This document shows, one piece after another, positions 1-64,000 of a stretch of DNA of 64,000 bases. How positions within the stretch are numbered: the first letter of the stretch is position 1; each line of letters opens with the position of its first letter. Made by a program: the position numbers and the translations under genes. Under the pieces are notes generated by a model. The model did no database searches. It saw only the letters and a program-made list of their open reading frames with translations, and had not been told where the DNA came from. Origin of the DNA: Phage NC-G; sequence record MK310184; one strand, written 5' to 3'.

Positions 1-815
1 ACAATATCCCGTTGAATACGGATTTGTTTGGAATTACCCAAGGAGATTTAACCCAAGGTGTTACGACATTAGTGACAGCGGGCACTCAGAAGTTGATTCG
101 TAAGTCTGGCATAAGTAAATATCTGATTGGAGCTATGTCATCCAGGGTTGTGCAGAGCTTACTAGGTGAGTTTGAAGTAGGTACATATCTTATGGATTTT
201 TTCAATATGGCTTATCCTACGGCAGGTCTTTTAGTCCATGCCGTTAAAATCCCGGATAATACATTGAATTATGAAATGGATTTGAACCACAACTCGCCTA
301 ATATCAAAATTACCGGAAGAGAATATTCTCCATTAGTATTAAGCTTCCGTATGGATTCTGAAGCCGCTAACTACCGTGCTTTTAATGATTGGGTCAATAG
401 TGTCCAAGACCCTATTACACAATTAAGAGCATTGCCTGAAGATGTTGAAGCTGACATCCAAGTCAACCTTCATTCTCGTAATGGATTGCCACATACGGTG
501 GTAATGCTTAATGGATGTGTTCCTGTTAGTGTTTCATCGCCGGAATTATCCTATGATGGTGATAACCAAATTGCTTCGTTTGATGTTACATTTGCTTATA
601 GAAGTGTGCAGACAGGTGCAGTTGGTAAACAAGCTGCTTATGAATGGCTGGAAGATAAAGTCCTTAAAGGCGTAGCAGGTATAAGTGAGAGTAACTCATT
701 AAGTGCTTCTGTAGCTAAATTAAGCCGACTTTCAGGAGCTTCTAGTGGATTGACTGGATTGGTTAATACATTTGGTGGGCGTGCTATTAATAATGGAATA
801 TCCAGGTTGTTATAA
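1..815 (+). CDS. 54: Baseplate tail-tube initiator (T4 gp54-like), 5' end outside window
   Basis: Frame is open to the window edge (track start at 12 is a TTG). Assigned by synteny: convergent with alt, as in T4. Sequence identity not independently recalled. Confidence 0.55.
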   Translation, partial: NIPLNTDLFGITQGDLTQGVTTLVTAGTQKLIRKSGISKYLIGAMSSRVVQSLLGEFEVGTYLMDFFNMAYPTAGLLVHAVKIPDNTLNYEMDLNHNSPNIKITGREYSPLVLSFRMDSEAANYRAFNDWVNSVQDPITQLRALPEDVEADIQVNLHSRNGLPHTVVMLNGCVPVSVSSPELSYDGDNQIASFDVTFAYRSVQTGAVGKQAAYEWLEDKVLKGVAGISESNSLSASVAKLSRLSGASSGLTGLVNTFGGRAINNGISRLL

Positions 816-822
816 CAAAAAA

Positions 823-842
823 AGGAGAGCTTACGCTCTCCT
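823..842. terminator. Bidirectional hairpin between convergent gene 54 and the alt-distal gene
   Basis: aggagagc-ttac-gctctcct stem-loop with an A-run upstream and T-run downstream. Confidence 0.6.
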
Positions 843-850
843 TTAGGGGT

Positions 851-1141
851 TTATTTACGGAACGAGATAAAACCTGCGGCGGTCATTAATGGCTGCTTTT
901 TAACAAAGACCGTGATAGAAATAGGAGCTTCAGATTCAAGCTGGCCGGTTACTACACCATTAAAGATATTTTCAGTTTGTTCGGGTTGTGAAAAATTTTC
1001 AACCGGGCGTAAGTCGAACTGTTTGTCTTCGCCGAAAACTCGACGTAATTCATTACCTACTGCACTGTCGAACTCTTCAGAAGCAGGGATAACGTTTTCA
1101 ACTACCAGCTCTTGACCATTAAAACGGAATGCAGATTTCAT
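851..1141 (-). CDS. Hypothetical protein (96 aa) downstream of alt
   Basis: ORF with GAGGAG Shine-Dalgarno and its own early promoter immediately upstream. Confidence 0.55.
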   Translation of the reverse strand: MKSAFRFNGQELVVENVIPASEEFDSAVGNELRRVFGEDKQFDLRPVENFSQPEQTENIFNGVVTGQLESEAPISITVFVKKQPLMTAAGFISFRK

Positions 1142-1169
1142 AATGTTCTCCTCATGTTTGTGTAAGGTA

Positions 1170-1199
1170 ATAGTACCACATCCTTGTGGCGTTGTAAAC
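1170..1199 (-). promoter_or_regulatory. Early sigma70-type promoter (GTTTAC -35, TACTAT -10)
   Basis: Minus strand reads GTTTAC, 18 nt, TACTAT; same motif family as about 15 other sites. Confidence 0.5.
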
Positions 1200-3322
1200 T
1201 ACATTTTGAATTTATTTGATAAAGAAGAGATGTCCAAAGATGCAGCAAGGATTTCCATAGCCTCATTACTTTCTGAAACAGATTCTGAAACTAGGAATTC
1301 TTTAAACCCATTCATCAATTTAACTTCACCGGTTTCCATCAGATGGTCGCCATCGTAAACGGATTCGCTGAGTTCTGAAGGAGATGTCACTGTAGCTTCC
1401 ATAAGGTATTTGTGAGATACTCTATCATTCATAGCAAAAGCCGCTACTTTATCAACCTTCAACAATAACCCGCGCGGAAGGATAATTTCCGCTTCTTCGG
1501 CATATTCTGTAAGGTCGCCAGGAGCGATAACTTTAACTGCTTCAGCACCTCGAATAACCATACCAATTTCAGCAATCCTGTCTGCAGGGCCTTCAGGTGC
1601 AATTGGATTACCAAACTCGTCTTCTTCCCATTCTACCTCTTCGTCATCGACTTCACCTACGTCAGATGAACTACCACTGGCTAATTTAAACAACTCATCA
1701 GCGGAGGATAAAGAACCTTCATCACCAACAAAAACTGCTTGGTTGTCGAGGGCCATATAATTTTTACCAAATTCGCCAAAGATATTAGGCTTTAATGAAG
1801 CGGACACAAAGTTCTTAAAGTAAAATGTTTTGTTATCAATATTATGGCGCAGAATTTTGTATGGTAAATCCTGACCACGATACAAAATAGTACCCTTAGG
1901 AAGTTTAATACCCTTGGTAAATGCTGAGTCTAAATCCTTAATCAATTTAATAGCTGTTGTATTGTTTTCGGATTCAGGTTTACCTAAAAGGAATAAGTTC
2001 ATAGGAGCATATTCAGCCGCACAATATTCAATAATGGCATTACTTTCGTCTTTGGTCAAGCCCTTAGGTTTAATGAGCTCGCCTGAATAAGCATATGCAT
2101 CGCTAATAGAATCGTTAATCAGTTTATAAACGGCTTCCATAGCGAAAGCAATTCGGGATGCTTTCTCTGAAGGAGACCCCTGAAAACGGGCACTCAGGTT
2201 ATTAACAATTCTCTTAATAATATCCAGACTATTGGTAGTATTGATTTGAGAAAGGCCACTTAAAAGTCTATCGACTTCCGTATTAAAAAATGCCATATTA
2301 TTAGAGTAAATTTCAAACCCTTGTTTATCTCTATTAGCATAATTTAGTTTAAATTTACTATCAGTCATTAAAGCGTGCGTGAGAGCAATGGTGTATCTAA
2401 AGTTGGCAAGGTCCTCACTCTTAGATTTAAACTGAGAGGCCTGACGCATTTTAGTAATAGCACCTTTTTTAAAGTTCTGACTAATCTGCTCAATACCTTC
2501 GTTCTCAGGGCCTTCGGCCGAGTGAACAGGGACAGAAGCTTCAAACTCGTTATAAACCTGCAATTCTTTAGGTGATAAAGTTTCAGGTTCGGCAGTAGAA
2601 TACTGTGCTGCTGCAGCCATACGACGGGAAATCTTAGTACGAGAAATAACAGCCTTATCGGTACGTTTCTCTTCAACCTGTGCAATAGATGCCGCTACGG
2701 CTTCTACTTTACTTACGGCCTGGCCGGTTTTCTTAGAAACATAAACTTCACCGACTTTAGACTCAACCTTGGTATAAAGGTCTGCATCAATTTCAGGCAT
2801 ACCCTTGATATCTTCGATATTAGAACCACGACGTACTAAAAGGACGTAGGTATGTTTACCACTAAACTGGAACATATCATCGACAACTTTAAACTTACCA
2901 CCGGTACGTGCCATCGCCAAACGAGCTAATACACGCTGAACAGTAGGGCCCTTACCTTTCATTTTCTTGGTAGGGAAACGGAACAAAACCGCATCCATTT
3001 TAAGTTTGTTTACTTGTTCGTATACAGTATCGAAAATAGTATTCAGTGTACCAAGTGGGTCAGAACCAAGCCCGCCTTTGAGTTCGGCTGGAGCACCCTT
3101 GCTAGACAAACTCATTAAAATAACATGAACGTATTTGTCGCCAGGCTTAACCATTTTAATAGCGTCTCCTTGAGACGCATAAGATACCATACGAGCAACC
3201 AGGTTATCATTACCTGGCGCTTGGATAGAGAAAATCTGTGGGATACCTGAGCCTGGCTTAAGATTTGTTACTGGATAGTTTTTAGCTGAATCACTATCAA
3301 AAACTTCGTTTAAATTTTCCAT
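1199..3322 (-). CDS. alt: Alt-like ADP-ribosyltransferase, paralog 1 (707 aa)
   Basis: N-terminus MENLNEVF...LVARMVSYASQGDAIK matches the T4 Alt start; C-terminal half has YRG, FVSAS and EAEIILPRG (R-S-E arrangement). Confidence 0.85.
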   Translation of the reverse strand: MENLNEVFDSDSAKNYPVTNLKPGSGIPQIFSIQAPGNDNLVARMVSYASQGDAIKMVKPGDKYVHVILMSLSSKGAPAELKGGLGSDPLGTLNTIFDTVYEQVNKLKMDAVLFRFPTKKMKGKGPTVQRVLARLAMARTGGKFKVVDDMFQFSGKHTYVLLVRRGSNIEDIKGMPEIDADLYTKVESKVGEVYVSKKTGQAVSKVEAVAASIAQVEEKRTDKAVISRTKISRRMAAAAQYSTAEPETLSPKELQVYNEFEASVPVHSAEGPENEGIEQISQNFKKGAITKMRQASQFKSKSEDLANFRYTIALTHALMTDSKFKLNYANRDKQGFEIYSNNMAFFNTEVDRLLSGLSQINTTNSLDIIKRIVNNLSARFQGSPSEKASRIAFAMEAVYKLINDSISDAYAYSGELIKPKGLTKDESNAIIEYCAAEYAPMNLFLLGKPESENNTTAIKLIKDLDSAFTKGIKLPKGTILYRGQDLPYKILRHNIDNKTFYFKNFVSASLKPNIFGEFGKNYMALDNQAVFVGDEGSLSSADELFKLASGSSSDVGEVDDEEVEWEEDEFGNPIAPEGPADRIAEIGMVIRGAEAVKVIAPGDLTEYAEEAEIILPRGLLLKVDKVAAFAMNDRVSHKYLMEATVTSPSELSESVYDGDHLMETGEVKLMNGFKEFLVSESVSESNEAMEILAASLDISSLSNKFKM

Positions 3323-3325
3323 TAT

Positions 3326-5410
3326 TTACCCTTGGATGAATTTTTCTGGGATGTCATAGAGGTCTATGCATGAAGCCAAAAGAGGCAGTACGTCAAACCG
3401 TGTAGATTTAACAAATGAATCAAAAGATACAGGGCTTTCGGAAGTATCGAAGTCATCTTGGTATACAACCAATTCACCAGTTTCCATTAGTACGTCGCCA
3501 TCATACACTACAGATTCTTGAAGCTCATCTGTCGTCATAACTTCGGCTTGAACGAGTTTTGTATTATTAGATGTTGTTCCGTCATTATTAGAGGCGTCAG
3601 TTATTTTATTAACTTTGACCATCAATCCGCGTGGTAGAATAACTTCAGCTTCGGTTGCTATTCCGAGACTTCCTGGATATACAACATTAACTTTATGGGC
3701 TCCATCAATTGCCCATCCTATTTGAACTTTAACGTAATCAGGGTTTTCTTTATACGCTCTTATTTCATTAGGATTAATGGTTATTCCTTCTTCATTTTTA
3801 TCGACTGTCAATTCATTGCGAACTTCCGGTTCTAAAAGACCTACACCCGCGTGTGTAACACCAAAACGTCCAAAAATGATAGGAGTCAGTGAAGTAGATA
3901 CAAAATTTCTGAAATAGAACACTTTATTTTTAACTAGCGCTTCGTATATAGGAGCAGTCATACTTTGAGCACGATAAACTGTAATGCCTTCTGGTATACG
4001 GTCACCATTTTCAAAAGCGGAATCAAGATTATTAACAGCAGATTCAATAGACCTTTCACTCATCACATCATAGTTCTGAGGATTGTAACGCCCTAAAAGA
4101 AGATTATTGATGTCGGTATATCCTGAGCCACAATATTCTCTAATGCCACGCTTTTGTGATGGGGTGTATTTAGAACCATCGCGAGCAATAGTAATATCGA
4201 CCATAATACCACCACCTACGCCAGCAAAACTATACACGCGTTTTTTAATGAACTTGGTCTTGGCTGCTTTCCACTTGGACTCGGTTAATTCATTCCAGAC
4301 GTCGTCAGGTTGACCTTTACGAGTTTTGTTATGTATAGCCAACCATTCACCTTTGTATTCTTCGAAAACCGTATTAATAACAGAGGCATATTTTTCTAGA
4401 GCTTTAACAGATGTCAAAGGTTCGTTTTTGATGGCTGTAAGAATTTTCTCTTTAATTTTCTCTTGAATTTCACCTATGCCGTGAAGTGGAAACATTTTAT
4501 ATTCGTAATGCAACTCTTCAGCAGTGCCTTCAGCTACTATATTAGCAACTTTATTTTTAGCCGCAGGAGAATTGTTATTGGTGACCATTTCCTGGGCCTC
4601 AGGGATTAACGGAGCTGTTGCAGGTTTATTAAAATCTGCTGCAGTAGCTTCATATTTCTTAAACAGTTCACTTTCATTACGATAAGATTCTAAAGATTGA
4701 CTGGCTGCAATAGCTCGACGAGAAATCTTAGTCTTGGTTACAACCATTTTATCAGTGCGACGTTCTTCGACTTTAGCAATACTGCCGGCAATAGCAGTTT
4801 CTTTAGTAACCTGCATGCCTTCTTTTTTAGAAATATAAACTTCGCCAACATCAGAATCTACCTTAGTATACAAATCAGCATTAATTCCTGGCATACCTTT
4901 GATATCTTCAATATCAGCTTGTTTACGAACTACTAGGATATAAGTATGTTTACCAGTAAATTGGTACATAGCCGGAACTACTTTGAAGCGGCCGCCTGTT
5001 TTTTGAGTTACCAAACGTTGGATGATTCTCTGGACGATAGGTCCTTGCCCTTTCATTTTCTTGGTTGGAAAACGGAACATGATAGCATCCATACGAAGCT
5101 TTTTAACTTGTTCGAATACTACGTCGAAAATGGTATTAATAGCATCAATAGGAGTAGGGCCTAAGCCGCCTTTAAGTTCGGCTGGAGAACCTTTAGCTGA
5201 AAGGCTCATAAGGATAACGTGGGCGTATTTATCACCTAATTTAACCTGTTTAATAGCATCGCCTTCAGAGGCATAAGATACCATACGAGCAACTAATTGG
5301 GATTCGGCGTCGCCAATCTTCCAAATCTGCGGTACTTTAAGTTTTGGGTTTAAGTTTACAGTAGGCAGGGTGCCTTCGGACTCAAACACCTCATTCAATT
5401 GTTCGGTCAT
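3326..5410 (-). CDS. alt: Alt-like ADP-ribosyltransferase, paralog 2 (694 aa)
   Basis: N-terminal half closely parallels paralog 1; C-terminal half divergent but keeps YRA, FVSTS and EAEVILPRG. Stop is 3 nt from the paralog 1 start. Confidence 0.85.
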   Translation of the reverse strand: MTEQLNEVFESEGTLPTVNLNPKLKVPQIWKIGDAESQLVARMVSYASEGDAIKQVKLGDKYAHVILMSLSAKGSPAELKGGLGPTPIDAINTIFDVVFEQVKKLRMDAIMFRFPTKKMKGQGPIVQRIIQRLVTQKTGGRFKVVPAMYQFTGKHTYILVVRKQADIEDIKGMPGINADLYTKVDSDVGEVYISKKEGMQVTKETAIAGSIAKVEERRTDKMVVTKTKISRRAIAASQSLESYRNESELFKKYEATAADFNKPATAPLIPEAQEMVTNNNSPAAKNKVANIVAEGTAEELHYEYKMFPLHGIGEIQEKIKEKILTAIKNEPLTSVKALEKYASVINTVFEEYKGEWLAIHNKTRKGQPDDVWNELTESKWKAAKTKFIKKRVYSFAGVGGGIMVDITIARDGSKYTPSQKRGIREYCGSGYTDINNLLLGRYNPQNYDVMSERSIESAVNNLDSAFENGDRIPEGITVYRAQSMTAPIYEALVKNKVFYFRNFVSTSLTPIIFGRFGVTHAGVGLLEPEVRNELTVDKNEEGITINPNEIRAYKENPDYVKVQIGWAIDGAHKVNVVYPGSLGIATEAEVILPRGLMVKVNKITDASNNDGTTSNNTKLVQAEVMTTDELQESVVYDGDVLMETGELVVYQDDFDTSESPVSFDSFVKSTRFDVLPLLASCIDLYDIPEKFIQG

Positions 5411-5448
5411 AATAATTCCTCTTTAATAACCGTATTTATGCCATAAAA

Positions 5449-5460
5449 GGCCCGAAGGCC
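5449..5460 (-). terminator. C(UUCG)G hairpin after the small ligase-distal ORF
   Basis: Minus strand ggcc-uucg-ggcc followed by TTTTAT. Confidence 0.45.
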
Positions 5461-5631
5461 TTAAAGTGGTAGCAACGTACGATATACTTCGAATGTCGGG
5501 CCTTTTTCATAGCCATCAAACATGTCTTTAAAATCGGCAAAAGCTATTTCATCCTCAAACTCTAGGATGATTTGAGAGGCCGCAGTGGTATTTGTGTTTG
5601 TTACAACAATTGTTTCTAAATAAGCTTTCAT
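5461..5631 (-). CDS. Small hypothetical protein (about 56 aa; the track ORF is longer)
   Basis: Internal Met start lies 1 nt after the ligase stop; the longer track ORF would overlap ligase by 41 nt. Confidence 0.4.
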   Translation of the reverse strand: MKAYLETIVVTNTNTTAASQIILEFEDEIAFADFKDMFDGYEKGPTFEVYRTLLPL

Positions 5632-5632
5632 A

Positions 5633-7156
5633 TTATAGTCCAGTTTGAGACCAATCACCAAATACATCTTCAAATGTATCAGCTTCAGTTTTATCGAAAC
5701 GCCAACCTTTAATAATTGGAAGGAAAATACCTACAGTATCAGTACGTCCTTTAGAATGAACCCAACCATTACATTCACAGTCAGCAATACGTCCAATCAA
5801 CTTACCTTCACGAGCTTGTTTCATAAGAAGTTCACGGTCTAAATCAGGGCGGTCTTCTAATGGAATCAATACCTTTTTACCTGATTTATCTTTCTTATGG
5901 GTAGTATCTTTAAAGCCTGAACCACAGTCGGATGTAATTCGACGACACCGCGATACTAGCTCGACACCACCAAGTTTGTTAGGGTCCTTAGAGTGTTCAT
6001 AGTAACCTACTACTTCTAAAGCGATATCGATTACTTCTTTGAACTTGATAAGATTCTTAGAACGGCGGTTTTCCCAGTAGGAGTCCATGTTCTTAAGGAT
6101 AATACCTTCCAGACCTTGGTCGACATATTTCTTATAAACGACTTTAGCTTCGTCAAGATTATTAACCCATTGGTTTTCGATAGCTTCAACACGCGTTGTA
6201 CCATGCAATACGACATTATGGGCAACCATAAGTTCTAAGGCTGCAAAGCGTACATCATACTTATCGCCTTTAATTTTACCTTCGGAATATACGACATCCA
6301 ATGGGACATAATCCCACGCCTGCAATACCATACCTGCTGCTTCGGTTGGAGTAATAGTTCCTTGAAGAGCCTTGTTAGCCAACCCGTTTGAAGTAGAACG
6401 ATCGGCTACGGTTTGGAATTCCTTGGCTTTACTTAATTCAGGAAGTTCCTCATCAAACATACTAAACAAATCATTAGACGCTTTAGGTTCTACTTTAGGA
6501 GTGTGGTAAACTAATTCACCATCAATCATAACACCATTAGGATGGCGCTGTCGGGCTTCTTCGGTCATGGCCATTAATTCAGCCGCCAAAAGAGTAAGCC
6601 CTTGATATTCATTACCACCACGAGTAAGGAATGTTACGCCATCGTTACGAACTTCAGCAAAACAACGAGCACCGTCAGCTTTTAATTGGGCGAACGCAGG
6701 CCATTTGATATTTTTCTTAATCAAATCTTCATCATAAGAACTAGCTAACATTTGAGGTTGTTCAGGGATTAAACCTTTCCAAACCTTGTTAGCAATAGAA
6801 ATCGATGCACCACATTCAAGGTCACGCATCATTACGCGACGTAATACCTCAGCGTCAGGACCCTTGGCATCAGCAATAATTTGGGCAAGCTCTTCAATAG
6901 CGGCATTACCCGTAATCTTACGGGTGGCTAATGTGAACTCAGCGAAATCAAGAAGGTCTTCAAGTGTAACCATACCAAAGGATTGAGACGTAAATCCAGG
7001 TTCTGGCCACTTTTTAATACCATAGTTCAAACGACGGGTATAAGCCATACGATATACACGTTTCAGAAGCTCGTTATCCTTTTCACGAGCAATAATAGCT
7101 TCTTTAGCTTTAGTAGAACCAATAGAAGCAATTTCGTTTAAAATATCTAAAATCAT
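5633..7156 (-). CDS. 30: ATP-dependent DNA ligase (T4 gp30-like)
   Basis: MILDILNEIASIGSTKAKEAI...KRVYR matches the T4 ligase N-terminus; 507 aa. Confidence 0.93.
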   Translation of the reverse strand: MILDILNEIASIGSTKAKEAIIAREKDNELLKRVYRMAYTRRLNYGIKKWPEPGFTSQSFGMVTLEDLLDFAEFTLATRKITGNAAIEELAQIIADAKGPDAEVLRRVMMRDLECGASISIANKVWKGLIPEQPQMLASSYDEDLIKKNIKWPAFAQLKADGARCFAEVRNDGVTFLTRGGNEYQGLTLLAAELMAMTEEARQRHPNGVMIDGELVYHTPKVEPKASNDLFSMFDEELPELSKAKEFQTVADRSTSNGLANKALQGTITPTEAAGMVLQAWDYVPLDVVYSEGKIKGDKYDVRFAALELMVAHNVVLHGTTRVEAIENQWVNNLDEAKVVYKKYVDQGLEGIILKNMDSYWENRRSKNLIKFKEVIDIALEVVGYYEHSKDPNKLGGVELVSRCRRITSDCGSGFKDTTHKKDKSGKKVLIPLEDRPDLDRELLMKQAREGKLIGRIADCECNGWVHSKGRTDTVGIFLPIIKGWRFDKTEADTFEDVFGDWSQTGL

Positions 7157-7449
7157 TTTACCGTCCTTACAGTTTGTGTACTTCTATTATAAGCTACTTC
7201 ATCTAAAAGCTCATTTAAAGTTTTGTGATACGATATAATACGCTTATCTTTAATATCATATTCAGTAACATACATAAATCCACGCCGAACACATTGGATA
7301 AAGATATCTTCATCTTTGGCTTGGAAATATACAGGATTCAATCGAAGGAATTGTCTAAAGTTTCCATAATCATGGGATTTAGGGATTCCATCAGTAATAG
7401 TATGAACAACAAACATATTAACCTCGTGCAATCCATTCAACGGCTGCAT
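7153..7449 (-). CDS. Hypothetical protein (30.1 position)
   Basis: ORF whose stop overlaps the ligase start; true start may be the internal Met (MFVVH). Confidence 0.5.
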   Translation of the reverse strand: MQPLNGLHEVNMFVVHTITDGIPKSHDYGNFRQFLRLNPVYFQAKDEDIFIQCVRRGFMYVTEYDIKDKRIISYHKTLNELLDEVAYNRSTQTVRTVK

Positions 7450-8056
7450 TATTACGAAGGGATTCGATTGCTGCGATATCGTCCCATGAATTAACCTTTA
7501 CGGCTAAATTAGGTTTAAAGTCGCGTTCACCACGGGCTAACCAATAAACTTGGATATCCATGAGAATATTAGATGCTGCATCACAGTGATGAGCCAAATC
7601 ATCAACATAAAACTTAATGCGTTTGCCGTATGTATTTTTAGCTCTTATGAACAGGTCTTCTTTTGATTCTGAATGACCACACATCAGAATCTCCTTGAAT
7701 GCGCCAGGGAACAAAGCATTCAAATTGAATTGTCTATTCAGCAGGGCATCAATTGAGTCGCCTAGCGCAGTCACGGCTACAAAATCGAAGTCTTTTTTGA
7801 GCTTGTTGATGTGTTTTAATGCGTCCATGTAAGGGGACAGATAACGAATAAAATCCGACTGATTATATTTCTCAATTAAACGTGCGCCTAATTCGTCGTC
7901 ACAATTAAACAGTTCACCTGGAGATAAGAAACGTTCGTCCTGAATCATATTCAAAATATGTTCTAAAGGCAAATTATATTTCTGTGCGAAATAAGGCAAG
8001 CCGGACTGCCAACTTAAACATACTCCATCGATATCTGTTAAGATAACTGGTTTCAT
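7418..8056 (-). CDS. HAD-superfamily hydrolase-like protein
   Basis: N-terminal ILTDIDGV (HAD motif I, DxDGx) and a later YVDD motif. Confidence 0.5.
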   Translation of the reverse strand: MKPVILTDIDGVCLSWQSGLPYFAQKYNLPLEHILNMIQDERFLSPGELFNCDDELGARLIEKYNQSDFIRYLSPYMDALKHINKLKKDFDFVAVTALGDSIDALLNRQFNLNALFPGAFKEILMCGHSESKEDLFIRAKNTYGKRIKFYVDDLAHHCDAASNILMDIQVYWLARGERDFKPNLAVKVNSWDDIAAIESLRNNAAVEWIARG

Positions 8057-8520
8057 AATAAATCTCTCAATTTGTTTAGGATGTCGATAAACTCTTTTTC
8101 AGTTAGTATTGTATCACATTCTTTGAGGTGGCTTGCCATTGAATGCTTTAAAACCTTACCTTTAGTGGCTTGTAAAGCTTCTCGGAATCCTTTGTTCTGG
8201 AGCGCTGCTTCAAAATACGCGCTTTCGTAAAGCTCTTTCCACGCTTCGGAATATCTTGAAAACGGGGTTCCAAGCCAGAACAACGTGCCACGGTCCTGAG
8301 CTCTAGCATAAGCTCGTCCAGCTTTTTGCGCGTCCAACCCAGACATCCTAAATATACGTCTTTGTTGTTCAACATTTTTCACCTTACATCCTTGGAGGAA
8401 TCCTTCGAGTCCACCAAATTGGATACCATCCATAACGAAAGGCCATTTAGCAAAGTTACTTAATGCACATGATGGCCACGGAAAGTTACTTCTAATTTCT
8501 AACTCAGACATCTTTGACAC
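8053..8520 (-). CDS. NADAR (YbiA/DUF1768)-like protein
   Basis: LSNFAKWPFVMDGIQF...EGFLQGCK resembles the conserved SNF...DG...E..FQ..K core of E. coli YbiA-type proteins, as I recall it. Confidence 0.5.
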   Translation of the reverse strand: MSKMSELEIRSNFPWPSCALSNFAKWPFVMDGIQFGGLEGFLQGCKVKNVEQQRRIFRMSGLDAQKAGRAYARAQDRGTLFWLGTPFSRYSEAWKELYESAYFEAALQNKGFREALQATKGKVLKHSMASHLKECDTILTEKEFIDILNKLRDLL

Positions 8521-8719
8521 TTATAATTTCAACATCAGCCCAATAACCATAACCCGGCAGTCGGTCTTCAATGGATAAACCACCGTCATGTTTAGGCATT
8601 TTAATTGTCATGATATAAGGTTCTAAATGGTCCGCCGTATGAGGAGAAACATCAGTCACACGATAAGTCACTTCAACCATTTCCGTACCTAACAATTTCT
8701 GAATCAGTTTCTTAACCAT
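8504..8719 (-). CDS. Hypothetical protein (71 aa)
   Basis: Compactly packed minus-strand ORF. Confidence 0.45.
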   Translation of the reverse strand: MVKKLIQKLLGTEMVEVTYRVTDVSPHTADHLEPYIMTIKMPKHDGGLSIEDRLPGYGYWADVEIISVKDV

Positions 8720-8720
8720 A

Positions 8721-8915
8721 TTATCCTCGCTTCAAACATTTGATTACAGACAATTCAGAACCCATGCGAACGTCTTCGGTGCCATCGACCCATAGGACCG
8801 TGTAGGCTTCTTTAATAGTAGCATTACCCAATTTAAAAGCAGGTAAAACCTTTGAAATCATACCAGGAATACCTACACCTTTTAACTGAACGGTTTGTGA
8901 TAAGAATAGTTGCAT
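8721..8915 (-). CDS. Hypothetical protein (64 aa)
   Basis: Compactly packed minus-strand ORF. Confidence 0.4.
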   Translation of the reverse strand: MQLFLSQTVQLKGVGIPGMISKVLPAFKLGNATIKEAYTVLWVDGTEDVRMGSELSVIKCLKRG

Positions 8916-9202
8916 TAGAACCTCATCTGGAATCCATGTGATTTAACATTACCGCCGTAGATGTCAGAAGTATTGACTTCGCGGGCGACACTTGGGTCGA
9001 TGTTAATATCGCGGTTGAGCTTAGTGATTGCTAGGGTGTCACGACCATTGACTGTACGGAATTCTACTGGACAAACCACATCAGCATAGGCCTTAATGGA
9101 TTCACGAGTAGGCTGTTTGTCAGCAGGAACATCTTTACCTGCCTTAGAGAAAACAACTTCACAGAAATTTTTACGAGTATCGAAATAAGTGGTCATAAAC
9201 AT
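8915..9202 (-). CDS. Hypothetical protein (about 95 aa; start at MFMTTYF)
   Basis: The track's N-terminal extension is the translation of an upstream hairpin; GAGGA Shine-Dalgarno precedes the internal ATG. Confidence 0.5.
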   Translation of the reverse strand: MFMTTYFDTRKNFCEVVFSKAGKDVPADKQPTRESIKAYADVVCPVEFRTVNGRDTLAITKLNRDINIDPSVAREVNTSDIYGGNVKSHGFQMRF

Positions 9203-9218
9203 AATATTTTCCTCAAAG

Positions 9219-9234
9219 GAGGCCGAAGCCTCCA
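9219..9234 (-). terminator. C(UUCG)G hairpin
   Basis: Minus strand ggaggc-uucg-gcctcc between two early genes. Confidence 0.45.
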
Positions 9235-9244
9235 TTTTTTAAGA

Positions 9245-9610
9245 TTAGATATCAAATTCATTCAGAACTACATCAAAGATTGCTTCCAGGTGTTCAGGTT
9301 TAGCACGGTTGCTCAGGATATGACGAATCCAGGTTTTAACCAGAAGCTTACGATTATCACCGTTCCAGCAAGGATGGGTACCTAAATCACGTTGACGGAA
9401 ATCATCGTCTAAAGCGATTTTAAAAGTAGAACCTTCCATAGTGATTGAAACCGTGATACCATTTTCAAAGCGCATATAAACGTAGTTAGGAGTCATGCAC
9501 TGTTCGATTTCGCACACTGTGCCGTTGTTGTGTTTCCACAGGCAAATAACTTCAGAAGAACCAGCGATACCGTTAGAAACATATTTACGTTCGAAGTTGA
9601 TGTAGTTCAT
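9245..9610 (-). CDS. Hypothetical protein (121 aa)
   Basis: ORF with a conserved 5' leader and promoter cassette upstream. Confidence 0.55.
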   Translation of the reverse strand: MNYINFERKYVSNGIAGSSEVICLWKHNNGTVCEIEQCMTPNYVYMRFENGITVSITMEGSTFKIALDDDFRQRDLGTHPCWNGDNRKLLVKTWIRHILSNRAKPEHLEAIFDVVLNEFDI

Positions 9611-9681
9611 TTTATTCTCCAGTTTGTTTTCGTATTATTTGGTACAGGTCTATAATAACACAACCTGTACCAAAGTAAAAC
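9608..9681 (-). promoter_or_regulatory. Early promoter and leader cassette (PeSL-like), copy 1
   Basis: About 40 bp near-identical to 10014-10052, covering start codon, Shine-Dalgarno and leader; inverted repeat ggtacagg...cctgtacc flanks the -10. Confidence 0.5.
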
Positions 9682-9683
9682 AT

Positions 9684-10016
9684 TTATTTCACAACATTCC
9701 AATTTTTCATATCAAGTTTACCAACTTTTTTCATCTGAGCAATCAGACGTTCAGCACGTGTACGGGCATTAACGTAATAGAATTCACCAATTTTGTTTTC
9801 TTCGATACGACCAGTAATTACAGTTTTCAGTTCATAAATCCAACCTGTAAAGAAGTTGTGAAGCTCGATGGTAAATGTGAAATCAGTACCCATACCTTCA
9901 GTTGTTTCAACTTCGATGATATCACCTTCAACTGCAGTCAGGACCCACATGGTTTCTTGATATTCACCGTTGAAACATTTAGCTTTAACAGATGCATTCA
10001 GGTTTACAGTTTTCAT
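9684..10016 (-). CDS. Hypothetical protein (110 aa)
   Basis: ORF with the same leader cassette as the neighbouring gene. Confidence 0.55.
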   Translation of the reverse strand: MKTVNLNASVKAKCFNGEYQETMWVLTAVEGDIIEVETTEGMGTDFTFTIELHNFFTGWIYELKTVITGRIEENKIGEFYYVNARTRAERLIAQMKKVGKLDMKNWNVVK

Positions 10017-10076
10017 TTTATTCTCCAGTTTGTTTTCGTATTATTTGGTACATGTCTATAGTATCATGCCTACCGG
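10014..10076 (-). promoter_or_regulatory. Early promoter and leader cassette (PeSL-like), copy 2
   Basis: Minus strand GTATAC, 17 nt, TACTAT-AGAC; the leader matches copy 1 with one mismatch. Confidence 0.5.
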
Positions 10077-10114
10077 AGATGTATACCCTTTTTTAAAGAT
10101 TTAGAAACAAAAAT

Positions 10115-10132
10115 GGGACTCCGAAGAGTCCC
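10115..10132 (-). terminator. Rho-independent terminator, C(UUCG)G hairpin
   Basis: Minus strand gggactc-uucg-gagtccc followed by ATTTTTGTTT. Confidence 0.7.
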
Positions 10133-10137
10133 ATAAC

Positions 10138-10299
10138 TTATGCAATAACTTTACCGAAGCAAGCAGCATCTGCACGCAATACTGCACGAGCACGAGCTTG
10201 AAGCTTATCAACTACCTGATTGATACGCTTGTTAGACGCACGCTTGTAACCAGCGCGTTTAGAGGTTCCGTCAACTACTTTAACTTCTTTCTTAGCCAT
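10138..10299 (-). CDS. Small basic protein (53 aa), absent from the ORF track
   Basis: Hand translation gives MAKKEVKVVDGTSKRAGYKRASNKRINQVVDKLQARARAVLRADAACFGKVIA; strong terminator directly downstream. Confidence 0.5.
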   Translation of the reverse strand: MAKKEVKVVDGTSKRAGYKRASNKRINQVVDKLQARARAVLRADAACFGKVIA

Positions 10300-10652
10300 T
10301 TTTAAATCTCTTAAATTAGGATGCAGGACTTATTGGCGTTGCCTGCGCAAGCCCTCAAGGGGAACATAGGTTTCGGATATTTAACGACAGGATAACCATA
10401 AACCTCGTCATCATAGCTCTTATCTGTTGCACACCGTTAGCTTAAAGGTTCCGGGTTCGATTTCTCGAGGATAAGATATATACTGATGGATATATAGGCC
10501 TTGAGGCGTACTCCCGATTGGCCATCACCTCGGGGTAGCATGCACTTGCCGCTATAAAATAACATTCAAGAGGTACACCGTAAAACTGTCGGGGTCTTAA
10601 AACTATAATGATTCGCAAATCATTAATCAGACAGTTCGACGGCTCCTCGATT
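10300..10652. other. ORF-free island of about 350 bp between rIII and the small basic protein gene
   Basis: No ORF above about 35 codons on either strand; long-range complement between 10351-10360 and 10499-10508; GGTTCGATT T-loop-like motif that does not fold into a tRNA. Confidence 0.5.
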
Positions 10653-10901
10653 TTACTTCAGGGTAATAATAAAATGACGTACTGCTTTACGAGCTGCTGA
10701 AGCCAAAGGCTTAGCATATTTCAGTTCATCTTTTGCTTCCAGTTCAGCAGCCAGAGTAGCCTGAGCAGGATTCAGATGTTTGAAATAACGCAGGATTTCC
10801 AGTGCTTCGGCTTCAACATCAATAGATGCGCCATAGTTTTCGTGACCGTTGTTCCAAGCGTTGCGTTGCAGTTCAAGAGCGTGATTCAGATGTTTGTTCA
10901 T
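10653..10901 (-). CDS. rIII: rIII lysis-inhibition accessory protein
   Basis: Internal start MNKHLNHALELQRNAWNNGHENYGASIDVEAEALEIL... (82 aa) fits my recollection of T4 rIII; position between 31 and the 30.x genes. Confidence 0.75.
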   Translation of the reverse strand: MNKHLNHALELQRNAWNNGHENYGASIDVEAEALEILRYFKHLNPAQATLAAELEAKDELKYAKPLASAARKAVRHFIITLK

Positions 10902-11047
10902 TTTAAATTCTCGATTCGAGATAAAGATTGGTGGACACGTTCTTCTGAATTTCACTTCCTTTCGGCAAGTCTCTCAGTTGTAGTCCACCGCTTAGAATTG
11001 TTCGGTTAACTTATTATTCCGACACCCAATTCATATTATTATTTATA

Positions 11048-11371
11048 TCACTTATAAAGGCACGGAATAGCTTTATAGTGGCAGGTAACGAATTTCTGTT
11101 TAATTTCTTTAGGCTGTTTAATACCCAATGCAACTAAAGGATGAGGCACGTTAGCAATCTTACCAACAGGAAGTGGAGTCAAATCACCTACTTCACAAAA
11201 ACCTTCAGGGACATCAGGCCCTACAGAATAAATTTCACAAAGTTCAGGGATTTCACCTTGATGAAGTTTGCCAATAACGATACCAGATGCAGTAGTTTCT
11301 TCATCACCAGCTTGTTTTGGTTCGGAAACGAGAATAACATATTCTCCGACCGCTTTAATAGGAAGTTCCAT
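11048..11371 (-). CDS. 31: Co-chaperonin for GroEL (T4 gp31-like)
   Basis: [16 protein letters not shown]...PELC...[16 protein letters not shown]...[15 protein letters not shown] matches T4 gp31. Confidence 0.92.
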
Positions 11372-11429
11372 ATTTAATCCATGTTGTTTTGTTGATAGAT
11401 TAATAATAACACACTATTTTTAAAGCATA

Positions 11430-11726
11430 TTACAGGACAAGCAGAGTTTCAGTCTGAAGGCCGTCAACTGTAATCAGCTTATCGAAACGGAATGAACGCC
11501 ATTGTTGAAGGTCGACATCAAAAACATATAGAGAATTACGTGGGCCTGGTTTACCTGTTTCGGATTTGAAGTCTTCCTTTTTAGGAAGAAGGTCCAGGTC
11601 ACGGGTGCATTTAAGACGACGGATATCACCATTAATCTTTTCAAATACCACTTCGTGGGTGCCTACAGACAGGATGGTTTTTACTTTTTCACAAATACGA
11701 ATGGTTTCTTGTTCAGTTAAAATCAT
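11430..11726 (-). CDS. Hypothetical protein (98 aa)
   Basis: ORF in the 31-to-cd interval. Confidence 0.5.
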   Translation of the reverse strand: MILTEQETIRICEKVKTILSVGTHEVVFEKINGDIRRLKCTRDLDLLPKKEDFKSETGKPGPRNSLYVFDVDLQQWRSFRFDKLITVDGLQTETLLVL

Positions 11727-11728
11727 AA

Positions 11729-11962
11729 TTATTCCAGAATAGTTTTAATAGTGGTTGCATTACGCTCTTTTAGAGCTCTTAATAGGCTATGGCAATTATC
11801 AAGAATAGGCACGGTTTTGTATTTCATTTCGGCGCGAACCCACTCGGATTTATAGTACGATTTCCAACGAGAGAAAAAGTACTTTTTGTATTCTACCGAA
11901 TAGGCTACTAAGCTTTCGCCTTTTGAGTTCAGAGCTGAAAACTTCACTAATCGAAATTTCAT
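11729..11962 (-). CDS. Hypothetical protein (77 aa)
   Basis: ORF; stop overlaps the cd start. Confidence 0.45.
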   Translation of the reverse strand: MKFRLVKFSALNSKGESLVAYSVEYKKYFFSRWKSYYKSEWVRAEMKYKTVPILDNCHSLLRALKERNATTIKTILE

Positions 11963-12507
11963 TATTCACCACAATAGTTTTGAATTGATTCCCAGTTCAG
12001 AGAACGGAGACCAGTACGGTTATACTGGATAACTTCGATGCCTGATTCACGGAGGATATCATCCCATCCTTCAGGATTTCGGTCATAAAGTTCAGCATAA
12101 ACCAGCGTTTTAATTCCGGACTGCGCAATAGACTTAGCACAATCGGCACACGGAGATAGTGTCACATACATCGTAGCACCGTCAATAGAACTTCCTGTAC
12201 GAGCTGCGAACAGGATAGCATTCAGTTCGGCATGGATTTCATTTTTGGATGACCATGCAGCATGAGCCATACGGTGTTCTTTAAGAAGAATCGATTTATG
12301 GGACATTCGTGCCGGGTCATACACAACACGAGTCCAGTCCTGTTCCACTGCATGGTCACAACAGTTAACACCGCCAGACGGTGAACCATTATATCCTGTA
12401 GAGATAATGCGACCATTCTTTTCGATAACCGCACCCACTTTCCATGAACAACATTTTGATTCTTGAGAAATCAGATATGCAATCTGAAGGTATGTGCTTG
12501 CTTTCAT
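11962..12507 (-). CDS. cd: dCMP deaminase
   Basis: Cytidine/deoxycytidylate deaminase zinc motifs HAELNAI and PCADCA; T4 cd position. Confidence 0.9.
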   Translation of the reverse strand: MKASTYLQIAYLISQESKCCSWKVGAVIEKNGRIISTGYNGSPSGGVNCCDHAVEQDWTRVVYDPARMSHKSILLKEHRMAHAAWSSKNEIHAELNAILFAARTGSSIDGATMYVTLSPCADCAKSIAQSGIKTLVYAELYDRNPEGWDDILRESGIEVIQYNRTGLRSLNWESIQNYCGE

Positions 12508-12887
12508 TACATCACCACTAGATAAGCTGTGTTATTGGTTTCGACACGATATAAATCGGTACGAAGTTTAGTGATAGATTTCACACGTGAGGTTAATATA
12601 CCACAACCATCTGGGAAGCGTTTTTGTTTATCGAAAAATACTGCTGCTGGTATCCTATCACCAATTTCAACCGGAAGAAAAGTAGCCAGTACCGCACCAT
12701 ACATAGAAGTATGGATGCTTTGGAATTCTTCGCTCAGCTTAAAAAGGTCTTTGATATACTGAGTGGCCTTTTCAGAGAGACCTCGATGGTCTCCATCTTC
12801 GTCAGATTGTAAGGTGGCATTAACTGCTAGTTTTAAATTAAGCATCAATATATACTCGCTGCGCTTCGACCAGACCATCAGAACCAA
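12507..12887 (-). CDS. Hypothetical protein
   Basis: ORF; true start probably an internal Met, since the track ORF overlaps the upstream gene. Confidence 0.45.
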   Translation of the reverse strand: MVLMVWSKRSEYILMLNLKLAVNATLQSDEDGDHRGLSEKATQYIKDLFKLSEEFQSIHTSMYGAVLATFLPVEIGDRIPAAVFFDKQKRFPDGCGILTSRVKSITKLRTDLYRVETNNTAYLVVM

Positions 12888-13074
12888 GTTTTAACCGGGT
12901 AATCTGGTCGCCATTTTTAGGATTAACGATAACCAATACCGCCCGTGGTGATTCCTGAATTACTCGCAGAGTTGCATCAGGAAAACGTATAGAAACCTTA
13001 TTAATCAGGGCCTGAGCAAATTCTTTAACTTTAACTTGGAACTGCTCTACAGTAATAGGTTGTTCGCTCAGCAT
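12838..13074 (-). CDS. Hypothetical protein (78 aa)
   Basis: ORF. Confidence 0.45.
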   Translation of the reverse strand: MLSEQPITVEQFQVKVKEFAQALINKVSIRFPDATLRVIQESPRAVLVIVNPKNGDQITRLKLGSDGLVEAQRVYIDA

Positions 13075-13739
13075 TAGATGGTCTCCAACTTAAGTTGTTT
13101 GGTAGTGGTAGCTTGGGTAACGTCGCCTTTAACAATATAACACACTTGTTGGAACGAACTGGTCAAAAGCTCTTCGGCCTGACGATCGGCTTGTTCCTTT
13201 GTGTTATGGCGAGAATGAACTTCAATCTTACCATTTTTAACGATAAGCACTTTCCAATCCGCAGTGGCTTTTACTGGTTTAGGTTCGTCATTTTCAGGAA
13301 TACTCACCGAGGCCAGTGGACGTACCACTTCAATAAAGTAATCGAATTCGTGGCCAAAAAAGCCTGTTGAATTAAAAAGAACGGCATTTGCATCATCAGG
13401 ATTACCTGTGATTTTGCTCGGGTCGACAAACATCATCTCGTCATATACACGAATTCGGCTTACACGTTCACGCCCATTATGGTAATCAATTTCAACTTCA
13501 AAAGGGTTCATACCTACATACTTGGCAAAAGCCGTATTGAGGCCGTAAGCGCCGTTATTAGTGAATTTGTTTTTAGTGTATTCACTACCGAACTTATAAA
13601 ACTTACGCTCTTCAAAGAACTTGCTCATTTCGATTTCCTCATTTGTTTCGGTAGGACTACTATACCACAGTCCTACCATGATGTAAACACTTAAATTGCT
13701 TCGACAACTACCGTTTGTTTCTGGAAGTCCATTTTGCAT
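13074..13739 (-). CDS. Hypothetical protein (probably about 184 aa, start MSKFFEERK)
   Basis: ORF; N-terminal extension overlaps the upstream gene. Confidence 0.5.
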   Translation of the reverse strand: MQNGLPETNGSCRSNLSVYIMVGLWYSSPTETNEEIEMSKFFEERKFYKFGSEYTKNKFTNNGAYGLNTAFAKYVGMNPFEVEIDYHNGRERVSRIRVYDEMMFVDPSKITGNPDDANAVLFNSTGFFGHEFDYFIEVVRPLASVSIPENDEPKPVKATADWKVLIVKNGKIEVHSRHNTKEQADRQAEELLTSSFQQVCYIVKGDVTQATTTKQLKLETI

Positions 13740-13969
13740 GAAATAGCCAAAATGTGGTTATCAATTTTAAATGGAACAATTGCAAATGCTGCACCAGGCG
13801 TGAGTTGGACAGTGATTGCATCAACTGCATCCGGGAACATGATTTCCAGAATAGCAGACAAACGTCCGTGCACTTTTAATTCAGTCGACGTGTCGACAGG
13901 TTCGTATAGGTAATCAGATACAATCTGACTAAAAACTACTTTAACAATTTCAGAATAAGTAGGGAACAT
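13691..13969 (-). CDS. Hypothetical protein (92 aa)
   Basis: ORF. Confidence 0.45.
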   Translation of the reverse strand: MFPTYSEIVKVVFSQIVSDYLYEPVDTSTELKVHGRLSAILEIMFPDAVDAITVQLTPGAAFAIVPFKIDNHILAISCKMDFQKQTVVVEAI

Positions 13970-13976
13970 AATTACC

Positions 13977-14297
13977 TCAGTGTACTGTATGGACCTTCAC
14001 GTTAACAATAAACCGGTCAACGACTTCAGTCAGAGGAACGAACTCAACATAGTACTCACCTTTGTAACGTTCATTCAAATCGTTACGGAGAGCTGCCAGT
14101 GAGTTAATGAGGGTAGGAGACATATTAAGTCCTACCAGTTTCTGAAGCTCTTTATAAGCTTCTTCTTCAACTTCATGGTGTTTGTTATACATAATGTTTT
14201 TCCAAGAAGGCAAGGAGTTCTGGCGCGGATTTAAAAATACCACCATCGACCTTGTCTTCATCTTTATAGTCCATAACATCCAGGCCAATACGTCCAT
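13977..14297 (-). CDS. Hypothetical protein
   Basis: ORF; likely internal start. Confidence 0.45.
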   Translation of the reverse strand: MDVLAWMLWTIKMKTRSMVVFLNPRQNSLPSWKNIMYNKHHEVEEEAYKELQKLVGLNMSPTLINSLAALRNDLNERYKGEYYVEFVPLTEVVDRFIVNVKVHTVH

Positions 14298-14381
14298 CAG
14301 TTAAAGGCCATACACCGAAGAAAAAGCATTTACGTTTTTCAATTTCTTCGATTGTACGAAAAATCTTTTCGATATTATTCA

Positions 14382-14382
<1 letters not shown>
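14185..14382 (-). CDS. Hypothetical protein (about 65 aa)
   Basis: Start at MNNIEKIF directly abutting the pseT stop. Confidence 0.4.
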
Positions 14383-15603
<1,221 letters not shown>

Positions 15604-15607
<4 letters not shown>

Positions 15608-16122
15608 ACACCAAGCTCCTTATAAAGTTCTTCACGACAAGTTTTAAGGATTTTACCTGATTCGTAAGCTGCACTTTCAGAAACATCACCAAGTGCAACA
15701 GCAGATTGCATTTGACCATGGCGCTTAGCCGCGTATTCAAAACTTTTTACTAGTTCGCGAATACGTTCTTTTTCATTGTACTCTTCAATGAATTCAGAGT
15801 ATTCCCAAACTGGACGCATCATACGATACCACTGTTGGACGGTAATATAATTACTTCCATCTAAATTAATAATCTGTGAAGGCTCAATAGCACCAGGAGC
15901 ATAAAAAGTTACCTGTCTTACTACATCAATACCGTCCACAATAGCCCAAGCAAAATCGAAAGTGGCCTTCTTTTCAATTGGTGTACTTGCACAGGACCCT
16001 AATTTTAAGAGCTTTTGTAATACAGGAGATTTAATACTTGAAATGTATTCAGGCTTAGCCACAAAACTGTTATCACGTAATGTCATAATAATTTCCTCAA
16101 TTTTTATAATCCGTAGGACCAT
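15604..16122 (-). CDS. Hypothetical protein (172 aa)
   Basis: ORF. Confidence 0.5.
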
Positions 16123-16253
16123 TATACTCTGATCCCAAGAGTTTGTAAACTACTTTCCAAAAATACCATTCATACACAGGCTGAACACGATACCAAAGCA
16201 AAAACATGCAGCACCGAATTTAAAAACACCCCACCCATCGATACAGGCTTCAA

Positions 16254-16544
16254 TCATTTGCACTTCTCCTCTTTTAATCCGGAACGATAATAACATAACA
16301 TAGATTTCTGGTCTTGTACATATCTTTTTACGTCATTCAACCAAATACGATGTTCTTGTGAGTCTTCAAATGGCATACCGACCCACGCCTTACCATCGAT
16401 TACCTTAACCTGCCACTTAACATTGTGTTCGGCAATAGGTTGTGGCCATGAAGGGTGGAGTTGTTGTTTAGGCACTACAGGAACATCCTGGGCACACCCA
16501 ACTAGCAAGCCAATAGATAACATTACTGCAGACAATTTAATCAT
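16254..16544 (-). CDS. Outer-membrane spanin lipoprotein (T4 PseT.2-like)
   Basis: Signal peptide with LLVGC lipobox, C-terminal cysteines, immediately after the i-spanin gene. Confidence 0.65.
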   Translation of the reverse strand: MIKLSAVMLSIGLLVGCAQDVPVVPKQQLHPSWPQPIAEHNVKWQVKVIDGKAWVGMPFEDSQEHRIWLNDVKRYVQDQKSMLCYYRSGLKEEKCK

Positions 16545-16894
16545 TCTGTAATGCTCCTGAAGTCTTGGGTAAAGGAATCGAAGGAGTTGTTGATTTGTTT
16601 TTCGACCAATCCTGGCTTACTTGCCACCACGTGCGCCTTCTTCGAATCTTTACGGAGCTTTTCATTTTCTACCTTAATTTTATCCATTCGGGCATTCATT
16701 TCAGTAGTACGGAATTCAATATCCGAGTATTGAGCACGAAGGTCCTCTACAGCTTCGGCGTTCTGTTTAGCCGCTTCCTGGGTTGTTTTCAGTTCTTCAG
16801 TTAATGTATCAATACGGCTTGATTGATACGAAATAAAACCGTAAGCACCTACTACAATGGCTCCAGCTAAAAGGTAAATACTTAATTTAGACAT
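16541..16894 (-). CDS. Inner-membrane spanin (T4 PseT.3-like)
   Basis: N-terminal transmembrane segment followed by a coiled-coil-like charged region; 117 aa. Confidence 0.65.
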   Translation of the reverse strand: MSKLSIYLLAGAIVVGAYGFISYQSSRIDTLTEELKTTQEAAKQNAEAVEDLRAQYSDIEFRTTEMNARMDKIKVENEKLRKDSKKAHVVASKPGLVEKQINNSFDSFTQDFRSITE

Positions 16895-17382
16895 TTGGTA
16901 ATAATCTCGATGATGTCATCACGTGACAGGGAGTTGATAAGAACCGTTTTAGGGTTTTCACACTGGATTTTATACGTTTCAAACATCACGCACAATTCTT
17001 CAGCGGTATGGTAAGGGCTCGAAATGCCAAGGCGATTAAACTTATCGCTTAATGGGTCGCAAATCAAATAGAAAGTGATTCCTGCGATTTTGACATTAGG
17101 TTGGCTGATATTAATGAATACCTCAGCATCATACTTGGAAAGGTTGTTTTGGAGAAACTCTACCATAGAGTTAACAGCTTCCGGCATGGCTTCACGCTTT
17201 TCTTCTGCATAACGGGTAGAGTATTCTTTTTGCTTAATTTTCTTTTTAGCATTTTTAGCTAAAGTAACACGAAGATCGGTTAGGTACCCTACTGCACGAG
17301 AACCTTTAAAAACTTGGATACCGTCAGTAGAGTCACCAAAAGCTTTAACAACCATTTCGTTGGTAATCATTTGCATATTCAT
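16882..17382 (-). CDS. Hypothetical protein in the alc position (166 aa)
   Basis: Size and position between rnlA and the spanins fit T4 alc; no sequence confirmation. Confidence 0.35.
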   Translation of the reverse strand: MNMQMITNEMVVKAFGDSTDGIQVFKGSRAVGYLTDLRVTLAKNAKKKIKQKEYSTRYAEEKREAMPEAVNSMVEFLQNNLSKYDAEVFINISQPNVKIAGITFYLICDPLSDKFNRLGISSPYHTAEELCVMFETYKIQCENPKTVLINSLSRDDIIEIITKCLN

Positions 17383-17407
17383 TTTGTTTTCTCCTCATTA
17401 GTTGGTA

Positions 17408-17451
17408 AGTCTATACTAACACATCATGAGGAGATGTAAACTACTCTATCA
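17408..17451 (-). promoter_or_regulatory. Early promoter (GTTTAC, 17 nt, TAGTAT-AGAC)
   Basis: Motif-family member overlapping the 3' end of rnlA. Confidence 0.45.
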
Positions 17452-18589
17452 CAATTTCCTTCAAATATTTTTCAGGGATTTGGGCCTTATGATTTTTCAA
17501 GAACACTGAGTTAATCTGGTCCATGACCGTATCATAATTAATACCGTCTACGTACGCCTGCATAAGAATAGAGAACAACCCTGGGAAGTCTTTGAGGATT
17601 AACTGACCGGTAACAGCATAGTCCTTACGGTCACGGCCCTTGAGCTGAGAATATGCTGCTTCTAACAAAGCCAAAGACTGTTCTAAGTAGTCTAAATGAA
17701 TACGTTCAAATGCATTGATTTTCTCAATAGCAAACGAATCCGCACTGAACAAACCTCGGAGGTCATCGGTTCCACCAGCCACTACAACTTCAAACAAACG
17801 CTCATTATTGTTAATGGAATCCTTGGTATGATGCAGTGCGCTATACCAAGCGGTTTTGAGTTTAAAGAACGTGCCATCTTTAAGTACAAAGATAAAGCCT
17901 TCAATACCCTCTTGTTTACGGATATTGTCAACAAAATCGCCTTCAGAGAGTTCGTAGCTTTTAACCAAATGCTTACGCAGAGCGCCATCTTTAAACAGTT
18001 CAGCGTAAGGGATATACTCGCCCGTTTCATTATTACGAACGTTCAGTAAGATAAGGTTTGTTTCTTGGTAAGCCAGCACAATACGGTTAGTAGGCGAAAC
18101 ATACTCGAGGTTGCATGTATAACCTGCTTTAGTAATTTCTTCTAAACGAGCAGCGAAGGCTTCGTTTTCAGGGAGACGAAGGAACCGTAAAGAATCATGC
18201 ACCATCGACGAATGGATAGAGCCTTTAGATTTAACGGAAAGATATTGTCTGTCCATGAAGGTAGAAATCAAGGACCCATCTTCCTTAGCCATTACAAGGT
18301 CAATATTTTCTTTTGATAAATCCAAACCGATAGTCAATGGGTTTTCATCGAGATTAAAGAACTTTTGCATAGGACGAGCAGCGATACGTACAGGACCGTT
18401 CTCGCCCATCTCAAACATAATGCCTCGGCACTCTAGTGCGCCGTCTTCCAACCAATCGCTGTACGATGCATAGTTATAACTAAAGATGCGATAGTTGACT
18501 CCTAGCGCACTCTGGAAGTCTTTAAAGAAGAACTTAGATTTAGTTGAGTTTTTAACCAAAGCCATCAAGTTATCATATAATTCAATCAT
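17441..18589 (-). CDS. rnlA: RNA ligase 1
   Basis: YRIFSYNYASYSDWL...ALECRGIMFE and KEDGSL ligase motif I match T4 Rnl1. Confidence 0.92.
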   Translation of the reverse strand: MIELYDNLMALVKNSTKSKFFFKDFQSALGVNYRIFSYNYASYSDWLEDGALECRGIMFEMGENGPVRIAARPMQKFFNLDENPLTIGLDLSKENIDLVMAKEDGSLISTFMDRQYLSVKSKGSIHSSMVHDSLRFLRLPENEAFAARLEEITKAGYTCNLEYVSPTNRIVLAYQETNLILLNVRNNETGEYIPYAELFKDGALRKHLVKSYELSEGDFVDNIRKQEGIEGFIFVLKDGTFFKLKTAWYSALHHTKDSINNNERLFEVVVAGGTDDLRGLFSADSFAIEKINAFERIHLDYLEQSLALLEAAYSQLKGRDRKDYAVTGQLILKDFPGLFSILMQAYVDGINYDTVMDQINSVFLKNHKAQIPEKYLKEIVIE

Positions 18590-18999
18590 TGCTTTATCCT
18601 ATGTTGGGTATTCCAAGGTGGATTAAATTTCTTTATGAACATTGGCTCTTCAAGAGACATGGTCTCAACTGACATAGTTCCAAGTTCGTTAGTCATCGAC
18701 AGATTAAAGCACTGTCTAGCATAGAACTCTACCTTTTTACCAGCCATTAACGCTTCATGAATCAGAATGGACTTAGTCGAATCCGATGTTTGGTCCTTAC
18801 GATTAATAGCGGTTCGGTAGTAGTTGATGCGTTTACGAAGATTTTTGGTCTTCCCGATGTAGACTAGTATATCATCAACTGCTATAGCATATATGACATT
18901 TTGTTTATTTGGAACCGTGATAGGGGCTATAGTAGCATCTGTTTGGAGCTCCAGTGTAACGTACTTGATAAAGCTAAATTCATCTGCGATTTCTTTCAT
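18586..18999 (-). CDS. denA: Endonuclease II (GIY-YIG type)
   Basis: VIYAIAVDDILVYIGKTKNLRKRINYY motif; start at MKEIADE. The track extension is the translation of a hairpin. Confidence 0.75.
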   Translation of the reverse strand: MKEIADEFSFIKYVTLELQTDATIAPITVPNKQNVIYAIAVDDILVYIGKTKNLRKRINYYRTAINRKDQTSDSTKSILIHEALMAGKKVEFYARQCFNLSMTNELGTMSVETMSLEEPMFIKKFNPPWNTQHRIKQ

Positions 19000-19007
19000 A
19001 GCAATAA

Positions 19008-19021
19008 GGGGCCGAAGCCCC
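19008..19021 (-). terminator. C(UUCG)G hairpin between nrdB and denA
   Basis: Minus strand ggggc-uucg-gcccc. Confidence 0.5.
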
Positions 19022-19026
19022 ATTCC

Positions 19027-20196
19027 TTAAAAATATTTCTTGTATGACGCCATTACTTTTTCATCGACATCATTATCAATTTGTGCTACAAGGTAAGAAC
19101 TGATTTCCACTTCCTGAGGAGCAGCCTGTACAGCATCAGAGTTCAGGTATTCGCGAATCCAAGGATACGGATGGCGAGTAGGGGCATCAGTAATAGGACA
19201 TGGTAAGCCGCATTGCTTCATACGAGAAACTGTCAGGTAATCGACAAAAGCACCCATGTTCTGAGTATTTAATCCAGGGCAAGTACCATCTTTGAACAGG
19301 TGAGCGGCCCACTCTTTTTCTTGACGGTTAACTTCCATGAAAATATCAACTGCTTCTTGTTCGCACTCTTGAGCAATTTTAACCCATTCATCGCCATCAG
19401 TGCCAAGTTGAAGTTGACGAATAATGTACTGAGTACCTTTAAGGTGAAGCTGTTCATCGCGTGCAATGAACTTCATAATTTTAGCATTGCCTTCCATGAT
19501 TTCCATGTTCTTATGGAAGTTAAAGGTACATGCGAAAGATACGTAAAAACGAATAGCTTCTAATGCATTGATTACGTGCAGGCAGAGGTAAAGAGAACGC
19601 ATTAGTTCATATTTGGCGGTTTTAACACCTTCACTGAACTCATGGTATTCTTCTAAAGCATTTTGGTATTTACGTGTTTTCTCAATAACATCATCATAAT
19701 AACGACCAATAGATTCGGCACGTTTCATGATAGCTTCATCTAACAGAATTTCATCAAATACCTTAGATGGGTCTGTATAGAGGTTACGCATGATATGGGT
19801 ATACGAACGAGAGTGAATGGTTTCACTAAAGGTCCATGTGGCCACCCATGTATCAAGGCTAGGGTCTGAAATCAATGCTTGGAGTGCAGCAGAAGGGGCA
19901 CGTCCCTGGATACTATCCAGAAGTGATTGATACTTCAGGTTATTGGTAAAAATATTTTGCTGGAATTGTGGAAGCTTATTAAACTGGGCAGCATCCATCA
20001 TCAAGTTAACTTCCTCTGGACGCCAGAAAAAACTCAACTGCTTTTCACAAAGCTCTTCGAATACTTTATGACGTTGGATATCGTAACGAGCAATACCCAA
20101 TCCTGAACCAAAGAACATCGGTTCGACTAAAACATCAACTGGGGTAGTATTAAAAACTGTAGACATGTTATTCTCATTTGTTAGTGACTCATCCAT
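19027..20196 (-). CDS. nrdB: Ribonucleotide reductase small subunit
   Basis: 389 aa single ORF with R2-type motifs; no intron interruption. Confidence 0.92.
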   Translation of the reverse strand: MDESLTNENNMSTVFNTTPVDVLVEPMFFGSGLGIARYDIQRHKVFEELCEKQLSFFWRPEEVNLMMDAAQFNKLPQFQQNIFTNNLKYQSLLDSIQGRAPSAALQALISDPSLDTWVATWTFSETIHSRSYTHIMRNLYTDPSKVFDEILLDEAIMKRAESIGRYYDDVIEKTRKYQNALEEYHEFSEGVKTAKYELMRSLYLCLHVINALEAIRFYVSFACTFNFHKNMEIMEGNAKIMKFIARDEQLHLKGTQYIIRQLQLGTDGDEWVKIAQECEQEAVDIFMEVNRQEKEWAAHLFKDGTCPGLNTQNMGAFVDYLTVSRMKQCGLPCPITDAPTRHPYPWIREYLNSDAVQAAPQEVEISSYLVAQIDNDVDEKVMASYKKYF

Positions 20197-20219
20197 GAGT
20201 CAATTATAATCAGATTTTA

Positions 20220-22475
20220 TTAAAGCTTACAAGCTGCGCAATCATCGGCTTTAGGAGTTTCGATTTCATAATCGTCGGTACCGGAGCCATCACGGGTGTT
20301 ATGATAGTAAAGGTTCTTACCACCAAAGTACCAGAAATATAACAGGTCATCAAGCATTACTGACATAGGAACTTTTCCTTTCTCATAATTCTGAGGGTCG
20401 TAATACGTATTTGCTGATGCTGATTGGCAAACCCATTTCAACATAATTGCTACTTGGGTAAGATAAGGTTTATTACCTTTCTTAGCGAGGCTCCAAGCGT
20501 AATCATACAACCCTTGGTTATGTTCTACATTAGGAACTACCTGACGGAAGTTACCTTCTTTAGATTCTTTAATACTTACTGGCCCACGCGGAGGTTCGAT
20601 ACCGTTGGTAGAGTTGGAAACTTGGCTGCTTGACTCGCATGGCATAAGTGCTGATAATGTGCTATTACGGATGCCATATTTAGCCATGTCTTCCCGCAAC
20701 GACGTCCAGTCACAAACATAGTTAGGGGCTGCGATTTGGTCAATCTTTTTATTGTACCAGTCGATAGGAAGCTCGCCTCGAGACCATTTAGTGTCTGAAT
20801 AATACTCGCAAGGTCCTTTTTCTTCGGCCAATTTGATTGATGCTCGGATAAGTCCATATTGTAATCTCTCAAACAGTTCATGAGTTAAATCGTTAGCGTC
20901 TTCATAAGAAGCAAAGTTGCTTGCCAACCAAGCGGCGTAGTTTGTAACACCGACACCCAGGTTACGGCGCTTCTTAGCCTTCAGAGCTTCAGGAACAGGA
21001 TAGCTTTGATAATCTAATAGATTATCCAATGCACGTACTTGTACTTCAGCCAGCTCATTGATTTTGTCTTGGTCCTGCCAATCAAAGTTATCTAACACGA
21101 ATGCAGACAACGTGCACAACCCGATTTCAGCGTCCGGACTATTCACATCAGTAGTCGGGATAGCAATTTCACAACACAAGTTGCTCTGGCGAATAGGGGC
21201 CTTTTCACGAATAAATGGTGTGAAGTTGTTAGTGTTATCAACGAACTGAGGATAAATTCGTGCAGTGCCTGAACGTTCGGTCATGAACAATTCGAAGAGG
21301 TCACGTGCTTTAATACGTTTCTTACGAATACTAGGGTCTTTTTCAGCTGCTTCATACAATTCACGGAAACGGTCTTGGTCTTCAAAATAAGAATAATAAA
21401 GCTCACCACCCATTTCATGAGGACTAAACAGGGTAATATAATCATTCTTACCGAAACGTTCCATCATCAGGTCGTTCAACTGGATTCCGTAGTCCATATG
21501 ACGAATACGGTTCTCATCGACACCTTTGTTGTTTTTCAGAACGAGCAGATTTTCAACTTCCAAATGCCAAATAGGATAATAAGCAGTAGCAGCGCCGCCA
21601 CGGATTCCACCTTGTGAACATGATTTAACAGCAGTCTGGAAATGTTTCCAGAATGGAATAACACCGGTGTGTTTGACTTCGCCCATGCCAATACGAGAAC
21701 CTTCGGCACGAATCATACCAACGTTAATACCAATACCTGCACGTTTAGAAATGTATTCAATTATTGAGTTCGCAGTTTTGTTAATAGATTTCAGCGAGTC
21801 GCCTGCTTCAATAACCACACAAGAACTAAATTGGCGGGTTGGTGTACGTGCTCCGGCCATAATAGGAGTAGGCAACGAAACCTGACGAGTACTTACAGCA
21901 TCATAAAAACGAATAATATGTGCTAAACGGTTACCTGGCTCGTCTTGGTGTAGGGCCATACCAATACACATGATAGCAAACTGAGGAGTTTCGTAGATTT
22001 TACCGGTTGTTTTATCTTTAACCAAATATTTCTCTTTCAACTGCATCGCACCAGCATAGGTCAATTCGAAATCACGCTCATGCTTGATATGAGATTCTAA
22101 GAAAGTAATTTCTTCCGCAGAATATCGAGACAGCAATTCAGGGTCATATTTACCTTCATTAACACAATAGGAAATATGGTCGATAAAACTACGTGGTTCG
22201 AACTGCCCATAAACTTCTTTACGCAGTGCAAACATCAATTCTTTTGCAGCTACATACTGGTAATCAGGTTCTTCAACCGAAATAAGGTTGGCTGCTACCT
22301 TAACAGTCAGATTCTGGATATCTTTGGTAGTCATACCATCACGAAGATGGGGTTTAATTTCTTCGTATAATTCGTATGGATCGATTTGGGTTCCTTTACA
22401 ACCCCAAGTCAGAACTTTAATAATTTTTTGTGCGTCAAAATCTTGGGATACACCACTACTTTTTTGTACTTGCAT
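20220..22475 (-). CDS. nrdA: Ribonucleotide reductase large subunit
   Basis: 751 aa; ATP-cone N-terminus and C-terminal CxxC tail. Confidence 0.93.
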   Translation of the reverse strand: MQVQKSSGVSQDFDAQKIIKVLTWGCKGTQIDPYELYEEIKPHLRDGMTTKDIQNLTVKVAANLISVEEPDYQYVAAKELMFALRKEVYGQFEPRSFIDHISYCVNEGKYDPELLSRYSAEEITFLESHIKHERDFELTYAGAMQLKEKYLVKDKTTGKIYETPQFAIMCIGMALHQDEPGNRLAHIIRFYDAVSTRQVSLPTPIMAGARTPTRQFSSCVVIEAGDSLKSINKTANSIIEYISKRAGIGINVGMIRAEGSRIGMGEVKHTGVIPFWKHFQTAVKSCSQGGIRGGAATAYYPIWHLEVENLLVLKNNKGVDENRIRHMDYGIQLNDLMMERFGKNDYITLFSPHEMGGELYYSYFEDQDRFRELYEAAEKDPSIRKKRIKARDLFELFMTERSGTARIYPQFVDNTNNFTPFIREKAPIRQSNLCCEIAIPTTDVNSPDAEIGLCTLSAFVLDNFDWQDQDKINELAEVQVRALDNLLDYQSYPVPEALKAKKRRNLGVGVTNYAAWLASNFASYEDANDLTHELFERLQYGLIRASIKLAEEKGPCEYYSDTKWSRGELPIDWYNKKIDQIAAPNYVCDWTSLREDMAKYGIRNSTLSALMPCESSSQVSNSTNGIEPPRGPVSIKESKEGNFRQVVPNVEHNQGLYDYAWSLAKKGNKPYLTQVAIMLKWVCQSASANTYYDPQNYEKGKVPMSVMLDDLLYFWYFGGKNLYYHNTRDGSGTDDYEIETPKADDCAACKL

Positions 22476-22505
22476 AATTTCCTCAATATGTTAGGTTCTA
22501 CAATT

Positions 22506-22531
22506 ATTCTATCATAGAACCTGTTAAGCAT
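22506..22531 (-). promoter_or_regulatory. Candidate MotA-dependent middle promoter for nrdA
   Basis: Minus strand aTGCTTAA (MotA-box-like), 12 nt, TAGAAT. Confidence 0.4.
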
Positions 22532-22603
22532 GGACTGATATTTATAGAATGAAATTCAGTCCGACCATAATAACCAAAAACAGAGTACAGATTATTTGAA
22601 TTT

Positions 22604-24526
<1,923 letters not shown>

Positions 24527-24693
24527 ACAAAGTTTCTTCAGCTTTTTCCAGAGCTTCAGGGTTGTTACCTTGGATTGTGAAGTACCATTTGCCTTTAACT
24601 TCAGAATCGTTGATTGATTCGCGTTGTAATTTCATTTTATTCTCCTCAAGTTGATAAGGCTATAGTATCACTACCATAGCCTGTCGTAAACAA

Positions 24694-24921
24694 TTATTTT
24701 TGAATTAAGCCCATATAAAATTCAGCATCTTCAGCATGCATACCATCACAATACTCGTCAGCCATAAAACGAGTCAGGTCTTCAAGAGGACCTTGGATTT
24801 CAATTTGGATACTAAAGAATTGAGTATCTTTGATGTAAGCCATACTCAAAGAAGGATAACGATTACGGATAACTTCGTAAGTGTATTCAAAATCAACGAT
24901 ATCAATATTAACCTTAGCCAT
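24694..24921 (-). CDS. Hypothetical protein (75 aa)
   Basis: ORF preceded by an early promoter cassette. Confidence 0.5.
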
Positions 24922-24981
24922 TTTATTTTCCTCATGTAGTTGATAGGTCTATAGTATCTCAACCATAGACCATTGTAAACA

Positions 24982-25254
24982 TTATTTTTGAATTTTATCG
25001 AGCCATTTACCAAGTTTAATCATTTCTTTAGTAGCTTTTTCCATACTTCTGAACTTGACCAATAGAGGATAAGTATCTACACCCATAACTAAAGTGGTTA
25101 CAAGACTATGCTCGCCTACAAGCCATAATGAATATGTTTGGATATCAAGTCCGTAATTTCGGTCTTTATGGACACGTACACCCATCACTTCAAACTGTTT
25201 ACTGGCTTTTTCTACTGCATCCAGGAAATCATCTTTAGTCATATTAAATTCCAA
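24982..25254 (-). CDS. Hypothetical protein (90 aa)
   Basis: ORF. Confidence 0.5.
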   Translation of the reverse strand: MEFNMTKDDFLDAVEKASKQFEVMGVRVHKDRNYGLDIQTYSLWLVGEHSLVTTLVMGVDTYPLLVKFRSMEKATKEMIKLGKWLDKIQK

Positions 25255-25714
25255 AAGTAGCTTTAATCAAGGCAATGACTTCAGCAGCATTTTTGTGATT
25301 AACCTGCACATGAATGGTTTGTGTATCAACTACAGGAGCATTCTCATCCACTTCTAAGAAATATTGGAATTCGCCTTCAGCGAGTTCAAAGTAATCATCG
25401 CCGTTATCCAGACTATCAAGGATGGTGCCATCTTTCATTTCAACTTTTTCAACAAAATAATCGCCTTCAACAAAGCTCATATCCAGAACTTTAAAGGTGT
25501 CACCACACTCTGCCATCCGCTTAACCATAAGTGCATTATCATCTGGACAGTCTGCAATAAAATGTTTTTTAGCAGCAGGGTCTAATACGTAAATTTTACC
25601 AGTTTCCATTTTTATTTCCTCATGTTTTGATAGGTCTATAGTATCATGTTTAAAGGGGTTGTAAACCATTAAATGCCAAAAAGGGAAGACCGAAGTCTTC
25701 CCATTATAAATCAA
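25244..25714 (-). CDS. Hypothetical protein (likely about 121 aa, start METGKIY)
   Basis: ORF; Shine-Dalgarno before the internal Met; promoter cassette upstream. Confidence 0.5.
   Translation of the reverse strand: MIYNGKTSVFPFWHLMVYNPFKHDTIDLSKHEEIKMETGKIYVLDPAAKKHFIADCPDDNALMVKRMAECGDTFKVLDMSFVEGDYFVEKVEMKDGTILDSLDNGDDYFELAEGEFQYFLEVDENAPVVDTQTIHVQVNHKNAAEVIALIKATFGI
25682..25701 (-). terminator. Rho-independent terminator after gene 32
   Basis: Minus strand gggaagac-uucg-gtcttccc followed by a T-run. Confidence 0.65.
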
Positions 25715-25718
25715 TAAC

Positions 25719-26630
25719 TTATAGACCAGCTAACAGGTCGTCCAGACCATCGTCATCAGAAGGACTTACTGACGGCTCAGGAGTAGTGGAACGGGCCGGT
25801 GTAGACGGTTTGGAGTCATATGCATCAAGGTCTGCACTGAATGCGTCCAGGTCATCACCAATCTTATCAGCGGCTGCAGAAGCTTTAGCGGCAGCACCAC
25901 CAAGAGCAGCTGTACCAACAACTTTCTTAAACTTAGCTTCGTTAGTTTCGAATGATTTGAAATCGAGCAGTTTAGAAAGGTCGTGCATTTCTTCCATCAA
26001 TTTGGCTTGGTAAGCTTCATCATTGATGTTAGGAATTTCAGACTGACCCATGAATTTGGAATCGTCGTAGTTTTTGAAGTCGCCAACTTTCTTAGATTTT
26101 AGTACGAAGTTCGCACCATCAAACGGACATGTTACGTCAACCGGCACTTCACCAATATCGGTATCAACTTCAACCATCTGGTTGATTTTATCCATAATTT
26201 TCTGACCGAAACGGAATTTAAACACTTTACCTTCGTTAGCAGGCACTGCACTATCCTTAATAACAAGGATGTTAGCCCAGAAGGAAGTTTTACGTTTCAT
26301 CAGTTTGTATTCGGCGTTATTAGTATTAAAGGTATCGTTCTGGTTCATGTATTTACATACAGGACAAGAATCGAAATCACCATGAGTAGACGTGCAGTTT
26401 TCAATATACCATTGACCATTTTTCTTAAAGCCGTGGTTAACGAGCTTAATGAATGGAGATGGATTTTCTTCGTTTTTCGAAGGTAGGAAACGAATTACCG
26501 CAGTACCAACACCATTGTCGTCTTTCAATTTCCATTCAGCTTTATCATCGGAAGAGAAAGAAGAGCCACCTTTCATTGCAGACAGTTGAGCAGCCAGTTG
26601 GGAAGGATCGCGACGTTTAAACATAGACAT
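25719..26630 (-). CDS. 32: Single-stranded DNA-binding protein
   Basis: [20 protein letters not shown]...[10 protein letters not shown]...[10 protein letters not shown] matches T4 gp32. Confidence 0.93.
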
Positions 26631-26697
26631 ATTATTTACCTTAGCAGATTTAGCAGTTGTATTTTATTAACAGTTTTTAACAGATTGAGTTAGTATA

Positions 26698-27327
26698 TTA
26701 ACACAGGTGATTTGAAGCAAAATTATTAAACTTAATATCAAGGTATGGGTTCCATCCTGATTTAAATTTATTTATCATGGTTATACCTACCATGTGAGGG
26801 CATTCTAAACCGGTTTCCTTGGCCATTAGCTTAGGACCTAATCTAGGATTTTCGTGCGGGCCTATATACCAATCATAAAATGATTTAGCATTTTTCCACA
26901 CTAAATGAGAACCCTTAGCAATAGCATTAGGATGTTCCCAAGGCTCTTTACCTTTAAGATGGGAGCTTTCTTTCATTTTACGTTTATGGCTTTCTGATTT
27001 AGATTTACCTTTTAAACAGGATTTAAAAGTTCCTTTAGCCATCGCCTTATTAAAGAATAAGGGCGATTTAACAACATCGTAGTGGTTATGGTAAAACTCT
27101 TCTTCATCTAAAGGCTCTTCACAAACATGAAGAACTTTGACTTTAGGACGTTCAGATAAGGCGGAAATAAATCTAGGTTGTTTGCATGACGACCAGTATT
27201 CTTTTCCGTGTGAATCAATTATAACACCATTTTTAATTAAGCAATTATGCTTAGAGCCAATATAAAAATATGGTGGAGTTTTATCTTTAATTCTCTGGCT
27301 AAACTCTAGCCAATATACTATATTCAA
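26698..27327 (-). CDS. Seg-like GIY-YIG homing-endonuclease-like protein, possibly degenerate
   Basis: N-terminal IVY...YFYIGS resembles GIY-YIG; basic C-terminus; sits in the T4 segG position between 32 and 59. Confidence 0.4.
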   Translation of the reverse strand: MNIVYWLEFSQRIKDKTPPYFYIGSKHNCLIKNGVIIDSHGKEYWSSCKQPRFISALSERPKVKVLHVCEEPLDEEEFYHNHYDVVKSPLFFNKAMAKGTFKSCLKGKSKSESHKRKMKESSHLKGKEPWEHPNAIAKGSHLVWKNAKSFYDWYIGPHENPRLGPKLMAKETGLECPHMVGITMINKFKSGWNPYLDIKFNNFASNHLC

Positions 27328-27977
27328 AATTTACAACCCTTAATTGTTTCAATGAACAATTTACGAGCCTCAATAGAATCTACTATAAGAATTTTTTTGT
27401 AAGCGTTTAATTTAGTCGAATACTTAGACCACACTAAATCATTAGTCTTTTCATCGTGCTTATCAATTATATCCATAAATGAATCAAGCAAAATAAACGT
27501 TTCGAATGAAATCACATTCGATTGAAGGAGCTTAAAAATATAGCTCGAGTTAACTTTTTTATTATAATCAAAAATTTCAGAAAGCGCTTTAACTTCAACT
27601 TTCTTACTGAAATAATAGATGTTTTTGATATCGTCCTCAAAAACTTGTTTTATTCTTTTAAGTCTACCAATGTATTCTCGGTAAAAGACTAAGGCGTCAG
27701 CATCACTGATGTCGCCAATCCATGCGTCTTGGTTAGCCACCAAGTTACTCATGAAGATAAGAGCAAGCTCTTTCAAAGTGTATTTATCACTCAATTTCTC
27801 GAAGAAATATTTGTCACGACGTTTTTGGTAAGCCGTATCAGAGATTCGCATGACCCAGTTATATTTTATAACGTCGTATTTGGCATTGAAGTGATGTTTG
27901 AGCATTAAGTATAGTGAATATACGCTCTTACCATTCACCATACGGTTATTGTTTGGTGGCATGCGAATCTTAATCAT
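27324..27977 (-). CDS. 59: Helicase loader
   Basis: 217 aa; KSVYSLYLMLK...YDVIKYNW...NLVANQDAWIGDISDADALVFYREYIGRLK matches T4 gp59. Confidence 0.93.
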   Translation of the reverse strand: MIKIRMPPNNNRMVNGKSVYSLYLMLKHHFNAKYDVIKYNWVMRISDTAYQKRRDKYFFEKLSDKYTLKELALIFMSNLVANQDAWIGDISDADALVFYREYIGRLKRIKQVFEDDIKNIYYFSKKVEVKALSEIFDYNKKVNSSYIFKLLQSNVISFETFILLDSFMDIIDKHDEKTNDLVWSKYSTKLNAYKKILIVDSIEARKLFIETIKGCKF

Positions 27978-28276
27978 AACAAGAAATCCAGGGTATTAGT
28001 TTTTTGCGTTCGTGCCATTGAAGGACGAAGCAAGTTATCATCAATGGCTTCGTTCATAATTTTATCAATAATTCCTGCAGGCAAATAACGAGCAAAGTTA
28101 CCTTCAGGGATGCTGTTCTCTTCCAACCATGCGGTAGCCGCTTCGAGGTAACTACAACCTTCAGCCTCAACAAAGGCCTCAATATCAAGGCCATTCTGTT
28201 GTTTGTTTACCAATACATGGACAGGTTCGGAAGCGGTATTAACCGCTCCATCAAAATCATTCAAAGATTGTGTCAT
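27974..28276 (-). CDS. 33: Late transcription co-activator (gp33-like)
   Basis: Acidic 100 aa protein between 59 and dsbA; assigned by synteny. Confidence 0.6.
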   Translation of the reverse strand: MTQSLNDFDGAVNTASEPVHVLVNKQQNGLDIEAFVEAEGCSYLEAATAWLEENSIPEGNFARYLPAGIIDKIMNEAIDDNLLRPSMARTQKTNTLDFLL

Positions 28277-28535
28277 ACAGTTCTACCACTTCAGTTTTTT
28301 CGTCTTCGAAACGTTCACGAGTGCCTTTATGGTACAGGGAGAACAGCTGGTTAAACATTTTACCGTCTACACCAAGTTCAGTCTTAGCACGGTCTTTGAT
28401 ATCTTTAATTTCGTCGCCATAAGCTTCCATTTTTAATTTAGTATCAGAAGCGGTTTTAATCAACTGGGCCAATGTGTTGCCGTGTTCTTCTTGATTGAAT
28501 TCAACTTTCACTTTTTCTTTAGCCATTATATTCAC
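28257..28535 (-). CDS. dsbA: dsDNA-binding protein DsbA
   Basis: 92 aa; T4 dsbA position. Confidence 0.7.
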   Translation of the reverse strand: MNIMAKEKVKVEFNQEEHGNTLAQLIKTASDTKLKMEAYGDEIKDIKDRAKTELGVDGKMFNQLFSLYHKGTRERFEDEKTEVVELYDTIFE

Positions 28536-28536
28536 C

Positions 28537-29484
28537 TTAATAAAAATCAGCTACTGTAGCAGTTAGTTTAGACAAACCGGATTTAACGAAATAAGGATAA
28601 ACTTTAGATTTCGAAGGTTTGTTATACGTATTATATCTTTCGGTAATTAAAGCAACAATATCATCTGGAATAAAGTCCATATCAATTAAGATTTGGTTTT
28701 CACAGAAACGTTCATATTGTTCTTCAGTAAGAAGTGCTTTAATTATATCATGGTCGTAATAATTAAGAGCAATTGCTTCAAGTTCTTTAGCACGAGTACT
28801 TGGAGTACGTTCGCCTTCAACCATAGTCAACCAATAATCACCACGAACTTTAATACTTGCAACGTTATCCTTTCGGTCACCTTTAACAACTTTAGTTACG
28901 CAATCAAGCAAAGCATCACCAGATTTTGTTTTGACGAATTTTTTCTGCATTGGAGACCATTGTTTTACCCCAGGGAATTTATGAAGCTGGGTAAAGTCAC
29001 CATCGGAAGAACCAATCATAACCGGATGGCCTTTAGCCGTAAGGATACGAGTCAATACAGCAATATGGTCATCGGCCTCGATTGTATCGATATTCATAAC
29101 AATATAAGGCATATTATGTTCAAGCTCATCAACAATAATATGCATTGCCGTAAATAAGCCTTCCCAGTCAAACGGTGATTCATCACGAGCCTTAGCACGG
29201 TTTTTCTTATAATAAGAGGAATAACGACGGCGCCAATAACCTGATTTAGAGTTATCAACACAAATAATTAATTGGTTGTAACCTTGTTTACGGAAGTCTT
29301 TAATGTTTTTCTTAATTGAATTCAACACGAGGTGACGAAGCATTGCTGTAGTTACTTTAGGAAATCCTGCATTTTCACCAAATTCTTGGAAGGCCGCAGC
29401 CATAATGATTTGGCTGAAATCTAGGAGTAAAAACCCATCTTTTTGTTGGTCTTCTTCAGGAAGTAAAAAATCTAAATCGTTCAT
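28537..29484 (-). CDS. rnh: RNase H (5'-3' exonuclease / flap endonuclease)
   Basis: LLLDFSQI..., CVDNSKSGYWRR...YKKNR, EADDHIAVL, SSDGDFTQLHK match T4 RNase H. Confidence 0.92.
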   Translation of the reverse strand: MNDLDFLLPEEDQQKDGFLLLDFSQIIMAAAFQEFGENAGFPKVTTAMLRHLVLNSIKKNIKDFRKQGYNQLIICVDNSKSGYWRRRYSSYYKKNRAKARDESPFDWEGLFTAMHIIVDELEHNMPYIVMNIDTIEADDHIAVLTRILTAKGHPVMIGSSDGDFTQLHKFPGVKQWSPMQKKFVKTKSGDALLDCVTKVVKGDRKDNVASIKVRGDYWLTMVEGERTPSTRAKELEAIALNYYDHDIIKALLTEEQYERFCENQILIDMDFIPDDIVALITERYNTYNKPSKSKVYPYFVKSGLSKLTATVADFY

Positions 29485-29551
29485 ATGAACCTCTGTTCAA
29501 GTAGTTGAGATGTCCATTATATCACGGCCTTAGGATAAGTAAACACTTTGC

Positions 29552-29559
29552 TATAAATA
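29552..29559 (+). promoter_or_regulatory. Late promoter (TATAAATA) for gene 34
   Basis: Exact TATAAATA about 33 nt upstream of the gene 34 start. Confidence 0.7.
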
Positions 29560-29591
29560 GTTCTATACCCTGAAAACGAAAAGGAAATAAA

Positions 29592-32500
29592 ATGGCTGAT
29601 ATTTTAAAACCTGCATTCCGTGCTACATCCGGACTCGATGCTGCGGGCGAGAAAGTTATCAATGTTGCCAAAGCCGATTACAATGTACTAGATGATGGCG
29701 TCAACGTTGAATTCTTTATAGATGAGAACACCATCCAGGCGTACGACGAGACGCGCGGATATAAGAAAGGGTTTGCAGTAATCCATGACCAACGTATTTG
29801 GGTTGCTCAACGTGATATCGCTGCACCGGCCGGAACTTTTGTACCTGGTTATTGGACCGCTACCCGTACCGACCCTAAGTGGATTACAGTAGCCTCTCCT
29901 ACTCGCCAGTTGGCTTCCGGTGAATATATTGCGGTGGACTCAGCTGCTAGCTTTACTACATTTACTCTTCCTCCGAACCCTACTGATGGCGATACCATTG
30001 TAATCAAGGACATCGGTGGCCGTGTAGGTTATAATGAAATCAAGGTTCAATCTAGTTCTGCACCCGGTGGTGGTAACCAGAAAATTGTTCGATTTGGTAA
30101 TCAGTTCTCTGAAACTCTGATAACCAAACCTTTTTCTTATAACATGCTTATCTTTGCCAACCGCCTTTGGCATTTCTGGGAAGCAGGTAACGAAGAACGT
30201 GGTATTCGCGTAGAGCCTAATACTGCACAGTTCCAAGCTCAAGCAGGTGATAACGTTTTACGTCGTTATACTTCAGGTGCAGTAATTAAGTTTACTCTTC
30301 CTAAGTATGCGAACCAAGGTGACATGGTTAAAACCGTAGATATCGATGGTCTTGGAAGTAAGTTCCACTTAATCGTTGAAACCTTTGATGCATCGTCTTC
30401 ATTAGGTAAGCCTGGTCAGCATAGCATGGAATTCCGTACCTCCGGTGATGGGTTCTTTGTTTATAACTCCGTTGAAAAAATGTGGTATGTTTGGGACGGC
30501 GACCGTCAAACTCGTCTGCGTGTTATTCGTGATGACGTAGAACTATTGGCTAACGAAAGCATTATTGTTTTTGGTCCTAATAACACAACTCCACAAACTA
30601 TTAATATCACTTTACCTACTAGCGTAGCACAAGGCGATACTATTAAAATCGCATTGAACTATCTTCGTAAAGCACAGACAGTAAATATTAAGGCTGCTGT
30701 AGGTGATAAAATTGCTTCTTCGGTTCAATTGCTCCAGTTCCCTAAACGTTCTGAATATCCACCAGATACTGAATGGGTGTTGAATGATGTATTGACCTTT
30801 AATGGTAATATAAGTTATACCCCGGTTATTGAACTGAGTTATATCGAAGACACCATTACAGGCGGTAAATATTGGGTTGTTGCTCAGAACGTTCCTACGG
30901 TAGAACGTGTGGATTCTAAGGATGATTTAACTCGTGCTCGTCTCGGTGTTATTGCCCTTGCGTCTCAGACCCAGGCAAACGTCGACCATGAAAATAATCC
31001 TGAAAAAGAACTTGCAATTACTCCGCAGACTTTAGCCAATCGTGTTGCCACTGAAACTCGTCGTGGTATTGCTCGTATTGCTACGACTGCTCAGGTGAAC
31101 CAAGATACAACTTTCGCTTTCCAGGATGATTTGATTATTTCTCCTAAGAAATTAAACGAACGCACTGCAACCGAAACTCGTCGTGGTGTAGCTGAAATTG
31201 CTACGCAACAGGAAACTGATGCTGGTGTTGACGATACCACCATTATTACTCCTAAGAAGCTACAGACGCGCCAGGGCACTGAAAGTCTTTCAGGTATTGT
31301 AAAATATACCTCTACGGTAGACACCACTCCTGCGACTGCTAGAGACACTGTAGGTACTAACGTTTATAATAAGAACGTAAATAACCTTGTTATTTCTCCT
31401 AAAGCTTTAGACCAATATAAAGCTACTCAAGCCCAACAAGGTACGGTATATCTTTCTACCCAGTCAGAAGTTAATACCGGACAATCCGCTAGTGGATTCG
31501 CTAACAGTGCTGTTTCTCCAGAAACATTGCATGCTCGTGTGGCTCTTGATACTCGTACAGGGTTAATTGAAATTGCTACGCAACAGGAAACTGATACTGG
31601 AACCGATTATACTCGTGCTGTAACGCCTAAGACGTTAAATGATAGGAAGGCTACAGAGACTTTAACTGGTATTGCTCGTATTGGTACTCAAGTAGAATTT
31701 GATGCAGGTGTATTAGATAATGTTATTTCAACTCCGTTGAAAATTAAAACAAGATTTGATGATACTGCTAGAACTTCTGTCTCAGCAGCCAGTGGTTTGA
31801 TTGAATCAGGAACCTTATGGAACCATTATACACTAGATATTAGAGAAGCAAATGAGACCCAACGTGGCACCGCTCGTCTGGCGACCCAGACCGAAGTCAA
31901 TGTTGGTACTGATGACAAAACCATCATCACTCCTTTGAAATTACACTCTAAAAAATCTACTGAAAGTTCTGAAGGTATTATTCGTGTTGCAACGAATACC
32001 GAAACCACTGCAGGAACTTCTAAAGTTTTGGCTGTAAGCCCTTCTGGTTTAAAATATGTAGTACAGACCGAAACCACTTGGGAAGCTACTGCGCTTCGTC
32101 GTGGATTTGTTAAATTGACCGAAGGCGCTTTGACTTACTCAGGAAATAAAGTTACCGGTTCCGGTGTTAAATTTAACTCGGGTACAGGCCTTTATGAGAA
32201 TGACGATACTGTTCTGAATGCAGCCAACTATCCTAAAACAGGTTATGCGGTTTCATCTTACGAGATGAATAAAACTTTACAGAACTTTTTACCTATAAAT
32301 GCTACGGCGGTGAACTCCGAGAAATTGGATGGCCTGGATTCACTTCAGTTCATTCGTAGAGACGTCGACCAAACGGTTAATGGTTCTTTAACCCTGACCA
32401 AACAATTGAACCTGGCGGCCCCTCTGGTGTCTTCTAGTACTGCTACATTTACGGATGTTACAGCTACTAATTCTACCTTTGGTACAGTGAACGTTGTTAA

Positions 32501-33560
32501 CGGAACTAATAAATGGAAAATAACATCTCCATCTACCGGAACTACGTTAACTATCGGTGATACTACTAACGTATTAACCATGAACACTGCTACAGGTAAT
32601 GTTGCTGCACTTAACAACCTTAGCGCGGGTAATGATGTTCAAGCCAAAAATAACTTTGTGTTAAATGGAAGAACTATCGCAACCACCACCGGTGAAGCTT
32701 CTGGTGCTACATTGTCTTTAGGCGATAACTCACAGAATTTAGTGCTCAAAACTCTTGATGCTGGTAATATCATAGCAAATGGTGGCGGTGCATTTAAAGT
32801 TCTTACTGAGAAAAACGCAGTAGAAATTGTAGACAGAAACTTTGTTAACCAAGCCGGTGATACAATGTCCGGTGTACTCCGTGTGAATGCTCCGGTTCGT
32901 GTATTTGGTACTAAGCCTACTCTTGCTTCTCAGGTTCCTACTGCGGAAACAGTCGGCTTCTGGTCTGTTGATATCAATGACGAGGCCACTTATAGTAAGT
33001 TCCCTGGTTACTGGACTATGAAGACCAAACGTCAGGTTAATATCGATACGGTCCAAACTAAACCTGCTGGTGTTTCTGATGAGGTATGGAATGCTTCTGG
33101 TTGGTTAACGGAAACCGGTGCATTTAGTTCTCCAGCTATTCGTTATCGTAACGAAGACGGTAGTTTTGGTGATGAAGTTCTTGGTACGTCTGGCCAGAAA
33201 TTACGTGGCGCTTGGTTTGATTATTCTGTTCGTGATAAGGAAGTTAAATACCCGGGTACATTAACTCAGTTTGGTAATACGTTAGATTCATGTTATCAGG
33301 ATTGGGTGTGCTATCCTACAGGACTGAATGGCGGTACTATCCGTTACACCCGTACCTGGCAGAAGAATAAAAACGCATGGACTACGTTCTCAATGGTCTA
33401 TACGGCAGATAACCCTCCTTCTGCAGAAGATGTTGGTGCATTGCCTGCTGATAACGCTACAATGGGTAACATTACAATCCTTGATTGGTTGCGTATTGGT
33501 AACGTTCGCATTATTCCTGACCCGGTCACTAAATCCGTTAAGTTTGAGTGGATTGAATAA
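29592..33560 (+). CDS. 34: Long tail fibre proximal subunit
   Basis: 1322 aa; the N-terminus (MADILKPAFRATSGLDAAGEKVINVA...) parallels the T4 gp34 N-terminus. Confidence 0.9.
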   Translation: MADILKPAFRATSGLDAAGEKVINVAKADYNVLDDGVNVEFFIDENTIQAYDETRGYKKGFAVIHDQRIWVAQRDIAAPAGTFVPGYWTATRTDPKWITVASPTRQLASGEYIAVDSAASFTTFTLPPNPTDGDTIVIKDIGGRVGYNEIKVQSSSAPGGGNQKIVRFGNQFSETLITKPFSYNMLIFANRLWHFWEAGNEERGIRVEPNTAQFQAQAGDNVLRRYTSGAVIKFTLPKYANQGDMVKTVDIDGLGSKFHLIVETFDASSSLGKPGQHSMEFRTSGDGFFVYNSVEKMWYVWDGDRQTRLRVIRDDVELLANESIIVFGPNNTTPQTINITLPTSVAQGDTIKIALNYLRKAQTVNIKAAVGDKIASSVQLLQFPKRSEYPPDTEWVLNDVLTFNGNISYTPVIELSYIEDTITGGKYWVVAQNVPTVERVDSKDDLTRARLGVIALASQTQANVDHENNPEKELAITPQTLANRVATETRRGIARIATTAQVNQDTTFAFQDDLIISPKKLNERTATETRRGVAEIATQQETDAGVDDTTIITPKKLQTRQGTESLSGIVKYTSTVDTTPATARDTVGTNVYNKNVNNLVISPKALDQYKATQAQQGTVYLSTQSEVNTGQSASGFANSAVSPETLHARVALDTRTGLIEIATQQETDTGTDYTRAVTPKTLNDRKATETLTGIARIGTQVEFDAGVLDNVISTPLKIKTRFDDTARTSVSAASGLIESGTLWNHYTLDIREANETQRGTARLATQTEVNVGTDDKTIITPLKLHSKKSTESSEGIIRVATNTETTAGTSKVLAVSPSGLKYVVQTETTWEATALRRGFVKLTEGALTYSGNKVTGSGVKFNSGTGLYENDDTVLNAANYPKTGYAVSSYEMNKTLQNFLPINATAVNSEKLDGLDSLQFIRRDVDQTVNGSLTLTKQLNLAAPLVSSSTATFTDVTATNSTFGTVNVVNGTNKWKITSPSTGTTLTIGDTTNVLTMNTATGNVAALNNLSAGNDVQAKNNFVLNGRTIATTTGEASGATLSLGDNSQNLVLKTLDAGNIIANGGGAFKVLTEKNAVEIVDRNFVNQAGDTMSGVLRVNAPVRVFGTKPTLASQVPTAETVGFWSVDINDEATYSKFPGYWTMKTKRQVNIDTVQTKPAGVSDEVWNASGWLTETGAFSSPAIRYRNEDGSFGDEVLGTSGQKLRGAWFDYSVRDKEVKYPGTLTQFGNTLDSCYQDWVCYPTGLNGGTIRYTRTWQKNKNAWTTFSMVYTADNPPSAEDVGALPADNATMGNITILDWLRIGNVRIIPDPVTKSVKFEWIE

Positions 33561-33568
33561 GAGGTATT

Positions 33569-34690
33569 ATGGAAAGATTTATGGCAGAATTTGGACAAGG
33601 ATATGTCCAGGTTCCTACATTATCTGAAAACAATGCTGTAAGGTATAAACTTAGTATAGCTGGTAGTTGTACTAAGTCTACTAAAAAGGCGTATGTTAAA
33701 TTTCAAGATGGGGACTTCGGTCCCCAGAATTTTCAAAATGGACTAAACCTTATAGAAATTGATGTTAGTGCCGAACCTAAAGTGGTGGCTAACAAAACTT
33801 ATAGCTTTACAAAAGATTTTGATGTTATCTCTGAAGCTTTTATTACTTACATAAGTTCAATACCAGCCAATAGAATAGTTTGTTTAGTATCTTCCGGTAG
33901 ATTAAATGCTTCACAGAAACTTATTGATTGGTTCCGTGCAGCTGGAAGTACCGCATTTCCATCTAAATGGCTAATAGACCGCTTCGAGCCGTCTTATTCG
34001 GCCTTTTATGTGTCTGGTAGAAATACTATAGTGATGGAACATGTCCTTTATAATGATGGGGTGTTTGTTGAAGATGTTTCTACACCGTTAGAAGTCGTTT
34101 TTGACGATATCAGTGATGTAGGCGGGACCGGGTATCCTATAAGAATAGTGGAAGATGAAAACACTTATCTAAGTAATGGTGGGGAGGAAATAAAACGTTT
34201 CCCTACTGAATCTCCTACTACTCCTTGCGCTGATTATAATATGAAGCCTGGAGAATTCTTTTACCTTAAATTCCAAATGATGTGTGACCAGGAATTAAAA
34301 GATTTAGGGACTTCTCAAATGTCTGTTAGATTTTTTGATTCTAATAATGCTTTAACCGGTACGGTAAATATGGAAGTCCCATCTAATGTCCCTGCCGGGT
34401 CTTGGATGACTTTTGAGCGGGTAATTGAAGTTCCTGCTAATACTGAAACATTTACATTGTATGCAAGAAAAACAGTGGCCGATGGAGTTGGCGGTGTACG
34501 TAATGTGATGTTTGGGGAAGTATCAGAGCCAGAATCACAGCCTAAATCGGCTGAATTTGGTGTAAATGGTATTCGTATGAATTTCGGTACCGAAACTAAG
34601 AATATGGGTACTACCATAGCCCAGTTATACGATAAAACAGGTACTAAACCGGGACAGGTTTGGGTGTCTGAATTTAGAGAAAAATATTAA
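33569..34690 (+). CDS. 35: Long tail fibre hinge connector
   Basis: 373 aa immediately after 34; synteny and size. Confidence 0.8.
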   Translation: MERFMAEFGQGYVQVPTLSENNAVRYKLSIAGSCTKSTKKAYVKFQDGDFGPQNFQNGLNLIEIDVSAEPKVVANKTYSFTKDFDVISEAFITYISSIPANRIVCLVSSGRLNASQKLIDWFRAAGSTAFPSKWLIDRFEPSYSAFYVSGRNTIVMEHVLYNDGVFVEDVSTPLEVVFDDISDVGGTGYPIRIVEDENTYLSNGGEEIKRFPTESPTTPCADYNMKPGEFFYLKFQMMCDQELKDLGTSQMSVRFFDSNNALTGTVNMEVPSNVPAGSWMTFERVIEVPANTETFTLYARKTVADGVGGVRNVMFGEVSEPESQPKSAEFGVNGIRMNFGTETKNMGTTIAQLYDKTGTKPGQVWVSEFREKY

Positions 34691-34706
34691 GGAACCTTCG
34701 GGTTCC
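34691..34706 (+). terminator. Terminator hairpin C(UUCG)G after gene 35
   Basis: ggaacc-uucg-ggttcc followed by TTTTTCGTTTT. Confidence 0.65.
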
Positions 34707-34765
34707 TTTTTCGTTTTCTACAGCCATAAATATATAAAAGGCTATAACTCCCAAAGGAAACTCAA

Positions 34766-35413
34766 ATGGCAGATTTAAAATTAGGTTCTACAGCAGGAGG
34801 TTCGGTATTATGGCACCAAGGTAATTTCCCCTTAACGCCCGTATCAAATGACCTTCTTTACAAAACATATAAAGTTTACACCGAGTATAATAAACCTCAA
34901 GCAGTTGATAACGATTTCGTTTCAAAAGCTAACGGTGGTAATTATCAGAACAACGTGTATTTTGAAAAAGGTTTGACCTTTAATGATACTAATGGATATG
35001 GTATTAAATTAGGAGCAAGAACAGGTGGAGCCCCGTTCACAGCTTCTTTCCGTATTAAAGGTGCTTTTGGATATGAAACGGAAGACGGTACTCCGTTTGT
35101 GATATTTGACCCAAGTACAGTAGTGGGTGCTAAACGTCTTACCGTAATGGGTGATTCATTATTCCGCCAAGTATATGATGAATCGGGCCGCGTATTCAGC
35201 CCTGGCAACACCCCTACTAAGGCCCAAGTTGGATTGTCATTAGTAGATAACGCAAAACAGGTCCAAATAAATAATACTAATATGCAAACCATGACTGGAG
35301 TACTTGCTGCTCCTAACTTCATTTCATTAAATCCGGCCTCTGACGCAGGACATGTTCCGCGTTTCGACCAGATTGTTATTAAAGATTCTATCCAAGATTT
35401 TGGTTATTATTAA
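34766..35413 (+). CDS. 36: Long tail fibre proximal connector of the distal half
   Basis: 215 aa; synteny and size. Confidence 0.8.
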   Translation: MADLKLGSTAGGSVLWHQGNFPLTPVSNDLLYKTYKVYTEYNKPQAVDNDFVSKANGGNYQNNVYFEKGLTFNDTNGYGIKLGARTGGAPFTASFRIKGAFGYETEDGTPFVIFDPSTVVGAKRLTVMGDSLFRQVYDESGRVFSPGNTPTKAQVGLSLVDNAKQVQINNTNMQTMTGVLAAPNFISLNPASDAGHVPRFDQIVIKDSIQDFGYY

Positions 35414-35421
35414 GAGGCATT

Positions 35422-38400
35422 ATGGCTACTTTAAAACAGATACAATTTAAAAGAAGTAAAGTAGCTGGTGTACGTCCTACGCCAGCGCAGTTGGCTGAAG
35501 GCGAGCTGGCTATTAACTTAAAAGACCGTTTGTTATTTACCAAAGATGACACTGGAGCGATTATCGACCTTGGCTTTGCTAAAGGTGGTAATATTGACGG
35601 TAACGTTATCCATAAAGGAAATTACACCCAGACAGGCGATTACGCCCTAAATGGTACCTTTACCCAAACCGGCGATTTTAATTTAACCGGTATTGCTCGT
35701 GTAACTCGTGATATTATTGCCGCAGGTCAGATATTGACCCACGGTGGCGAACTTATTTCTAAGAGTGCCTCAACTTCTCACCTTCGTTTCTTTGATGGCA
35801 ATGACCGTGAACGTGGTATTATCTTTTCTCCTAATAATGCAGGAGCAACCAACCAAGTAGTTAATATTCGAGTACAAGATTATTCTACTGCAAGCGAAAG
35901 CACTTATGCATTTTCAGGCAGTGGTTTGTTCACTTCACCTGAAGTATCAGCATGGAAATCTATTTCATCTCCACAAATTCTGACCGATAAAGTTATTACA
36001 AACGGGAAGAAGGCAGGCGATTATGATATCTATTCAATGGCTGATAATAGCCCATTGTCTGAAAGCGAAACAGCTATTAACCACCTTCGTGTTATGCGAA
36101 ATGCCGTAGGTGCTGGTGTATTCCATGAAGTTAAAGATAATGACGGGTTAACCTGGTATGCTGGAGATGGATTGGACGCTTATCTTTGGTCATTTACATG
36201 GTCAGGTGGATTGAAAGCGGGTCATTCCATGTCTGTTGGTCTTCCAGGTGGCCCTAAAGGATATTCTGAATTAGGAACAGCTTCAATTGCTCTTGGTGAT
36301 AATAATACCGGATTTAAATGGCATCAGGATGGATATTTCCATACAGTAAACAACGGCACAAGAACTTTCATCTACGGGCCGGAAGAAACACAAAGCCTTA
36401 GAAAAATGGTTATGGGCTATTCTCCGGATGGGGTTCTTATGACAACGCCGCCGGCAGAAAATTATGCCTTAGCTACTGTTGTCACTTATCATGATAATAA
36501 CGCGTATGGTGATGGTCAAACTCTTTTAGGTTATTATCAAGGTGGTAATTATCACCATTATTTCCGTGGTAAGGGTACTACAAACATTAACACCGCCGGT
36601 GGTTTGTTGGTTACTCCTGGTAATATTGATGTCGTTGGTGGTTCAGTTAATATTGATGGCCGTAATAACAACTCGGTTTTGCTTTTTAAAGGTTATACTG
36701 CTGGCCAGAGCTCTGTTGATAATATGTCTATTGCTGTATGGGGTAACACCTTTAACACGGTAGACGGCTTTCGTAAAAACGTGATGGAAATATCTGATGG
36801 TATTAGCTGGATGCATTATATTCAGCGTAATAAAGATAATACCATTGAGGCCGTATTAAATGGTCAACAAACTATTAACGAAAATCTTGTTGTCAAAAAA
36901 GATATTTTAGTTGATAAGGCGGTCCACACCGCCGGCGAAATTACTACAAGTGCCGTTAATGGGCTCCGCATCTGGAACGCAGATTATGGAGCCATTTTTA
37001 GACGTTCAGAAGAAAGTCTTCATATTATTCCAACTGCTTATGGCGAAGGCAAAAATGGCGATATCGGTCCACTTCGCCCGTTTAGTATGGCTTTAGATAC
37101 TGGTAAAGTTACTATTCCAGATTTACAATCAAAATACAATACGATCACTGCGAACGGCTATATTAAATTTGTTGGCCATGGTGCAGGCGCTGGTGGTTAT
37201 GATATTCAATATGCTCAAGCAGCTCCTGTTTTCCAGGAAATTGATGATGATGCTGTAAGCAAATATTATCCTATTGTTAAGCAAAAATTCTTACAAGGAA
37301 AAGCTGTTTGGTCTTTAGGTACTGAAATTAATTCTGGGACTTTTGTTTTGCACCATCTTAAAGAAGACGGGACCCAGGGTCATACCTCAAGATTTAATGC
37401 CGATGGTACAGTTAATTTCCCTGATAACGTGCAGGTTGGCGGTGGTGAAGCTACTATTGCTCGTAATGGTAACATCTTCTCTGATATTTGGAAAGTATTT
37501 ACCTCTGCCGGTGATATAACTAACATTCACGATGCTATTGCCTCTCGTGTTGCTAAAGAAGGCGATACAATGACAGGTAAGCTGACTATTGCCGCTGCGG
37601 ATGATGCTTTATTGATTAAAGCCCCGAATGCCAATAATAGTTCTCATATCCGTTCAGAAGTCGCCGGTTCTAATAGCTGGTTTGTTGGTAAAGGCGGTGA
37701 AAGTGATACGGTATCTTTTTATAACTACAAAACAACAACCGGTCTAGATTTGAGTGATAATGGAGTAATTTCATTTAGTCCTAAATCATTTAATTTAGCT
37801 CAAATGAGTGAAAACCGCCTGTGGATTAATGGAACAAGATGGGTTGCCACAAATCCAGGCGCTATTAGCGGACAATTCGCACTTGAGGCTCCTTTATTTG
37901 TAGAACACGGCTACCTGAATGGTAACGTTTATTACCCGATTGTTAAAGGCCGAAGTTCTTCTGCAGGGTTTGGATACACGTCCTCCGTAGAGCTAGGTAC
38001 TTTACGCAGTGGTAATGCGGACTGGGCCACTGGTTGTATAATTGTTCGTTCAGCTGAAAATACACCAGAACAAGGACATCCTGCAGCGGTTTATCAATTT
38101 AAGGCCAACGGCCAGTTTAGTTCCCCGGGAAGAATTGTTTCAGGATGGACAGGTATGGGTGTAGGTGTTGAACCCGCCTGGACTACGCCGTGTATTGCTA
38201 TTGGCGACAATGACACTGGATTGCTCTGGGAAAGCGATGGCGTCTACAACATGTATGCTAACGGGCAAGGTGTATTCAGTATTCGAGCCGGACTTGCTCA
38301 GACATTCGGTGGTGTTAACTTACACTGTAATGCAGGTATGTATGTTCGTGATAACATTGATGTTAACGACGTTTATATTCGTTCTGATATTCGTTGTAAG

Positions 38401-38700
38401 TCGGAAATTAAGCTTATCGAGAATGCCCAAGAGAAATCTAAACTCTTAGGCGGTTATACTTATCTGCTTAAAAACTCTGTCACAGATGAAGTTAAACCGT
38501 CTGCCGGTTTAATTGCCCAGGAAGTTCAAGAAGTATTGCCTGAACTTGTGACCGAAGATAAAGAGACTGGCTTACTTCGTTTAAACTATAACGGTATTAT
38601 CGGTTTAAATACTGCTACTATCAACGAGCATACTGACGAAATCAAGGAATTGAAATCTGAAATTGCTGAGTTGAAAGCATTAATTAAATCATTATTATAA
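35422..38700 (+). CDS. 37: Long tail fibre distal subunit with C-terminal intramolecular-chaperone-like domain
   Basis: 1092 aa; C-terminal [11 protein letters not shown] (Ser-Lys dyad) and a coiled-coil tail typical of self-cleaving chaperone domains. Confidence 0.88.
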
Positions 38701-38703
38701 GAA

Positions 38704-38719
38704 AGGGCCTTCGGGCCCT
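38704..38719 (+). promoter_or_regulatory. C(UUCG)G hairpin between 37 and 38
   Basis: agggcc-uucg-ggccct directly before the GGAGG Shine-Dalgarno of gene 38; no T-run. Confidence 0.45.
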
Positions 38720-38729
38720 GGAGGTTTTT

Positions 38730-39509
38730 ATGGCAGTAGTAGGAATTCCTGGTTGGATTGGAACTTCAGCGGTTGCTGAAACAGGCCAGCGTTGGATGTC
38801 AGCGGCCTCTAGAGAATTACGTCTAGGGAACCCATCTTGGATGTCCCAATTTGCTGGTCGCTCAAGAGAAATTATTCACACACTTGGCGCCGACCATAAC
38901 TTTAATGGGCAATGGTTTAGAGACCGTTGTTTTGAAGCCGGCGGTGCTCCTATAGTGTTTAATATCACAGGCAACTTAGTATCATATACTAAAGATGTTC
39001 CGTTGTTCTTTATGTACGGTGATACCCCTAACGAATATGTTACTTTGAATATTCATGGTGGTGTTCATATGTGGGGCCGAGGTGGCAACGGTACAGTAAA
39101 TGGAAGCCCAGGCACTAATGGTGGTGACGTAATCCAAAATGATATTGGTGGACGACTTCGCATTTGGAATTATGGCGTGATAGCCTCCGGTGGTGGTGGT
39201 GGCGGTGCCGCATCATTACAGAATAGTTGGCCTGCAAATGCTACAGCAGGTGGCGGCGGCGGCAGGCCATTTGGTCTCGGCGGTGGTGGTGTTAATTGGC
39301 CAGGCGGCAATGCTAGTTATGATGGTCCAGGTGGCGGTGGTAATGCAAGCCAATTTGGCGGCGGCAATGGCGGTGATGCTGGAGGCGCTGGCGGCGATGG
39401 ATGGGGTAATCACTTATCCAGGTCGGGTGGTGGTGCTCCTGGTAGAGCAGTATTCGGTTCCTCTCCATCATGGGGCGCTACAGGCACCATCTACGGCTCT
39501 TGGTTATAA
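38730..39509 (+). CDS. 38: T2-type receptor-recognising adhesin gp38
   Basis: Conserved N-terminus ([15 protein letters not shown]...[31 protein letters not shown]) and C-terminal polyglycine motifs separated by variable segments. Confidence 0.85.
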
Positions 39510-39525
39510 TACGAAAGTATTAAAT

Positions 39526-39533
39526 TATAAATA
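39526..39533 (+). promoter_or_regulatory. Late promoter (TATAAATA) for holin t
   Basis: Exact TATAAATA about 19 nt upstream of the t start. Confidence 0.6.
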
Positions 39534-39551
39534 TCTTTAAAGGAGAAAAGT

Positions 39552-40205
39552 ATGGAACCAAAAGTAGGATTTTCATTATCAGACCTACTTTTTGGACTTC
39601 TTGATAGAATTTTTAAAGATACTTCTTCCGGGAAAGTTGTTTTTTCCCGGGTCCTAGTCGTAATATTATTGTTCTTTATGGCATTAGTTTGGTATAAAGG
39701 CGAGCATATTCTAAACTTTTATAAAGAGACAACTTATGCCTCTTATACTGAAATGATTAGACAAGACCAGGACAATAGATTTAAAATTGCGGCTATCGAG
39801 CAGCTCCGAATAGTGCATTCTTCTTCAGGCGCAGACTTCACAGCAATATATTCTTTTAGACCAACCAACATGAATTATTTTGTGGACATGGTTGCTTATG
39901 AGGGTAAATTACCGGAAACGGTAGACGCAAAAAATACGGGAGGATTTCCGATTGACAAAACGTCAGTAGAGTATATGGCGGGAGTTAACGGAAACTATTT
40001 TGAATCAAGTACAGAAACTGTGTTCCTTCCTACAAAGAAGAAAACCCAATTCACGTATATGTTTTCATGCCCGTTTTTTAATTTGGATAACATCTATGCC
40101 GGCTCGATATCATTATACTGGTATGACATCAAACCGGATTTAGGATTTCCTAGACTTTCGTCTATGTGTGGTCAGGCTGGGAGGACATTAGGTCGAACTC
40201 GTTAA
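39552..40205 (+). CDS. t: Holin T
   Basis: 217 aa; LLFGLLDRIFKD...VILLFFMALVWY...YEGKLP matches T4 holin. Confidence 0.9.
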   Translation: MEPKVGFSLSDLLFGLLDRIFKDTSSGKVVFSRVLVVILLFFMALVWYKGEHILNFYKETTYASYTEMIRQDQDNRFKIAAIEQLRIVHSSSGADFTAIYSFRPTNMNYFVDMVAYEGKLPETVDAKNTGGFPIDKTSVEYMAGVNGNYFESSTETVFLPTKKKTQFTYMFSCPFFNLDNIYAGSISLYWYDIKPDLGFPRLSSMCGQAGRTLGRTR

Positions 40206-40477
40206 AAATTGGAGGTATACATCATTAAGTAACGGTGTATATCTTCATACCCTTCATTAAATTGCTCAATAAGAGTATCACGTTCATCTTCAGTTAAAGA
40301 CTTAAAGAGTTTATTAAAAGATAGACCGTTAAGTTCCTTTCCATGTTCATTACGAATACCCAACTCATTCAAAAAGGCAATAAACTCATCACGACGTTGC
40401 ATGATGTCTTCACAATCCGTTTTAATCAAAATAGAAACAATGGTAGCAATTTCGGAAACGATTTCAATTTTAGTCAT
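40202..40477 (-). CDS. asiA: Anti-sigma70 factor AsiA
   Basis: 91 aa; IVSILIK...FIAFLNE...DTLIEQFNEGYE..YRYL.MYT matches T4 AsiA. Confidence 0.9.
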   Translation of the reverse strand: MTKIEIVSEIATIVSILIKTDCEDIMQRRDEFIAFLNELGIRNEHGKELNGLSFNKLFKSLTEDERDTLIEQFNEGYEDIHRYLMMYTSNF

Positions 40478-40789
40478 TTTAATTTACTCAAGTATTCAAT
40501 AGGACATTCATTTATTCAGTAATAATATTGTAACACTATTCTTCTGGGTTGTACACCTGATTTTTCATCCGTACAACATATTCCTGATACATTTCTTCGA
40601 TAGGTTCCTGGAACTTAAAATCAGCTCCTAGGAATTCCTCAAAGCACGCCTGCTCACGCGTACGCATACCTGTTACGGTGTTCTCTAAGTTATGACTCAT
40701 ACCCTTTACCCTTATGTTTCTGCTTACGCTTAGACTCTTTAAAATTTTTCTTCTTATCTTTATGGACGGAAGCCTTATTGAAATCGTGC

Positions 40790-41074
40790 TTAGCTACCAG
40801 ATTGTTCATCACGTAATTTCCTTAATTGATATTCAAGAGAACTGATAATTTCTTTATTAGTTGCAATATACATATCACGTAGGAACGGCTTCAACCCTTC
40901 CATATTCCCATGGATTGTCTTGGAACTAATATTCTTTATATATTCATGGTCTAATGCATCCCAAGCAGGTTGGTTGACATAAGTTCCCCAATTATCTTCC
41001 ACCATAACATTCAGACGTTTAATATGGTTGATATGGGCTTCGATTGCATCAATCTGGAGTTGTTTAAGATTCAT
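40790..41074 (-). CDS. Hypothetical protein (94 aa; arn position)
   Basis: ORF between asiA and motA; a function call is not supportable. Confidence 0.45.
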   Translation of the reverse strand: MNLKQLQIDAIEAHINHIKRLNVMVEDNWGTYVNQPAWDALDHEYIKNISSKTIHGNMEGLKPFLRDMYIATNKEIISSLEYQLRKLRDEQSGS

Positions 41075-41562
41075 TAGTAAAGGTCCTCAGAGTAAAGTTC
41101 TTTTTCACTACCACCACGTTCAATACGAACTTGGTTAGCATATGTTGCAATAATCATTGCTTCTTCGCGAGTCCAATAGTTTGAATATTGGTCAATAAAT
41201 CCTTGGTCATCGCCACAAACATGGTCTGACACAAGTTTATCACTTACCTGGTCAAGCACTTCTGCCATATCTTTAGAATAATGTCGAGCGCCAGGAATAA
41301 CCAAAGTCCCACCGTCTTTTAACTTAAAGCGGTTGGCTGCACATACAATCCTACGCTGATATTTTTCATTGTTGTTCCAATAAGCAATCTGCCAACAGAT
41401 TTCAGGAACCTCTTCCAAAACATCCTCTTCCGAATATTCAGCGTAATCGCCGTAGGCCTGTAATTTAGCTGCTAAGCTTTCAGGCGTCTCGCGAGAAAGG
41501 GCTTTATCCAACAGGGCCATACGGTCTTTAAAGGATAATTCTTTACCTTTTAATGGATTCAT
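41074..41562 (-). CDS. Hypothetical protein (162 aa)
   Basis: ORF; CAAN...DGG...PGARH segment is of unclear affinity. Confidence 0.5.
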
Positions 41563-41906
41563 TTGAAAATCACCTTACGGCCATTATCTTTAGCAAATTC
41601 TTGAATTTTGGTGGCGGTATCAATTAAATCACCTTTATAATAGGATGATAATTTAATATCAACTGTTTGGGCCACGCCATGCGAAGTTATGTTTACTTTT
41701 TCTATAAAAATAATCTCAAGAAACCGCAATAACTGCATACCGAATTCAAGATGAACATTGTCAATCTGGAGATTGAGTTGATAAATTTTCTTAATACCAT
41801 TTACCAAAGCTACACGTTCGTCCCAATCATTACGCTGTTCTTCAATCAATTTAAGGGAATGACCTTCGCCGTCCCAGTTAAGTTCCATCGGAATCATTTG
41901 AACCAC
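41559..41906 (-). CDS. Hypothetical protein (115 aa)
   Basis: ORF. Confidence 0.5.
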
Positions 41907-42223
41907 CCTTTAACACGTTGCCATAAAGTTTTCTGTTGAGCTTTATTAACACCAATTGAACGAATAACTGGTTGTGATTCCTGGTATTCTTTGTAGTCGG
42001 CTTTATAGACTTCATAAGCAGCTGGAACAAAGGTGCTGATGGCAGCCATAAAGTTCTTACGAATTCCCATAGAAGCTTCAGAACCACCACGGATGATTAA
42101 GTATTTACCCGCTTTAATCTTAACAATAGTTCCAAGATAAGCGCCATGGTACCAAATATCCCAACCTTCTTGAGTAGGTTCTGCACAACGACGAAGTTCA
42201 TTAACAATATTCAGCTTGTTCAT
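41894..42223 (-). CDS. Hypothetical protein (109 aa)
   Basis: ORF. Confidence 0.5.
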   Translation of the reverse strand: MNKLNIVNELRRCAEPTQEGWDIWYHGAYLGTIVKIKAGKYLIIRGGSEASMGIRKNFMAAISTFVPAAYEVYKADYKEYQESQPVIRSIGVNKAQQKTLWQRVKGWFK

Positions 42224-42241
42224 AATAATTTCCTCAGTCAG

Positions 42242-42874
42242 TTAAATTGCATTAGTTACGGTTTTGATAACTTCAGATGATACGTTTTGGAAGTCAATAT
42301 AAGTATTCTTACCACCAGTCTTAATCTTAACATCAAGATTCAAGGAAGTAAACACTTGTTTTTCTTTATCAGTCATATTATAACCGAAGATACGCATCAT
42401 TCCGTCACGACGGACTTCGATTTGGCGAATACCGTTGGTACGTTTAGCGAATCGAACTTCAAGATTGCTACGGTTTTCAGCAATTTCACGAATCTCGATA
42501 CGGTCTTCTAACAAAGATTTAACTTCATCAGCCAATACCACCATTTCAGGAGTAACACCACGTGAACTGCGAGTTTTACGTTTTTCCAACATCTCTGGAG
42601 CATTTTCAGAAGCGAACAGGTCGGCAGCTTTTTGAACTAGGTCCATTGCTTCACCCGTAGCCACCAGTCCATCACCGGATTTTTCGATGAATCCTTTCTT
42701 AATCAATACACCGATGTTAGAATTAACTACCGCAGCACTAAATTGCTCACTCAGGGCTTCACGGACTTCGCCTGAAGTGATGAAGTTATGCTTGATGATA
42801 TGTACTAAGATAGAAGCCGTTTTTTCATTCAGGACGTCTTCAGAAGCTTTGATGATATAAGTAATTTTAGACAT
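42242..42874 (-). CDS. motA: Middle-transcription activator MotA
   Basis: 210 aa; MSKITYIIKAS.DVLNEKTA...NSNIGVLIKKG..EKSGDGL matches T4 MotA. Confidence 0.9.
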   Translation of the reverse strand: MSKITYIIKASEDVLNEKTASILVHIIKHNFITSGEVREALSEQFSAAVVNSNIGVLIKKGFIEKSGDGLVATGEAMDLVQKAADLFASENAPEMLEKRKTRSSRGVTPEMVVLADEVKSLLEDRIEIREIAENRSNLEVRFAKRTNGIRQIEVRRDGMMRIFGYNMTDKEKQVFTSLNLDVKIKTGGKNTYIDFQNVSSEVIKTVTNAI

Positions 42875-42907
42875 TTTAATCTCCGATAACCATTTATTTG
42901 ATAGGTC

Positions 42908-42937
42908 TATAGTATCATGTTTAAAGCAGAAGTAAAC
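42908..42937 (-). promoter_or_regulatory. Early promoter for motA
   Basis: Minus strand GTTTAC, 18 nt, TACTAT-AGACCTATCAA. Confidence 0.5.
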
Positions 42938-42960
42938 ACCTTTTTTGCACTAAACCAAAA

Positions 42961-42980
42961 AAGGAACCCGAAGGTTCCTT
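42961..42980 (-). terminator. C(UUCG)G terminator hairpin
   Basis: Minus strand ggaacc-uucg-ggttcc followed by a T-run. Confidence 0.6.
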
Positions 42981-42981
42981 A

Positions 42982-43083
42982 CTTTTTAAAGTGTGCCGCT
43001 ATTAAACCAATAGCTAAGCCTGTTGCCAGGCCTAGGATAACAGCAAAGATACAGAGTAACAAGAACTCGACTCCAAGGCTCAT
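42982..43083 (-). CDS. Small membrane peptide (33 aa), absent from the ORF track
   Basis: Hand translation gives MSLGVEFLLLCIFAVILGLATGLAIGLIAAHFKK; ATGA overlap with the gene 52 stop. Confidence 0.35.
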
Positions 43084-44459
43084 AGAGCCTCCAAATCTTT
43101 AACATACTCAGTTACAACATCAGTGGTTTTCCAGTATTGATGCTCTTCTTTCTTGGCCTTGGCTTCCAAAGCCAGTTTCTTAGCTTCATCGGACGTGATA
43201 TGGAAAATGTTCATTGCTACGAGTTTATCGGCATATTCACCATAGACTTTATTGCTGGCCAATTCTTCGGTTAAAACCTTACGGGTCTTACCTTGGATAA
43301 CCACTACACCATCAATAACATCTTTAATGAATGTAGCTTTGGCCAATGCCAGTTTGAAAGCTTCTTCGGTTTCGATGATTTTACCATCAATACGTTTTTG
43401 TACAAAGGTCTTACGGACCTCAACGAAATCACGAATCAGTTCAACTACATCTTCGTAAACCTTAAGTTTACCTTTTTCATTAATGACGGTCAGGTTTTGC
43501 GAACGACGTTCGATTAACCCAAAGTCCTTCATGATTTTTTCGTGCTTCTTATTTTCTTCAGTAGGCAATTCGTATTCTTTACGAATCTTAACCTTGAAGC
43601 CGAAACCATTCTCGTCACAGTCGTCATCATACGTGATATACCCTTTGTCTTCTAAAGGGTCCAGAACCTTAGCTACATACGTTTCACGGTCATATTTGTA
43701 CGGGATTTCTGTGATATGCATTTGGGTTCGAGATGTGAATTTATACGTTCCACGAATCTCATAACTACCCGGTTCAATCTCAACCACATCACCACGGAAT
43801 TCCGGATAAGCCACCTTAGGCTTGGTTACGCGTTTTTCTTGAAGAACCTGCAATACAGCTTTCTTAACAGAATCAAAACTATGAGGAAGAATATTAGTTG
43901 CATAACCAGTTGCAATACCGGAAATACCATTAAGAAGAACAGTAGGAATAATAGGCAGATAAAAAGCTGGTGGCTTATGTTCAACATCCGCATGAACCGG
44001 AGCATATTCTGTATCCTTATAAACCTTTGCGAAATTAGTTCCAATACGTGCAAAAATATAACGAGAGGCTGCAGCCTTTTGAACCAAACGAGAACCAAAG
44101 TTACCTTGCCCATCCAACAGTGGGAAGTTGTTGTTCCATGTGTTAGCCATCAAAGCACCTGCTTCCTGAGCAGAGCCTTCACCATGGTGATATCCAAGGT
44201 CGGCTACACCGCCTGCAATAGAAGCTAGTTTGTGGAATTTTTCTTTATTACCACGAGCCATATCAAGACAACGAGCAACTACAAAACGTTGTACAGGTTT
44301 AAAACCGTCAATCATATTTGGAATGGCGCGGTTTTCGACAGTATACATTGCGTAAGCCAGCGCTTCGTTGTCGATAATGCTTTTTAAGTCACGACGAGTA
44401 AAAGCGTCATCGTAAACATCTAAGGATTGTTTAAAAAGGGTATCAATTACATCAGCCAT
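43080..44459 (-). CDS. 52: DNA topoisomerase II medium subunit (GyrA-like)
   Basis: 459 aa; FKPVQRFVVARCLDMA and catalytic Tyr region. Confidence 0.9.
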   Translation of the reverse strand: MADVIDTLFKQSLDVYDDAFTRRDLKSIIDNEALAYAMYTVENRAIPNMIDGFKPVQRFVVARCLDMARGNKEKFHKLASIAGGVADLGYHHGEGSAQEAGALMANTWNNNFPLLDGQGNFGSRLVQKAAASRYIFARIGTNFAKVYKDTEYAPVHADVEHKPPAFYLPIIPTVLLNGISGIATGYATNILPHSFDSVKKAVLQVLQEKRVTKPKVAYPEFRGDVVEIEPGSYEIRGTYKFTSRTQMHITEIPYKYDRETYVAKVLDPLEDKGYITYDDDCDENGFGFKVKIRKEYELPTEENKKHEKIMKDFGLIERRSQNLTVINEKGKLKVYEDVVELIRDFVEVRKTFVQKRIDGKIIETEEAFKLALAKATFIKDVIDGVVVIQGKTRKVLTEELASNKVYGEYADKLVAMNIFHITSDEAKKLALEAKAKKEEHQYWKTTDVVTEYVKDLEAL

Positions 44460-44596
44460 AATTTTACCATACTAGTGAATGAATAACCATAATAACATCG
44501 GAAATAAAAAGCACAACTTGGATAAGACCGAATATTACTCCATAATACAGTGCTACAAATAAAGCAGCAAGGGCTACAGAGTAGCCCAAGATTTTC

Positions 44597-44758
44597 TTAA
44601 TCATTTTTAATCATCTTAAGTAAGCCGACAGAAGTAGAAAGCACCCAGCCAATAAACAGAAAACTTAAGAATACCGGACCAGGGGTCCACACACCTAAAA
44701 AGAAGCAAACTGAACAGACTATAGCCATAATAAGTTCAATAAAAACTAGGATAATCAT
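44597..44758 (-). CDS. Small membrane protein (53 aa; ac-like position)
   Basis: Start at MIILVFIELIM; the longer track ORF runs through an upstream hairpin. Confidence 0.45.
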   Translation of the reverse strand: MIILVFIELIMAIVCSVCFFLGVWTPGPVFLSFLFIGWVLSTSVGLLKMIKND

Positions 44759-44768
44759 ATTTTCCTCA

Positions 44769-44876
44769 TTAGCGTCCGAAGACGCCTTTAGTTTTAAGAT
44801 TGATACGATAGAACTGCATCGCATGTTCATTATGGAAATTACTCCGTAATACAGTAGCCCAAGATTTCTTAATCAT
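44769..44876 (-). CDS. stp: Stp-like peptide, copy A (35 aa, N-terminally extended)
   Basis: Hand translation gives [35 protein letters not shown]; the core resembles T4 Stp as I recall it. Confidence 0.55.
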
Positions 44877-45022
44877 TTTTTGGTAAAGGCCTGTAGAATC
44901 AGAACAAATGCCAATATGAATTGTGGAATGGCCTGAGAAATGACCGAAGTTTCACCTGTTGTAATAGTCCAAATACCTAGATAAGTCCAAATACCCGCAG
45001 CAAAACCTTGTAAAATATTCAT
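44873..45022 (-). CDS. Small membrane protein (49 aa)
   Basis: [49 protein letters not shown]; ATGA overlap with the stp-A start. Confidence 0.4.
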
Positions 45023-45029
45023 ATTTTCC

Positions 45030-45110
45030 TCAAGGGCGTCCGAAGACGCCAGTTAATTTCAGATTATGACGGTGCCATTGCATCACATGTTCATTATAGA
45101 AATTACTCAT
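45030..45110 (-). CDS. stp: Stp-like peptide, copy B (26 aa)
   Basis: Hand translation gives [26 protein letters not shown]; same length as T4 Stp. Confidence 0.6.
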
Positions 45111-45276
45111 AGATACCACACATTTTGCATAAACGTTCAAAACAAATATAACCACCACATAAACACATCATGACGGCAACTTTATCATTAAAGGGCATAC
45201 CGAAAGCCATAAAGGCTCCGGTAACTACTAATGAAGCTAAAACAAATAGATAACCCATTACAAAGAACGTTCTCAT
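45103..45276 (-). CDS. Small membrane protein (57 aa)
   Basis: [57 protein letters not shown]; start 1 nt after the ndd-like stop. Confidence 0.4.
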
Positions 45277-45277
45277 A

Positions 45278-45727
45278 TTAATAACTCTGTAGAACGAATT
45301 TAAAGTTATCAGCCAACATGCGGTTCATTTCTTCCAGGGTCTGAAGGTCGGAACTATGGTTGCGAGTGAAAGCCATTGCAATTTGACCCTTACCAAAACC
45401 TGTAGTCAGTGGTTTCATTTTAGAAGCAGGTACATAAAGAACTTCATACACTACACCGTTCACAGCCATAGTGCGAGCTGATTGAGAACGTTTCTTACGG
45501 ATGTTAGCCACAATACCATCAAGACCTTGAGCTGAACGTTGGTTGCCGACATAAAAGCGAGCGGCTACGACACGAGAATCTGCTTCACCTTTAACAAAGA
45601 AGTAGAAGCCTGGCTGGGCAGCGATTTCTTTAGAAGGCTTACCATTTTGGTATTCGCCATTCTTAACATAAGCAACAGTAGTAGCACCAGCAGACAGAAC
45701 GTCACGGCGAGTCATATAAGTATTCAT
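45278..45727 (-). CDS. ndd: Ndd-like protein (nucleoid disruption), assigned by synteny
   Basis: 149 aa immediately upstream of stp, as in T4; sequence identity not independently recalled. Confidence 0.5.
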
Positions 45728-45804
45728 ATCAATTTCCTCAGTAGATTAATGTTTTGTTATCCAGTCAACGAGAACCATTATAACATGATTCTCGAGGTTG
45801 TAAA

Positions 45805-46149
45805 CTATTTTTGTAGCTGTTCTAAAATAAATCCGCTCGTATAAAAAGAAGCATTATAAACCTTGTTCAGCGGGTTCAAAGCACGTCCGTAAGTATCACG
45901 TAATTCTTTGATAACGTTTTCATAACTCACGTAGTAAGCACTATGATAACCTGGGTCCATACTCATACGAAATTTAATGAACCGATAAAAGCCTGTTTCC
46001 GGGTCTTGAACGAAAACGAAATCAGCACTCGTCATAATCTTTGAATGTACGCCGGGAATCATACTTTGATTGAATGCCACCGATGCATCCTGAAGGCTGA
46101 GTTGTTTAAAGAACATTACCTTAGCATTACCAAAAAATACTTTAGACAT
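45805..46149 (-). CDS. Hypothetical protein (114 aa)
   Basis: ORF. Confidence 0.5.
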   Translation of the reverse strand: MSKVFFGNAKVMFFKQLSLQDASVAFNQSMIPGVHSKIMTSADFVFVQDPETGFYRFIKFRMSMDPGYHSAYYVSYENVIKELRDTYGRALNPLNKVYNASFYTSGFILEQLQK

Positions 46150-46163
46150 AATAATTTCCTCAA

Positions 46164-46430
46164 TTATTCAGAGTCGACTTCTTCTGATAATTCCATCAGT
46201 TCATCAACCGTGAAACACTCGGTATTATTTTCAATAGCAAAACGCTTTTGATAAAAAGGATAATCCAAACAGTTTTCAGTACGAATGGGTCGCTCGCTAT
46301 TATCCATTAAAGGAGAAATACGAATCAATTGTTGACCATTACCTAAGACAAATTTTTCACCAACTGCGATATCTTTAAAAAGTTTCATAATATTTTCCTC
46401 AGAAGTTAAAGAATACACGTACATGGTCAA
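46164..46430 (-). CDS. Hypothetical protein (88 aa)
   Basis: ORF with Shine-Dalgarno. Confidence 0.5.
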   Translation of the reverse strand: MTMYVYSLTSEENIMKLFKDIAVGEKFVLGNGQQLIRISPLMDNSERPIRTENCLDYPFYQKRFAIENNTECFTVDELMELSEEVDSE

Positions 46431-46535
46431 TCATAAAAACTATTGGGAAAATGCTCAATACAACCAATAGCACAAACATGTTCCAAATTGCTTTAAGTAA
46501 GTTTTTCATAATCATCTCCATTAGTTGATAGGTCT

Positions 46536-46564
46536 ATAGTATCATGTCTAATGGAGATGTAAAC
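46536..46564 (-). promoter_or_regulatory. Early promoter (canonical member of the motif family)
   Basis: Minus strand GTTTAC, 17 nt, TACTAT-AGACCTATCAAC. Confidence 0.5.
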
Positions 46565-46654
46565 TGATTTATGCCAATTTCCACAACAATAAACTAAAAC
46601 ATATACAAATAATTGGGATACAAGTCAACCAAATAAGGCACCAGGTTTTGCTAC

Positions 46655-46930
46655 TCATAATACTATCTCTTTTATTTCCATAAACCCATCATTCAGTGCA
46701 TGGCGGAGTTCATAATGGATATCTATACCATCGACATTATCTAATTTACCGTCGATAAGTTTTTGTAAATCTTTTTTTGACGCTATCAAAGGACGAAGAA
46801 ATCTACAATTAGAAAGGGATAATTCCGTAATAACATCTTCACCTGATGCATCGTACATTGCGGCAACAACTTTACCCGTAACTTTGTGTTTAGCGTAATA
46901 TAATTTGATATCCATTTTGTTTCCTCTCAT
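46655..46930 (-). CDS. Hypothetical protein (91 aa)
   Basis: ORF. Confidence 0.5.
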   Translation of the reverse strand: MRGNKMDIKLYYAKHKVTGKVVAAMYDASGEDVITELSLSNCRFLRPLIASKKDLQKLIDGKLDNVDGIDIHYELRHALNDGFMEIKEIVL

Positions 46931-46989
46931 GTAGTTGATAGGAAGATAGTAACACCATCCGTGGCGTATGTAAACACTTATTTTAAAAA

Positions 46990-47610
46990 TTATAAGGCGA
47001 GATACCAGCCGTTGTAATTACTCTTACGGACTAGCTTTTTGATGGATTCTCTGTCACCAGAGAACTTAGGAGTGAACAGGACGTCGCCTGCCTCATTTAC
47101 TGAAGTGTCGAATATAATTATACAGTCTGCAACTTTATGATTCAAGAGCGGTCCCAGGTTAATCCCTTTTCCATAAGGGAAGTCACCCGAGTATCCTGTA
47201 GTGCAGGAAATCCACTTAGAATCGGATTGGTGGGTCTTGACCTCTACACGTAGCCCACAGTACATAGGATGGGCTAAAACATCCCAGGCGTAGGTATAAG
47301 GGTCGTCATGGTCTTCCAGACCACTGTTGACATATCCTTTCAACCAATCAGCAACCATGTACTCTGCATACGTCGCAATAACACACCGAGTCAATACTTC
47401 TTTCTTATCTTGGGATGGGTCCTGGCTTAAGGAATACAATACGGTATCCTTAATCTTGACCTTCATTTCACCTGTTAAATCAGATGTCTTCAGGGTAAAT
47501 GTCGGCATCTTCGACAGTCGAACTAGTCCCGGATTTGACGGATTCATAATCACCACCAATATACAATTCTTCGACGTGAACATTACCAAAATAGATACGA
47601 GAGTTTTCAC
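46990..47610 (-). CDS. Hypothetical protein (possible denB position); start uncertain
   Basis: Track ORF overlaps the upstream gene by 130 nt; internal Met starts give 159 to 185 aa. Confidence 0.4.
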   Translation of the reverse strand: MKTLVSILVMFTSKNCILVVIMNPSNPGLVRLSKMPTFTLKTSDLTGEMKVKIKDTVLYSLSQDPSQDKKEVLTRCVIATYAEYMVADWLKGYVNSGLEDHDDPYTYAWDVLAHPMYCGLRVEVKTHQSDSKWISCTTGYSGDFPYGKGINLGPLLNHKVADCIIIFDTSVNEAGDVLFTPKFSGDRESIKKLVRKSNYNGWYLAL

Positions 47611-47806
47611 TCAATTTACTGTGGTCTAATTTTTTAAGGTTTTCAACTGAATCGAAAATCACATCTGTTGCAAAAAGATGGCCTGTAGCTTTATCAGATT
47701 TGATTACATCTACACAATAAACCTTATCGGCCACATGATTACCCTGGAGATAACTATCTTTGATATCTTCGTCGCCGACGTTCATGAAATTAATCATTTT
47801 ACTCAC
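47480..47806 (-). CDS. Hypothetical protein (108 aa)
   Basis: ORF. Confidence 0.45.
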   Translation of the reverse strand: MSKMINFMNVGDEDIKDSYLQGNHVADKVYCVDVIKSDKATGHLFATDVIFDSVENLKKLDHSKLSENSRIYFGNVHVEELYIGGDYESVKSGTSSTVEDADIYPEDI

Positions 47807-47996
47807 CGAAATAAGAAATACGAACCTCTAAACAATGAGCATATGCACCCATCGCATCCAGTTGTGCAATAAGTAACCCTTGTTGACGGATATCAAGAGT
47901 TTCAAAAACACCACCTTTAATAAACTCTTCGAGAGCATTAATTTTCAGGACCAGTTGGTCATATTCTTCAATTACACATGCTTGGAAACCTAACAT
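47799..47996 (-). CDS. Hypothetical protein (65 aa)
   Basis: ORF with GAGGA Shine-Dalgarno after a hairpin. Confidence 0.45.
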   Translation of the reverse strand: MLGFQACVIEEYDQLVLKINALEEFIKGGVFETLDIRQQGLLIAQLDAMGAYAHCLEVRISYFGE

Positions 47997-48008
47997 AATT
48001 CCTCATTA

Positions 48009-48024
48009 GGAGGCCGAAGCCTCC
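48009..48024 (-). terminator. C(UUCG)G hairpin after rIIB
   Basis: Minus strand ggaggc-uucg-gcctcc. Confidence 0.5.
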
Positions 48025-48034
48025 GTTTATTGAT

Positions 48035-49069
48035 TTAGTATTTGTATTCGTTTGCGAACTGTTCAGTGACGTCTTCCAGAACTTCATAATAACATACACG
48101 CATTTTAGCATCACCGTAATCGACCGGGATACTAACAACATCACGTGGGTTAACTTTGCATGAAACTACTTTACAGTTAGAGTTACCAAAATGACCAATA
48201 TAGCTACGAGAGCAAACGTGCAGACCACTTGAACAAGTTACTTCGTCGTCATCATTTACACGCGAACGAGGCATTTTAACTGGCTTACCTGGCGAGTTAT
48301 CAAACGTACCGGTACGGCAGTCGGTGTAATCAGAGTTAACAACTTTCCATGCGATAAAGTGGCCGTCTTCAGTGATTTTGATATCGTTCGCGACCAGGAA
48401 GTCGAACAGACGCTGTACAGCTTTTTCGCTTGGGTTTTCTAACAGGTTTTCAAGGAACGGCAGGTAGAATTCAAAATCTTCGCCATTTTCCATTGAGGTG
48501 ATAATACGGTCAATCAACCCTGAACGCAATTCGATACCTTGATAAACCAGACGTCCACCTTCAATACGAACGTTACCTTTAACGAAAGCCTTAACAGCTT
48601 CTTTAATGGAAATCAGTTTAATCGCATCATCAAAACGGGATTCTTTAAGGGCCTGTACGATGGCATCAAAATGTTTGTTCTTATTAGTAGTGTTCCATAC
48701 TGTGCGACCTTCAGTGATGGATACGAATTTAGAACTCGCGTTCCAAATAATTTCCGGACGAGAACCACCAATAGTAATATCAACCGGAACAACTCGCGGC
48801 TCATTAGGAACTGTTACTTTAATATTTCCGGTAATAGTCACTTCTGTTGGGGCATTAAGAGGTACAGCAGGCGCTTTTTTAAGAGACTCTGCCATAGAAT
48901 TAGCCACTTGAGAACGTTTAGCTTCTTCAGAATTTTTCAGGACTTTACGGACAGTATCAACAGAAACACTATGCCAATCGGCTAGTTCCTGCTGAGTATA
49001 ATTACCTGTGGCATAAAGGTCAACGATGTCGGCTTGTTCGGATTTGGACAAACATTTAATATTGTACAT
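48035..49069 (-). CDS. rIIB: rIIB protein
   Basis: MYNIKCLSKSEQADIVDLYATGNYTQQELADW matches the T4 rIIB N-terminus; conserved C-terminal region. Confidence 0.92.
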   Translation of the reverse strand: MYNIKCLSKSEQADIVDLYATGNYTQQELADWHSVSVDTVRKVLKNSEEAKRSQVANSMAESLKKAPAVPLNAPTEVTITGNIKVTVPNEPRVVPVDITIGGSRPEIIWNASSKFVSITEGRTVWNTTNKNKHFDAIVQALKESRFDDAIKLISIKEAVKAFVKGNVRIEGGRLVYQGIELRSGLIDRIITSMENGEDFEFYLPFLENLLENPSEKAVQRLFDFLVANDIKITEDGHFIAWKVVNSDYTDCRTGTFDNSPGKPVKMPRSRVNDDDEVTCSSGLHVCSRSYIGHFGNSNCKVVSCKVNPRDVVSIPVDYGDAKMRVCYYEVLEDVTEQFANEYKY

Positions 49070-49083
49070 AATATTTCCTTAGA

Positions 49084-51294
49084 TTAAGCCGCTTCCACGG
49101 CTTTCATGAATTTAACAATTTGAGCTACAGAAGCCTCGGTAATGGATGTTCCACGACGATACATGTAGTCCGAAACTAAATGGTAATCAGATTCAAACTG
49201 TACAGTCATTTTATCATTGTTGCTTGAAGCATTATTGGTTAACGTATTAAACGTGGTATTACAGATTTTCTTGATAACGGAAAGCTTGTCATCAGTGATA
49301 TAACCATGGAAATTCATGTAACGGAATATATCATAGAAATTACTCAGACGAGTATATGCTTCAGTTACCGGCTTGTCACTGAAATACTTGGTCATGAAAT
49401 TAAGCTGAGGGAACTTAGCAATGATTTCAAGGTAATACCGAGCTCGAGTATTGCTACCAAGGTAGTCATCAATATCTACCGCATCCAGTGCTTCGGTATA
49501 AGCTTCTAATGTAGCTTCCATCAAGCATTCGCACTGGCCTAACTTTTTAATCTTTTTGGCAATCTGAGGACGGATGATATGGAATTCGGTAATACCTAAC
49601 AAATTAGCCATACGAGTCATTGTAGTGGTGTTGATGTCAAAGATACCATAAGCTTCGTCCATCCCCATGATATCAGAACGACTGCCAAACAGAACATAAC
49701 CTGTAATTTCTTCTGCTTCTGCGGCGGTCAAATACATTGTCTCTGTTTGCCAACGACCATCTTTAATGAACCAACGATAAGCACTTGGTGTTTTAGGACG
49801 AGGTTCTGATGAACGAACAGTGACCGGAATCCATGGCTTAACAATTTTATTCAGTTCAGAGACTTTATAAAAATGAATTGTATCACCTTTAAAAAGTTCT
49901 TTAACCTTTTCAAGCTGCTGCATTTGCAACATTGAATTCGGGTCGACAAAAATAAGGTCAGTTCCGTATTTAGGAATATTGTTCTCTTTAACAATTTTCT
50001 TAGCCGAAGCACTGTTGTCCATTGCCAGAGCCCAAAGTCCTCGAACCAGAGGTACGCGACCCTTTTCATCGTCATAAACAACATGGATTTCTTTCTTATT
50101 AATGCCTAATAAACCACTAAGTCCTGCTACCGAAGAAGTATTACTACTCGGCTTAATTCGTTTCAAACGTGGGTCCATACAAACTTCGTAAACCACACCT
50201 AAATTAATAAGGTCGTTTTGAAGGGTATAACGCTGGTATAATTTCTCGTATGACAATTTTTCTGTAGTAAACAGGCTAGTTCCACCTTTTTTGGTAAGAT
50301 AGTCACGAGCACTGTAACCAAGGTTAGAAAGGTCGCGATAAACATGGCGTGGATTATCGGATTCCACCCATTCTTGGGTATCGTTTTTAAAGACCACTGC
50401 ATCTAGTGCTTCAATACGAGTTGCAATATTTTCCATTGTGCGTTTATCAAGAGACAGCACTTCACGAGACGGAGCAATATCCAGCGAACCCATAGGGAAC
50501 TTAATATAAACTACATCATGGCGAGTACGCATCCATGTGCCTTTAATATAGGCAGAATCCAATGGATAGACAATACCACCATAAACTGCATAAAGTCCTG
50601 AACGTTCGAAGCTGCCATAATTTGTAGTGGTTACAGGATGGTAATCGTCAAATTCAGGGAAATAATCAACTTCAACACCGTCTACATCACCAAGACCAAT
50701 GAAAGGCCGCATGATATAACGAACTTCAGTTTCAAACTTACGGAAATCTTCTTCATCGACAGGAACCGTGATTTCGATACCTGTTTTGTCACCGGGTTGC
50801 ATCGGTTCAACGAATGTAGGTTTAATCTGCGGGCCATCGCCATCCATATAAGCTACATAACCACGAACTTCACCGTTATGCCATGAGGTGATATTAAACG
50901 TTTCGGTATAACTGAACGGAGATTTTGAACCAAGGCCAAAGCCACCGATGAAATCGTTAGAAGCGGTTTTGGATGATGCGAAATAAGAGTTATACAAACC
51001 TGTTTCGTTTTCATCACCACGAATTTGGAAATCGCTCATACCCGGCCCGAAGTCACGGCATACAAAACGAGGGTCCAGTTTACCAGGAACCTGTACTTTC
51101 CAACGTTCTTTATTACCATTCAGAATATGGGCATCAATCATATTGGTAATTAGTTCACGTACTACAGCACGTACTTTATTACTATAAAGGTCTGATGACA
51201 GAATTTTAAAGACCTTAGGCGAGGCCTGGATAGTAAAGCCTGTGGACTTGGCACCATTACCAATGATTTGTTCTTTTTCGGTTTCAATAATCAT
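49084..51294 (-). CDS. rIIA: rIIA protein
   Basis: 736 aa; N-terminal ATPase-like region; adjacent to rIIB. Confidence 0.9.
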   Translation of the reverse strand: MIIETEKEQIIGNGAKSTGFTIQASPKVFKILSSDLYSNKVRAVVRELITNMIDAHILNGNKERWKVQVPGKLDPRFVCRDFGPGMSDFQIRGDENETGLYNSYFASSKTASNDFIGGFGLGSKSPFSYTETFNITSWHNGEVRGYVAYMDGDGPQIKPTFVEPMQPGDKTGIEITVPVDEEDFRKFETEVRYIMRPFIGLGDVDGVEVDYFPEFDDYHPVTTTNYGSFERSGLYAVYGGIVYPLDSAYIKGTWMRTRHDVVYIKFPMGSLDIAPSREVLSLDKRTMENIATRIEALDAVVFKNDTQEWVESDNPRHVYRDLSNLGYSARDYLTKKGGTSLFTTEKLSYEKLYQRYTLQNDLINLGVVYEVCMDPRLKRIKPSSNTSSVAGLSGLLGINKKEIHVVYDDEKGRVPLVRGLWALAMDNSASAKKIVKENNIPKYGTDLIFVDPNSMLQMQQLEKVKELFKGDTIHFYKVSELNKIVKPWIPVTVRSSEPRPKTPSAYRWFIKDGRWQTETMYLTAAEAEEITGYVLFGSRSDIMGMDEAYGIFDINTTTMTRMANLLGITEFHIIRPQIAKKIKKLGQCECLMEATLEAYTEALDAVDIDDYLGSNTRARYYLEIIAKFPQLNFMTKYFSDKPVTEAYTRLSNFYDIFRYMNFHGYITDDKLSVIKKICNTTFNTLTNNASSNNDKMTVQFESDYHLVSDYMYRRGTSITEASVAQIVKFMKAVEAA

Positions 51295-51301
51295 ATTTTT
51301 C

Positions 51302-51505
51302 TCAATTCAGGTTACGTTTAAAAATATCTGCTACTTCAAGGAGCTCGTCCTTAGTAGCGATGTCGTTGAGTATTTTATATCTGATTTCTTTAAAGCGTTC
51401 TTTAAAATCCTCAGCCGCATTGATATCAAAAAAACGTTGGATTAACCGGAATTCTTTATGAACAGCTTTATCAAACAAATCAATATTGACTTTAAAGTTT
51501 GTCAT
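51302..51505 (-). CDS. Hypothetical protein (67 aa)
   Basis: ORF. Confidence 0.5.
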   Translation of the reverse strand: MTNFKVNIDLFDKAVHKEFRLIQRFFDINAAEDFKERFKEIRYKILNDIATKDELLEVADIFKRNLN

Positions 51506-51815
51506 TTTTAACTACCTCATGTTGAACATATTCTCTGGTAGAACCTAGTTCAGCCAGAATTCTTCTCATAGAACCCATTGTACTTTTGTGCTCTCTGTGG
51601 CGATACAATATCTCTAAAACCTTTTCCTGGACAACAGGAGAGAGCGCCTGGTTATCTTTAATCTTTAAGGCAATAGATTTTACAGCCTTTAAGTATTCTA
51701 ACCCCTTACCGCTTGTAATCACTACTCCTTCATCTTTACAGTTACGAATAGCCGTTTCCATAAAGGATAAAGCCAAGTTGTCAGTGTTCACTATACTATT
51801 ATCTTGCATAATCAT
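51492..51815 (-). CDS. Hypothetical protein (107 aa)
   Basis: ORF with an early promoter motif upstream. Confidence 0.5.
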   Translation of the reverse strand: MIMQDNSIVNTDNLALSFMETAIRNCKDEGVVITSGKGLEYLKAVKSIALKIKDNQALSPVVQEKVLEILYRHREHKSTMGSMRRILAELGSTREYVQHEVVKNDKL

Positions 51816-51870
51816 ATTCTCACCTCTTAGAGAATCGTATCACACTTTTAACCTGTTGTAAACCCCCGAA

Positions 51871-51888
51871 AAGGGCCTTGCGGCCCTT
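51871..51888 (-). terminator. Hairpin terminator
   Basis: aagggcc-ttgc-ggccctt stem-loop, immediately followed on the minus strand by an early-promoter -35 GTTTAC. Confidence 0.5.
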
Positions 51889-51890
51889 GA

Positions 51891-52052
51891 TTAGTTGCTT
51901 GAATCGACTCTATAAACTTGACCACGGGTTTGGTAAACTTCGCCGTCCCATGTTTCAACTGTGATAGTAACGTACTCTGCAAAAAGAGGACGTGTATCTG
52001 TCCAGAGATAACCATATTCACCTGTGACGAGCGTAACCCAGTACTTTCTCAT
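51891..52052 (-). CDS. Small hypothetical protein (53 aa), absent from the ORF track
   Basis: Hand translation gives MRKYWVTLVTGEYGYLWTDTRPLFAEYVTITVETWDGEVYQTRGQVYRVDSSN; AGGAG Shine-Dalgarno upstream. Confidence 0.4.
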   Translation of the reverse strand: MRKYWVTLVTGEYGYLWTDTRPLFAEYVTITVETWDGEVYQTRGQVYRVDSSN

Positions 52053-52067
52053 AAAGTCTCCTTTTAT

Positions 52068-52085
52068 ACGGTACTCATGTACCGT
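52068..52085 (-). terminator. Hairpin after gene 39
   Basis: acggtac-tcat-gtaccgt perfect inverted repeat. Confidence 0.45.
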
Positions 52086-52094
52086 ACGTATTTA

Positions 52095-53912
52095 TTACGA
52101 CATCCAAGCCTTACGGAGTTGAGGGTCGTTTCCAAGGAGCATTTCGAACTGTTCTTTCCAATCTTCAGGCAATTGAACCACATCAAATTTAGGGTCTTGA
52201 ATCATTCGACGGTATTCGGCCTTCTCAAGAGAACCGAGCCCTTTAATATAACGAATAGAATGTTTAGGTAGAGAGTCCTTAGCTTTGGTATAACTAGGAA
52301 CGTCATAAAACCATTCTTGTTCTTTACCAATCTGAGCAATAATTACAGGAGTCTTACAGAAACGAATTCGTCCTTGTTCGAATAATTCAGGCCATTGGCT
52401 AAAGAAGGCTAATAACGAAGGATAAATCGAACCAGTACCATCCACATCGGCGTCAGTCATGATAGCAATATTACGATAGTTGGTTTTATCTGCAGGTTCA
52501 CCAATAACCAGTCCAGTGATTGCACAGATATCAAACAATTCTTTGTTCTTCATGATATCGGCAGCAGTCATACCCCAGGTATTCATAACCTTTCCGCGTA
52601 ACGGATAACCGCCTTGGAGGTCTTTATTACGAACTTCAATGAAAGGACCCATTGCAGAATCACCTTCCGTAAGGAACAAAGTCGTATCAGCATCTTTGCC
52701 ATACATATTGGCTTTAATATGCTTATGGACCTTGGCTTTCAAAGCTTTCTTAGCAGCTTTTGTTTCGGCGGCTTTTTCAGCAGCGAGTTTACGTGCTAAA
52801 GCTGCTTCGACAATAGGCATAATCAACCCATCAACTTTAAGAATAGCCGTTGCAATTTTCTTAGCATCAATTTGGATATGGTTACGAATCTCACCAAACG
52901 GAGAGGTTAATCGCTCTTTAGTCTGTGAATCAAAACGCATATTGCTCATATCACGAATGAACATTACCATCGTAAGGCATTCTTTAACACGAGCCTTAGT
53001 TACTTCGATTCCTTTATATTTCTTTTTAATACCGGGTAGAAGGTGCTCACAGATATCATCGAACACACATTCAACGTGGTGGCCGCCATTCTTAGTATGG
53101 ATATTGTTTACATACGTCAGTTGACGGAACCCGTCAGGAGAAGGAGTAAATGCCATCGAAACATTATCAGTTTCCTGGATTACAAAGTCTTCACCAAATT
53201 GCTTAGCATACTTTTTAAAGTTGCCATCTACTTTTTTACCATTAAAAGTAAATTGGATATCTGGATAAATTACAGCCAGTGTTTGAAGACGGTCTAGTGT
53301 AATATCCAGATAAATTTGAGACAGACTATTTTCTTCGAAATGGTTAAAGTCTGGGGTGAATATAACCGAAGTACCCTTACCTTTAGATTTCTTAGTAGAC
53401 CAACCTTTGTTTTCCATTCCATTGGAACAGTTAACAGTAATCTCATTCTCGCCATCAGAGGTGATGCCTGTGAACAAAACAGAGAAGATATTAGTTAAAC
53501 TACTACCAACACCGTTCATACCACCTGTCTTACGCTCAGCGTCATCTCCAAAGTTACCACCGGCCTTTGGAATAGTCCATGCAGCTACAGGACCTGGAAT
53601 CTGTTCACCGTTTTGGTCAGTAACCATTGCTTGAGGAATACCACGCCCATTATCAGAAACCGAAACCTGGTTATTCTTAATTTGAACATCAATTTTATTT
53701 GCGAATTTAAAATTGGTACGAATAGCTTCATCGACAGAGTTATCAATGATTTCGTCAATTAATTTAACCAGTCCAGGAACATAGTTCACCTGGGTAAAAT
53801 TACCAAACAGGAATCGACCGTGAGCTTCATTAGCACTGGAGCCAATATACATCCCACTACGTTTTTTGATATGTTCAATGTCGGACAGTACTTTAATTTC
53901 ATTCTTAATCAT
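52095..53912 (-). CDS. 39: DNA topoisomerase II large subunit (GyrB-like), single unsplit ORF
   Basis: 605 aa containing the ATPase domain and a C-terminal Toprim region (TEGDSA, TDADVDG) in one frame. Confidence 0.9.
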   Translation of the reverse strand: MIKNEIKVLSDIEHIKKRSGMYIGSSANEAHGRFLFGNFTQVNYVPGLVKLIDEIIDNSVDEAIRTNFKFANKIDVQIKNNQVSVSDNGRGIPQAMVTDQNGEQIPGPVAAWTIPKAGGNFGDDAERKTGGMNGVGSSLTNIFSVLFTGITSDGENEITVNCSNGMENKGWSTKKSKGKGTSVIFTPDFNHFEENSLSQIYLDITLDRLQTLAVIYPDIQFTFNGKKVDGNFKKYAKQFGEDFVIQETDNVSMAFTPSPDGFRQLTYVNNIHTKNGGHHVECVFDDICEHLLPGIKKKYKGIEVTKARVKECLTMVMFIRDMSNMRFDSQTKERLTSPFGEIRNHIQIDAKKIATAILKVDGLIMPIVEAALARKLAAEKAAETKAAKKALKAKVHKHIKANMYGKDADTTLFLTEGDSAMGPFIEVRNKDLQGGYPLRGKVMNTWGMTAADIMKNKELFDICAITGLVIGEPADKTNYRNIAIMTDADVDGTGSIYPSLLAFFSQWPELFEQGRIRFCKTPVIIAQIGKEQEWFYDVPSYTKAKDSLPKHSIRYIKGLGSLEKAEYRRMIQDPKFDVVQLPEDWKEQFEMLLGNDPQLRKAWMS

Positions 53913-53936
53913 GTTATTTCCTCATGTAGTAGGAGA

Positions 53937-53964
53937 ATATTATCCCATTTCACTTAAAGCATAA
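53937..53964 (-). promoter_or_regulatory. Candidate MotA-dependent middle promoter for gene 39
   Basis: Minus strand ttaTGCTTTA, 12 nt, TAATAT, directly after a hairpin. Confidence 0.5.
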
Positions 53965-53966
53965 AA

Positions 53967-53978
53967 GGGCCGAAGCCC
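53967..53978 (-). terminator. C(UUCG)G hairpin
   Basis: Minus strand gggc-uucg-gccc followed by TTTTAT. Confidence 0.5.
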
Positions 53979-54239
53979 TTAATCAAATCGAATAGTAGAC
54001 TTTTTAAAGAATAATCCAGAACAAACCGTTCCTTCAACCCTTTTACCTGTCGGCCCTACAGCAATAAAGCCTGTACGTTGGAAATCATCTTCAGAACAAC
54101 CGAATAGGTTATATCCTGTGATTTGGATTTGTTCGTAGCCATTTGCATCTAATACACGGGTAGCATTATCGGCATCAGTACAACCAACCAACGAAACTGC
54201 TAGTACAAGAGCTGCAATAGAACGATTAACATATTTCAT
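53979..54239 (-). CDS. Small lipoprotein (86 aa)
   Basis: Signal peptide ending in the lipobox LVGC. Confidence 0.55.
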   Translation of the reverse strand: MKYVNRSIAALVLAVSLVGCTDADNATRVLDANGYEQIQITGYNLFGCSEDDFQRTGFIAVGPTGKRVEGTVCSGLFFKKSTIRFD

Positions 54240-54245
54240 AATTTC

Positions 54246-54422
54246 TCACTTAGTTAGTAGGTCGTAAAACCCGCCGTTAACATGTTTAGGAGCCGAGACT
54301 AACCGAACAGCCAGCCGATGGCAATCAGGGCAAATATCATTATCTCTTTCAGAGATTTTCTTGATTTTTTCGTATTCTTTTGCACAGTCTTCAGATTGGC
54401 ATTTGTAATCATAAAGTGGCAT
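54246..54422 (-). CDS. FmdB-type zinc-ribbon protein (58 aa), absent from the ORF track
   Basis: Hand translation gives MPLYDYKCQSEDCAKEYEKIKKISERDNDICPDCHRLAVRLVSAPKHVNGGFYDLLTK; CxxC...CPxC with the MP.Y.Y.C start typical of that family. Confidence 0.55.
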   Translation of the reverse strand: MPLYDYKCQSEDCAKEYEKIKKISERDNDICPDCHRLAVRLVSAPKHVNGGFYDLLTK

Positions 54423-54428
54423 CTTCTA

Positions 54429-54800
54429 TTATTCCTTAAAGTGAGCTTTCAGCATCTGGTAAACTGTCCAGGCTTCAGAATTATTAGAGATAGTGATTTT
54501 AGTCAAAGGGAAATCACTCGGTTCCGATGGGCCCACGTCTTCGCATTCATCTTCAGTATCGTCATCTTTTTCTTCTTCAAAGAAACGACGCTCATCTTTC
54601 TTTATGAATAGGCTCGTAAATTCACCAGTTGATAATTCCATTTTATACACATCACCATCTTCAATTCTGACTGGTCTAAATCCCTCGCCATTGATTATAG
54701 TATTGGCTATATTATCATTATCTGTACATAGCAAACGGAATTTGCTTTCAGCATCATTATCTTTAAAATAATACCACTTATCAGTTTCAAATTTGGTCAT
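54429..54800 (-). CDS. Hypothetical protein (about 123 aa, start MTKFETDKWYY)
   Basis: ORF; the track start overlaps the upstream gene. Confidence 0.45.
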   Translation of the reverse strand: MTKFETDKWYYFKDNDAESKFRLLCTDNDNIANTIINGEGFRPVRIEDGDVYKMELSTGEFTSLFIKKDERRFFEEEKDDDTEDECEDVGPSEPSDFPLTKITISNNSEAWTVYQMLKAHFKE

Positions 54801-55011
54801 TATAAGTTTCCTTCCAGAAGTCGGTGCCTTCAGCAGTGATTTCACGGAACACTGCATAGATAGGATTTTTATCACCTTGATTTTTGTATACATAAACCGA
54901 CGATAAATGAGAAAATGTATCAGAATGTTCCTTTTGAACCACGATTAAATCAGGGTTGAACAGAACGTCTTCAAATTCTTCACGGGTCGAGTTCACGGTA
55001 ACTTTAGCCAT
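54787..55011 (-). CDS. Hypothetical protein (74 aa)
   Basis: ORF preceded by a promoter cassette. Confidence 0.5.
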   Translation of the reverse strand: MAKVTVNSTREEFEDVLFNPDLIVVQKEHSDTFSHLSSVYVYKNQGDKNPIYAVFREITAEGTDFWKETYNDQI

Positions 55012-55084
55012 TTTATTTTCCTCTCATTTGTTGATAGGGTAATCTTATCACTACCCTATATTGTTGTACACTACTTTTTAAACT

Positions 55085-55588
55085 TTATGCACGATGAATA
55101 TTGGCATACTCGACGATAAAGCTTTCAGGAACCACCTTAAAGGTTCCAAGGAACACGATGTTATAGAGCTTAACGCCTTCTTCAACCCACTGGTCAGTGA
55201 TGTACCCAGACATGCTAGTGGTTTCGTAAGTACCAAACTCTCCATCAATATATTCAAACGGTTTATGTGAAACGAAAAAGACGCCTTGACCTAATTTCCA
55301 TTTGAAATCAACACCAACATGAGACTGATCGATGGTTTCAACTTCTTCAACTACAGGAGCGACACATCCAGTAAATTCAGTTGATTCCAGGAATTTAGAA
55401 CGCACGTAGCCGAATTGTGTTTCCGTCTGGCCATTTTTAGGAATAATACGTACTTTTACTTCAGCGTTTTCAGGTCTGACACCTTCTTTAAGTTGAATAC
55501 TAACAACTTCAACTAAACGGCCTGCAGCTTTTGAACGAGATTGTTTGGATACGCGAACGATACCACCGATATCGGAAATAGTAATCAT
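55085..55588 (-). CDS. Hypothetical protein (167 aa; motB position) sharing a C-terminal module with its neighbour
   Basis: C-terminal ITDQWVEEGVKLYNIVFLGTFKVVPESFIV is paralogous to the end of the 248 aa neighbour. Confidence 0.5.
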   Translation of the reverse strand: MITISDIGGIVRVSKQSRSKAAGRLVEVVSIQLKEGVRPENAEVKVRIIPKNGQTETQFGYVRSKFLESTEFTGCVAPVVEEVETIDQSHVGVDFKWKLGQGVFFVSHKPFEYIDGEFGTYETTSMSGYITDQWVEEGVKLYNIVFLGTFKVVPESFIVEYANIHRA

Positions 55589-55661
55589 AATTTTTCTCTC
55601 TTGGTTAAAGGTTTATTCTCCATGAGAGCCATTATAACATGGCTCTCGATAAAGTAAACTA

Positions 55662-56408
55662 TTAGTTCAAAACATTCACAACTGCACTACGAGGTACTAC
55701 ACTAAAATCACCTGCATGGACTACGTTCAGGAGCTCGACACCATCTTCAATCCATTGGTCTGTTACCCACCCACAGATAGGATTATCAAAAGGACGACGG
55801 ACGCTTACTGGCTTACACAACAAATCGGACGGGTCTTGTTCTTCAACTTCTTGGAACAGGATTAACTCTGCTTCATAAACCAGGTTTTTCTCTACTTTGT
55901 TATTATCTAACCGGCGGCCGTGGATGACGTAAGATTTGGCAAACCAGTCACTTTTGGTAAATTCTTCAACAATAAATTCGCCTTCGCCAAAAACATCAGT
56001 CAGAGTTTTATGGCCGGAAATCAAGGCCTTAGTTTTAATTTCAGGTTCAACCAGTTTGTAGGTTTTGCCGATTTCAATAGTGGTAGTCATAGTAGGTTCC
56101 TTAATTTCCAGTGGTTTAACAGGGCATACATAAGTGCTTACAACATCAAAATCGATAAGCTGCTTTGGAGCTAAACGAATAAAGGCAGCCATTTCTCGTT
56201 GCGACAATCGAATAGTATGGATCCCGGGTCCGCCGCATTCTTGAACTGTTACAGATTTAATATTATCAAGCTCATCAGGTCCAATAGAAAGAATACGAAA
56301 TTCATTGCCTTTAGTCATCTTTTTAAGGATATCATAAGCTTGGTTGTAGAGCTTAAGTTCAGCGTACGGGGTAACGATGTATTTGGCATTCAGATCAAAA
56401 GTATTCAT
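55662..56408 (-). CDS. Hypothetical protein (248 aa) with the same C-terminal module
   Basis: C-terminal VTDQWIEDGVELLNVVHAGDFSVVPRSAVV. Confidence 0.5.
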   Translation of the reverse strand: MNTFDLNAKYIVTPYAELKLYNQAYDILKKMTKGNEFRILSIGPDELDNIKSVTVQECGGPGIHTIRLSQREMAAFIRLAPKQLIDFDVVSTYVCPVKPLEIKEPTMTTTIEIGKTYKLVEPEIKTKALISGHKTLTDVFGEGEFIVEEFTKSDWFAKSYVIHGRRLDNNKVEKNLVYEAELILFQEVEEQDPSDLLCKPVSVRRPFDNPICGWVTDQWIEDGVELLNVVHAGDFSVVPRSAVVNVLN

Positions 56409-56914
56409 AATTGTCTCATTTCAATAAAATCTACGAGTTCAGCATGGGATTTGCGGAACATTACTTGGTGGTCACCAATGACAACCTCATCTTCAGGTAT
56501 TTCGTAAACAGCAAGATAGAATCCTTTAGAAGATAATTCTTCTCGCTCTTCATGACTGAACCAGCGCATCATATCATACTCACTGGCAAAAGCAAAATGA
56601 TAGAGGTGAACAAACCAACTAGGTATATAGTTATCTACACCATTATAATCAGGGCGACCCCACTTAGTATTAATTGCTCTATTAGAATTCGCAACCAACA
56701 ATTTATCTTGGGATGGTACCGGGATATTTTTAGTATTGCTATGATGGTGTCTAAAATCAGGTTTATTATAACCCGCTTCTAATAACCATCCTTCACTCCA
56801 CTCGTCGAATAATCCGCTATATGGTGTTAACTGACGACTCGCCTGTCTGGTGATTGCGATAGCGTTTCTGTCATCTAAAACACTGAATGATGATTCAACT
56901 CTATAAATTTTCAT
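56405..56914 (-). CDS. Hypothetical protein (169 aa)
   Basis: ORF preceded by a promoter cassette. Confidence 0.5.
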   Translation of the reverse strand: MKIYRVESSFSVLDDRNAIAITRQASRQLTPYSGLFDEWSEGWLLEAGYNKPDFRHHHSNTKNIPVPSQDKLLVANSNRAINTKWGRPDYNGVDNYIPSWFVHLYHFAFASEYDMMRWFSHEEREELSSKGFYLAVYEIPEDEVVIGDHQVMFRKSHAELVDFIEMRQL

Positions 56915-56973
56915 TTTGTTCTCCTCATGTTGATAGGGCTATAGTATCATGTCATGAGGAGAAGTAAACACTT

Positions 56974-57648
56974 TTATCGATTTTTTACACTCAAAGGGTC
57001 TGGATTCTCAGGGACATCTTCCAGGCTTAAAGCGTATCGTTGGGCGTATTTAAGCATCAAGATATCCTTAGCACAGTCATGAATAGAGTCATGAGCTACA
57101 AAGCCACTCAATGTTCCATTAGGCAGCGGACACATGCTTAACCCACGAGTCAACGAGTACGCTTCAATAGCAGTACGGATATCGCGTTGGTTCCAGAATT
57201 TAACAGGTTCTAACTTAGAGGTATCGATTTCATTCTCAGGAACACCTTCAGAACGGTATGCATCACGGATTAGGTCGACCAAGATTGGAAAATCAAAGGA
57301 CATTCCACGACACCACATCTGGGATTTCCATTGGTCTACTTCGTTTTTGCGACAGTATTCTAAGAAGTTACCAAGCCCAATAGAAGTAGACACATCAATT
57401 TCAGACGGGGCCAGGTTTTTACGTGCTTCAGGCCCTTGTTCTTTCCACCATTGGAGAGTGCTTTTAGAGAACAGACGTTTATCACGTTGAGAAGCCAAAT
57501 CGAATTTAATACGAAGGCCTCGTTGAGTAAGCTCTTCAAACGATTCTACTACCTCTGGATTAGGGTCATAAGCAATTACGGCGAGGTCAATAACCGCCGC
57601 ATTTTGGGTAGCGGCAAAGGTTTCGAAGTCAATAATTATATCTTTCAT
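56974..57648 (-). CDS. dexA: Exonuclease A (DEDDh 3'-5' exonuclease)
   Basis: N-terminal IIDFETF (DxE exonuclease motif I); 224 aa; T4 dexA position. Confidence 0.8.
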   Translation of the reverse strand: MKDIIIDFETFAATQNAAVIDLAVIAYDPNPEVVESFEELTQRGLRIKFDLASQRDKRLFSKSTLQWWKEQGPEARKNLAPSEIDVSTSIGLGNFLEYCRKNEVDQWKSQMWCRGMSFDFPILVDLIRDAYRSEGVPENEIDTSKLEPVKFWNQRDIRTAIEAYSLTRGLSMCPLPNGTLSGFVAHDSIHDCAKDILMLKYAQRYALSLEDVPENPDPLSVKNR

Positions 57649-57935
57649 TTAACGTACCTCATAAGGTCTCGGATTTGGCCAATAGTGTAGTCTTCAATAT
57701 AAACTGAAGAGATATTGTCGTCCATCAGATTTTGCACTGCAATAAAATCACTTTCAATCTCTTTAAGTGAATGCAAGACCTTATGAGCCTTGCCACGAAT
57801 ATTTGTATCGTCTTGGTTGACCTTAATAATATATTCTGTTTCAAATTTCAACTTATAAAACTGGTCTTTAGTTACTTTAATCATATTTTCCTCAAACGTA
57901 GTAGGCGTCAGTACGAGCACGAGTAATACTAACAT
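57645..57935 (-). CDS. Hypothetical protein (96 aa)
   Basis: ORF. Confidence 0.45.
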   Translation of the reverse strand: MLVLLVLVLTPTTFEENMIKVTKDQFYKLKFETEYIIKVNQDDTNIRGKAHKVLHSLKEIESDFIAVQNLMDDNISSVYIEDYTIGQIRDLMRYVK

Positions 57936-59223
57936 AAGCCAGCTGTGAAGCTAAATTCACATCAGCCATATGCATGCATGGAGTATAGATAAAACTGTTC
58001 TGGACTGTAAGTCCTTGGGATTTATGAACAGTGCTCACAGGAAGAGCTCGAACCTTAGTAAACATTCGCTTGGCTTTCCAGAAATCAGCCCACTTAGGTT
58101 TCTTACCGGTTCCACGCATAGCCTTATACTCAGTAGCAACCTTAGCCAAGAAATAATGGAACTTCTCAACTGAAGCCTCATCGATAACCTTTAAATGCTC
58201 TACATAGTACTCGTCGTCTTCATCAACAGATTCTACTTGTAGGTCCCAGTAGTTAATCATTTGTCGAGTGCCTACATCCTTAGCAGACAAGAACAATGAG
58301 GTGTGGTTCACATCTAGAATACGAACCATTTGACCGTTATTAAAAATGGTTTCAGAGAATTTCTTACCATCGTATTCAAGTTCCTTCATAAAAGGCTCTT
58401 GCATCACTAGGATTTCACCCTTAATATAAGGCGCATCGGTTTCATAAAGCTTTTTACGAATAATGCTATTCAGCTTTTCAACCGATTTATTTGTATAAGC
58501 AAACATCCTATTCTCAAACAAGTCATCCGCGTCTTTTACAATGGAAAAATAATTCATCATAAAATCTTTTAAAGCAGTTTGAGATTTAAAACCGTGGACA
58601 CCATGTCCTTCGAATACACAATCTCTAAACCAACCACCATTACGGATTTCAGTAGCAACCTCAATGATAGGAGCATTACTACGCATCACTTCAGTCAGAT
58701 GTAGCTGTTTAATTTTAGGATGAGTAAAGAACGGAGATAACTGCGGACTTCCATCACTTCCGGGTTCTACCGGTTGTAGCTGAGCTCTGTCGCCAATCCC
58801 TAATACAGTGCACCATGGTGGCACGGAGGATTCAATAATCTTAAACAGCTTACCGTCAATCATCGAGCCTTCATCAACAACTAACACATTGCATTTGCTC
58901 AAGTCAGGAGCTTCGCGTTGTTCGAAGATATCCTGGTCTTCATATGTAGTAGGGTTAATTTTTAGAATTCTATGGATTGTTGATGCTTCTTGACCTGCGA
59001 GTTTCGACAACACCTTTTTGGCCGCATGAGTAGGTGCAGTCAAAATAACTCCGAGTTCACCGTTCTTGACTAAGTGGTCAAGGATAAATTTAGTAAGGGT
59101 TGTTTTACCTGTACCGGCTGGGCCGTTCAATGTAATCCATTCACCCTTACGTCGTTTAATAGCTTCAATGATTTCTTTAAAGGCCGTCCTCTGGCCGATG
59201 TTCAAGTCTTCAAATGTAATCAT
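57892..59223 (-). CDS. dda: Dda DNA helicase (SF1B)
   Basis: NGPAGTGKTTLTKFI, ILTAPTHAAKK and VDEGSMID match T4 Dda. Confidence 0.92.
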   Translation of the reverse strand: MITFEDLNIGQRTAFKEIIEAIKRRKGEWITLNGPAGTGKTTLTKFILDHLVKNGELGVILTAPTHAAKKVLSKLAGQEASTIHRILKINPTTYEDQDIFEQREAPDLSKCNVLVVDEGSMIDGKLFKIIESSVPPWCTVLGIGDRAQLQPVEPGSDGSPQLSPFFTHPKIKQLHLTEVMRSNAPIIEVATEIRNGGWFRDCVFEGHGVHGFKSQTALKDFMMNYFSIVKDADDLFENRMFAYTNKSVEKLNSIIRKKLYETDAPYIKGEILVMQEPFMKELEYDGKKFSETIFNNGQMVRILDVNHTSLFLSAKDVGTRQMINYWDLQVESVDEDDEYYVEHLKVIDEASVEKFHYFLAKVATEYKAMRGTGKKPKWADFWKAKRMFTKVRALPVSTVHKSQGLTVQNSFIYTPCMHMADVNLASQLAYVSITRARTDAYYV

Positions 59224-59519
59224 GCCAATTTTACTCGCTTAACATATAAAGTGTCTAAAACTAATTTAAGTTCTCGGGCTCGTTCTTCGGTAGGATATAC
59301 TGTTTTAGTTTCCCACTTATCAAACCACCATTTTCTAGGTGTGCACACCGTTTCAAGGCGTCCAAGCCGAAGATATCTTTTTGTTGTCATTTCATAAACG
59401 GATAGAGCTGTGTCGGCTCCAATCTTTGTCGAATACAAAGTCACTTCACCGGCCTCTTCTAATGGAATTTCATACCCGTCTTTGTCCTTGTGAACTAATA
59501 CGTATGCATAGTACATCAC
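59220..59519 (-). CDS. Hypothetical protein (99 aa; dda.1 position)
   Basis: ORF. Confidence 0.5.
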   Translation of the reverse strand: MMYYAYVLVHKDKDGYEIPLEEAGEVTLYSTKIGADTALSVYEMTTKRYLRLGRLETVCTPRKWWFDKWETKTVYPTEERARELKLVLDTLYVKRVKLA

Positions 59520-59520
59520 G

Positions 59521-60285
59521 TTAACCTCTAATCAATGAAAAAATTGAAGCATTCAGCGGAAGACCTTTTTTCAACTTCATTTTGTCAATAAAAGAAAGGT
59601 GTTCTAAACGCTCCAGACCTTGAATAATTTTATCATACATATCGTAACGCGTTTCTGCTTCAGACAATTTAAACTTAACCCGCCAATCAGGCCCACCAAT
59701 TAAAGATTTAAGACCCTTTTCCATAGTACCGATTGAAGCATTAGAGCCATGGATACGGGCTTTAATCGCGATGACAGAAGGGGTCTTATCGGTAGCTCCT
59801 GATTTAATAAGGTCCTTAAGACGTTTTTCACGCTTTTTAAGGCCTCTTTGGGTATCTTTAATATTTTTAACTATTTTACGAATTTTATAATAATTATCGG
59901 GGGTTACTTTAAAACTATTAGGCATTTTAGAACTACCTGAAATACGAACTGCTAAACGAGTCTGGGCACGTTTCAGTTCATCAAGGGACAAATCGGCACG
60001 TAAGCTGTTATACTTAACTTTAACTGGGATTACATTACCCTCAATATAGCCGATATCGTTGTTAAAACGTTCAAATGAAATCTTGTCATTAACTGAATTT
60101 TCATCAAAGTACTCGCCTGAATAAGCACACACTTTTTGTTCGAGAAGTCTACGAACATACTTACTAGACAGATTGAAGTCCTTACCGCGTTTATAAGCAG
60201 AAGCTTTGGTGTGTTTGCGGCGGTTGTAAACCTTTAACTCAAATTCATCGTTAGTTTTAATAGTAGGCATGATATTTTTTCTCAT
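59521..60285 (-). CDS. Hypothetical basic protein (254 aa; srd position) with an HNH-like segment
   Basis: Segment CAYSGEYFD...SFERFNNDIGYIEGNVIPV resembles ER.D...GY..GNV signatures of some HNH-type nucleases. Confidence 0.4.
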   Translation of the reverse strand: MRKNIMPTIKTNDEFELKVYNRRKHTKASAYKRGKDFNLSSKYVRRLLEQKVCAYSGEYFDENSVNDKISFERFNNDIGYIEGNVIPVKVKYNSLRADLSLDELKRAQTRLAVRISGSSKMPNSFKVTPDNYYKIRKIVKNIKDTQRGLKKREKRLKDLIKSGATDKTPSVIAIKARIHGSNASIGTMEKGLKSLIGGPDWRVKFKLSEAETRYDMYDKIIQGLERLEHLSFIDKMKLKKGLPLNASIFSLIRG

Positions 60286-60311
60286 CTTACGGACGATTAG
60301 TTGATAGGTCT

Positions 60312-60340
60312 ATAGTATCATGTTGCTTAATAAAGTAAAC
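60312..60340 (-). promoter_or_regulatory. Early promoter
   Basis: Minus strand GTTTAC, 17 nt, TACTAT-AGACCTATCAA. Confidence 0.5.
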
Positions 60341-60344
60341 ACTT

Positions 60345-60372
60345 TTTTGCTTTAAATTTTCGACGGTATAAT
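60345..60372 (+). promoter_or_regulatory. Middle-promoter-like element on the plus strand, antisense to the mod gene
   Basis: tttTGCTTTA, 12 nt, TATAAT on the plus strand with no plus-strand gene downstream. Confidence 0.3.
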
Positions 60373-60409
60373 GAATCAAGGACTTTGCCTTTCAATTAAA
60401 CCGGGTGGT

Positions 60410-61024
60410 TCAGTAAGAAAGAACGGAAAGATTCCAAATGGTGTAATTATTCCATTTAGGATTTCTCTCAATAGAGTCTACGCGCAGCGTAGTTCCCGCA
60501 GGGAACATCATCTCATCTTCATCATTGATTAATTGTAAGTTTGCTACACGGGTAGATTCAGGAAATGCGCCTGGGAACTCTTCAGGGGGCGCAGCACATA
60601 ACATTTTAAAGATTTCTTCCTGATAATTGTACACAAATGGCGCATCATTAATACAAAAGATATTAAATGTGCCGTAGAAGTTATAAGATGCGAAATTCCT
60701 TGCCACGTTGAAGTCTTTAGAGAAGCTCATCACACGGTCGAATTCAATTACTGCACCTACACACATTGTGGACTCTAGATACTTCATAGTCTTTTTAGAT
60801 ATGCCGCGATAGAGCTTATCAGGCACTACAGAAGTCATATTCTTACGAATGATTTTGTTCAAAGTTTCTTGGATAGAATCCGGTTTATTTTCCATACACT
60901 GCCAGAGCGTGCTCTGTTCTAAATCAGAATACACCTCATCAATTTCTATCTGAGTATTCTCACGGAAATCATCGCATTTGGCATTGTTGATAAATTCTGC
61001 TAATTTATGGCTTGGGTATAACAT
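60410..61024 (-). CDS. ModA/ModB-family ADP-ribosyltransferase (204 aa)
   Basis: LYRGIS...MSFSKDF...MMFPAGT pattern (Arg, S-x-S, acidic) at T4 modA/modB position. Confidence 0.7.
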   Translation of the reverse strand: MLYPSHKLAEFINNAKCDDFRENTQIEIDEVYSDLEQSTLWQCMENKPDSIQETLNKIIRKNMTSVVPDKLYRGISKKTMKYLESTMCVGAVIEFDRVMSFSKDFNVARNFASYNFYGTFNIFCINDAPFVYNYQEEIFKMLCAAPPEEFPGAFPESTRVANLQLINDEDEMMFPAGTTLRVDSIERNPKWNNYTIWNLSVLSY

Positions 61025-61078
61025 ATTATTCTCCTCAGTTGATAGAAAGATAGTACCACACGCTTCCTTGCCTGTAAA

Positions 61079-61648
61079 CTAAAAATCCAACATTTTTAAA
61101 TGAATTGTTTTATACTCGATTTCGTACGGGTCCCTTTTGACGGTTTCGATTGCAACAATCTCAAATCGCGATAGACTAGAGACCATGAACTCACATTCGG
61201 TTTCAACCATATCATAGAGGTCAATACGGGTTTCATCTATTTCAAGCTCATCCACATTCCCTGCAAGAACAAGGTCGATAGCATGGTTGTAGTAGTCAAA
61301 AATGAAGGGTGCATTCCTGAGACTTAAAATGGTTTTTGTTCCATATTCCCAAGCCCCTGCGAACTGTCGAGCCTGGGAGTATTGAGTACTAAAAGAAGTA
61401 ACTCGACCAGGAGACCATTGACACCCTACTGAAAGGAGCTCTAATTGCTCAAGTTCTCTGGTGGTAATCCCACGATACAACTCTACCGGAACCGCTGAAG
61501 TAACATGCTTGCGAACCAGTTTGTCGAGGTCGTAATGGAAGTTAGGGTCTTTTTTGGCGTCCAGGCATTTTTCTAAAAGATTCTGTTCATGTTTTGAAAA
61601 TTTGGAATTGATTCGGTCTTGATAAAGACATTTTTGTTCGATGTTCAT
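61079..61648 (-). CDS. ModA/ModB-family ADP-ribosyltransferase (189 aa)
   Basis: LYRGIT...TSFSTQY...E motifs; paralog of the neighbouring gene. Confidence 0.7.
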   Translation of the reverse strand: MNIEQKCLYQDRINSKFSKHEQNLLEKCLDAKKDPNFHYDLDKLVRKHVTSAVPVELYRGITTRELEQLELLSVGCQWSPGRVTSFSTQYSQARQFAGAWEYGTKTILSLRNAPFIFDYYNHAIDLVLAGNVDELEIDETRIDLYDMVETECEFMVSSLSRFEIVAIETVKRDPYEIEYKTIHLKMLDF

Positions 61649-61700
61649 ATGACCTCCAGTGATTTAGAGGTCATTATAACATGAAGGGAGGAGGTGTAAA

Positions 61701-61946
61701 CTACTTAAACACACCAAGTGGGACGCCAAACACTGCAATGTCAGCAGCCATGCCTAATGAGGATTGGGTATATAAAGTATAGGAGCTTTTTGATTCATAA
61801 GAGCTTTTTGTTTCTGGCTTCTCGACTTCAATCTTAGGAGCTTTCGCCTGAATATTTTTTTGCTCGATTTCCCTACGAGCCTGTTTACGGTCGATATCCA
61901 ATGCCGATGTAGGTATATTAGTTAGCCAATTCATTATTTTACCCAA
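61701..61946 (-). CDS. Hypothetical protein (81 aa)
   Basis: ORF. Confidence 0.45.
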   Translation of the reverse strand: MGKIMNWLTNIPTSALDIDRKQARREIEQKNIQAKAPKIEVEKPETKSSYESKSSYTLYTQSSLGMAADIAVFGVPLGVFK

Positions 61947-62128
61947 GGGGCCCAGGGTGGAGGGTCTTGATAGTAAGAAGCAAGGTCGCTCAGGACCTCT
62001 TTAGGCAACTTAAAGCCGTGCTTCTGTATAATCATATCAAGTTCATTAACAAGGTCAATAGGCGGCTCCCGAGTTGTTTCAGGCTCAGGGTCCGGGTCCG
62101 GGATGACAAACATATCAAATAAATCCAT
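61934..62128 (-). CDS. Hypothetical protein (64 aa)
   Basis: ORF. Confidence 0.4.
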   Translation of the reverse strand: MDLFDMFVIPDPDPEPETTREPPIDLVNELDMIIQKHGFKLPKEVLSDLASYYQDPPPWAPWVK

Positions 62129-62619
62129 TAGTAACCACCGATAGGACCATAACCATACATACGAGCTCGTAGCTTAGCATCACGAATAGCTTCTTCAGTC
62201 GGGGTAAAGCGCAAACCTATATCAAAGTGTTTCCAAATCTGACATTCTACTTCCGTAAGGTCTTCGATGGTAGAAATCAGATATGTGCGACCTTTAAGTC
62301 GTTCAGTGGCCATTTTATCTCTATCTTTATAGAAAATATCCGCAGTACCTTCTGCATATGGGTCCGCCGGATAACGATAGCCTTTTATATGCAAGGCTTG
62401 AGCCACACTAAAAGGGCACCCATCAGCAACATCAACATTTTGATTATGACGTACTTTCATCATAACATTTTCAGGAAGCTTGATATCTTTTAAGCGCGTT
62501 TCTAACTGGGTGATAGAATTCATACCGTTGTCAACAAAGATAAGACACGCCGTAGCATCATAAGGCCGTGTTTGGCCTGATGAATCACGCACATGGAATT
62601 CGAGTTCATAGACTTTCAT
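62128..62619 (-). CDS. Hypothetical protein (163 aa; mrh region)
   Basis: ORF. Confidence 0.5.
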
Positions 62620-62769
62620 TATGTTTTCCTCTTTTTAGTTTACCTACTAAAGGACCATCCGGAATTTTATTTTCCTGGATGTATTTCTCGTTTTCTTCCA
62701 TCATTTTACTACCAATTTTAAGAAGCAAATCCAGTGCCTCTTTAGCATGTTTTTCAGCCTCTTCAGTAG

Positions 62770-62970
62770 TCATGATTTATCCCCATAGATGTCACACATA
62801 ATCCTAAGGGCTTCGCGTTCTAATTTCTTTTCGCGTTCTTCACGGATACCTTTAAGAATCCATTCTTCGGAGTCGCGTTTCATTTCTGCATTGGCTTGGT
62901 CTAACCAACCATCATCAAGATAATCGCCAGGGCGGTCTAGCCAATCTTTAAGCCATGATAATGGTTTCAT
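62770..62970 (-). CDS. Hypothetical protein (66 aa)
   Basis: ORF. Confidence 0.45.
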
Positions 62971-63287
62971 TAATCACACGAGCTAGACGATGAGTCACAG
63001 CTTCCCGAGTCAGAATAAGACGAATCACCGGTCCATGAGCTAGCAACAACCGCTGTGGTCACAATGGTAGAAGCATCTAAATTACTTCTGCTACGTTGCT
63101 CATCTAAACGCGATTGTGCCAGGCGTTTATTTACCTGTTCTATGCGTTGTTGAGCTTCAGGCGTTACTATAACTTCTTCCATCATGCCATCGCCCATGTA
63201 GGTGTATTCCTTTTTAGGAGGTGCTTCAATAGGAACCATTCCTTGGCCTGGGGTAGAAGCAAACAACTCTTTAAGCCACTTAAACAT
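62970..63287 (-). CDS. Hypothetical protein (105 aa) with Ser-rich C-terminus
   Basis: ORF. Confidence 0.45.
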   Translation of the reverse strand: MFKWLKELFASTPGQGMVPIEAPPKKEYTYMGDGMMEEVIVTPEAQQRIEQVNKRLAQSRLDEQRSRSNLDASTIVTTAVVASSWTGDSSYSDSGSCDSSSSSCD

Positions 63288-63502
63288 TATAAGAACCCTC
63301 GTACAAATGAGACTTTAGGAAGTGGTTCGTCTTCGAAATCACTACGGATTTCAGCATTAAACTCAACAGAACCGTCTGCGTGCATCATGAAAGAATGCAC
63401 AACAACTTCAGCATACCATAGTTGAAGATCGTATTTCTGTATAACCTGACGAGCAATAACTTCATCTAAGGTTTGATTAGGTTTAATCCAACGATTTAAC
63501 AT
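63287..63502 (-). CDS. Hypothetical protein (71 aa; srh position)
   Basis: ORF adjacent to soc; early promoter upstream. Confidence 0.45.
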   Translation of the reverse strand: MLNRWIKPNQTLDEVIARQVIQKYDLQLWYAEVVVHSFMMHADGSVEFNAEIRSDFEDEPLPKVSFVRGFL

Positions 63503-63605
63503 AGTGTTCTCCTCTTGTTTTGATAGGACTACTATAACACTGTTTTACAAGGATGTAAACTGTAGAAACGAAAAAAGGAATCCCGAAGGATTCCTTATAA
63601 TTAAC

Positions 63606-63857
63606 TTATGCTTCGGGTCCTGGAGGAACCGGTGCAGGTTCTGGGGTAAACATAGCTTCATTTGCTGTTGCCCAATCATCTGCGGTGTCAACCACAGTAT
63701 CATAGGCTGGTTCTTCAGACGGGAAAGTCTGATAGTGCGCACCTGAGATTCGATGAGCATTAGAATAAACTTCAAATGCAACAGAAACCTCGGTACCTTC
63801 TACTGTACCACCTTCTACTTCATGGTCGAACGTTTTGATATTTACATATCCACCCAT
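63606..63857 (-). CDS. soc: Small outer capsid protein Soc
   Basis: GYVNIKTF...EVSVAFEVYSNAHRISGAHYQTFPSEEPAY matches T4 Soc. Confidence 0.9.
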   Translation of the reverse strand: MGGYVNIKTFDHEVEGGTVEGTEVSVAFEVYSNAHRISGAHYQTFPSEEPAYDTVVDTADDWATANEAMFTPEPAPVPPGPEA

Positions 63858-63877
63858 AATTTACTCCTTTAGTTAAT

Positions 63878-63885
63878 TACAGGTG
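63878..63885 (-). promoter_or_regulatory. Late promoter (TATAAATA) for soc
   Basis: Minus-strand TATAAATA upstream of the AAGGAG Shine-Dalgarno of soc. Confidence 0.65.
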
Positions 63886-63895
63886 TATTTATATC

Positions 63896-64000
63896 TTAAT
63901 ATCCATTATCCTGGCGTTCAAAATTATGTTTGTTCTTCAGGTAGTACAATTTAAAGATTTCTTCAGCAGTAAGACCAAGACCTTGGAACATATTCAGAAC
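63896..64000 (-). CDS. 3' end of an upstream gene (T4 gene 56 dCTPase position), 5' end outside window
   Basis: Open frame to the window edge ending ...FQGLGLTAEEIFKLYYLKNKHNFERQDNGY; identity inferred from synteny only. Confidence 0.35.
   Translation of the reverse strand, partial: VLNMFQGLGLTAEEIFKLYYLKNKHNFERQDNGY

What the first reader, a model, noticed from the sequence alone, without database searches (positions are those of the whole stretch)
35422..39509. T2-type tail-fibre tip: gp37 with a self-cleaving-chaperone-like C-terminus and a polyglycine adhesin gp38
gp37 ends with an [11 protein letters not shown] Ser-Lys dyad and a coiled-coil tail, typical of intramolecular chaperone domains. 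gp38 has a conserved N-terminus and C-terminal polyglycine stretches separated by variable segments, the architecture of T2-type adhesins rather than the T4-type assembly chaperone. Receptor specificity is therefore expected to reside in the gp38 variable loops.
Basis: partly seen in the sequence, partly recalled or inferred. Interest (0 to 1): 0.4.

Follow-up and report, generated by a model that had tools for sequence, protein, structure and literature searches.

The report
Ordinary T2-type phage tail-fibre tip

Summary
The observation and the interpretation both hold. ORFs 35422-38700 (gp37, 1092 aa) and 38730-39509 (gp38, 259 aa) sit in a T-even long-tail-fibre operon, g34-g35-g36-g37-g38-t, of a Dhakavirus (JS98/JS10-like) genome.

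**gp37.** It carries a Pfam Peptidase_S74 intramolecular-chaperone domain starting at S988. S988, D989 and K993 are invariant in 50-51 of 51 aligned homologues. Its model matches the endosialidase and MyRF chaperone structures. The last 37 residues form a heptad-repeat helix.

**gp38.** It matches Pfam GP38 (E 5e-82) and Gp38_N. It is 51% identical to T2 gp38 and unrelated to T4 gp38 (E = 1). Its AlphaFold model matches only the PP01 and S16 gp38 crystal structures (TM 0.8-0.9). Variability across 70 homologues concentrates in four segments between invariant glycine runs.

**Known status.** Both proteins are identical to deposited proteins of "Phage NC-G".

**Receptor.** gp38 falls in the same 90%-identity cluster as RB51 and FL31 gp38, whose phages need OmpF, so OmpF is the likely receptor. 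This is an inference.

**Not testable here.** Cleavage (predicted at R987^S988) and receptor binding cannot be tested in silico.

The finding is already known and of low interest.

The parts
35422..38700 (+). g37, distal long-tail-fibre subunit (1092 aa, stop codon included)
   Evidence: ORF. PHROG 1699 'long tail fiber protein distal subunit' covers it full length at 1237 bits. It is 34% identical to both T2 and T4 gp37 over the N-terminal two thirds. The protein is identical to QBP35590.1 of Phage NC-G.
36772..37086 (+). gp37 aa 451-555, Gp34_trimer-like shaft domain
   Evidence: Pfam PF21446, E 5.9e-07. Matches the T4 gp34 C-terminal structure 4uxe, E 5e-14.
37606..37803 (+). gp37 aa 729-794, gp37_trimer region
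   Evidence: Pfam PF20744, E 1.3e-06, 28.7 bits against a cut-off of 21.7.
38185..38382 (+). gp37 aa 922-987, distal tip that precedes the cleavage site and should form the gp38 docking surface; it ends in DVYIR
   Evidence: Aligns with the S16 gp37 tip in 6f45_A, including the [10 protein letters not shown] motif. DVYIR is identical to the fPS-phage sequence for which cleavage after R is predicted (PMC7917993). The monomer AF2 model is poor here, pLDDT 43-56, as expected for an interdigitated trimer.
38380..38412 (+). [11 protein letters not shown] motif; predicted scissile bond R987^S988; catalytic pair S988 (38383-38385) and K993 (38398-38400)
   Evidence: Position. S988 is conserved in 50/51, D989 in 51/51 and K993 in 51/51. 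The S16 cleavage site is DLNVS^SDRRIKK (PMC7917993, citing Dunne 2018).
38383..38697 (+). gp37 aa 988-1092, intramolecular chaperone (Peptidase_S74) domain, predicted to be released after trimerisation
   Evidence: Pfam PF13884 at 988-1044, E 3.3e-12. AF2 pLDDT is 90-98 over the domain. Foldseek matches 7dc3 (MyRF ICA, E 1e-5, TM 0.57-0.70) and 3gw6 (endosialidase intramolecular chaperone, prob 1.00).
38587..38697 (+). gp37 aa 1056-1092, C-terminal heptad-repeat helix (the 'coiled-coil tail')
   Evidence: A single helix in the model, residues 136-171 at pLDDT 94-98. The a/d heptad register is occupied by I, N, I, H, I, L, I, L, I, L.
38704..38719 (+). C(UUCG)G tetraloop hairpin in the g37-g38 spacer, directly before the GGAGG ribosome-binding site of g38
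   Evidence: The computed fold energy is -12.3 kcal/mol. It is conserved, with stem changes that keep pairing, in T2, T4, JS98, Bp7 and Shf125875. Its function (RNA stabiliser or processing barrier) is inferred, not tested.
38730..39509 (+). g38, T2/S16-type tail-fibre adhesin (259 aa, stop codon included)
   Evidence: Pfam GP38 E 4.8e-82 and Gp38_N E 8.2e-21. PHROG 2056 'tail fiber protein; host specificity' E 1.4e-108. The protein is identical to QBP35591.1 of Phage NC-G.
38730..38855 (+). gp38 aa 1-42, N-terminal attachment domain with three tryptophans (W9, W22, W37)
   Evidence: Pfam PF21721. In the 70-sequence alignment W9 and W22 are conserved in at least 90%; W37 is invariant among the 20 sequences. 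These correspond to the tryptophan prongs that insert into gp37 pockets in S16 (PMC6851490). AF2 confidence is low for residues 1-20 in the isolated monomer.
38856..39074 (+). gp38 aa 43-115, first part of the central beta-helix (the most conserved region)
   Evidence: Mean entropy is 0.92 bits, the lowest of the three regions. pLDDT is 82-96 with beta strands. It is 88-100% identical across E. coli-phage gp38 types.
39075..39434 (+). gp38 aa 116-235, glycine-rich motifs that form the polyglycine-II sandwich carrying the variable loops
   Evidence: Invariant glycine columns G116-121, G154-159, G174-178, G182/185, G201, G212-215, G218 and G221. pLDDT is mostly 86-97, dipping to 63 in the block covering residues 161-170, with no DSSP helix or strand, as expected for PGII. 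Rmsd is 1.5 A to the PP01 receptor-binding domain 9v85_C.
39093..39119 (+). HVS1, gp38 aa 122-130 (TVNGSPGTN)
   Evidence: High column entropy and a site of insertions in homologues.
39207..39248 (+). HVS2, gp38 aa 160-173 ([14 protein letters not shown])
   Evidence: The highest-entropy stretch. It is 0-7% identical to the Tsx- and OmpA-type adhesins, 57% to T2, and 79-100% within the FL34/Bp7/Shf125875 group (RB51 and FL31 carry the same HVS2 as Shf125875).
39285..39362 (+). HVS3, gp38 aa 186-211 (two loops: [14 protein letters not shown] and NASQF); it contains Q208 (39351-39353), equivalent to RB51 Q206
   Evidence: Entropy peaks at 186-192 and 204-211. Alignment with RB51. RB51 Q206L switches the receptor from OmpF to OmpW (bioRxiv 10.64898/2026.04.02.716166).
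39393..39431 (+). HVS4, gp38 aa 222-234 ([13 protein letters not shown])
   Evidence: Entropy peak at 222-233, with insertions in homologues.
39435..39506 (+). gp38 aa 236-259, conserved C-terminal strands that return to the beta-helix
   Evidence: G238, A240, V241, P246, W248, G252, I254 and G256 are nearly invariant. Strands 241-243, 247-250 and 253-255 have pLDDT 90-95.

Best explanation
This is the distal tip module of a T2-type long tail fibre in a Dhakavirus-like T-even phage.

**Proposed mechanism.**
1. gp37 is made as a 1092-residue precursor.
2. Its last 105 residues are an S74-type intramolecular chaperone. This domain nucleates trimerisation of the preceding beta-helical tip, helped by the heptad-repeat helix at its own C-terminus.
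3. The chaperone then removes itself by Ser988/Lys993-catalysed cleavage of the R987-S988 bond.
4. Cleavage exposes a flat trimeric end (...DVYIR). One gp38 monomer docks on it through its N-terminal three-helix attachment domain, using W9, W22 and W37.
5. gp38 presents a polyglycine-II sandwich at the very tip. The loops between its glycine runs (HVS1-4) contact an outer-membrane porin and set host range.
6. The receptor is most likely OmpF, by similarity to RB51, FL31 and FL34.

**Shown here.**
- Gene order
- Domain identity
- Conservation of the catalytic residues
- Fold
- The pattern of variability
- Absence of any T4-type features

**Inferred from experiments on T2, S16, PP01, RB51 and the FL phages.**
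- The cleavage itself
- The 3:1 stoichiometry
- The receptor
For: - **Operon context.** The order is g34-g35-g36-g37-g38-t on the + strand.
- **Chaperone domain.** Pfam S74 starts at S988. S, D and K are invariant in 50-51 of 51 homologues. gp37 922-1091 aligns with the S16 gp37 tip plus chaperone at E 1.7e-30, and 825-1081 aligns with the T2 gp37 C-terminus. The chaperone model matches 7dc3 and 3gw6.
- **Adhesin.** Pfam GP38 E 4.8e-82. PDB 9v85 E 4e-73 and 6f45_D E 2.6e-50. The AF2 model has pLDDT 86.6 and pTM 0.80. It matches only gp38 adhesin structures, with TM up to 0.91 and rmsd 1.5 A. The three tryptophans are conserved. Variability is confined to four inter-glycine segments.
- **Published mechanism.** T2 and T6 gp37 are proteolytically processed and capped by gp38 (PMC3157838, citing Drexler 1986). 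S16 autocleaves its last 113 residues at S^SDRRIKK and exposes the docking site (PMC7917993, citing Dunne 2018). The S16 tip structure is described in PMC6851490.
- **Receptor.** Window gp38 is in the same 90% cluster as RB51 and FL31 gp38 and is 87-88% identical to them, with nearly identical HVSs. RB51 needs OmpF (PMC3157838; bioRxiv 10.64898/2026.04.02.716166). FL31, FL33 and FL34 need OmpF and TolC (PMC12032242).
Against: - Nothing in the sequence contradicts the model.
- **Receptor call.** Bp7 gp38 is 91% identical over residues 110-222, yet Bp7 is reported to use LamB and OmpC (cited in PMC10987938).
- **Receptor call.** The window allele differs from RB51 right next to the OmpF/OmpW switch residue (GGGGNASQF against GGAGYTSQF) and at A220/R. 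A single change in that loop is known to switch porins.
- **Docking surface.** The monomer model of the gp37 tip (aa 921-985) has low confidence, so the docking surface itself was not modelled.
- **Catalytic motif.** Cys at position 992 occurs in only 2 of 51 aligned sequences. Its effect on cleavage is unknown.
Confidence: 0.93

Rival explanations
1. gp38 is a T4-type assembly chaperone that is absent from the virion, and the receptor-binding site lies in the gp37 C-terminus.
For: Several database records of close relatives still annotate the gene as 'distal long tail fiber assembly catalyst'. This is a historical carry-over from T4 nomenclature.
Against: There is no similarity to T4 gp38 (E = 1). 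The gp37 C-terminus has no T4 needle domain. gp38 matches the adhesin family and the adhesin structures only.
Confidence: 0.01
2. The S74 domain is a non-cleaving relic that stays on mature gp37, and gp38 attaches elsewhere or only transiently.
For: Cleavage was not and cannot be observed here. The motif has an unusual Cys at 992.
Against: The catalytic Ser, Asp and Lys are intact and invariant. The sequence around the scissile bond, VYIR^SDIR, is identical to T2, whose gp37 is known to be processed (PMC3157838). In S16 the gp38 docking face exists only after cleavage (PMC7917993).
Confidence: 0.04
3. The module works as described, but the receptor is not OmpF. It could be LamB and OmpC as reported for Bp7, OmpW as for RB68, or a different OmpF loop variant.
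For: Bp7 gp38 is 91% identical in residues 110-222, and Bp7 is reported to use LamB and OmpC (PMC10987938, citing Chen 2020). A single HVS3 substitution redirects RB51 to OmpW (bioRxiv 10.64898/2026.04.02.716166). The window has three substitutions beside that residue.
Against: Q208, the switch residue, is retained. HVS1, HVS2 and HVS4 are nearly identical to the OmpF-dependent RB51 and FL31. The deposited Bp7 g38 has two frameshifting deletions, which makes that record less reliable as a reference.
Confidence: 0.25

Closest known systems
Phage NC-G gp37 and gp38 (QBP35590.1, QBP35591.1), and near-identical Dhakavirus alleles (pEC-M719-6WT.2, UGJNEcP3/4)
   Same: The two NC-G proteins are identical to the window proteins. 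pEC-M719-6WT.2 gp38 is 98.5% identical and UGJNEcP4 gp38 98%. Gene order is the same.
   Different: Nothing differs at the protein level for NC-G. The deposited annotation says only 'tail fibers protein' or 'hypothetical protein', so the functional reading is more specific than the records.
RB51, FL31 and FL34 gp38 (OmpF-dependent adhesins of Tequatrovirus and Mosigvirus phages)
   Same: RB51 and FL31 are in the same 90%-identity cluster as the window gp38. The beta-helix, HVS1, HVS2 and HVS4 are nearly identical, and Q208 is retained.
   Different: RB51 and FL31 have a different N-terminal attachment-module type (MAVTG--PWVG...). In HVS3 they read GGAGYTSQF where the window reads GGGGNASQF, and they have R where the window has A220. 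The backbone genus differs, so the adhesin specificity region is shared across genera.
T2 gp37/gp38 (prototype of the processed fibre with an adhesin cap)
   Same: gp38 is 51% identical end to end. The gp37 C-terminus is homologous, with an identical VYIRSDIR sequence. The C(UUCG)G hairpin in the g37-g38 spacer is also conserved.
   Different: T2 gp37 is 1341 aa against 1092 here. HVS identity is only 27-57%. T2 uses OmpF and FadL (PMC3157838).
Salmonella phage S16 gp37-gp38 tip complex (PDB 6F45) and the PP01 gp38 receptor-binding domain (PDB 9V85)
   Same: Same fold and domain order, with TM 0.80-0.91. Same chaperone and cleavage motif. The three tryptophan prongs are present (PMC6851490).
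   Different: The window gp38 is 46% identical to S16 and 61-63% to PP01. Both of those use OmpC (S16: the title of reference 16 quoted; PP01: PMC12892980), and their HVS sequences differ. The S16 chaperone is 113 residues against 105 here (PMC7917993).
Endosialidase (K1F) C-terminal intramolecular chaperone and the MyRF ICA domain (Peptidase S74)
   Same: Pfam family, the Ser-Lys dyad with S-D-x-x-x-K spacing, the fold, and the C-terminal helix.
   Different: Only distant sequence similarity, 11-22% identity. Here the domain is attached to a fibre tip whose newly exposed end serves as a docking site for a second protein.
T4 gp38 chaperone and the T4 gp37 needle tip
   Same: Same gene position and name. 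The gp37 N-terminal two thirds are homologous (34% identity).
   Different: gp38 is unrelated. The gp37 C-terminus is not homologous beyond about aa 645. There is no S74 domain in T4 gp37 (my own knowledge; consistent).

Membership tests
T2/S16-type gp38 tail-fibre adhesin (Pfam PF05268 GP38 + PF21721 Gp38_N) | Sequence membership above the curated thresholds for both domains | tested here: met
   GP38 scores 275.5 bits against a cut-off of 25. Gp38_N scores 74.2 bits against a cut-off of 25.
T2/S16-type gp38 tail-fibre adhesin (Pfam PF05268 GP38 + PF21721 Gp38_N) | N-terminal attachment domain with three conserved tryptophans that plug into gp37 | tested here: met
   W9, W22 and W37 are present. 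W9 and W22 are conserved in at least 90% of 70 sequences, and W37 is invariant in the 20-sequence alignment. Their role is taken from PMC6851490.
T2/S16-type gp38 tail-fibre adhesin (Pfam PF05268 GP38 + PF21721 Gp38_N) | Conserved glycine-rich motifs alternating with hypervariable segments in the C-terminal half | tested here: met
   Glycine runs are invariant. Entropy peaks lie at 122-130, 160-173, 186-211 and 222-233. Residues 110-259 are 37% glycine.
T2/S16-type gp38 tail-fibre adhesin (Pfam PF05268 GP38 + PF21721 Gp38_N) | Three-domain fold: attachment domain, beta-helix, polyglycine-II sandwich | tested here: met
   The AF2 model (pLDDT 86.6) matches 9v85_C (TM 0.91 on the target, rmsd 1.5 A) and 6f45_D (TM 0.80-0.83). 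No other PDB match is below E = 2.
T2/S16-type gp38 tail-fibre adhesin (Pfam PF05268 GP38 + PF21721 Gp38_N) | Gene lies directly downstream of a g37 that ends in an S74 chaperone, and upstream of holin t | tested here: met
   The same order is seen in T2, JS98, Bp7 and Shf125875.
T2/S16-type gp38 tail-fibre adhesin (Pfam PF05268 GP38 + PF21721 Gp38_N) | Present in the virion as one monomer per gp37 trimer and binds an outer-membrane receptor | not testable with these tools
   This needs virion proteomics, EM and adsorption assays. OmpF is inferred from RB51 and the FL phages.
Peptidase S74 / intramolecular chaperone auto-processing domain | Pfam PF13884 match above threshold at the C-terminus of a fibre or spike protein | tested here: met
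   46.9 bits against a cut-off of 22, covering residues 988-1044 of 1092.
Peptidase S74 / intramolecular chaperone auto-processing domain | Catalytic Ser and Lys five residues apart (S-D-x-x-x-K) at the domain start | tested here: met
   S988 and K993. S is conserved in 50/51, D in 51/51 and K in 51/51.
Peptidase S74 / intramolecular chaperone auto-processing domain | Chaperone-domain fold with a C-terminal helix | tested here: met
   Foldseek matches 7dc3 (E 1e-5) and 3gw6 (prob 1.00). There is a helix at 1056-1091 with a heptad pattern.
Peptidase S74 / intramolecular chaperone auto-processing domain | Autocatalytic release after trimerisation | not testable with these tools
   Shown experimentally for T2 (Drexler 1986, via PMC3157838) and S16 (Dunne 2018, via PMC7917993). 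It is only inferred here.
T4-type gp38 assembly chaperone with T4-type gp37 needle tip | gp38 homologous to T4 gp38 (183 aa) | tested here: not met
   BLASTP E = 1.0; the best segment has 5 identities in 14 residues.
T4-type gp38 assembly chaperone with T4-type gp37 needle tip | gp37 C-terminal domain homologous to the T4 gp37 receptor-binding needle | tested here: not met
   The alignment with T4 gp37 stops at about query residue 645. Nothing significant follows.

The most novel reading that the evidence does not exclude
The window's gp38 allele carries three substitutions (G203, N205, A206 where RB51 has A, Y, T) directly beside Q208, plus A220 where RB51 has R. Q208 is the position where a single Q-to-L change redirects RB51 from OmpF to OmpW. 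This allele might therefore recognise a different porin, or a different OmpF loop variant, than its characterised relatives. That would make it a natural intermediate in porin switching. It has been carried on a g37-3'/g38 cassette into a Dhakavirus backbone whose flanking genes have a different ancestry.
Probability: 0.15. Interest if true: 0.25.

Novelty: already known. Interest (0 to 1): 0.1.

Why it matters
It matters mainly as correct annotation. The exact proteins are deposited only as 'tail fibers protein', and close relatives are still mislabelled 'assembly catalyst' or 'hypothetical protein'.

Reading them properly gives three practical predictions:
- The mature gp37 end is R987.
- gp38 is the host-range determinant.
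- OmpF is the likely receptor.

These are useful for phage-therapy host-range prediction and for engineering by HVS swapping. None of this changes current understanding of T-even tail fibres.

Tried and rejected
- **T4-type chaperone reading.** Rejected by direct BLASTP.
- **Structured RNAs and tRNAs.** Rfam at gathering thresholds and ARAGORN over the whole window found nothing, so there is no hidden RNA element in the locus.
- **Overlapping +2-frame ORF, 39190-39540 (116 aa) inside g38.** Rejected as a by-product of the GGN-rich coding sequence. The same alternative frame appears as the aberrant C-terminus of the deposited Bp7 gp38. That is explained by two single-base deletions in the Bp7 record, not by a real second product.
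- **Aberrant C-terminus of the FL34 adhesin.** It lies at the end of the record and reads as G-rich, low-quality sequence. I therefore used FL31 and RB51 for the receptor comparison.
- **Late promoters in front of g37 or g38.** A search for TATAAATA found sites only before g34 and before t. The total count is no higher than chance.
- **First structure submission.** I repeated it without T2.
- **Literature on 'Phage NC-G'.** Nothing was found.
- **Protein search with the gp37 C-terminal 272 residues.** It returned mostly short S74-domain fragments rather than full gp37s. That was adequate for checking catalytic-residue conservation but not for a gp37 phylogeny.

Full report
**What is there.**
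The window is a T-even-type phage genome segment. Its backbone is closest to the Dhakavirus phages JS10 (95.2% nucleotide identity) and IME08 (91.9%) over the first 25 kb. The only + strand gene block is the long-tail-fibre operon:

| Gene | Coordinates | Length |
|---|---|---|
| g34 | 29592-33560 | 1322 aa |
| g35 | 33569-34690 | 373 aa |
| g36 | 34766-35413 | 215 aa |
| g37 | 35422-38700 | 1092 aa |
| g38 | 38730-39509 | 259 aa |
| holin t | 39552-40205 | 217 aa |

These assignments rest, with PHROG matches. The coordinates of the finding are exactly g37 start to g38 stop.

**gp37.**
- The N-terminal two thirds are homologous to both T2 and T4 gp37, at 34% identity in each case. This part includes a Gp34_trimer-like domain (aa 451-555) and a gp37_trimer region (aa 729-794).
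- The C-terminus is of the T2 kind only. Residues 825-1081 align with T2 gp37 1095-1340, and residues 922-1091 align with the S16 gp37 fragment crystallised in 6F45 (E 1.7e-30). Nothing aligns with the T4 needle domain.
- The motif [11 protein letters not shown] lies at aa 987-997, and Pfam Peptidase_S74 begins at S988 (E 3.3e-12).
- In an alignment with T2 gp37 and 49 S74-bearing database proteins, S988 is conserved in 50/51, D989 in 51/51 and K993 in 51/51. The intervening positions vary. The dyad is therefore S988/K993.
- An AlphaFold model of aa 921-1092 is confident over the chaperone domain (pLDDT 90-98). It matches the MyRF ICA domain (7dc3, E 1e-5) and the endosialidase intramolecular chaperone (3gw6, prob 1.00).
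- By analogy with the S16 site DLNVS^SDRRIKK and the predicted fPS-phage site DVYIR^SDGRLKI (PMC7917993), cleavage is predicted at DVYIR987^S988DIRCK. This would release a 105-residue fragment. Processing of T2 and T6 gp37 is long established (PMC3157838, citing Drexler 1986).

**gp38.**
- It matches Pfam GP38 (E 4.8e-82) and Gp38_N (E 8.2e-21).
- It is 51% identical over its full length to T2 gp38 and has no similarity to T4 gp38 (E = 1.0).
- It matches the two solved adhesins: the PP01 receptor-binding domain 9V85 (E 4.2e-73) and S16 gp38 in 6F45 (E 2.6e-50).
- The AlphaFold model built from a 69-sequence alignment has pLDDT 86.6 and pTM 0.80. Against the PDB it matches only those two structures: TM 0.91 and rmsd 1.5 A to 9v85_C, and TM 0.80-0.83 to 6f45_D. 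The next hit is at E = 2.
- The three tryptophans that anchor S16 gp38 to gp37 (PMC6851490) are present as W9, W22 and W37 and are conserved.
- Glycine makes up 37% of residues 110-259.
- Column entropy over 70 homologues is near zero in the glycine runs. It peaks in 122-130, 160-173, 186-192 with 204-211, and 222-233. These are also the places where homologues carry insertions. This is the published architecture of five glycine-rich motifs and four hypervariable segments (PMC3157838, PMC12032242).
The most conserved region is the beta-helix, residues 43-115.

**Receptor inference.**
- The exact gp38 sequence belongs to a 123-member 90%-identity cluster that also contains the gp38 of RB51/RB68, FL31, EC128, UPEC01 and phiC120.
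- RB51 requires OmpF (PMC3157838; bioRxiv 10.64898/2026.04.02.716166). FL31, FL33 and FL34 require OmpF and TolC (PMC12032242).
- Against RB51 and FL31, HVS1, HVS2 and HVS4 are nearly identical. Q208 corresponds to RB51 Q206, whose change to L switches the receptor to OmpW, and it is retained.
- OmpF is therefore the best prediction.
- Three caveats apply:
  - The window has G203, N205 and A206 where RB51 has A, Y and T, right beside the switch residue, and A220 where RB51 has R.
  - Bp7 is 91% identical over residues 110-222 and is reported to use LamB and OmpC (PMC10987938).
  - The Bp7 record carries two frameshifting deletions in g38.

**Mosaicism.**
Sliding-window nucleotide identity gives the following picture.

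| Segment | Closest relative(s) | Identity |
|---|---|---|
| g36 and the start of g37 | JS98, UGJNEcP3 | 92-100% |
| g37, 35816-36400 | pEC-M719-6WT.2 | 94-98% |
| g37, 36566-37016 | none of the five relatives | at most 82% |
| g37 3' part from 37466, plus g38 | pEC-M719-6WT.2 | 90-100% |
| holin t | UGJNEcP3, Bp7 | 93-99% |
| holin t | pEC-M719-6WT.2 | 73-79% |

- gp38 is also 94.6% identical to that of Shf125875, a Mosigvirus.
- The tip module is thus a cassette exchanged within and between genera, as already described for T-even adhesins (PMC3157838).

**Known or new.**
- Both proteins are identical to QBP35590.1 and QBP35591.1 of 'Phage NC-G'.
- The family, its structure, the chaperone cleavage, the loop-based specificity and the modular exchange are all published.
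- The finding is correct but ordinary.
- The only added value is a sharper annotation than the deposited 'tail fibers protein', plus a receptor prediction.

Noticed in passing
window 38704-38719, 34689-34708, 33709-33726, and 11 sites on the - strand (e.g. 63575-63596, 42961-42980, 10113-10134): There are fourteen perfect C(UUCG)G tetraloop hairpins with 5-9 stem pairs. Each lies on the sense strand of the local genes, and several sit in intercistronic spacers. The one between g37 and g38 is conserved in T2, T4, JS98, Bp7 and Shf125875, with stem changes that keep the pairing. This looks like the classic T4 CUUCGG hairpins (my own knowledge). No function was tested.
   Followed up: partly
window 34766-40205, compared with L003, L005, L006, L007 and L008: The tail-fibre tip is a fine-scale mosaic. 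Flanking g36 and t follow the JS98/UGJNEcP3/Bp7 lineage. The g37 3' part plus g38 follow pEC-M719-6WT.2. A segment of about 450 nt in g37 (36566-37016) is at most 82% identical to all five relatives. gp38 is 94.6% identical to that of a Mosigvirus (Shf125875).
   Followed up: partly
window 29552-29559 and 39526-39533: The T4 late-promoter consensus TATAAATA occurs about 40 nt upstream of g34 and about 25 nt upstream of the holin gene t. It does not occur before g35, g36, g37 or g38. The total count in the window (5) is no higher than chance, so only the positions are suggestive.
   Followed up: no
L007 (Bp7, NC_019500) 4791-5582; L004 (FL34, PP400789) 101-913: The deposited Bp7 g38 has two single-base deletions relative to the window (at g38 nt 669 and 729), which give a frameshifted, non-homologous C-terminus. 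The 3' end of FL34 g38 lies at the end of the record and reads as G-rich, low-quality sequence. Both annotated proteins therefore have unreliable C-termini. This matters because Bp7 gp38 is used as a reference receptor-binding protein.
   Followed up: partly
window 33569-34690 (gp35), aa 57-130: There is a marginal Pfam match to ILEI (interleukin-like EMT inducer, FAM3-type domain), at 27.9 bits against a cut-off of 27 and E 3.4e-06, in the proximal hinge connector gp35. It is possibly a shared small beta-rich domain. It was not examined further.
   Followed up: no
window 29592-33560 (gp34), roughly aa 480-800: gp34 contains many tandem copies of a motif of about 40 residues of the form 'ATETRRG(I/V)A(E/R)IATQ.E....D....I(T/S)PK.L'. 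These were seen by eye in the translation. They were not quantified or compared with known fibre repeats.
   Followed up: no
window 39190-39540 (+ strand, alternative frame inside g38): A 116-aa ORF overlaps the glycine-rich half of g38 in another frame. It is best explained as a by-product of the GGN codon bias, since GC content and GC skew peak here. It is the same frame into which the Bp7 record slips.
   Followed up: yes

Follow-up and report, generated by a model that had tools for sequence, protein, structure and literature searches.

The closest described counterpart of the locus reported here is the stp gene of bacteriophage T4, which lies in the order ndd-stp-ac-52.1 and encodes a peptide, Stp, that blocks restriction by type IC systems (EcoprrI, EcoR124I) and switches on latent PrrC (PMC3014915, PMC12707154). 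Suppressors with loss of stp function map to a cluster at residues 4-14 of T4 Stp, and the N-proximal 18 residues are near-invariant; deletion of the last 8 codons impairs activity only moderately (PMC3014915). According to a 2025 review, the mechanism of action of Stp is still unknown.

We analysed the corresponding interval in a 64,000-nucleotide stretch of DNA from Phage NC-G (MK310184; the window). Over the 1.4 kb surrounding the locus, its identity is 97.6% to phage JS98 and 96.4% to IME281, and, judging from the sequence, the source phage is a Dhakavirus resembling JS98. Between ndd and gene 52, six small genes (w57, stpB, w49, stpA, w53, and 52.1) are packed on the minus strand (Table 1) with overlaps or spacers of 1-10 nt between them: a single nucleotide lies between ndd and w57, w57 and stpB share an 8-nt overlap (ATGAGTAA), the TGA stop codon of w49 overlaps the stpA start codon as ATGA, and w53 and 52.1 again overlap by 8 nt. 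A preliminary description of this DNA had recognised five tightly coupled small genes between ndd and 52, and all five were recovered at the positions given there, on the minus strand. The repeat of about 85 bp that it had seen around the two stp copies measures 94 nt, with 79% identity between the copies, and the polynucleotide kinase and RNA ligase 1 genes that it had placed in the window were both located. The 46-aa ORF next to gene 52 matched the DUF7396 profile over its full length (77.3 bits, cut-off 27) and is the orthologue of T4 gp52.1.

Table 1. Features of the ndd-52 interval and related genes in the window
Feature	Description	Position	Strand	Remark
Pnk	polynucleotide kinase/3'-phosphatase, 302 aa	14382-15290	minus	tRNA repair countering PrrC
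Rnl1	RNA ligase 1, 382 aa	17441-18589	minus	tRNA repair countering PrrC
gene 52		43080-44459	minus	
gene 52.1	46 aa, DUF7396	44464-44604	minus	resident intact copy
w53	53-aa membrane protein	44597-44758	minus	phrog_9347
Direct repeat, copy 1	body of stp, hairpin, Shine-Dalgarno sequence, initial codons of the next gene	44751-44844		
stpA	35-aa chimeric ORF	44769-44876	minus	
Hairpin A	GGCGUC(UUCG)GACGC	44772-44786	minus	stpA GVFGR codons, just 5' of the w53 Shine-Dalgarno sequence
52.1' fragment	5' end of a second 52.1 copy	44838-44876	minus	gives the ATG and 11-residue leader of stpA
w49	49-aa membrane protein	44873-45022	minus	phrog_2501
Direct repeat, copy 2	79% identical to copy 1	45015-45108		
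stpB	26-aa Stp, WH allele	45030-45110	minus	own ATG
Hairpin B	GGCGUC(UUCG)GACGCC	45035-45050	minus	stpB GVFGR(P) codons, just 5' of the w49 Shine-Dalgarno sequence
w57	57-aa predicted membrane protein	45103-45276	minus	phrog_5941
ndd	nucleoid disruption protein, 149 aa	45278-45727	minus	upstream neighbour
sigma-70 early-promoter-like site	TTTACA-16-TGnTATAAT, 11/12	45777-45804	minus	consensus scan only

Approximately 50 nt upstream of ndd is a sigma-70-like site with an extended -10 TG (Table 1), which is the likely start of an ndd-to-52 polycistronic transcript; with an 11/12 site just 5' of ndd, the gene set looks like one early polycistronic unit. A scan of positions 44300-45900 against Rfam gave no relevant match, the only hit being a 19.5-bit chance match to a mammalian lncRNA model. 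At the other end of the interval, the N-terminus of gene 52 is dimorphic (the 5' end of the gene occupies 44409-44459 of the window): a 459-aa form beginning MADVIDTLFKQ... is found in the window, C6, dhaeg, MN04, WG01, and one Logan contig, and a 442-aa form beginning MELTSRGLK or MQLNxRDLK in JS98, IME341, MX01, T4, and VR26.

Comparison with T4 Stp (reference sequence from NC_000866) established that both Stp-like peptides noticed in the preliminary description belong to the Stp family. Against Pfam PF08133 (Nuclease_act; gathering score 25 bits), stpB scored 51.3 bits (E=9e-14) and stpA 61 bits (E=7e-17), and both matched phrog_6763 (E=8e-18 and 6e-17, respectively). StpB is identical to T4 Stp at 20 of 26 residues and resembles it in length (26 aa), in its location downstream of ndd, in its overlap-coupled start, and in its C-terminal GVFGR hairpin, but differs from it by F12W, Y13H, N15H, T19L, K20T, and Q26P, plus H5Y. 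The core of StpA is identical to T4 Stp at 22 of 24 residues; it differs in having no Met1, an 11-residue leader derived from 52.1, the changes V9A and N15I, and no residue 26. At profile position 1, stpB has its own initiator Met; stpA has Arg (CGG) there, its match spans profile positions 2-25 only, and its ORF starts at the 52.1-derived ATG, 11 codons upstream of profile position 1. As for genomic position, stpB lies 3' of ndd and w57, and stpA lies 5' of w53, like the single stp of JS10, C6, and MN04.

Two allele classes of Stp occur naturally, the 'FY' class of T4 and the 'WH' class of Gaprivervirus, and both are widespread as single-copy genes; the idea of two diverged variants in the preliminary description stands to this extent. 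StpB is a WH allele with H5Y relative to JS98 and VR26, and at positions 5, 12, 13, and 15, compared with T4, it has the states conserved in its allele class except for H5Y. The V9A and N15I changes of stpA were found in the window only, and residues 4-8 and 10-14 are intact. H5Y (CAT>TAT, window 45096-45098) occurs independently in the WH-type Stp of the window and the FY-type Stp of MX01, and the Stp of HelliStehle has Phe at this position, which falls within the region of residues 4-14 where T4 stp suppressors map.

Stp-like peptides were also seen beyond the T-even phages, in Drexlerviridae, Kagunavirus, and HelliStehle_Bas95. In Hafnia phage Pocis76, the Stp-like gene is directly 5' of a polynucleotide kinase/phosphatase gene, and the Stp-like ORF of phage P817 has an N-terminal extension (MKEYPS-SNHHNGH...) and no Met at the canonical position. 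In phage DCP80, where Stp is matched twice, the second match lies elsewhere in the record, away from the ndd-52 locus. Among the T-even genomes examined for stp annotation (JS98, IME281, C6, MN04, WG01, MX01, VR26, and CJ20), the gene is unannotated in most, the tblastn matches falling under no annotation or overlapping that of ndd; the RefSeq record of JS98 already carries an annotation of stpB, and the chimeric second copy described below is annotated in none of these deposited genomes.

StpA is a chimera of 52.1 and stp. In the alignments, its first 39 nt correspond to the 5' end of 52.1 (ATGATTAAGAAA(-A)TCTTGGGCTACT...GTATTACGGAGTAAT), and repeat searches likewise detected a second occurrence of the 52.1 5' end (44580-44608), shifted in register by 1 nt, at 44853-44880 and of an 18-mer from inside 52.1 at 44838-44855. 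This second 52.1 end (52.1') carries a 1-nt deletion in an A-run, also present in the chimera of JS98/IME281, and an internal deletion of 31 nt relative to the JS98 form (junction at ~44852-44855, gap flanked by ACT), which in the window brings the 52.1' ATG into frame with the stp remnant. We aligned 52.1, the long chimera of JS98, the short chimeras of the window and of the Logan assemblies, and JS10 stp to define the junction. The join of 52.1' to stp is a 7-nt microhomology, GAGTAAT (44838-44844), which is invariant across the alignments and common to 52.1 codons 22-24 (GGA GTA AT) and stp codons 1-3 (ATG AGT AAT). From codon 2 onward, the body of stpA is a T4-type FY stp; because 52.1' is joined to it at GAGTAAT, the canonical Met codon of stpA is CGG.

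The arrangement of w49 plus chimera is rare, being present in only 5 phages among 50,697 records (JS98, IME281, EcWhh-1, UP19, and Esco_phi_B-01), all of which have a 172-nt long form. The long form is 31 nt longer and out of frame; its 52.1' reads MIKKSWVTR and stops after 9 codons, and to judge from this reading frame the long-form chimera is a pseudogene whose stp remnant has no start codon. The intervals of JS98 and IME281 share with the window the gene order, a 100% identical w49 protein, and the 52.1'::stp junction, at an overall identity of 96-98%, but their chimera has no annotation, exceeds that of the window by 31 nt, and is not in frame, with F4S instead of V9A and N15I, and IME281 has no w57. 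Single-copy intervals have the order ndd-stp(FY)-w53-52.1 in JS10, MN04, WG01, and MX01 and the same order plus w57 in C6 and IME341; UPEC07 has a single-copy w57-stp(WH)-w53, and in VR26 and CJ20 a single-copy stp(WH) is followed by a 54-aa gene.

With a 43-aa in-frame translation of the stpA DNA as a protein query, the short in-frame form was found in two Logan assemblies as well (ERR3179013 and ERR3179108), on contigs that are collinear with the window at ~97% identity. There the in-frame ORF stops after 33 residues, with T19I and G24stop (GGA>TGA). An exact-pattern scan of IMG/VR for the in-frame junction found none, and with a degenerate chimera-junction pattern the IMG/VR matches were confined to JS98 and IME281 themselves, and JGI metagenomes gave none. 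The in-frame chimeric ORF was in no annotated phage record among those searched, and a literature search on stp duplication, JS98 stp, and UUCG with stp yielded no paper describing the arrangement. The duplication itself is present but unannotated in published genomes.

The substitution pattern separates the chimeric copies from the other stp genes. The T4-type peptide is strongly conserved: 439 of 798 records encode a 25-mer that is 100% identical to it, and its conservation reaches the Kagunavirus copy (RP180) despite many synonymous differences. Functional FY-type genes (n=9) show 2 non-synonymous and 13 synonymous distinct codon states, and the chimeric versions (n=3) show 5 non-synonymous or nonsense and 2 synonymous ones (F4S; V9A, N15I; T19I, G24stop). 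The contrast between them (Fisher p=0.014) rests on only 7 and 15 codon states and is of a kind that does not separate neutral drift from diversifying selection. For WH-type copies, we read ~2 non-synonymous and ~7 synonymous changes from the alignments. By these counts, the WH/stpB-type copies are evidently under purifying selection, and the chimeric copy does not show that pattern. F4S (JS98) and V9A (stpA) lie in a sensitive region of the peptide, since the suppressors cluster at residues 4-14.

Hairpins with a C(UUCG)G tetraloop were reportedly described in T4 mRNAs by Tuerk et al. in 1988. The two hairpins of the window are like them in having a 6-bp GC-rich stem, a C-G pair closing the UUCG loop, and a location at a cistron boundary, but they lie within coding sequence (the GVFGR codons) and are duplicated. 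That these codons form such a hairpin had been claimed in the preliminary description and agrees with our folding results: exactly two copies of the 15-mer GGCGTCTTCGGACGC are present in the window, where 0.03 would be expected, and in all the contexts that we folded it forms a 6-bp stem capped by a UUCG loop. T4 stp carries an equivalent hairpin (GGCGTCTTCGGACGCC), which is thus not specific to the window, and phage G28 annotates the stp hairpin as a 'putative terminator'. The only stem changes seen among the T-even copies are C>U where the partner is G and A>G where it is U, pairing being kept in both cases, and the loop variants are UUUG and UUCU. Conservation of GVFGR solely for the sake of the hairpin was rejected, as siphovirus homologues keep GVFGK or GVLGK with non-pairing codons; since the Stp of T2, moreover, has a different C-terminus, the peptide motif and the hairpin are separable. 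A sense-strand Rho-independent terminator was rejected too, the hairpins being followed by UAAUGAGGAAAA or CUUGAGGAAAA and by no U-run. On the plus (antisense) strand, T-rich tails (CTTTAGTTTT; AGTTAATTTC) follow the hairpins, which score as intrinsic terminators in that orientation, and the FY-type tail is the reverse complement of the Lys-Thr-Lys codons. The stp hairpins may serve as terminators of antisense or late-mode transcription.

A TGAGGAAAATATG block precedes each gene 3' of an stp copy (w49 and w53). The preliminary description had called the 53-aa product ac-like; the Ac-family member turned out to be w49 instead. W49 falls in the PHROG of T4 Ac (phrog_2501, E=3.9e-20, compared with E=2.2e-25 for T4 Ac itself), and its homologues in Klebsiella phages (49% identity) are annotated as acridine resistance protein. 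No BLASTP alignment was obtained between T4 Ac and either w49 or w53, the link of w49 to Ac coming from the PHROG profile only. W53 belongs to phrog_9347 and has no match to phrog_2501; it occupies the position of ac beside 52.1 but is of another family than T4 Ac. Across the T-even phages, small membrane proteins of at least three families with no relation to one another occupy the place between stp and 52.1, namely T4 Ac/w49 (phrog_2501), w53 (phrog_9347), and a 54-aa type (dhaeg, VR26, and CJ20). Each is preceded by the conserved hairpin with its TGAGGAAAATATG block, which resembles an anchor for the recombinational exchange of genes. W57, with two predicted hydrophobic stretches and a Cys-rich C-terminus, is an insertion that some phages have between ndd and stp (the window, JS98, C6, IME341, dhaeg, and UPEC07) and others lack (T4, JS10, IME281, and the Logan contigs), and its end always forms the ATGAGTAA overlap with stp.

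Automatic gene calling had reported a 77-aa ORF (44597-44830) in this interval. As the longest ORF there, it might be taken for the real gene, with the stpA frame left without any translation, but this is extremely improbable: its first 24 codons overlap stpA in another frame, in which JS98 and IME281 have a stop; all w53 homologues have a length of 53 aa, with the internal ATG as their start codon, and GAGGAAAAT lies in front of this ATG; phrog_9347 covers residues 1-53 of the 53-aa form from end to end; and no Shine-Dalgarno sequence lies 5' of the 77-aa start. On this comparative evidence, the 77-aa ORF is an over-extension of w53 into the stpA region. Exact-product look-ups for the 77-aa and 35-aa ORFs returned no record.

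From the anatomy of the interval, the chimeric junction, the states of the relatives, and the substitution pattern, we infer that a single crossover, unequal and illegitimate, with two different T-even genomes as parents, enlarged the ndd-52 interval. The first parent would have had the order ndd-(w57)-stp[WH]-w49 (the ac homologue)-52.1 and the second ndd-stp[FY/T4 type]-w53-52.1; the WH-type stp-ac-52.1' segment would thus have come to lie ahead of a resident segment with the FY-type stp, w53, and 52.1. A crossover at GAGTAAT, between codons 22-24 of 52.1 and codons 1-3 of stp, would yield stpWH, w49, 52.1' fused to stp codon 2, w53, and 52.1, in this order. Such an origin of the second copy, by illegitimate recombination alone, is highly probable. 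StpB, which kept its own ATG, is probably the working Stp of the phage; by homology to T4 Stp, it would, as an early peptide, bind type IC restriction complexes and inhibit restriction, and in prr+ hosts PrrC would thereby be unleashed and its cuts in tRNA-Lys mended by the Pnk and Rnl1 encoded in the window. The start codon of stpA would have been lost in the crossover, leaving a pseudogene in the ancestor, as still seen in JS98 and IME281, and a later 31-nt microhomology deletion within 52.1' would have put the borrowed ATG in frame to create the 35-aa ORF. This ATG would still be translationally coupled to the w49 stop via ATGA, and the fused peptide may be made. The stpA DNA may be kept at least partly as the carrier of the hairpin and ribosome-binding site of w53.

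How far stpA still acts as an Stp is the point on which the readings differ. We consider it reasonably probable that the phage has one functional Stp, StpB, and that stpA is a relic of recombination; it is most likely a non-functional one because its sequence evolves as if unconstrained. Counting against a relic are the open, in-frame ORF, whose start codon is functional for 52.1 in its native context, and the persistence of the in-frame form in at least two lineages ~3% apart. These same features, together with the ATGA overlap that keeps stpA coupled to w49 and the scores of both copies above the PF08133 threshold, would fit two functional Stps, the 31-nt deletion having been selected for re-expressing a T4-type Stp so that different type IC/PrrC variants are covered. 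StpA and StpB represent two natural allele classes that differ at positions 12, 13, and 15 in the critical N-proximal region (PMC3014915), most critical residues of stpA are intact, and the in-frame chimera recurs in the two further Logan assemblies. The extended Stp-like ORF of P817 implies that an N-terminal extension need not abolish activity, and the G24stop of the Logan copy is not decisive because a C-terminal deletion of 8 codons only moderately impairs T4 Stp (PMC3014915).

Even so, we regard two functional Stps as rather unlikely. None of the five closest complete genomes has the chimera in frame, one random deletion in three would restore the frame, V9A of stpA lies within the suppressor cluster, and the in-frame Logan copy has gained T19I besides its nonsense codon. 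The leader of 11 residues comes from a membrane-protein gene, as a piece that is frameshifted and shortened by an internal deletion, and shows no sign of design; the chimera accumulates changes at 5:2 (non-synonymous or nonsense to synonymous), compared with 2:13 in functional copies. The part of the preliminary description that envisaged two working peptides aimed at different host systems thus finds no support in the evolution of a copy that borrows its start codon, does not stand in frame in 5 relatives, and changes mainly at non-synonymous or nonsense sites. It is unlikely that the 31-nt deletion revived the start-less stp and that the window phage and its Logan relatives would co-express WH and FY Stps of different specificity. 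The excess of non-synonymous changes could also arise by positive selection, and the window and Logan copies differ at six sites in 72 nt, between flanks that are ~3% divergent; stpA might then be a neo-functionalised micro-protein under diversifying selection for an activity unrelated to that of classical Stp. We consider this very improbable, given that the changes include a nonsense codon, that JS98 has no reading frame, and that the sample, tiny as it is, contains no recurrent site or directional pattern. StpA is a small structural variant of a known peptide family and most likely a relic, with StpB as the probable working copy.

Stp is the classic double-edged phage effector, a peptide that counters restriction and also sets off the abortive cleavage of tRNA. 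The locus is a base-resolved case of micro-gene shuffling in T-even phages, its proposed steps being a heterologous unequal crossover at a 7-nt microhomology, the loss of a start codon, and the restoration of the frame by a second microhomology deletion, and unrelated small membrane proteins are exchanged for one another in the slot 3' of stp. Automatic annotation mis-calls the interval, producing the 77-aa ORF and missing the stp genes in most records. At least two conserved Stp allele classes that differ inside the critical region would be good reagents for specificity tests. If the fused peptide is active, Stp would tolerate an N-terminal extension and phages could stack Stp alleles; if the two alleles are indeed co-expressed, the locus would be a natural instance of anti-defence gene stacking, brought about by illegitimate recombination followed by ORF rescue.

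Follow-up and report, generated by a model that had tools for sequence, protein, structure and literature searches.

The window, by which we mean the whole stretch of 64,000 nucleotides of Phage NC-G (MK310184) that was analysed, carries on its minus strand a cluster of tightly packed genes, motB, cef, goF, 39.2 and 39.1, followed by gene 39. The first gene of the cluster, motB (55085..55588, minus strand; 167 aa), was recognized by the Pfam motB model (E 1.6e-63), and the second, cef (54787..55011, minus strand; 74 aa), by the Pfam T4_Cef model (E 2e-33) as well as through the annotation of Escherichia phage JS10. The goF-like gene (54429..54800, minus strand; 123 aa), which matches phrog_622 and the goF PHROGs and is annotated in JS10 as 'goF mRNA metabolism modulator, putative', has its stop 6 nt before the start of gene 39.2 (54246..54422, minus strand). 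The latter, which we assign below to nwgI of phage T4, is an ORF of 58 codons with an ATG start and a TAA stop and encodes a zinc-ribbon protein. Gene 39.1 (53979..54239, minus strand), encoding a lipoprotein precursor of 86 aa, begins 6 nt downstream of the 39.2 stop, and downstream of 39.1 lies gene 39 (52095..53912, minus strand), encoding the topoisomerase II large subunit (605 aa). Gene 39 is a single ORF that unites the 39 and 60 parts; RB69 and RB49 have the same arrangement, whereas the T4 gene is split by the mobA/gene 60 insertion.

Organization of the transcription unit

Upstream of motB, a strong sigma-70-type promoter (55658..55631, minus strand; TTTACT, 16 nt, TGtTATAAT) was found in a promoter scan, with 10 of 12 matches and an extended -10. 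A perfect 9-bp inverted repeat (GAGAGCCAT / ATGGCTCTC) encloses the -10 hexamer, TATAAT, in its loop. At the other end of the cluster, a hairpin resembling an intrinsic terminator (53965..53980, minus strand; AAGGGCTTCGGCCCTT then TTTTAT) overlaps the stop codon of 39.1 and is the only terminator-like site in 53800-55800. Directly after this hairpin comes a middle-promoter-like site (53937..53963, minus strand), composed of a MotA box (TATGCTTTA; 53963..53955), a 12-nt spacer and the -10 element TAATAT (53942..53937); gene 39 itself has the ribosome-binding site GAGGA. The MotA-box consensus of T4 is (a/t)(a/t)(a/t)TGCTT(t/c)A, located 11-13 nt before TAnnnT, and the sequence at 53937..53963 fits a MotA-dependent middle promoter that would drive gene 39. 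No RNA family was found by Rfam in 53000-56000.

Considered together, the promoter, the tight packing, the hairpin and the middle-promoter-like site that follows suggest that 39.2 and 39.1 close an early transcription unit, which would run from motB through cef to 39.1. In such a unit, 39.2 would be expressed early along with goF and 39.1, from the motB/cef promoters, and the motB-cef-goF-39.2-39.1 transcripts would stop at the hairpin that precedes the putative gene 39 middle promoter. A sequence-only reading of the window had assigned the two small genes to the early region, and the early type of this unit is supported by the promoter scan and the surrounding sequence.

The 58-codon frame belongs to the FmdB/Zn_ribbon_8 family

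The translation of 54246..54422 (minus strand) gives the 58-aa protein MPLYDYKCQSEDCAKEYEKIKKISERDNDICPDCHRLAVRLVSAPKHVNGGFYDLLTK. According to the sequence-only reading, this ORF had been missed by the 60-aa cut-off of its ORF track and encodes an FmdB-type zinc ribbon, and both points were borne out. The protein matched PF09723 (Zn_ribbon_8) with 43.3 bits (E 3.5e-11; curated cut-off, 34.4 bits) and the NCBIfam model TIGR02605 ('FmdB family zinc ribbon protein') with 44.8 bits (curated cut-off, 31.3 bits), and therefore lies above the curated cut-off of each family; it also matched phrog_1076. Homologues were detected by tblastn in 962 phage records. In comparisons of the window with JS10, T4 and RB69, dN/dS of the gene was 0.04-0.08 (dS 0.19 to ~2; dN 0.007-0.12), and gene 39.2 is thus under strong purifying selection.

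These data bear directly on the possibility that the sequence between goF and 39.1 is non-coding or that the frame arose there by chance. Its length of only 58 codons and a modest Shine-Dalgarno match (AAGGA, 10 nt before the ATG) would be compatible with such an origin, but the family-model E-values of 1e-11, the low dN/dS in the face of saturated synonymous sites, the number of phage records carrying the gene and the existence of a T4 orthologue with a published protein and deletion phenotype (PMC5153855) leave it a negligible chance. The 58-codon ORF is a real gene and a member of the FmdB/Zn_ribbon_8 family. Two ORFs that overlap it, one of 37 aa (54299..54412, minus strand) and the other of 97 aa (54318..54611, plus strand), were rejected because the conservation pattern is accounted for by the 39.2 frame.

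An alignment of 58 diverse homologues of 54-66 aa was used to examine the metal-binding pattern. Y4, Y6, C8, R26, C31 and C34 are invariant in all 58 proteins, and M1, P2, K22, I23, A44 and P45 are nearly so. At least four cysteines are present in 57 of the homologues, and the remaining one has three cysteines and a histidine; the fourth ligand is provided by a cysteine (in a C-x2-C or C-x4-C arrangement), by a histidine or by an extra cysteine after the second knuckle. The two knuckles and four ligands that characterize the FmdB family are thus found across the aligned homologues, and the zinc-ribbon pattern that the sequence-only reading had taken as the hallmark of the gene is conserved beyond the window. 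Its description of the individual cysteines was correct for the second knuckle, CPDC, but not for the first, which is C-x4-C (CQSEDC) instead of CxxC.

Residues 1-45 of the window protein match both family models, with the MPxYxYxC start and two Cys knuckles that are shared with the FmdB family. Apart from the C-x4-C first knuckle, the phage protein differs from this family in carrying a GGFYD tail in place of the typical bacterial tail, and the phage subgroup is shorter, at 54-66 aa, than most bacterial matches, at 80-110 aa.

Orthology with T4 gene 39.2 (nwgI)

The region shares 96% DNA identity with Escherichia phage JS10 and 93-95% with JS98, IME08 and other Dhakavirus genomes, and the window phage is a Dhakavirus, that is, a JS98/JS10-like T4-type coliphage. 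In the JS10 record, the two ORFs between goF and 39 are named genes 39.2 and 39.1, and JS98, IME08 and numerous further records carry the same annotations. The gene is therefore not new, since it has an annotation in sister genomes and has been characterized in T4; the earlier description of it as unannotated held for the 60-aa track from which it was made, but not for the public records. A homologue of 39.2 is nevertheless present without annotation in Citrobacter phage IME-CF2 (excerpt positions 2001-2180), and likewise in OV877765.1, MW822011.1 and OQ223305.1. Since several deposited genomes lack the annotation, gene callers do often miss 39.2.

Window gp39.2 and T4 Gp39.2 (58 aa, as read from OZ035787.1) are 91% identical over their full length, as expected of members of one orthologous group, and 94.6% identical over 56 aa by tblastn. 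They share the same Cys ligands and the same C-terminal tail, SAPKHVNGGFYDLL, and the window protein differs from that of T4 by five substitutions (E11K, N28T, I30V, T57K and K58G relative to T4). Identity to the homologues of other phages is 83% for RB69 and 44% for RB43 and RB49. The order goF, 39.2, 39.1, 39 is the same in the window, T4 and JS10, such that the window gene and its T4 counterpart have the same neighbours, goF before and 39.1 after, and the same position upstream of gene 39. The gene also adjoins or lies close to gene 39 in RB69, RB43, RB49, phiR1-RT, IME-CF2 and a Klebsiella phage; its position beside gene 39 therefore extends over Tequatrovirus, Dhakavirus, Mosigvirus, Krischvirus, Pseudotevenvirus and Tegunavirus, in addition to the Klebsiella T4-like phage. 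In Vequintavirinae, the 39.2 homologue lies beside a MazG-like gene. Both in Cronobacter phage CR9 of this subfamily (excerpt 1639-2177) and in the Klebsiella T4-like phage (excerpt 1679-2177), the homologue comes directly after, and overlaps, a MazG-like pyrophosphatase gene and not goF.

The T4 records themselves disagree on the two small genes. In the reference record AF158101.6, 39.2 encodes 45 aa and 39.1 encodes 65 aa without a signal peptide (excerpt 2501-2942), and this is because of frameshift differences from the T4 assembly OZ035787.1, in which a 58-aa Gp39.2 is accompanied by an 86-aa lipoprotein with the lipobox LIGC, as in the window (excerpt 1501-1940). The size of Gp39.2 given in PMC5153855 agrees with 58 aa. 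The frameshift difference in AF158101.6 is the probable source of both the 'Uncharacterized 5.1 kDa protein' entries and the 45-aa protein in RefSeq.

The phage protein gp31 takes the place of GroES on GroEL and is required for folding of the capsid protein. An orthologue of gene 31, encoding this co-chaperonin (11048..11371, minus strand; 107 aa), was detected in the window by tblastn (83% identity, E 1.6e-57), with a T4 gp31 sequence as the probe. The GroEL-dependent capsid-folding pathway that is targeted by NwgI is therefore present in this phage. T4 39.2 was reportedly characterized by Ang and Georgopoulos (Genetics 190:989, 2012; PMID 22234860), who are said to have named its product NwgI, to have first picked up the gene from RB69, to have found the homologues of T4, RB43 and RB49 alike in behaviour, and to have observed that overproduction of Gp39.2 is lethal. 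In PMC5153855 and PMC4396842, two secondary accounts of this genetic and biochemical work, T4 Gp39.2 (NwgI) is described as a modulator of GroEL that suppresses the phenotypes of groEL/groES mutants and moves host GroEL towards an open state that binds GroES or gp31, and T4 with a deletion of 39.2 is described as unable to grow on certain groEL mutant hosts (PMC5153855). On the strength of the 91% identity and the identical gene context, we transferred this function to the window gene, and we attribute the same GroEL activity to its product with high confidence. The probability that the 58-codon gene is the Dhakavirus orthologue of T4 gene 39.2 (NwgI) and acts on host GroEL is, in our estimate, roughly 85%.

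A zinc ribbon followed by a conserved tail

The protein consists of a ribbon (residues 1-41), in which C8, C13, C31 and C34 are the predicted metal ligands, and a conserved tail of residues 42-58 (54246-54296, minus strand; SAPKHVNGGFYDLLTK) with the motif SAPxxVxGGFYD. An AF2 model placed four short beta strands within residues 3-41, with pLDDT ~85 for residues 1-40, and left the tail without secondary structure at pLDDT ~60; the model suggests that the tail is probably flexible. The product of gene 39.2 is very likely to be a cytoplasmic zinc ribbon with four ligands. The combination of a rigid ribbon with a conserved but floppy tail suggests the tail as a contact motif, and we infer that the ribbon serves as the scaffold and the tail as the contact surface.

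Zinc ribbons of this size could also bind RNA polymerase or a sigma factor early in infection and thereby regulate transcription. Such a role is implied by the PHROG/RefSeq label 'FmdB-like transcriptional regulator', would be in keeping with the clustering of 39.2 with motB, and was one of the roles favoured in the sequence-only reading; moreover, the sigma-A-binding proteins YdjO (E 0.23, prob 0.84) and RbpA are the best Foldseek matches of the gp39.2 model in the PDB. However, no Foldseek match was significant (all E > 0.2), and the matches, with Rpb12, aRF1 and MCM also among them, reflect the generic zinc-ribbon fold; in addition, neither YdjO nor RbpA was found when the gp39.2 family profile was searched against PDB sequences. 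That profile search yielded only motif-level matches, to arrays of C2H2 zinc fingers (YkCpeCgKxF) and to the zinc fingers of Fpg, and these were rejected as not homologous because repeats inflate the score. The database label, for its part, was taken from the name of the family, a name that implies regulation, and to our knowledge the founding FmdB protein has only ever been called a 'putative regulatory protein'. As applied to the NwgI group, the name 'FmdB-like transcriptional regulator' spreads through RefSeq without an experimental basis. The sole experimental data on this orthologous group point to GroEL (PMC5153855, PMC4396842). We therefore regard a transcription regulator as very unlikely and retain the assignment of gp39.2 to GroEL, beside which a second role is conceivable in view of the database label and the fold matches.

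The neighbouring lipoprotein gene 39.1

The sequence-only reading had noted an 86-aa lipoprotein gene with the lipobox LVGC directly after the zinc-ribbon ORF and upstream of gene 39, and this description is upheld by the homologues. The N-terminus of gp39.1, MKYVNRSIAALVLAVSLVGC, contains a signal peptide (residues 1-19; MKYVNRS-IAALVLAVSLVG-C20, lipobox LVGC) with the positive n-region, hydrophobic h-region and lipobox ([LVI][ASTVI][GAS]C) by which lipoprotein signals were recognized. Cys20 of the lipobox is invariant in all 29 aligned homologues, and position -1 is occupied by G, A or S in 28 of them; Cys48 and Cys73 are invariant in the same 29 proteins, as is the C-terminal GTVCSG..K.STIR. 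The mature protein is ~66 aa long and predicted to be acylated at Cys20. The residue at position +2 is Thr, and Asp never occurs there in the alignment. The Lol sorting rule of E. coli uses the +2 residue (Asp) of lipoproteins, and anchoring of gp39.1 in the outer membrane is therefore predicted; the protein is probably periplasm-facing, with one disulfide.

Gene 39.1 has a dN/dS of 0.02-0.12, and its product belongs to the family phrog_902. Members of the family occur in 1064 phage records, always annotated as 'hypothetical' or 'lipoprotein', and include those of T4-like phages of Escherichia, Klebsiella, Enterobacter, Serratia and Cronobacter, of the jumbo phages BcepSauron, AS-zj and KpSz_1, and of Stenotrophomonas phage YB07. 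A fold search yielded generic cystatin-like matches only, with a cystatin/PepSY-like fold being predicted, and a literature search on gp39.1 found nothing relevant. In RB69, RB43, RB49 and phiR1-RT, the place of 39.1 is empty or taken by a different gene. Since the distribution of 39.1 differs from that of 39.2, the two are neighbours rather than a functional pair, and gp39.1 is a widespread phage lipoprotein independent of 39.2.

Another reading, along the lines suggested by the sequence-only reading, takes gp39.2 as an anti-defence factor that neutralizes host immunity and gp39.1 as a superinfection-exclusion protein. Many small, early, non-essential genes in accessory regions of phage genomes have proved to be anti-defence genes, and 39.2 is small, early and non-essential and lies in a variable accessory region; its overproduced product is reportedly toxic. 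Similarly, gp39.1 resembles Llp of T5 and Cor of phi80/N15 in being a small lipoprotein that would be made early in infection, exported and probably anchored in the outer membrane. Nevertheless, gene 39.2 keeps its position and is strongly conserved in phages of different genera, not patchy like typical anti-defence genes, and gp39.1 showed no sequence or fold relationship to the exclusion lipoproteins Cor and Llp and no similarity to Imm or Sp, in line with the generic nature of its fold matches. Furthermore, the hosts of the phages in which gp39.1 is conserved span many genera, and these phages probably differ in the receptors they use, which speaks against a protein that blocks a single receptor. 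For 39.2, an alternative function is documented by the deletion phenotype on groEL mutants (PMC5153855). The combined reading of anti-defence factor and exclusion protein is accordingly extremely unlikely, and superinfection exclusion by gp39.1 is pure conjecture. The proposal of the sequence-only reading that the zinc ribbon is a regulator or an anti-defence factor thus gives way to modulation of GroEL/GroES, the activity of its 91%-identical T4 orthologue NwgI.

Discussion

By orthology with the T4 protein, gp39.2 of the window would act on the GroEL chaperonin of the host and tip it towards an open conformation to which GroES or gp31, the co-chaperonin of the phage, can bind. Where the GroEL of the host is suboptimal, gp39.2 would then help the major capsid protein to fold, a process that depends on GroEL and gp31, and gene 39.2 would be essential for growth on certain groEL mutant hosts but not on standard ones. 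NwgI would share its target, GroEL, with T4 gp31 and E. coli GroES, but has no sequence or fold relationship to either: gp31 and GroES form a heptameric beta-barrel lid, whereas NwgI is a zinc ribbon of monomer size that modulates GroEL and does not replace the co-chaperonin.

The conserved tail offers one conceivable route by which such modulation might occur. The mobile loop of GroES has the sequence KSAGGIVL, and in our own comparison the NwgI tail, SAPKHVNGGFYD, appears loosely similar to it. We may speculate that the tail, as a short linear motif, imitates the mobile loop of GroES/gp31 and docks in the groove of the GroEL apical domain, with the ribbon being only a stable handle, and that gp39.1, separately, represents a large phage lipoprotein family whose cystatin/PepSY-like fold could inhibit a host envelope enzyme; we consider this combined proposal unlikely. 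If true, mimicry by the tail would provide a structural mechanism for the shift of GroEL to the open state.

The identification of the gene has consequences for annotation as well. Its correct label would be 39.2/nwgI, for a GroEL modulator, and neither 'unannotated zinc ribbon' nor 'FmdB-like transcriptional regulator'. More generally, an ORF cut-off of 60 aa conceals known, functional phage genes, of which 39.2 is one.

What the first reader, a model, noticed from the sequence alone, without database searches (positions are those of the whole stretch)
55085..56408. Two adjacent early proteins share a C-terminal module of about 40 residues
The 167-aa and 248-aa proteins have unrelated N-terminal parts but end in clearly homologous segments (ITDQWVEEGVKLYNIVFLGTFKVVPESFIV versus VTDQWIEDGVELLNVVHAGDFSVVPRSAVV). 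This looks like a shared interaction domain, perhaps for a common host target or for each other, fused to different effector parts.
Basis: seen in the sequence. Interest (0 to 1): 0.45.

Follow-up and report, generated by a model that had tools for sequence, protein, structure and literature searches.

The report
MotB and MotB.1 share C-terminal domain
The two neighbouring proteins are the known T4-phage early proteins MotB and MotB.1, and their common tail is a real, strongly conserved small beta-barrel domain whose sharing was published in 2021, so the finding is correct but not new.

Summary
The 167-aa and 248-aa proteins share a C-terminal segment: 19/40 identical, BLASTP E=1e-11, Smith-Waterman z=16 against shuffles, profile-profile probability 99.4%.

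They are MotB and MotB.1 of a T4-like phage. Both proteins are identical to those of Phage NC-G, and the gene order matches T4 (dda-dexA-motB.2-motB.1-motB-cef-goF-39).

The shared C-terminal domain (CTD), joined to different N-terminal domains, was published by the Hinton laboratory (Viruses 2021;13:84). Pfam PF17613 hits both proteins. The finding is therefore already known.

What I add:
- Homology covers a whole domain of about 50-65 aa.
- AlphaFold2 models give strand order b1-b2-b3-b4-short helix-b5. This fits an SH3/Tudor/KOW-like small barrel better than the published OB-fold.
- The domain is neutral to acidic. MotB's positive charge lies in its KOW-like N-terminal domain.
- The domain is always C-terminal and was found only in enterobacterial T4-like phages. 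It combines with KOW-like or LSm-like N-terminal parts.
- Some phages carry a single copy, so pairing with a paralogue is not obligatory.

Side finding: the T4 reference genome alone has an extra G that truncates MotB.1 inside this domain.

The domain's function is unknown. My best guess is that it recognises a ligand or partner common to both proteins.

The parts
55085..55588 (-). motB gene (167 aa), the T4 MotB orthologue. It is identical to QBP35622.1 of Phage NC-G.
   Evidence: Pfam PF17613 E=1.6e-63 and phrog_1671 E=1.7e-69. It lies between motB.1 and cef, as in T4 and JS10. 100 of 167 aligned positions are identical to T4 MotB. Exact match to the NC-G protein.
55385..55588 (-). MotB N-terminal domain (residues 1-68). 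It is a basic, KOW/SH3-like small barrel.
   Evidence: AF2 strands 10-13, 25-32, 43-48 and 58-63. Net charge +5, pI 10.1; the family mean is +5.5. The published HHpred assignment is KOW (PMC7827196).
55088..55315 (-). MotB C-terminal domain (residues 92-167).
   Evidence: AF2 pLDDT 79-91. Strands 102-115, 119-136, 139-146, 149-154, a short helix at 155-157, then strand 158-161.
55100..55219 (-). Shared module in MotB (residues 124-163), corresponding to strands b2-b5 of the C-terminal barrel.
   Evidence: BLASTP, hhalign, module HMM 93 bits.
55662..56408 (-). motB.1 gene (248 aa). It is identical to QBP35623.1 of Phage NC-G.
   Evidence: phrog_2333 E=2.2e-79. The gene in this position is annotated motB.1 in JS10 and T4. 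Cluster look-up.
55665..55820 (-). MotB.1 C-terminal domain (residues 197-248).
   Evidence: hhalign aligns 51 columns at probability 99.4%. AF2 strands 200-203, 211-221, 224-231, 234-239, a helix at 240-242, then strand 243-246, with pLDDT 66-76. The module is nearly invariant across MotB.1 homologues. Between the window and JS10, pN=0.00 against pS=0.49.
55839..56093 (-). MotB.1 LSm-like small-barrel domain (residues 106-190), related to the goF-like family.
56094..56162 (-). MotB.1 linker motif (residues 83-105, 'LIDFDVVSTYVCPVKPLEIKE').
   Evidence: In the KOW-type hybrids P0236 and P0239 this motif lies directly next to 'DPTDLLC', the start of the CTD. The LSm-like domain therefore looks like an insertion into the linker.
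56163..56408 (-). Extra N-terminal segment of this MotB.1 variant (residues 1-82).
   Evidence: It is absent from the 180-aa and 143-aa forms. tblastn finds it in only 9 phage records. No similarity to the LSm-like domain was detected. The AF2 confidence is low, pLDDT 34-59.
55631..55659 (-). Early-type promoter for motB in the 73-bp gap after motB.1: GTTTAC, 17 nt, TGtTATAAT.
   Evidence: Consensus scan hit with TG before the -10 element. Sequence read. GTTTAC and TATAAT are invariant in T4T, JS10 and dhaeg. Promoter function is inferred, not tested.
55624..55647 (-). 9-bp inverted repeat (GAGAGCCAT / ATGGCTCTC) that encloses the -10 element.
   Evidence: RNA fold of the gap gives -22.6 kcal/mol, z=-5.0. 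T4T has GGGACCA / TGGTCCC at the same place, so the pairing is kept through base changes on both arms.

Best explanation
Shown:
- The two genes are motB and motB.1 of a T4-like phage (Phage NC-G, Dhakavirus-like). They are adjacent paralogues in the early region between dexA and cef.
- They share one complete C-terminal domain of about 50-65 residues.
- Everything upstream of that domain differs. MotB has a basic KOW-like barrel and an acidic disordered linker. MotB.1 has an LSm-like barrel related to GoF and, in this phage, an extra N-terminal segment of about 80 residues.
- The domain is under strong purifying selection and is always at the extreme C-terminus.
- It was found only in T4-like phages of enterobacteria and is recombined with different N-terminal domains.

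Predicted:
- The domain folds as a five-stranded SH3/Tudor/KOW-like small beta-barrel: b1, a loop that is 13 residues longer in MotB, b2, a tight turn, b3, a tight turn, b4, a short helix, then b5.

Inferred (my probability about 0.4-0.5):
- The domain is a common recognition module. It binds the same conserved ligand or partner in both proteins, most plausibly a component of the host nucleoid or transcription machinery such as H-NS/StpA, with which MotB copurifies.
- The N-terminal barrels supply the differing nucleic-acid contacts: DNA for MotB's basic KOW-like domain, perhaps RNA for MotB.1's LSm-like domain.
- The acidic and aromatic invariant residues (D-Q-W-x-E-[DE]-G) would form the binding surface.
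For: Identity and synteny.

Homology of the domain.

Selection on the protein:
- For the MotB.1 module, window against JS10 gives pS 0.49 and pN 0.00. Window against T4T gives pS 0.59 and pN 0.09.
- Third-codon-position identity between the two paralogues is 32%.

Fold:
- Both AF2 models give the same order of strands, with a 3-residue helix between b4 and b5 and only 2-residue turns between b2/b3 and b3/b4.

Charge:
- The MotB N-terminal domain is +5 (pI 10.1). The module is -3 in MotB and -4 in MotB.1. MotB.1 as a whole is -9 (pI 5.1).
- In T4 MotB the N-terminal domain is +5 and the module 0.

Distribution and shuffling:
- About 27 of the 34 clusters with E<=0.001 (the other seven matched in 4-7 short stretches, as repetitive sequence does), among 1.84 billion representatives, carry the module. 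All are 43-251 aa with the module at the C-terminus. N-terminal parts are KOW-type or LSm-type.
- tblastn finds it in 780 phage records at 1685 places, usually 2-3 per genome.
- A single KOW + MotB.1-type-CTD gene occupies the locus in Klebsiella phage Biddle_MM4.
- The LSm-like domain looks like an insertion into the linker.

Literature:
- MotB binds DNA non-specifically, copurifies with H-NS/StpA and improves burst size (PMC6070864, PMC7827196).
- The CTD shared with MotB.1 is described in PMC7827196.
Against:
- MotB copurifies with H-NS only in the presence of DNA (PMC7827196), which may be indirect.
- SH3-like barrels such as Sso7d-type proteins and integrase C-terminal domains can bind DNA, and an invariant Trp could stack on bases. 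An acidic net charge does not exclude nucleic-acid binding.
- The published HHpred analysis assigns the MotB CTD to the OB-fold.
Confidence: 0.5

Rival explanations
1. The shared domain is itself the nucleic-acid-binding domain, as in the published view of an OB-fold-like, cold-shock-type CTD. MotB and MotB.1 would then both be DNA- or RNA-binding proteins through it, and the N-terminal domains would modulate that binding.
Confidence: 0.25
2. The shared domain is an oligomerisation interface, either self-association or MotB-MotB.1 hetero-association. This would give MotB the multivalency needed to compact or bridge DNA and would couple the two neighbouring gene products.
For: The genes are adjacent, and tblastn found the module at 1685 places in 780 phage records, usually two or three per genome. 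T4 MotB.1 and GoF run partly as dimers on non-reducing SDS gels (PMC12152347). All-beta C-terminal modules can pair by strand addition.
Against: Some phages carry only one module-bearing gene, so hetero-association cannot be the general role. AlphaFold3 gave no confident homomultimers for MotB.1. However, both that test and the dimer gel appear to have used the 119-aa truncated protein, which lacks most of the domain, so neither result bears on the domain. GoF, which lacks the domain, dimerises on the same gels.
Confidence: 0.15
3. The similarity reflects recent gene conversion or recombination between neighbouring genes, or chance or compositional similarity, rather than a conserved functional domain.
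For: The genes lie 73 bp apart, and deletions and fusions do occur in this locus (P0249).
Against: DNA identity is 54%, and 32% at third codon positions. The same pair with the same divergence exists in T4 and in hundreds of genomes. Statistical support is z=16 and E=1e-11 to 1e-21.
Confidence: 0.01

Closest known systems
Phage T4 MotB (modifier of transcription B; Pfam PF17613; phrog_1671)
   Same: Same position between motB.1 and cef. Same two-domain layout: a KOW-like basic N-terminal domain, a linker, then the CTD. About 60% identical (100 of 167 positions). PF17613 scores 213.8 bits.
   Different: The window's MotB is acidic overall (pI 5.46), whereas T4 MotB has pI 9.23. The difference comes from an acidic linker and CTD; the N-terminal domain is equally basic. 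DNA binding and H-NS copurification are known only for the T4 protein.
Phage T4 MotB.1 (phrog_2333; 'Category 2' of Viruses 2021;13:84)
   Same: [quoted passage not shown] It has an LSm-like domain followed by the same CTD. The CTD is 85-90% identical to that of T4T MotB.1.
   Different: This one is 248 aa, against 143 aa in re-sequenced T4 and 180 aa in most relatives. It has an extra N-terminal segment of about 80 aa found in only 9 phage records. Its LSm-like domain is of the 180-aa type and has diverged strongly from T4's. The T4 reference annotation (119 aa) is truncated inside the domain.
[quoted passage not shown]
   Different: That family is defined by the N-terminal barrel, not by the module in question. 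GoF and Frd.2 lack the MotB-type CTD; only two copies were found in the window.
SH3-like small beta-barrels (Tudor, chromo, BAH, KOW, PWWP)
   Different: No sequence relationship is detectable: Pfam finds only PF17613, and no PDB sequence matches. An aromatic cage or peptide-binding groove was not examined. I could not tell which domain of each model the hits align to.

Membership tests
Pfam PF17613 (motB, modifier of transcription) | Whole-protein score above the gathering cut-off of 25 bits. | tested here: met
   MotB scores 213.8 bits over profile positions 2-159. MotB.1 scores 34.1 bits over profile positions 118-153 only. The isolated CTDs score 96 and 37.7 bits.
T4 MotB orthologue | Conserved position (dexA - motB.2 - motB.1 - motB - cef - goF - 39) and a KOW-like N-terminal domain plus CTD architecture. 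| tested here: met
   Synteny with JS10, dhaeg and T4. AF2 gives a two-domain model with a disordered linker at 71-88.
T4 MotB orthologue | Tight non-specific DNA binding, copurification with H-NS/StpA, and toxicity in E. coli. | not testable with these tools
   Known only for the T4 protein (PMC6070864, PMC7827196). The window's protein has pI 5.46 rather than 9.23, so equal behaviour should not be assumed.
MotB.1 (phrog_2333) | Full-length profile match and a position immediately upstream of motB. | tested here: met
   phrog_2333 E=2.2e-79 over residues 78-248. Its start overlaps the motB.2 stop codon (ATGA). JS10 and T4 annotate the gene in this position as motB.1.
LSm-like fold family (GoF/MotB.1/Frd.2) | A bent five-stranded antiparallel sheet in the domain preceding the CTD. 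| tested here: met
OB-fold, cold-shock DNA-binding type (published assignment of the MotB CTD) | A five-stranded barrel with a helix or long connection between b3 and b4. | tested here: not met
SH3-like small beta-barrel (Tudor/KOW/chromo) | About 50-65 residues with order b1 - RT-like loop - b2 - b3 - b4 - short (3-10) helix - b5. | tested here: met
   The secondary-structure order is met in both models.
SH3-like small beta-barrel (Tudor/KOW/chromo) | Structural superposition of the CTD itself on members of the fold. | tested here: inconclusive

The most novel reading that the evidence does not exclude
The MotB-type C-terminal barrel is a dedicated docking domain for one conserved host factor, for example H-NS/StpA or another nucleoid or transcription protein. 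T4-like phages would attach it to interchangeable nucleic-acid-binding barrels (KOW-like, or one or two LSm-like). MotB, MotB.1 and the hybrids would then form a modular family of nucleoid or gene-expression remodelling factors. Because the published MotB.1 experiments appear to have used the 119-aa truncated product of the T4 reference sequence, MotB.1's real activity would still be untested.
Probability: 0.2. Interest if true: 0.5.

Novelty: already known. Interest (0 to 1): 0.2.

Why it matters
MotB is an abundant early T4 protein, about 40,000 copies per cell. It binds DNA, alters H-NS silencing and doubles burst size. MotB.1 has no known function.

Knowing that their common part is a complete, acidic, SH3-like C-terminal barrel tells experimenters which constructs to make: isolated N-terminal and C-terminal domains, and point mutants in the D-Q-W-x-E-[DE]-G motif.

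The side observation has practical weight. The T4 reference sequence truncates MotB.1 inside this very domain, whereas every other T4 record examined does not. Published negative results for MotB.1 may therefore describe a truncated protein.

For the genome scan itself the finding is ordinary. It is a correctly spotted, already described paralogous domain.

Tried and rejected
- PDB sequence searches with MotB, MotB.1 and the module profile found nothing significant.
- NCBIfam found no family for MotB, MotB.1 or MotB.2.
- Pfam at E<=10 on eight divergent CTDs found only PF17613.
- hhalign of the CTD against MotB's KOW-like domain and against the LSm-like domain showed no relationship (probability 0.1%). 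The CTD is therefore not a detectable internal duplicate of the other barrels.
- In that run an apparent 'CTD vs LSm' hit (E=6e-9) was an artefact. My column range included the second LSm-like repeat of the VR25-type proteins. I redid the comparison with clean columns.
- hhalign of the extra N-terminal segment (residues 1-82) against the LSm-like domain showed no similarity, although the predicted helix-and-strand order looks alike.
- A search for a third copy of the module in the window found none.
- Foldseek against viral models (BFVD) returned MotB and MotB.1 relatives only as whole-protein alignments with rmsd 10-20 Å. This was not informative at domain level.
- I could not obtain model coordinates or run a third structure prediction. 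Domain-level superposition and multimer prediction were therefore not done.

Full report
**1. What is at the coordinates**

The window is part of a T4-like phage genome. The region 52-59 kb is read on the minus strand and has the following genes:

| Gene | Coordinates | Product |
|---|---|---|
| dda helicase | 57892-59223 | |
| small ORF | 57645-57935 | |
| dexA | 56974-57648 | |
| motB.2 | 56405-56914 | 169 aa |
| the 248-aa ORF | 55662-56408 | |
| the 167-aa ORF | 55085-55588 | |
| cef | 54787-55011 | |
| goF-like ORF | 54429-54893 | |
| 39.2 (zinc ribbon) | 54246-54422 | |
| 39.1 | 53979-54239 | |
| topoisomerase gp39 | 52095-53912 | |

- Megablast places the region closest to the Dhakavirus phage JS10 and to VR5, at about 90% identity.
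- The annotated records of JS10, dhaeg and T4 show the same gene order. They name the two ORFs motB (167 aa here) and motB.1 (248 aa here).
- Both proteins are identical to QBP35622.1 and QBP35623.1 of Phage NC-G.
- motB.1 starts in an ATGA overlap with the stop codon of motB.2.
- The 73-bp gap before motB holds GTTTAC, 17 nt, then TGtTATAAT. These elements are invariant in T4T, JS10 and dhaeg. From my own knowledge, this matches the form of T4 early promoters.

**2. Is the similarity real?**

Yes.
- BLASTP aligns MotB 124-163 with MotB.1 209-248: 19/40 identical, no gaps, E=1e-11.
- The Smith-Waterman score is 16 standard deviations above 2000 shuffles.
- An HMM made from MotB homologues alone finds the MotB.1 C-terminus at E=5e-13, and nothing else in the six-frame translation.
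- Pfam PF17613 passes its gathering cut-off on both proteins.
- With clean columns, profile-profile alignment extends the homology to 51 columns, MotB.1 197-247 against MotB 99-162. MotB has a 13-residue insertion. Probability is 99.4%, E=1.8e-21.

The N-terminal parts are unrelated by sequence.

At the DNA level the modules are 54% identical, and 32% at third codon positions. The duplication is therefore old.

The domain is held by selection on the protein:

| Module compared | Pair | pS | pN |
|---|---|---|---|
| MotB.1 | window vs JS10 | 0.49 | 0.00 |
| MotB.1 | window vs T4T | 0.59 | 0.09 |

**3. It is already described**

- They reported that about 100 phage homologues fall into four categories by N-terminal domain, and that one gene may have arisen by duplication of the other (Viruses 2021;13:84, PMC7827196).
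- The same paper assigns MotB a KOW-like N-terminal domain and an OB-fold-like CTD by HHpred.
- A 2025 paper shows that the N-terminal domain of MotB.1 belongs with GoF and Frd.2 to an LSm-like/SH3-like fold family (PMC12152347).
- Known MotB properties are early and abundant expression, tight non-specific DNA binding, copurification with H-NS/StpA in the presence of DNA, toxicity in E. coli and a twofold effect on burst size (PMC6070864, PMC7827196).
- MotB.1 is non-essential and has no known function.

**4. Anatomy from structure prediction**

*MotB* (mean pLDDT 75):
- a four-strand N-terminal barrel, residues 10-63;
- a disordered linker, residues 71-88;
- a confident CTD (pLDDT 79-91) with strands 102-115, 119-136, 139-146 and 149-154, a 3-residue helix at 155-157, and strand 158-161.

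*MotB.1* (mean pLDDT 64):
- a low-confidence N-terminal segment, residues 1-80;
- a confident LSm-like domain, residues 110-190 (pLDDT about 85);
- a CTD (pLDDT 66-76) with strands 200-203, 211-221, 224-231 and 234-239, a helix at 240-242, and strand 243-246.

The two CTDs have the same order of elements. The alignment puts strand on strand. MotB's extra 13 residues lengthen the b1-b2 hairpin.

Tight turns between b2/b3 and b3/b4, and a short helix between b4 and b5, are the signature of SH3-like small barrels. That signature is from my own knowledge of the fold. A canonical OB-fold instead has its helix between b3 and b4.

There is a caveat. Each model contains more than one small barrel, and the output does not say which one aligned. 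I could not excise domains.

**5. Charge**

| Segment | Net charge / pI |
|---|---|
| MotB N-terminal domain (window) | +5, pI 10.1 (family mean +5.5) |
| MotB linker (window) | -5 |
| Module in MotB (window) | -3 (family mean -2.8) |
| Module in MotB.1 (window) | -4 (family mean -4.0) |
| Whole MotB.1 | pI 4.6-5.1 in the window, JS10 and T4T |
| T4 MotB N-terminal domain | +5 |
| T4 MotB module | 0 |
| Whole MotB | pI 9.23 in T4, 5.46 here |

The difference in whole-protein pI between T4 and this phage comes from the linker and CTD.

On electrostatic grounds the KOW-like N-terminal domain is the more likely non-specific DNA-binding surface. It carries the invariant V-S-x-x-S-x-S-K-x-x-G motif. 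The shared domain is more likely to recognise something else.

Residues invariant across both families are D, Q, W, E and G (DQWxE[DE]G), then L, N, V, G and V.

**6. Distribution and domain shuffling**

- An exhaustive HMM search of 1.84 billion representative proteins with the module profile found 34 hits with E<=0.001. About 27 are genuine. The other seven (P0250-P0255 and P0258) matched in 4-7 short stretches each; P0250, the only one of them fetched, is a plain tandem repeat.
- All genuine hits are 43-251 aa with the module at the extreme C-terminus.
- Classifying them with HMMs of the window's domains gives these architectures:
  - KOW-type N-terminal domain + MotB-type CTD;
  - KOW-type N-terminal domain + MotB.1-type CTD (P0233, P0236, P0239, P0241-P0243, P0246, P0248);
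  - one LSm-like domain + CTD;
  - two tandem LSm-like domains + CTD (VR25/UPEC01 type; the second repeat matches the first at hhalign E=7e-11).
- tblastn finds the module in 780 of 50,697 phage records, at 1685 places, usually two or three per genome. Hosts are Escherichia, Shigella, Klebsiella, Yersinia, Salmonella, Enterobacter and Citrobacter.
- The most distant members are also from T4-like phages of enterobacteria, such as Yersinia phage MHG19 and Enterobacter phage Entb_43.
- Klebsiella phage Biddle_MM4 has a single 126-aa gene (KOW + MotB.1-type CTD) between dexA and cef. No second module is present.
- In the KOW-type hybrids the linker motif 'VDTDVASMYLTPxLPL' is directly followed by 'DPTDLLC', the start of the CTD. 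In MotB.1 the LSm-like domain lies between these two motifs.
- MotB.1 therefore looks like a MotB-like ancestor that lost the KOW domain and acquired an LSm-like cassette in its linker. The cassette is related to the neighbouring goF family.

**7. How it most likely works**

- Shown: a paralogous, mobile, strongly constrained C-terminal domain.
- Predicted: an SH3-like barrel.
- Inferred: a common recognition module, with a protein or other ligand as target, that gives MotB and MotB.1 a shared address. The N-terminal barrels would provide different nucleic-acid contacts.

I put about 0.4-0.5 on this reading. The rivals get 0.25 for the domain being the nucleic-acid-binding element, as published, and 0.15 for an oligomerisation role.

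Obligatory MotB-MotB.1 pairing is unlikely because single-copy genomes exist.

The dimer bands and the negative AlphaFold3 multimer results reported for T4 MotB.1 do not bear on the domain, for the reason given in section 8.

**8. Side finding: the T4 reference motB.1 is truncated inside the domain**

- In NC_000866/AF158101 the annotated MotB.1 (119 aa) ends '...GGWVTDQWI-GRWR*'. The rest of the domain (EDGVELLNVVHAGEYSVVPRSAVVAILN) continues in another frame as a 29-aa ORF.
- The cause is one extra G: GGATTGGAAGATGG in the reference against GGATTGAAGATGG elsewhere.
- A 73-nt query across the site matches only the two copies of the reference record at 100%.
- Thirteen other records each match over 72 nt with one gap. 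These are T4, T4T, RB55 and RB59 records, including HM137666, MT984581, KJ477684-6 and OZ209023.
- T4T and MT984581 annotate a 143-aa MotB.1 with the intact domain. It matches T4 MotB at E=9e-12.
- The 119-aa product has a calculated mass of 13.80 kDa. The 2025 paper gives 13.8 kDa for its MotB.1, and its constructs were designed from NC_000866.4.
- The 29-aa 'Category 3' peptide noted in RB69 in the 2021 paper is likely the same kind of split.

**9. Verdict**

The feature is already known: named genes, a Pfam family and a published description of the shared CTD. Interest for the scan is low. The useful residue is the revised fold and charge picture, the catalogue of architectures and the reference-sequence frameshift.

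Noticed in passing
L003:2219-2651 (T4 NC_000866 positions about 7218-7650); compare window 55665-55790: The T4 reference genome (AF158101/NC_000866) has one extra G in motB.1. It cuts the protein to 119 aa inside the shared domain, and the rest of the domain reads in another frame as a 29-aa ORF. Thirteen other T4, T4T, RB55 and RB59 records lack the G, and T4T and MT984581 annotate an intact 143-aa protein. The 13.8-kDa MotB.1 studied in PMC12152347 has the mass of the truncated product.
   Followed up: yes
window 56163-56408 (MotB.1 residues 1-82): This phage's MotB.1 carries an extra N-terminal segment of about 80 aa, inserted between 'TP' and 'AP-KQLIDFDV'. tblastn finds it in only 9 phage records (VR5, ESCO10, MX01, IME341, ABTNLsp5, IME540). 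No homology was detected elsewhere, and the AF2 confidence is low. Its predicted order of helices and strands resembles the LSm-like domain.
   Followed up: partly
window 54429-54893 (goF-like ORF) and 55839-56093 (MotB.1 residues 106-190): A second module is shared within the same gene cluster. The middle domain of MotB.1 hits phrog_622, the family of the neighbouring goF-like protein (E=4.3e-6). This agrees with the published GoF/MotB.1/Frd.2 LSm-like family. The 154-aa ORF overlaps cef, and its real start is probably an internal ATG (the profile match begins at residue 32; JS10's goF is 123 aa).
   Followed up: partly
window 55624-55647, minus strand: A 9-bp inverted repeat (GAGAGCCAT-GTTATA-ATGGCTCTC) encloses the -10 element of the motB promoter, directly after the motB.1 stop codon. 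Folded as RNA, the 73-nt gap gives -22.6 kcal/mol (z=-5). T4T has GGGACCA/TGGTCCC at the same place, so pairing is kept through changes on both arms. Its role is unknown; candidates are stabilising or ending the upstream transcript, or modulating the promoter.
   Followed up: partly
P0097, P0100, P0101, P0105, P0106, P0109 (VR25/UPEC01-type MotB.1, about 251 aa): These MotB.1 variants have two tandem LSm-like domains before the CTD. hhalign of the second repeat against the first gives E=7e-11.
   Followed up: yes
P0249 (43 aa, metagenomic): A 43-aa ORF joins the first 15 or so residues of MotB.2 (MKIYRVESSFSILDY) to the last 28 residues of the MotB.1 domain. This implies a deletion spanning motB.2-motB.1 in some phage.
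   Followed up: no
L006:5740-6120 (Klebsiella phage vB_KpnM_Biddle_MM4): A single 126-aa gene with a KOW-type N-terminal domain and a MotB.1-type CTD occupies the dexA-cef interval. There is no motB.1 or motB.2, and the 12-kb locus holds only one copy of the module.
   Followed up: yes
window 55085-55588 compared with T4 motB (L004:898-1386): The overall charge of MotB differs strongly between phages: pI 5.46 here, 6.9 in JS10 and 9.23 in T4. The basic N-terminal domain is conserved. The published argument that MotB is 'highly basic' does not hold for the whole family.
   Followed up: partly
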